Source: Calditrichia bacterium (GTDB taxonomy: Bacteria; Calditrichota; Calditrichia; RBG-13-44-9). From it: 11,904 nucleotides of DNA. Where the stretch lies: positions 1 through 11,904 of the forward strand of contig JARRQT010000240.1 of NCBI GenBank assembly GCA_037381445.1, read 5' to 3'. Below, piece by piece: positions 1 through 11,904 of this stretch. Within the stretch, counting starts at the first letter, position 1. Each line of letters starts with the position of its first letter. Under the pieces are notes generated by a model that worked only from the letters and a program-made list of their open reading frames with translations, had not been told where the DNA came from and ran no database searches. The translations under genes and the position numbers were made by a program.

Positions 1-240
1 TGGCTGCGGCGGGACAGTGAACTGGTATTCATTGCCTTTTCCATCGACTGCACCCATCTGGGCTGCCCGGTACGCTGGCTGCCGGAGGCAAACCTGTTTA
101 TGTGCCCCTGTCACGGCGGGGTTTATTATAAAGATGGCAGCGTGGCGGCTGGTCCGCCGCCGGAATCCCTGCGGCGCTATCCGGTGCGGGTGGTAAACAA
201 TACTGTGGAAATATATACCGGTCCGCTGCCGATCATCTGA
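1..240 (+). CDS. Rieske [2Fe-2S] subunit of a Rieske/cytochrome b complex (3' part; start is upstream of the window)
   Basis: Frame +1 translated by hand: WLRRDSELVFIAFSIDCTHLGCPVRWLPEANLFMCPCHGGVYYKDGSVAAGPPPESLRRYPVRVVNNTVEIYTGPLPII*. It has both Rieske boxes (CTHLGC, CPCHGG) and the GPPP loop, stops at TGA 238-240, and lies directly upstream of cytochrome b. Confidence 0.95.
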   Translation, partial: WLRRDSELVFIAFSIDCTHLGCPVRWLPEANLFMCPCHGGVYYKDGSVAAGPPPESLRRYPVRVVNNTVEIYTGPLPII

Positions 241-366
241 GATGAACCATGGCAGTTATCACTGCTTATGGAATAATTCGGATTGAGAAAACGAAAATAT
301 TAACAGACCGGAAAAGTAACCTGCAATTCAAAAAAATCGGTGATGATCATAAATGAGAAGAGGTAA

Positions 367-1776
367 ATGATGAAATCGTTGATAAAAATCTGGGAGTGGT
401 TTGACGACAGAACAGGAATCGCCAAGGCGCTGAAGACAGTGCTGGTGGAACATAAAGTGCCCAAAGGGTCCACCTGGCTGTATGTCTTCGGCAGCGCAAC
501 ACTGGTGGCGTTTATCATACAAATCATCACAGGCATTGCCCTGGCCACGATTTATGCGCCGTCGCCGGATGGTGCTTATCAGAGCCTTCAGTTTATCACC
601 AACAACAACTGGATAAGCCAATTTGTGCGGGCGCTTCATTATTGGGGTATGTCCGCCATGGTGATGCTGCTGGGCATTCACCTGATCCGTGTGTTTCTTA
701 CCGGCGCCTTCCGGTATCCTCGCGAAATGCATTGGATCAGCGGGGTGGTGCTGCTGGGATTAACGGTGGGCAACGCATTTACAGGGCAGTTGCTGCGCTG
801 GGACCAGAACGCGGTCTGGACGGCGGTGGTAGTGGCGGAGCAGGCGGCAAGGATCCCGTTTATCGGAGGAGCAGTGGCGCATTTCGCTTTGTCCGGTGAT
901 TTTATCGGTGCTGCCACCCTGAGCCACTTTTTCTCTTATCATGTCTTTGTTTTTCCCGGCCTGCTCATCGCTGTCATCGGATTTCATCTTTATCTGGTCC
1001 TGCGTAACGGCATTTCCGAACCCGCCAAGGCCGGCCGTCCGGTGGACCCTAAAAAATACCGGGCCTGGTACCAGGATTTGCTTAAAAGGGAGGGACGTCC
1101 GTTCTGGCCGGACGTTATGTGGCATGATGTGGCTTTTGGATTCTTTGTGATTGTAGCGGTCACTACCCTGGCGGCCGTCTTTGGGCCGCCGGCCCTGAGC
1201 AAACCGCCGAACCCGAGTATTATCGATGCATTGCCGCGTCCCGACTGGTATATGATGTGGTACTTCGCAGTGCTGGCGCTGAGCCCCCATACGGCGGAAC
1301 CCTATATCATGGTGGGCGCACCGCTGCTGGGCACTATTGTCCTGCTGCTGGTACCATTCCTGAAGAAGGGGGGAGGGGGCGAAAGACATCCCCTCAAGAG
1401 ACCCTGGGCGGTTGCCGCCACGTTGATGATTGTGATGTCTCTCGGAACGTTGTGGGTCCAGGGGGTTCACGCGCCCTGGTCGCCGGATTTTACAGCCAAG
1501 CCTTTGCCGGTATCGGTGATCGGGGATTCCACCGGCTTTGTTTTTGAAGGGGCCCAGCTTATGCATAAGAAGGGGTGCCTCTATTGCCACAATATCGCCG
1601 GAGACGGCGGTCACCGCGGACCCGAGCTGACCCATGTGGCAGACCGTCTGACTGAGGACCAGATGACGGTCCGGATCATGAACGGCGGCTACAACATGCC
1701 CGCATTCGCGGGCAGCCTCTCCGCAGAGGATCTGGAGAAAATTCTCGCATTTTTAAAGACAAGGAAATCGCACTGA
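367..1776 (+). CDS. Cytochrome b (b/b6 N-terminal + subunit IV-like domain) fused to a C-terminal monoheme cytochrome c
   Basis: Heme b ligand pairs H-x13-H (LHYWGMSAMVMLLGIHL) and H-x14-H (YHVFVFPGLLIAVIGFHL), YPREMHWISG, Qo-site motif PDWY, and a C-terminal CLYCH with distal Met (NMPAF). RBS GAGG just upstream of the start. Confidence 0.93.
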   Translation: MMKSLIKIWEWFDDRTGIAKALKTVLVEHKVPKGSTWLYVFGSATLVAFIIQIITGIALATIYAPSPDGAYQSLQFITNNNWISQFVRALHYWGMSAMVMLLGIHLIRVFLTGAFRYPREMHWISGVVLLGLTVGNAFTGQLLRWDQNAVWTAVVVAEQAARIPFIGGAVAHFALSGDFIGAATLSHFFSYHVFVFPGLLIAVIGFHLYLVLRNGISEPAKAGRPVDPKKYRAWYQDLLKREGRPFWPDVMWHDVAFGFFVIVAVTTLAAVFGPPALSKPPNPSIIDALPRPDWYMMWYFAVLALSPHTAEPYIMVGAPLLGTIVLLLVPFLKKGGGGERHPLKRPWAVAATLMIVMSLGTLWVQGVHAPWSPDFTAKPLPVSVIGDSTGFVFEGAQLMHKKGCLYCHNIAGDGGHRGPELTHVADRLTEDQMTVRIMNGGYNMPAFAGSLSAEDLEKILAFLKTRKSH

Positions 1777-1854
1777 AAATGAAAAGCGGGGCGCCGTTGG
1801 TTTGGAAAAACAGGAAGATAAAAATGCATGTTAACAGCAATACGGAGGGAGTAC

Positions 1855-2926
1855 ATGAAGAGCAAAAGCGTAAATGAAAAAGAATTATACAATGCCCGCC
1901 TGCATTACTTCGCCATCGTGACCTCTATTGCGGCAACGCTGCTGATTATCGCGGGAGCGCTGGTCACCAGCACCGGTTCTGGAGATTCCGTGCCGGACTG
2001 GCCGCTGGCTTACGGGTCGCTCACTCCCCCCATGGTGGGGGGCATTGTGTTTGAGTACAGCCACCGGCTCATTGCCGGAATGACCGCCACGCTGGTGGGT
2101 ATCCTGGCGATCTGGCTGTGGTTTTCCCGTCCGCGGCGCAAAATCCGCTGGCTGGGACTGGCGGCTTTTCTGGCGGTGCTTGCCCAGGCGGTGCTGGGCG
2201 GGCTGCGGGTGATGGTGGTTTCCAATGAAGCCGTGCGCCAGTTTGTGGGGTTCTTCATCGGCAGCATGAATTTCGATTCCTACCGCCTGTTTTTTGCCAC
2301 GGCGCATGGTATTCTGGGACAAACCGTGCTTTTTCTGCTTTTCTCCATCACGCTTTTTCTGTCGGAATCCTGGATTAAATCGCAGCAGAACGGAAAGGAA
2401 ATTCGCCTGGCGCCAGGTGCGCGGGGGATGAGCCTGCTGCTTTTCGGGGCCGTATTCATCCAGCTCTGTCTGGGCACCCTGATCCGCCACGCGGACGCCT
2501 CGCTGGTGATACCCGATTTCCCGCTCGCCTTCGGCAGGATCATTCCGCCTTTCTATCTCCCCGGCTATGGCCGGCGATTTTGCTTTCCGGGTGGCGCTGC
2601 AGTTCTCCCACCGGGTGATGGCGCTGATCATACTGGGACTGGCGGTTTATTTCTTTATTACCTACCGGAAGACTTTCCGGATCGGCAATATTGTCAAAAT
2701 ATTGTTTGGCCTGGTGCTGATTCAGGTGACCCTGGGGGCCTCCAATATCTGGGCGAAAATCCCGGTCTATACCACAGTCCCCCATGTAGCGGTTGGCGCT
2801 TTGATCCTGGCCAGCAGCGTGGTTCTGACCCTGTGGGTGTGGCGCTTTCGGCGGGAAGCGGTAGCGATCCGGTACCCTGCAAAAAAGACGCCTGTTAAAG
2901 AGGCAGAACCGGTGGCGGCCGGTTGA
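1855..2926 (+). pseudogene. ctaA: COX15/CtaA family heme A synthase-like protein, split by a frameshift near 2545-2560 (pseudogene or sequencing error)
   Basis: N-half: GALVTSTGSGDSVPDWP, FEYSHRL, ATAHG, and the internal repeat IPDFPLAFG. C-half in another frame (ORF 2567..2926): QFSHRVMA, VLIQVTLG, VPHVAVGALIL. Removing one base near 2554 joins them (IIPPF-ISPAMAGDF). RBS GGAGGG at 1844-1849 supports ATG 1855. Confidence 0.8.
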
Positions 2927-2959
2927 TGGACGATAGTAAGGGCATGCAAAAGAATAAGA

Positions 2960-3217
2960 TAACGTGAGTTCGATGTAATAAAAATGTCAATTGAATTATG
3001 TTAGAAACTATTCCCAAATGTCATTCCCAGTCTACCCCTGTGGGGCATGCTTTTAGCGGGAATCCACTGTAAAAGGACTGCAATTTGTTCTTCCCTGATT
3101 CACTGGATTCCCCTGGATGGACCACTCTGTGGCGGCAATCCCCCGCAACAAGCGCGGGGCAGGCTCTGCCGGAATGACAATTTTGTTCGGAAAAGTTCTT
3201 AACTCGAACTCACATTA
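2960..3217. mobile_element. MITE-like non-autonomous element with 14-bp terminal inverted repeats
   Basis: TAACGTGAGTTCGA (2960-2973) and TCGAACTCACATTA (3204-3217) match as an inverted repeat at 13/14. No ORF inside; intergenic. Confidence 0.65.
3019..3179. repeat. Nested palindromic repeat of the GTCATTCC...GGGAATCCA / TGGATTCCC...GGAATGAC type
   Basis: Outer IR TGTCATTCC (3019-3027)/GGAATGACA (3171-3179); inner IR GGGAATCCA (3058-3066)/TGGATTCCC (3104-3112); small hairpin CCCCGC (3141-3146)/GCGGGG (3154-3159). Confidence 0.7.
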
Positions 3218-3273
3218 ATTAACGGAGAATTCCCCGGCGCCAAAATATAATCGTGAGGAGAACTATTTCAGAT

Positions 3274-3693
3274 ATGCTGATTTCCATAAAGCATCTGCCG
3301 GCTGTGAACGCGGTTTTGAATGGAACCAGCTTCATTCTTCTGCTGCTGGCCTTTTATTTCATCAAACGGAGAATGATCAAAACCCACCGCGGAGTCATGC
3401 TGGCGGCATTCGGCACTTCAATTCTTTTTCTGGTCTCCTATCTTACCTATCACTACCAGGTGGGGACGGTCCATTTCATGAAGCAGGGGTGGATCAGGCC
3501 GGTCTATTTCTCCATTCTGGCCACCCATACCGTGCTGGCGGCGTCCATCGTGCCGCTGGCCATCATTACCCTGAGCCGCGGTCTGCGGGCCAATTTCGGC
3601 AGGCATGTAAGGATTGCCCGCTGGACGCTGCCCATCTGGCTTTATGTTTCGGTGACCGGGGTGGTTATCTATTTTCTGCTGTATCAGCTTTAA
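3274..3693 (+). CDS. DUF420 family membrane protein (oxidase-cluster associated)
   Basis: LPAVNAVLN, HRGVMLAAF, FLVSYLTYH, YFSILATH, HVRIARWTLPIWLYVSVTGVVIY are characteristic of DUF420. Alternative GTG start at 3253. Confidence 0.88.
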   Translation: MLISIKHLPAVNAVLNGTSFILLLLAFYFIKRRMIKTHRGVMLAAFGTSILFLVSYLTYHYQVGTVHFMKQGWIRPVYFSILATHTVLAASIVPLAIITLSRGLRANFGRHVRIARWTLPIWLYVSVTGVVIYFLLYQL

Positions 3694-3776
3694 CGGGAAC
3701 GGCGATTTGAATTTCTTTATGCCCGGTTTCCGCAGACGGAAACCGCTGCAGCAGTCTTTGAATAGGGAGCGAGCGT

Positions 3777-4292
3777 ATGAATACAGGTTTTGGGGCCTTT
3801 TCAGGTAATTTGGACAAGATGCTGATTCTGCCCGCAGCGGCGGTCTGCGCGGTTCTGCTGTTCCTGACGACGATTCTGATGCTCTGGTTTGCCCTGCGGC
3901 GGAATGTATCCCACCGTCCGAAACTGAAAAACATCACGATAAATACTGGCGCTGAGATAGTGCTCATTATCATTCCCGGCCTGCTGGTGCTGGGTATGTT
4001 CTATTACGGCTGGAAAGGCTATCCACCGCATAGCGGTTTCGCCCAAAATACCAATCCGAAGACCGCCGCGGTTTCCGGGACACTCGGTTTGGATTCTTCG
4101 AATATAACGGCCAATGATTCCCTGCCGTTTTTTGCGGACATTCATAAAAGAATATCGCCCGGAGTCTTCCTGAAAAGAGATGTTTCCTTCCCTTCCGGTT
4201 CAATAATTACGGGACCGGAAATTTATTTCCTCCGCCATTATTCGAATTACAGGGGCTTCCCGAATTTTCAGATATACTGTCTACCCGAATAG
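3777..4292 (+). CDS. Cytochrome c oxidase subunit II transmembrane-domain-like protein lacking the CuA domain (possibly a truncated or degenerate coxB)
   Basis: Two TM helices with NITINTGAEIVLIIIPGLLVLGMFYYGWKGY, resembling the N-x-x-L-E-x-x-W-x-x-I-P region of COX2_TM. No CuA motif (C-x-E-x-C-G-x-x-H-x-x-M) in the C-terminal tail. RBS GGGAG upstream. Confidence 0.55.
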   Translation: MNTGFGAFSGNLDKMLILPAAAVCAVLLFLTTILMLWFALRRNVSHRPKLKNITINTGAEIVLIIIPGLLVLGMFYYGWKGYPPHSGFAQNTNPKTAAVSGTLGLDSSNITANDSLPFFADIHKRISPGVFLKRDVSFPSGSIITGPEIYFLRHYSNYRGFPNFQIYCLPE

Positions 4293-4416
4293 AAGGGCGC
4301 GGGCCATTCCCGAACAGAAAACAGGGCAGCAGCGCCTTCGTTTAAAGCACTCCACATAATTCCCGGCAGCTCTTCCATAAATATTATTTTCATTCCCGTG
4401 AAATAACGAACACTTC

Positions 4417-4445
4417 TTGATTAAGAGAGTAATATTTTTTAAAAT
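4417..4445 (+). promoter_or_regulatory. Putative sigma70-type promoter of purL
   Basis: TTGATT (4417-4422), 17 bp spacer, TAAAAT (4440-4445); RBS GGAGA at 4466-4470 before ATG 4477. Confidence 0.45.
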
Positions 4446-4476
4446 TACAGGCTTGTGAGAATCATGGAGATGAAAG

Positions 4477-6702
4477 ATGAATGAACCGAAAGTAACCCTT
4501 GAACTGGCTCGGCAGCACGGACTGACTGACGAAGAGTATGCGCGGATCAAAGAGATTTTGGGAAGAATCCCTACCTATACCGAACTGGGAATATTTTCAG
4601 TGATGTGGAGCGAGCACTGCTCCTATAAAAATTCCATCGCCGAATTGAAGAAACTTCCCCGCAGCGGCGGACGCCTGCTGGTGGGAGCGGGGGAGGAGAA
4701 TGCCGGTCTGGTGGACATTGGCGACGGACTGGCTGTCTGTTTCAAGATAGAGAGTCATAATCATCCTTCCGCGGTGGAGCCCTACCAGGGGGCCGCCACC
4801 GGTGTGGGCGGAATTATGCGTGACATTTTTACCATGGGCGCCCGTCCCATTGCCGGGCTTGATTCTTTGCGTTTCGGCAAACTGGACAAGGCCCGTAACC
4901 GCTACCTGGTTGACGGCGTGGTGCGGGGCATCGCCGATTACGGCAACTGCCTGGGCGTTCCCACCGTGGCCGGTGAAATTTATTTCGAAGACTGCTACAG
5001 CGGAAATCCGCTGGTGAATGCCATGACCGTTGGGATCGTGGACCACGACAAGACTGCTTCGGCGGTGGCCCGGGGAGAGGGCAATCCGGTGTTTATCATC
5101 GGTTCCCGCACCGGTAGGGACGGAATTCATGGCGCCACCTTCGCTTCGGAAGAACTGACCGAGAAATCCGAGGAGCGCCGTCCCAATGTGCAGGTGGGGG
5201 ACCCCTTTACCGAAAAACTGCTGCTGGAAGCCAGCCTGGAGATGATCCGGGAGAAGATTCTGATCGGCATTCAGGATATGGGGGCGGCCGGCATTACCTG
5301 CAGCACCACCGAGATGAGCGCCAAAGGCGAAAGCGGAATGGTGATAGACCTGGACAAAGTGCCCATCCGCGAGGAGGGCATGTCCGCCTACGAGATCATG
5401 CTGTCCGAATCCCAGGAACGCAGGCTGGCGGTAGTCAAGACAGGCCCTGAACAGCGCATGAAGGAAATCTGCGATAAATGGGAACTGATTTGCGAAGAGG
5501 TGGGGTACGTGACGGACGAACCGCTGCTCACCGTGCACCATAAAGGGGAAGTGGTGGCGCAGGTGCCGCCTTACTATTGCGTGCTGGGCGGCGGCGCGCC
5601 GGTTTATCACCGGGATTATCAGCGTCCCCGCTACCTGGACGAGATCCGGCATCTTGACATGGAACATTTGAAACCGGCGGACAATCTGCAGGACGCCTTC
5701 CTGCGGGTATTCTCCTCCTCGAACATAGTTTCAAAACACTGGGTTTACGAGCAGTACGACCACATGGTGCGCACCAACACTTCCGTCTATCCCGGCGGAG
5801 ACGCCGCGGTCATCCGCATCAAAAAGACCAATAAAGCCATTGCCATGAAGACCGACGGGAACGGCCGTTACGTCTACCTGGATCCCCGGCGCGGGGCGCA
5901 GATAGCGGTGGCGGAGGCCGCCCGCAATGTGGCGTGCAGCGGGGGCGAGCCGCTGGCGGTGACCAACTGCCTGAATTTCGGCAATCCCTACAAGCCGGAC
6001 ATGTTCTACCAGTTCCGGGAAGCGGTGGCCGGGATGGGAGAAGCATGCACTGTTTTCAATACCCCGGTGACGGGCGGGAACGTGAGCTTCTACAACGAGA
6101 GCCCGGACAGCGCGGTTTATCCCACGCCGGTGATCGGCATGGTGGGCCTGGTGGAAAACCTGCAGGAAATTACCCCGGCTTATTTCCGGGAAGAGGGCGA
6201 TCTCATTTACCTGGTCGGCGAGACCCGCGCGGAAATCGGGGGCAGCGAATTTTTGAAGGAATACTACGGCATGGTGAAAGGGGAATGTCCGGCCATCGAT
6301 CTGCAGCATGAGCGGAAGGTGCAGCAGGCGCTGCTGGCCGCCATCCGGGCAGGCCGGGTGCGTTCCGCCCACGATGTTTCCGACGGCGGATTGATTATCG
6401 CCCTGGCGGAAAGCTGCATCGTGAACCGGGACAACCCGCTGGGTGCAGAAATACAGCTGGATACCGCCGGGATGCGGCCGGAATGGTTCCTGTTCAGCGA
6501 GACCCAGTCGCGCATCGTGATCTCCGTGAAACCGGAACACGGTGCCGATATTGAAAAACATTTCCGGGCGCAGGACATTCCCGTCTGGCATATCGGTAAC
6601 GTGAAGGGACAGAACCTGCGGGTGAATGATGTGATCGATGTCCCTCTGACCCGCCTGACGGACATTTTTTATAACCGCCTGGGCGAGCTGATGGAAGGGT
6701 AG
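4477..6702 (+). CDS. purL: Phosphoribosylformylglycinamidine synthase subunit PurL (small type)
   Basis: [86 protein letters not shown]; 741 aa full length. Confidence 0.98.
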
Positions 6703-6821
6703 TTTTCTTCGGCGGTCATCCTGACAGAGATGCCGGAAAATTGGGATGTAGACAAATAAGGGTGCAGCACGCTCACTCGTCTGCAATATGCTAATTGCTT
6801 GTGCGATGAATATTTTTATTG

Positions 6822-6914
6822 CTCCATCACTCCAATACTCCAATTCTGCAATACTCCAATACTGCAATACTGCAATACTCCAATACTGCACTACGGCAAT
6901 ACTCCAATACTCCA
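6822..6914. repeat. 8-bp tandem repeat array, consensus CT(C/G)CAATA, 11 full units plus one partial
   Basis: Units read directly: CTCCATCA CTCCAATA CTCCAATT CTGCAATA CTCCAATA CTGCAATA CTGCAATA CTCCAATA CTGCACTA CGGCAATA CTCCAATA CTCCA. Confidence 0.92.
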
Positions 6915-7091
6915 CCCCGCGCCGGTCCCTGTGCTGTGCAATGCGGAACCGCAACCGGCTGACGTGCCTCGCTCCGAATTTTTATCACATTTGCTCTTGC
7001 ATATTATCGCCCCATCAGATAACTTACCAGTGTATTATCCCGATATTGATTTAACAGCGCCGCAAAAGATTTCTTGTTTTATCATAAATTG

Positions 7092-7125
7092 AAAAAATGG
7101 CGGCCGCGATGGCTGTCTGTTTTTT
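7092..7125. terminator. Possible bidirectional rho-independent terminator
   Basis: A6 tract, stem GGCGGCC (7099-7105), 5-nt loop, GGCTGTC (7111-7117, two G-U pairs), then TGTTTTTT. Confidence 0.35.
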
Positions 7126-7262
7126 AATCCATTTGCTGAAATCCCCGGCGGGCTGTCAGGGAATGGTTCGAATGGCCGCCGCAAACTGAAACCGCCCGCC
7201 GGCCATGGTGAGCAGATTTTGGCGATGGATGCATTGAACACAAATTCCGGGAGAATTAACAG

Positions 7263-8014
7263 ATGAACGCTTTGCCGGATATAAATGCCATCCCGGTTTA
7301 TGAGGATGTGCAGCAGGAGCTTATTTCACTGCTGAAGTCCTTGTCGCCTGAGGAATGGAATTACCCGACGTCCAGCACAAAATGGAGGGTGAAGGATATT
7401 GTGGCCCACTGCTGGTTTTTCTGAATGATCTGAATAATACCTGGGTCAGGGCGGCGGAACGTCTGAGTCCTGCCTTGCTCATCGAGCTGACGGCGTTTGC
7501 CGCGCCGAAGGTCGTCAGGCATTTCCGGGGCCTGGACCCGAAAGGAATCGCCCTGTTTGGCGTTGCCTGGGCCGGTGAGGAGGAATCGGAGAACTGGTTC
7601 GACATTGCCCGCGAATACAGTGAAAAATGGCATCACCAGCAGCAGATCAGGGAAGCGGCGGGCAGGCCGCTCCTGGTCGGCCGGAAATGGCTGTCCCCGC
7701 TGATCGCCACCCTTATCCGGGGCGTGCCGCCCGTTTACAACAGGCATGCGGGCGGCAGCGGCAGCCGGAAAATTGAAATCCGCGTTTCAGGCGCCATTGA
7801 AGACAGTTGGCTGCTGGCCGGGGAGAACGGCCGCTGGCGGCTTTTTGCGGCGGGCGACGTAAAACCGGATACCGTCATTGAAATGGATGATGACACCGCC
7901 TGGCGCCTGTTCACCAGGAATATTTCCGAAGAGGCTTCACTGGAACGTCTCCGGATAAGCGGGGACAGGGCGCTGGGGGGCCTCATCGCGAAGACCTGTT
8001 CTTATCTGAAGTAA
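7263..8014 (+). pseudogene. Maleylpyruvate isomerase / MDMPI (DinB-superfamily) family protein, disrupted by an apparent internal deletion with frameshift near 7410
   Basis: ATG 7263 (RBS GGGAG) gives MNALPDINAIPVYEDVQQELISLLKSLSPEEWNYPTSSTKWRVKDIVAH then CWFF* (TGA 7422-7424). The other frame continues LVFLNDLNNTWVRAAERLSP...VAWAGEEESENWFDIAREYSEKWHHQQQIREA...DDDTAWRLFT. W-x-V-K-D-x-x-A-H and E-x-W-H-H-x-Q-Q-I are family motifs. Confidence 0.75.
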
Positions 8015-8391
8015 AGCCGGGATGCCGGAAGCGAAACAGCGGCCGGCGCCAACAGCGGGAATGCGGAAGCCATTGCGTTGGATTGGAGCTGAATGCATCT
8101 GCAAAAAGCTATCAAAGAATGGTGATCATGTAATGAAGAGTTATGAGCGGGGGATTTTATTTAAGAAGCTGGAATTGCATCGAGGAATTTGCTGACTAAC
8201 CGCAGTAGACTTATATACCGCAATTCGCTTTCCGCGCGGTTTTTCATTTTTTTATTTGCTTTTTATAGGCTTGGAAAATAATTTGGAAATGCATTACATG
8301 AAAATTTATCATATACCAGGATAAAAAATTTCTTTTTGTTGTAATTGGAATTGAAAATATAGGGCAGTAAAAAATTATCTATGGTTGTAGG

Positions 8392-8400
8392 TGCTATAAT
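8392..8400 (+). promoter_or_regulatory. Perfect extended -10 element (TGnTATAAT) upstream of the ATPase/helicase operon
   Basis: TGCTATAAT at 8392-8400, ~250 bp before ATG 8653; RBS AAGGAG at 8638-8643. The AT-rich background lowers specificity. Confidence 0.4.
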
Positions 8401-8652
8401 TTCCATAGAAAAAATTGTTGGCATTATCTACTTCCAATACTTCCGGTTATGGATTTTATGCAATTTACTGCCGCCTGCAATTTCATTGCAATAGGAAAGT
8501 CTGCTAGAAACGTGATTATTGTTGGTTCTATGGTTTGCATCATATTAGCAAAATATAATCTCTACCTATTCTTATTATTTTGATAGGCTTGAGCTTTTAT
8601 TAAAATCAATCGAATTCTAAAACATTGTTTAAACTTCAAGGAGCTTTGTGCG

Positions 8653-11562
8653 ATGAAATTGATTGAAATACTGGAAAAATATTCTGATTCTGCAATTGAT
8701 CAATTAGCATCAGATAAGGTTGATGAATCAGCTAATTTGAGATTACCTAGGACAATTATTGTGCAGGAAATCCAGGCAGCACTAAGCTCATTGTCTTACG
8801 TTGCCAGGGCATTGGCTCCTTCTCGCCCGCCTACTTATGAATTTATTAAACTTCTTTTGGATGCTCCAAACCATATGCTTCCGGTTGAAGGGTTTCAGGA
8901 ATTGGTTTTATCAACAACCAAAGAGATGACGCAAAGAGCTGATACCGGAAGTGGACTCTCAAATGGCAAGAACTACCAATTATACATAAATGTTCTAAAA
9001 AATGCTTGGGAGAGTGATAACGAAATTGATCGTAGTGAAGCACAGCTATTGGAGGCTTTGAGAAGCGAATTGGGTATTTGGACAAGAGAACATCTGCTTC
9101 TTGAACACCACCCTCAGGTAAGAAAGTTATGGGACAGCCCGGACGCATACATTTCCGCCCGAAACTATTTATTGCTGACCGGCCTCATCCTGACTTTTGA
9201 AAACAATTATGCTATAGCTGATGAAGTTGCAGTACAGATACGCCGATCTTGGGGCATGGATTTGGAAAGATCTTCATATGCACGGCTCCTAAACCTGCTC
9301 AAAAATGATCAATTACATACAGTCTTAGATCAAACATATCTGCAATTAAGTGGAACCAAAGAAGAAAGAATACAGAGAATTATTGATGCTCTAATACCAC
9401 CGGTTGAAGTTCTCAATTATTTTCAAGCTGAGGAACTTCGCGACTTTTGCAGAAACATCGGGATACAGGTTTCGGGCAAAAAGTCTGAATTGATCTCTAA
9501 TATCATAGACCATTTTGATAGGGGAGATGACCTGAATATCGAAGCCAAAGAAGAAAAAACTTCACCTTTGCCTGAAGTGGCAGAGCAGAGAATTCTAAGT
9601 CAAGATATCTTCGAAAAGTTACTGCAAAACCTGACCAATGATCAATTATATGATATTTTGTCGCAAAGTTATTTAAAAACAAGCGGAATAAAAGAAGAAA
9701 AAATCAAGCGCTTGATCGAAAGCCCTTGGTCAGACAACTCGATAATCAATCGTCTCAGGAAAAACGACTTATCGGATTTATGCAGAAAATTAGGAATACA
9801 GGTATCCGGCATAAAAAGCGAGTTGGTTGATAGGCTGATAGAAGGTGCCCGGATACGGTATAGTGCATCAACAACGGCTGCAGTTATTCAGGACCAAGAA
9901 TCCAATTCTGATTCTAAAGGTGCAACCTCTTTTGAGGATGTATTGGCTAGTGATGAATTTCTTGAAACAAAAAAAGCTTCTTTGCCAAAAGCACTTAAAG
10001 AGATAAAGAGAGATTATCCCGATTTAGAAGAAGATGAACAATTAATCTTGTCCCTTATTAAAGAGACACGCTCATTAACTGAGCACGATATTGAACGTGT
10101 TAGTCGTACTCATGGTTTGGGCTGGTTTCTGACCAAAGCACATATGTCTGAATTGGCTGCAAAGTTGCGAAATACACAAAAAAATCCTCTTCAAGTCAGA
10201 AGCGTCAGAAGTGTTAATATTTATGAATGGGCAGGAGAAAGAATAGAAAATAGAAACTTTCTCGAGAAGCAGGCTGCTCGCGATGTAATCGATGCGCTAA
10301 GACAAGGTGTTGTCCCTGATAAAAATATTGATATGATAATTATTGGCAATAACAAAGCTCGTACGCATTTGAAGGACCTTTTAAATGAGGCAAAGAATAA
10401 TAAATCACCTTTCAAATTTATACGAGGGCCATATGGGTCTGGTAAAACATTCTTAAGTTCATGGCTGAGGGAATATGCGCTTAAGGAGGAGTATGTTGTG
10501 TCAACCGTTAATATTGGTCCGGATCAGCCTTTGTCGGATCTGCCAATTTTCTATAGTGGTGTCATAAATGGCCTTCGGATTCCTGAAAAGACCGATTCCT
10601 GCGCCCTGACAGACGTTTTGGAATCATGGCTCTTAACTATTCATAAAAAAACGGCGCAGATTGAAGGTCTATCTTCATTAGAATCCAAATCTCAAAAGAA
10701 GCTTCAGGAAATAGTTGAGAAAAGAGTAGAATCGGAGTTAGCATATTTAGGTAACTTGGATACAGGATTTGCACCGGCATTAAGAGCATTTTACCGTGCA
10801 AAAAGTAATAATAACCCGGTATTGGCATCGACAGCTATTGCATGGCTCAGTGGAAGCCGTTCAATGTCGAGCAAAATGTTGAACGAAATCGGAGTTAGAG
10901 GATACTTAGAACCAAATGAAGTATTTCCAAGAATCAGGGCTCTAATGAGATTAATAAAGGGCTCACGCTATAATGGTTTATTGCTCCTTGTAGATGAACT
11001 TGAACTTATAAGAAAATTCCCGCATGCGAGACAACGGGAACAGGCTCTTGAGATATTGCGTCTTCTAATTGATGAATCAGGCAAGAATGGATTTCCCGGC
11101 TGCCTTCTCATTTTTACAGGGACGGACATGTTTTTTGAGGATGATAGAGCCGGACTAAAAAGTTATGAAGCGCTGGCCGACCGAATTTCAATTCCAAATA
11201 GCCCTGATGGATTGATTAGCATAAGGCAACCCGTTATTTCGCAACCCGTTATTTCCTTGCAGGGTTTTAATTCATCCAAGCTTCTTGCAGTCATTGGGAG
11301 AGTGCGGGATATTCATGGAATTGCCTACAATTGGGATGCTGTCTCAAGGTTTCCTGATGAAGCTCTTCAAAAGCTGGTTCAGGATTGGACAGCATTTGGT
11401 GAGAAATCAGTCAGCAGAAAACCGAGGCCAATTATCAGAGAGTTTATTCATATTTTAGATTTATGTGAAGAAAATCCGACTATTTCTCATGAGGAACTCA
11501 TTCATATAGATTCGACAGAAAAAGATACTGTCTCTCAAATAACAGAGATTCTTAACCAGTAA
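8653..11562 (+). CDS. BrxD/DUF2791-type P-loop ATPase with a long N-terminal extension (TerB-like motif, four SAP-like motifs, possible wHTH); putative anti-phage defence protein
   Basis: The C-terminal ~430 aa start at ARDVIDALRQGVVP and contain Walker A FIRGPYGSGKT (GPYGSGKT at 10426-10449), Walker B LLLLVDELE, IFTGT and YEALADRI, all typical of DUF2791/BrxD. N-terminal repeats match the SAP pattern L-x(3)-L/C-x(3)-G/Y-L/I-x-x-S-G-x-K-x-E-L-I-x-R-L. Confidence 0.85.
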   Translation: MKLIEILEKYSDSAIDQLASDKVDESANLRLPRTIIVQEIQAALSSLSYVARALAPSRPPTYEFIKLLLDAPNHMLPVEGFQELVLSTTKEMTQRADTGSGLSNGKNYQLYINVLKNAWESDNEIDRSEAQLLEALRSELGIWTREHLLLEHHPQVRKLWDSPDAYISARNYLLLTGLILTFENNYAIADEVAVQIRRSWGMDLERSSYARLLNLLKNDQLHTVLDQTYLQLSGTKEERIQRIIDALIPPVEVLNYFQAEELRDFCRNIGIQVSGKKSELISNIIDHFDRGDDLNIEAKEEKTSPLPEVAEQRILSQDIFEKLLQNLTNDQLYDILSQSYLKTSGIKEEKIKRLIESPWSDNSIINRLRKNDLSDLCRKLGIQVSGIKSELVDRLIEGARIRYSASTTAAVIQDQESNSDSKGATSFEDVLASDEFLETKKASLPKALKEIKRDYPDLEEDEQLILSLIKETRSLTEHDIERVSRTHGLGWFLTKAHMSELAAKLRNTQKNPLQVRSVRSVNIYEWAGERIENRNFLEKQAARDVIDALRQGVVPDKNIDMIIIGNNKARTHLKDLLNEAKNNKSPFKFIRGPYGSGKTFLSSWLREYALKEEYVVSTVNIGPDQPLSDLPIFYSGVINGLRIPEKTDSCALTDVLESWLLTIHKKTAQIEGLSSLESKSQKKLQEIVEKRVESELAYLGNLDTGFAPALRAFYRAKSNNNPVLASTAIAWLSGSRSMSSKMLNEIGVRGYLEPNEVFPRIRALMRLIKGSRYNGLLLLVDELELIRKFPHARQREQALEILRLLIDESGKNGFPGCLLIFTGTDMFFEDDRAGLKSYEALADRISIPNSPDGLISIRQPVISQPVISLQGFNSSKLLAVIGRVRDIHGIAYNWDAVSRFPDEALQKLVQDWTAFGEKSVSRKPRPIIREFIHILDLCEENPTISHEELIHIDSTEKDTVSQITEILNQ
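9286..9843 (+). repeat. Four SAP-like protein motifs arranged as a duplicated A-B pair within the ATPase gene
   Basis: A1 LLNLLKNDQLHTVLDQTYLQLSGTKEERIQRIID; B1 VLNYFQAEELRDFCRNIGIQVSGKKSELISNIID; A2 LLQNLTNDQLYDILSQSYLKTSGIKEEKIKRLIE; B2 IINRLRKNDLSDLCRKLGIQVSGIKSELVDRLIE. Confidence 0.75.
11226..11255 (+). repeat. Perfect 15-bp tandem duplication, in frame (QPVIS x2)
   Basis: GCAACCCGTTATTTC at 11226-11240 and 11241-11255. Confidence 0.95.
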
Positions 11563-11573
11563 TGGGTCAGTGA

Positions 11574-11904
11574 TTGAAAAATCAAACTATAATTGAGCTA
11601 CTTAATCCGGGACTCCAAAAGCTTATTCAGGAAAAAGGTTGGCATTCGGGTCTAAAGCCTATTCAAATTGCAGCAATACCCTCCATTCTGGATGGTTACG
11701 ACTGCATCATAGAAGCGCCAACTGCCGGCGGGAAAACTGAAGCGGTTCTATTACCGGCCTTAACACGAGCTGCTCAAGAAAAGCATAATTGCGTTCAGGT
11801 TTTATATTTGGCTCCTCTCCGGGCATTGCTTAACGACATCGAATTAAGAGCAACAGAATATTCAGCCGTTTGCGGTCTCAATTGTTTCAAATGGCATGGT
11901 GATG
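11574..11904 (+). CDS. Lhr-like DEAD/DEAH-box SF2 helicase (BrxHI/SngC-like), N-terminal part, truncated by the window end
   Basis: Hand translation from TTG 11574: MKNQTIIELLNPGLQKLIQEKGWHSGLKPIQIAAIPSILDGYDCIIEAPTAGGKTEAVLLPALTRAAQEKHNCVQVLYLAPLRALLNDIELRATEYSAVCGLNCFKWHGD. It shows the Q motif, motif I APTAGGKTEA, motif Ia LYLAPLRALLND and WHGD; open to the end of the window. Confidence 0.9.
   Translation, partial: MKNQTIIELLNPGLQKLIQEKGWHSGLKPIQIAAIPSILDGYDCIIEAPTAGGKTEAVLLPALTRAAQEKHNCVQVLYLAPLRALLNDIELRATEYSAVCGLNCFKWHGD

Follow-up and report, generated by a model that had tools for sequence, protein, structure and literature searches.

The cassette at the end of the window, which is the whole contig JARRQT010000240.1 with 11,904 nt, probably represents an unnamed anti-phage system. 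Its first gene fuses an N-terminal arm of about 535 aa to an ATPase of the BrxD/SngB family, and its second gene encodes an Lhr-type helicase. We slightly favour the view that the two genes form a conserved stand-alone pair that protects the cell from phages or other mobile DNA by a SAP-guided motor. We infer the defence role because Shango and BREX type 2 contain members of both motor gene families, and because patchy spread, low GC content, tight gene pairing, defence neighbours and a changed left edge fit such a role. In searches of the literature outside subscription journals, a BrxD/DUF2791 protein fused to SAP domains did not turn up.

The locus and its base composition

The features of the locus, with the evidence for each, are the following.

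8050..8652, no strand: AT-rich leader with which the low-GC block begins, its left edge being probably near 8049 (GC content, junctions)
8653..11562, + strand: fused arm and BrxD/SngB-family AAA+ ATPase, 969 aa (ORF, Pfam, homologues)
8791..9261, + strand: first winged-helix-like domain (aa 47-203) with helical insert (AF2 model, mean pLDDT 91.8)
8974..9108, + strand: TerB-half-like acidic helical hairpin (aa 108-152; hhalign, sub-threshold Pfam)
9268..9519, + strand: SAP pair 1 (aa 206-289; Pfam, AF2 model, profile comparison)
9601..9858, + strand: SAP pair 2 (aa 317-402; Pfam, AF2 model, profile comparison)
9985..10242, + strand: second winged helix (aa 445-530), three-stranded (AF2 model, H-E-H-H-E-E)
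10264..11505, + strand: PF10923 ATPase domain (aa 538-951; Pfam BrxC_BrxD)
10426-10449, + strand: Walker A (invariant G595/G597/K598)
10579..10644, + strand: ATPase helix (aa 643-664) that makes up most of the surface on which the second winged helix is predicted to dock (complex prediction)
10981-10998, + strand: Walker B (invariant D781/E782)
11574..11904, + strand: SF2 helicase of the BrxHI/Lhr type, of which only the first 110 aa lie before the contig end (ORF, profiles)

The first-pass annotation had described a 969-aa ORF with an extension in front of the ATPase, a gap of 11 bp and an Lhr-type helicase, and ORF and Pfam searches confirmed this arrangement, with the TTG start of the second ORF at 11574. 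The remaining part of the cut helicase gene was not found in the assembly and the window is the whole contig; therefore, the downstream context was taken only from relatives. The description as an AT-rich block without a defence gene upstream was also borne out. The GC content of the cassette is 40.1% and that of positions 8015-8652 36.2%, in comparison to 54.7% for positions 1-8014 and 47.7% genome-wide. No defence family was detected among six scanned upstream ORFs, which gave cytochrome b, COX15, DUF420 and PurL-type domains, a weak SCP2/TIGR03083 match and, for one ORF, no match under E 0.05; the scan left out three longer ORFs at 760, 4597 and 5731, which are antisense overlaps. The left edge of the low-GC block probably lies near 8049: in runs X2 and X3 (one sample) the host-side contig continues into other sequence after 8049, the cassette contig of run X2 has other sequence before 8183, and an X1 contig begins at 8049. 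A close strain thereby has other sequence at this edge. Promoter-like sites in the leader were not above shuffled sequences (4 compared with 2.7).

Domain structure of the arm

The extension had been interpreted as a series of SAP-like repeats, which proved right for four SAP units but incomplete, as the AF2 model also contains two winged helices and the TerB-half-like hairpin. In the 969-aa protein the Pfam SAP family scores 65.8 bits against a cut-off of 23.9, and SAP_new25 is over its cut-off with 61.9 bits. The four units at aa 206-245, 250-289, 317-356 and 361-402 show the helix-loop-helix fold of SAP in the model, and all six pairwise profile comparisons between them gave probabilities of 97.9-99.4%. 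DNA binding is the known function of the SAP family, and by analogy the SAPs of the arm are likely to bind DNA. According to PMC13700489, tandem SAP domains are mostly eukaryotic (over 92%); if the defence role is true, they would be added to bacterial defence.

The first winged helix gave middling matches to the winged helices of TubR, CodY and Orc1/Cdc6 (Z 6.3-6.7), and the second matched winged-helix structures with Z 6.3-7.7 and a TM of about 0.6. A Foldseek search of the 536-aa arm against the PDB yielded no match at E ≤ 0.001. TFIIH p52, which appeared among the VIA top matches (Z 8.8, rmsd 4.8, 102 aligned), was rejected as a relative of the arm since such values are unconvincing for a helical protein. 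Matches of the WH2 profile on P0152, P0158, P0187 and P0159 aa 411-487 were discarded as circular because rows of these relatives were in the profile slice.

The expectation that the arm matches no named system was supported by PADLOC and profile searches. Stand-alone forms of the arm with ~520 aa exist (P0129-P0134, P0137), which supports the proposal that the role of a separate first gene was fused onto the ATPase, and sister stand-alone ATPases exist as well (P0308, P0316, P0317); in the phyla searched, none of these stand-alone proteins was found. Elsewhere, parts of the arm are fused to FokI-like PD-(D/E)XK nuclease domains (P0227 over the cut-off, others below), which points to the arm as a DNA-targeting module. 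The arm was absent from the plasmids and phages searched, and the arm-ATPase fusion from the viral contigs searched.

The motor and its predicted docking site

Pfam BrxC_BrxD matches aa 538-951 with 317.8 bits (E 1.4e-94), and no sequence relative of the ATPase was found in the PDB. The Walker A residues G595, G597 and K598 and the Walker B residues D781 and E782 are invariant in 120/120 aligned sequences; R844 and R925, presumably arginine finger and sensor-2, are invariant too. In the predicted complex, aa 492-503 of the second winged helix contact aa 643-664 of the ATPase. This prediction, made with our own alignment and for an interface that joins two parts of one natural chain, scored 0.75, while the best of three controls scored 0.00; the mark applied to this score is reached by 116/157 solved complexes and by 2/215 mismatched pairs. 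Between runs, at least 96% of the contacts are shared, with a partner pLDDT of at least 86, and conservation of the docking surface on the ATPase exceeds that of the whole domain by little (0.76 vs 0.72 on average). An alignable counterpart of helix 643-664 is present in SngB and BrxD. The predicted docking site names specific residues here and gives a direct prediction for the pairs TerB-C/SngB of Shango and PglZ/BrxD.

The 110-aa helicase fragment has a DEAD match and scores 114.5 bits with BrxHI and 88.6 bits with SngC. The complete helicases of relatives have 713-756 aa and carry DEAD, Helicase_C and WH_Lhr domains (n=6), WH_Lhr lying at or over the cut-off by 0.6 bits or more in five of the six and over 27 bits in all. 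Their best PDB relatives, 5v9x (877 aa) and 7lhl (1508 aa), are ATP-dependent DNA helicases, which we take to be mycobacterial Lhr.

Conservation and genomic neighbourhood

The two-gene cassette is conserved and patchily spread. When homologues of the same architecture were gathered, the arm-ATPase fusion was full length in 118/119 among the matches listed, and the helicase followed directly in 50 of the 51 loci with readable downstream DNA, mostly at gaps of -11 to +36 bp. The fused gene occurs as a single copy in 3/86 genomes of its own phylum and 1/401 of another. Of 26 loci, which include near-duplicates, 21 have a cassette with lower GC content than the ORFs beside it and five do not. No third gene recurs in 64 loci, flanks are not conserved, and in 44 loci with 136 neighbour proteins neither pglW, pglX, pglY (brxC) nor pglZ was found, all from relatives as the downstream DNA of the window is missing. 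Since no third gene recurs and no pglX or pglZ was seen, the cassette is not BREX, and the earlier view of a compact ATPase-helicase module outside a canonical BREX locus stands. The sole PglZ-family match in each of five carrier genomes is a 521-536-aa frame; these Pfam matches were rejected as BREX PglZ because they appear PorX-like, as judged from the one that was read (G000), a PorX-like response regulator. The own genome likewise contains no PglZ domain other than a PorX-like one.

Defence genes are modestly enriched near the cassette. They include Cas9/Cas1, Gabija (confirmed by PADLOC), type II R-M, AbiE, Mrr, HEPN and PIN, and make up 16/136 neighbour proteins compared with 5/112 for the controls (Fisher test, one-sided, p 0.03). 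In this comparison the defence classes were chosen after seeing the matches, the neighbours occur in clusters, and the control regions were taken from other genomes. Counted by locus, the ratio is 11/44 to 2/20 (p 0.15). The defence-island association is modest, and 33/44 loci have no recognisable defence neighbour; neighbours vary from locus to locus and most loci lie amid housekeeping genes.

Proposed function and alternative explanations

We propose that the fused arm, with its winged helix and four SAPs, grips DNA, that its last winged helix docks on the ATPase as predicted, that the docked ATPase may load the Lhr-type helicase or activate it, and that the helicase would unwind or dismantle the invader DNA. 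No effector such as a nuclease or toxin is evident in the cassette, and because it also lacks a methylase, self and non-self would be discriminated by DNA structure (ends, forks, unprotected replicating DNA) and not by modification. A natural two-gene version would be the smallest unit for asking what the ATPase-helicase motor does; for Shango and for BrxD-BrxHI of BREX type 2 we found no tested mechanism in the literature covered.

We further speculate, and hold this possible but doubtful, that the cassette is a two-gene anti-phage system displaying a rule common to three systems, in which a PF10923 motor is armed by the winged helix ending an exchangeable upstream sensor and the motor alone blocks phage replication. 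Like the arm, TerB-C of Shango and type-2 PglZ end in a winged helix of three strands immediately before the ATPase, which suggests a shared docking module. The sensors would be TerB-C, the PglZ C-terminus and the SAP arm, the fusion would freeze the contact between winged helix and ATPase in one chain, and the eukaryote-like SAP arrays could read DNA structure with no need for a methylase or nuclease.

A role in DNA repair is also known for Lhr-family helicases. The cassette could be a mobile repair or replication-stress module whose SAP arm locates host DNA that is damaged or branched and whose ATPase loads the helicase for repair; housekeeping genes surround most loci, among solved structures the helicase is closest to ATP-dependent DNA helicases, and the literature covered ties SAP domains to eukaryotic genome maintenance. 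We consider this unlikely, given the very patchy spread, the unconserved flanks, the low GC content and the closest families, which are BrxD/BrxHI and SngB/SngC, and given that the genome encodes another, distant Lhr-like helicase (29% identity, C134).

It is quite unlikely that a phage protein or an ion or membrane signal triggers a defence cassette via the hairpin or the first winged helix, with the SAPs as tether only. The hairpin resembles TerB of SngA weakly (hhalign probability 25%, E 8e-4) and as half a domain, in register with the C-terminal half of TerB, TerB-N is lacking, and in relatives the Pfam TerB matches stay below threshold beside weak ENT-like matches. Its occurrence in nuclease fusions and unrelated response regulators argues against a dedicated defence sensor. 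Such a trigger would nevertheless agree with the conservation of region 47-203 (mean 0.70 compared with 0.61-0.65 for the SAPs), with the invariant residues Y111, E129 and E146, of which two are acidic, and with the membrane surveillance proposed for TerB domains and the like trigger proposed for Shango.

An accessory motor that is inactive alone and acts in trans with BREX, R-M, CRISPR or a solo arm-nuclease is very unlikely. In its favour, the cassette lacks an effector, BrxD-BrxHI is accessory to the type-2 BREX core (PMC12839542) and Cas9, R-M or Gabija are sometimes adjacent; against it, neighbours differ between loci, the PglZ-family matches of five carrier genomes are only the frames described above, and tblastn with two SngA queries and a BREX-2 PglZ query found no match in the own genome (92% complete).

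Comparison with known systems

The stand-alone defence pair that we favour shares with Shango the order of upstream module, PF10923 ATPase and Lhr-type helicase at tight spacing, here as fusion plus helicase. Shango is described to protect against phages with three genes and in the absence of a BREX core, and no BREX core was found around the cassette either. In addition, the hairpin has a weak, putative likeness to half of TerB, and both the TerB-C model and the last domain of the arm are three-stranded winged helices before the ATPase, although the hhalign probability between the two is 8% (E 0.004, 17 template sequences) and SAP controls reach up to 42%. In contrast to Shango, the cassette has two genes and its arm four SAPs. 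SngA, TerB_N, TerB and TerB_C gave no match on the arm in Pfam and PADLOC searches, the PADLOC SngA model giving 249 bits for a true SngA. In a FastTree tree of 59 sequences the fused ATPases cluster together (0.93) and separately from the SngB clade (1.0); in one of 30 sequences 13/13 cassette helicases form a cluster (1.0) outside which SngC lies. Because ATPase and helicase thus form their own clades, nearer to BrxD/BrxHI, the cassette is not Shango.

In BREX type 2, a BrxD-family ATPase is likewise directly followed by a BrxHI-family helicase, for which helicase loading was proposed, and PglZ, encoded upstream of BrxD, ends in a three-stranded wHTH (PMC12839542), as the arm does; hhalign gave 0.07% for this pair with five template sequences. 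The cassette ATPase scores 249.5 bits with BrxD and 184.1 with SngB, its NCBIfam BrxD score of 244.6 bits lying below the cut-off of 350, and the cassette helicases score 526-541 bits with BrxHI and 408-441 with SngC and are sister to BrxHI under midpoint rooting. While BrxD is described as a stand-alone ATPase without DNA-binding domains (PMC12839542), the cassette ATPase carries the arm and forms its own clade. With Lhr-family helicases in general, the cassette helicase shares DEAD, Helicase_C and WH_Lhr and the PDB relatives 5v9x, 7lhl and 6znp, but it has about 740 aa, is always coupled to the ATPase gene and scores far higher with the BrxHI and SngC models. The kinship to the Shango and BREX pairs noted at first therefore holds at the level of families, whereas scores and branches place the cassette as a third lineage nearer to BrxD/BrxHI.

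Gene pair and conservation

The window is a complete contig, and the 969-aa frame lies in the low-GC block that closes it (40.1% GC vs. 54.7% upstream). Only the first 110 codons of the helicase frame follow, 11 bp past it; the remainder of this gene was searched for in the same assembly and was not found. Pfam places BrxC_BrxD at aa 538–951 with SAP domains N-terminal to it, and the PADLOC models score the ATPase with 249.5 bits for BrxD and 184.1 bits for SngB, and the helicase fragment with 114.5 bits for BrxHI and 88.6 bits for SngC. The architecture read in the first-pass annotation, a SAP-containing extension on a DUF2791-type ATPase followed after 11 bp by a helicase, is confirmed. Close-strain contigs (those of runs X2 and X3 are one sample) part from the window at 8049 and, because this divergence coincides with the GC step, the sequence suggests a left edge of an inserted block there.

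1828–2926, COX15-like gene that appears frameshifted (overlapping frames 1828–2898 and 2567–2926)
3777–4292, frame that we take to resemble a truncated cytochrome oxidase subunit II-like protein
6829–6914, 8-bp tandem repeat of ~11 copies between genes, 3′ of a PurL-type gene
8653–11562, 969-aa frame
11226–11255 (+), exact 15-bp tandem duplication in the ATPase, adding 5 residues; found neither in the other 39 alignment rows nor in the X2/X3 contigs, hence strain-specific or an assembly slip

A search with the fused protein gave 173 matches, and our figures come from the 120 listed. Among these, 118 of 119 non-self matches span 92% or more of the query with 49–81% identity, and all 118 full-length homologs carry both SAP and PF10923. 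Their named sources include Ignavibacteria, Chitinophaga, Mangrovibacterium, Desulfobacteraceae, Acidobacteriota and Myxococcota; Calditrichaceae, KSB1 and Melioribacteraceae appear in addition in the titles of loci. In a set of 64 loci, several of them near-duplicates, the helicase lies immediately 3′ of the fused gene in 50, and in 13 the sequence stops before its position. The fusion and its pairing with the helicase are both conserved. Only one locus (L014:177–2957; 1/64) lacks the helicase where the downstream DNA can be read; its truncated ATPase ends at the position matching aa 927, with an unrelated kinase gene behind it, which suggests a deletion or insertion. No third recurring gene was found across the 64 loci beyond near-duplicate loci or generic families. 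Four loci (L024, L027, L044, L045) have the fused gene split into two frames at differing breakpoints, through frameshift errors or decay. The gene is rare and single-copy, occurring in 3/86 genomes of its own phylum and 1/401 of a second, where the remaining 12 PF10923 genes are each preceded by an SngA-like frame (confirmed by PADLOC for one); a third phylum gave 3 strong matches among 167 genomes.

Anatomy of the arm

The AF2 model of aa 1–536, built from 136 sequences (pLDDT 91.8, pTM 0.76), and the conservation profile resolve the arm as follows.

Ahead of aa 47, N-terminal helices
aa 47–203, winged-helix-like domain with helical insert
aa 206–289 and 317–402, four SAP units arranged as two pairs
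Between the SAPs and the second winged helix, variable linker (conservation 0.31)
aa 445–530, second, three-stranded winged helix

The SAP-like repeats from which the arm had been said to be built are present as four units, homologous to one another in profile comparison, and the model adds two winged helices and an acidic hairpin. Structural matches are numerous winged helices of middling Z (6.3–7.7); the hairpin, in the first-domain insert, aligns weakly to the C-terminal half of TerB (25%). Similar hairpins occur as tandem repeats in TPR/response-regulator proteins (L077, L086–L089, L091, L092).

The arm is modular. It occurs as a stand-alone protein of ~520 aa ending with the second winged helix and as one of ~400 aa lacking it, and parts of it are fused to FokI-like nuclease domains. 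Proteins without the last winged helix (P0144–P0182, about 400–440 aa; P0143, P0146, P0162) consist of the arm alone or joined to DUF6508 or zinc ribbons; the Atlas cluster nearest to the ~400–440-aa forms (418 aa, 56 members) occurs most often in Myxococcota. A ~500-aa family (P0227, P0235, P0236, P0240, P0218; L107:6458–8005, L108:2008–3555) joins hairpin, winged helix and two SAPs to a FokI-like PD-(D/E)XK nuclease; both loci inspected for context, L107 and L108, hold solo genes, and these proteins are candidate single-gene defence nucleases. The complete four-SAP arm is joined to a nuclease-like domain in P0159 (708 aa) and P0152. Because P0159 combines this domain with a C-terminal winged helix of the ATPase-docking type (aa 624–700, E 8e-14), some arm versions may bring their own nuclease.

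Predicted docking on the ATPase

Complex prediction with the second winged helix and the ATPase as separate chains scored 0.75 (best of 3 controls 0.00; the mark for this score is attained by 116/157 solved complexes and 2/215 mismatched pairs), with contact agreement of at least 96% between runs and partner pLDDT of at least 86, which supports the predicted binding. Residues 492–503 and 513–522 are placed against ATPase helix 643–664, which has an alignable counterpart in SngB and BrxD. The H-E-H-H-E-E order of the second winged helix recurs in the modelled Shango TerB-C, which matches winged helices (Z 5.4–7.5). In type 2 BREX loci, pglZ precedes brxD, and PMC12839542 describes the PglZ C-terminus as a three-stranded wHTH, and BrxD as an AAA+ ATPase of the ORC/Cdc6 type that lacks DNA-binding domains, is linked to BrxHI and is possibly its loader. 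A winged helix would thus stand just upstream of the PF10923 ATPase in Shango, BREX type 2 and the SAP cassette. Since profile comparison did not show sequence homology among the three winged helices, we offer a common docking rule as a hypothesis.

Lineage

In a tree of 59 hand-chosen ATPases (12/17 SngB; 11 short or redundant match groups and most fused homologs excluded), a single clade (0.93) holds the 16 fused proteins together with two partial relatives, and three stand-alone ATPases branch successively next to it (0.98). It is apart from the SngB clade (1.0) and from a group (1.0) of four type-2 BrxD of actinobacterial/proteobacterial origin; the fifth BrxD, cyanobacterial, branches next to those four. 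In a tree of 30 hand-chosen helicases, 13/13 cassette helicases group together (1.0). Midpoint rooting, to be taken only as a guide, makes BrxHI their sister group (0.91). Complete cassette helicases retain the SF2 motifs and score 526–541 bits for BrxHI vs. 408–441 for SngC. Another well-supported PF10923 clade (P0327, P0329, P0334, P0342; 412–414 aa) is neither SngB nor BrxD. On a Deinococcus psychrotolerans plasmid (L069:4987–12401), a PF10923 ATPase and helicase, long-branched in both trees, stand behind an LRV-repeat protein and a 451-aa unknown, alongside a partial second copy; this is possibly another sensor swap onto the same motor.

Neighbourhood and proposed function

Neighbours comprised 144 frames, at most three per side with nine near-duplicate loci excluded, of which 136 from 44 loci were scanned. 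Defence-type proteins (CRISPR, Gabija, R-M, Abi, toxin-antitoxin) number 16/136 over 11 loci, and 5/112 in 2 of 20 fixed-position control regions. The one-sided Fisher p for defence-type enrichment is 0.03 by protein and 0.15 by locus, with classes picked post hoc; this is a modest signal, and three quarters of loci are flanked by ordinary genes. One cassette lies immediately 5′ of cas9-cas1 (L003:7216–13124) and another immediately 3′ of Gabija (L011:1–3541).

We lean towards the pair being a two-gene defence cassette, in which the SAP arm would bind DNA, the docked winged helix would couple this binding to the ATPase, the ATPase would load or activate the helicase, and the helicase would disrupt invading DNA. 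A function of the pair in repair is improbable. Protein or membrane sensing through the hairpin appears slightly less probable still, and an accessory role in trans is the least likely.

For the SAP-PF10923 ATPase fusion of the proposed defence cassette, no description was found in the literature outside subscription journals; related work is in 10.1101/2022.11.11.516204, 10.1101/2022.05.11.491447, 10.1101/2025.09.30.679545, 10.1101/2025.09.15.676423 and PMC13700489. A canonical BREX locus, which the first-pass annotation named as a contrary outcome, is not what surrounds the relatives: pglX, pglZ and brxC are absent from the 136 neighbour proteins of 44 loci. The cassette falls outside BREX type 2, and it falls outside Shango as well, although it is like Shango in layout.
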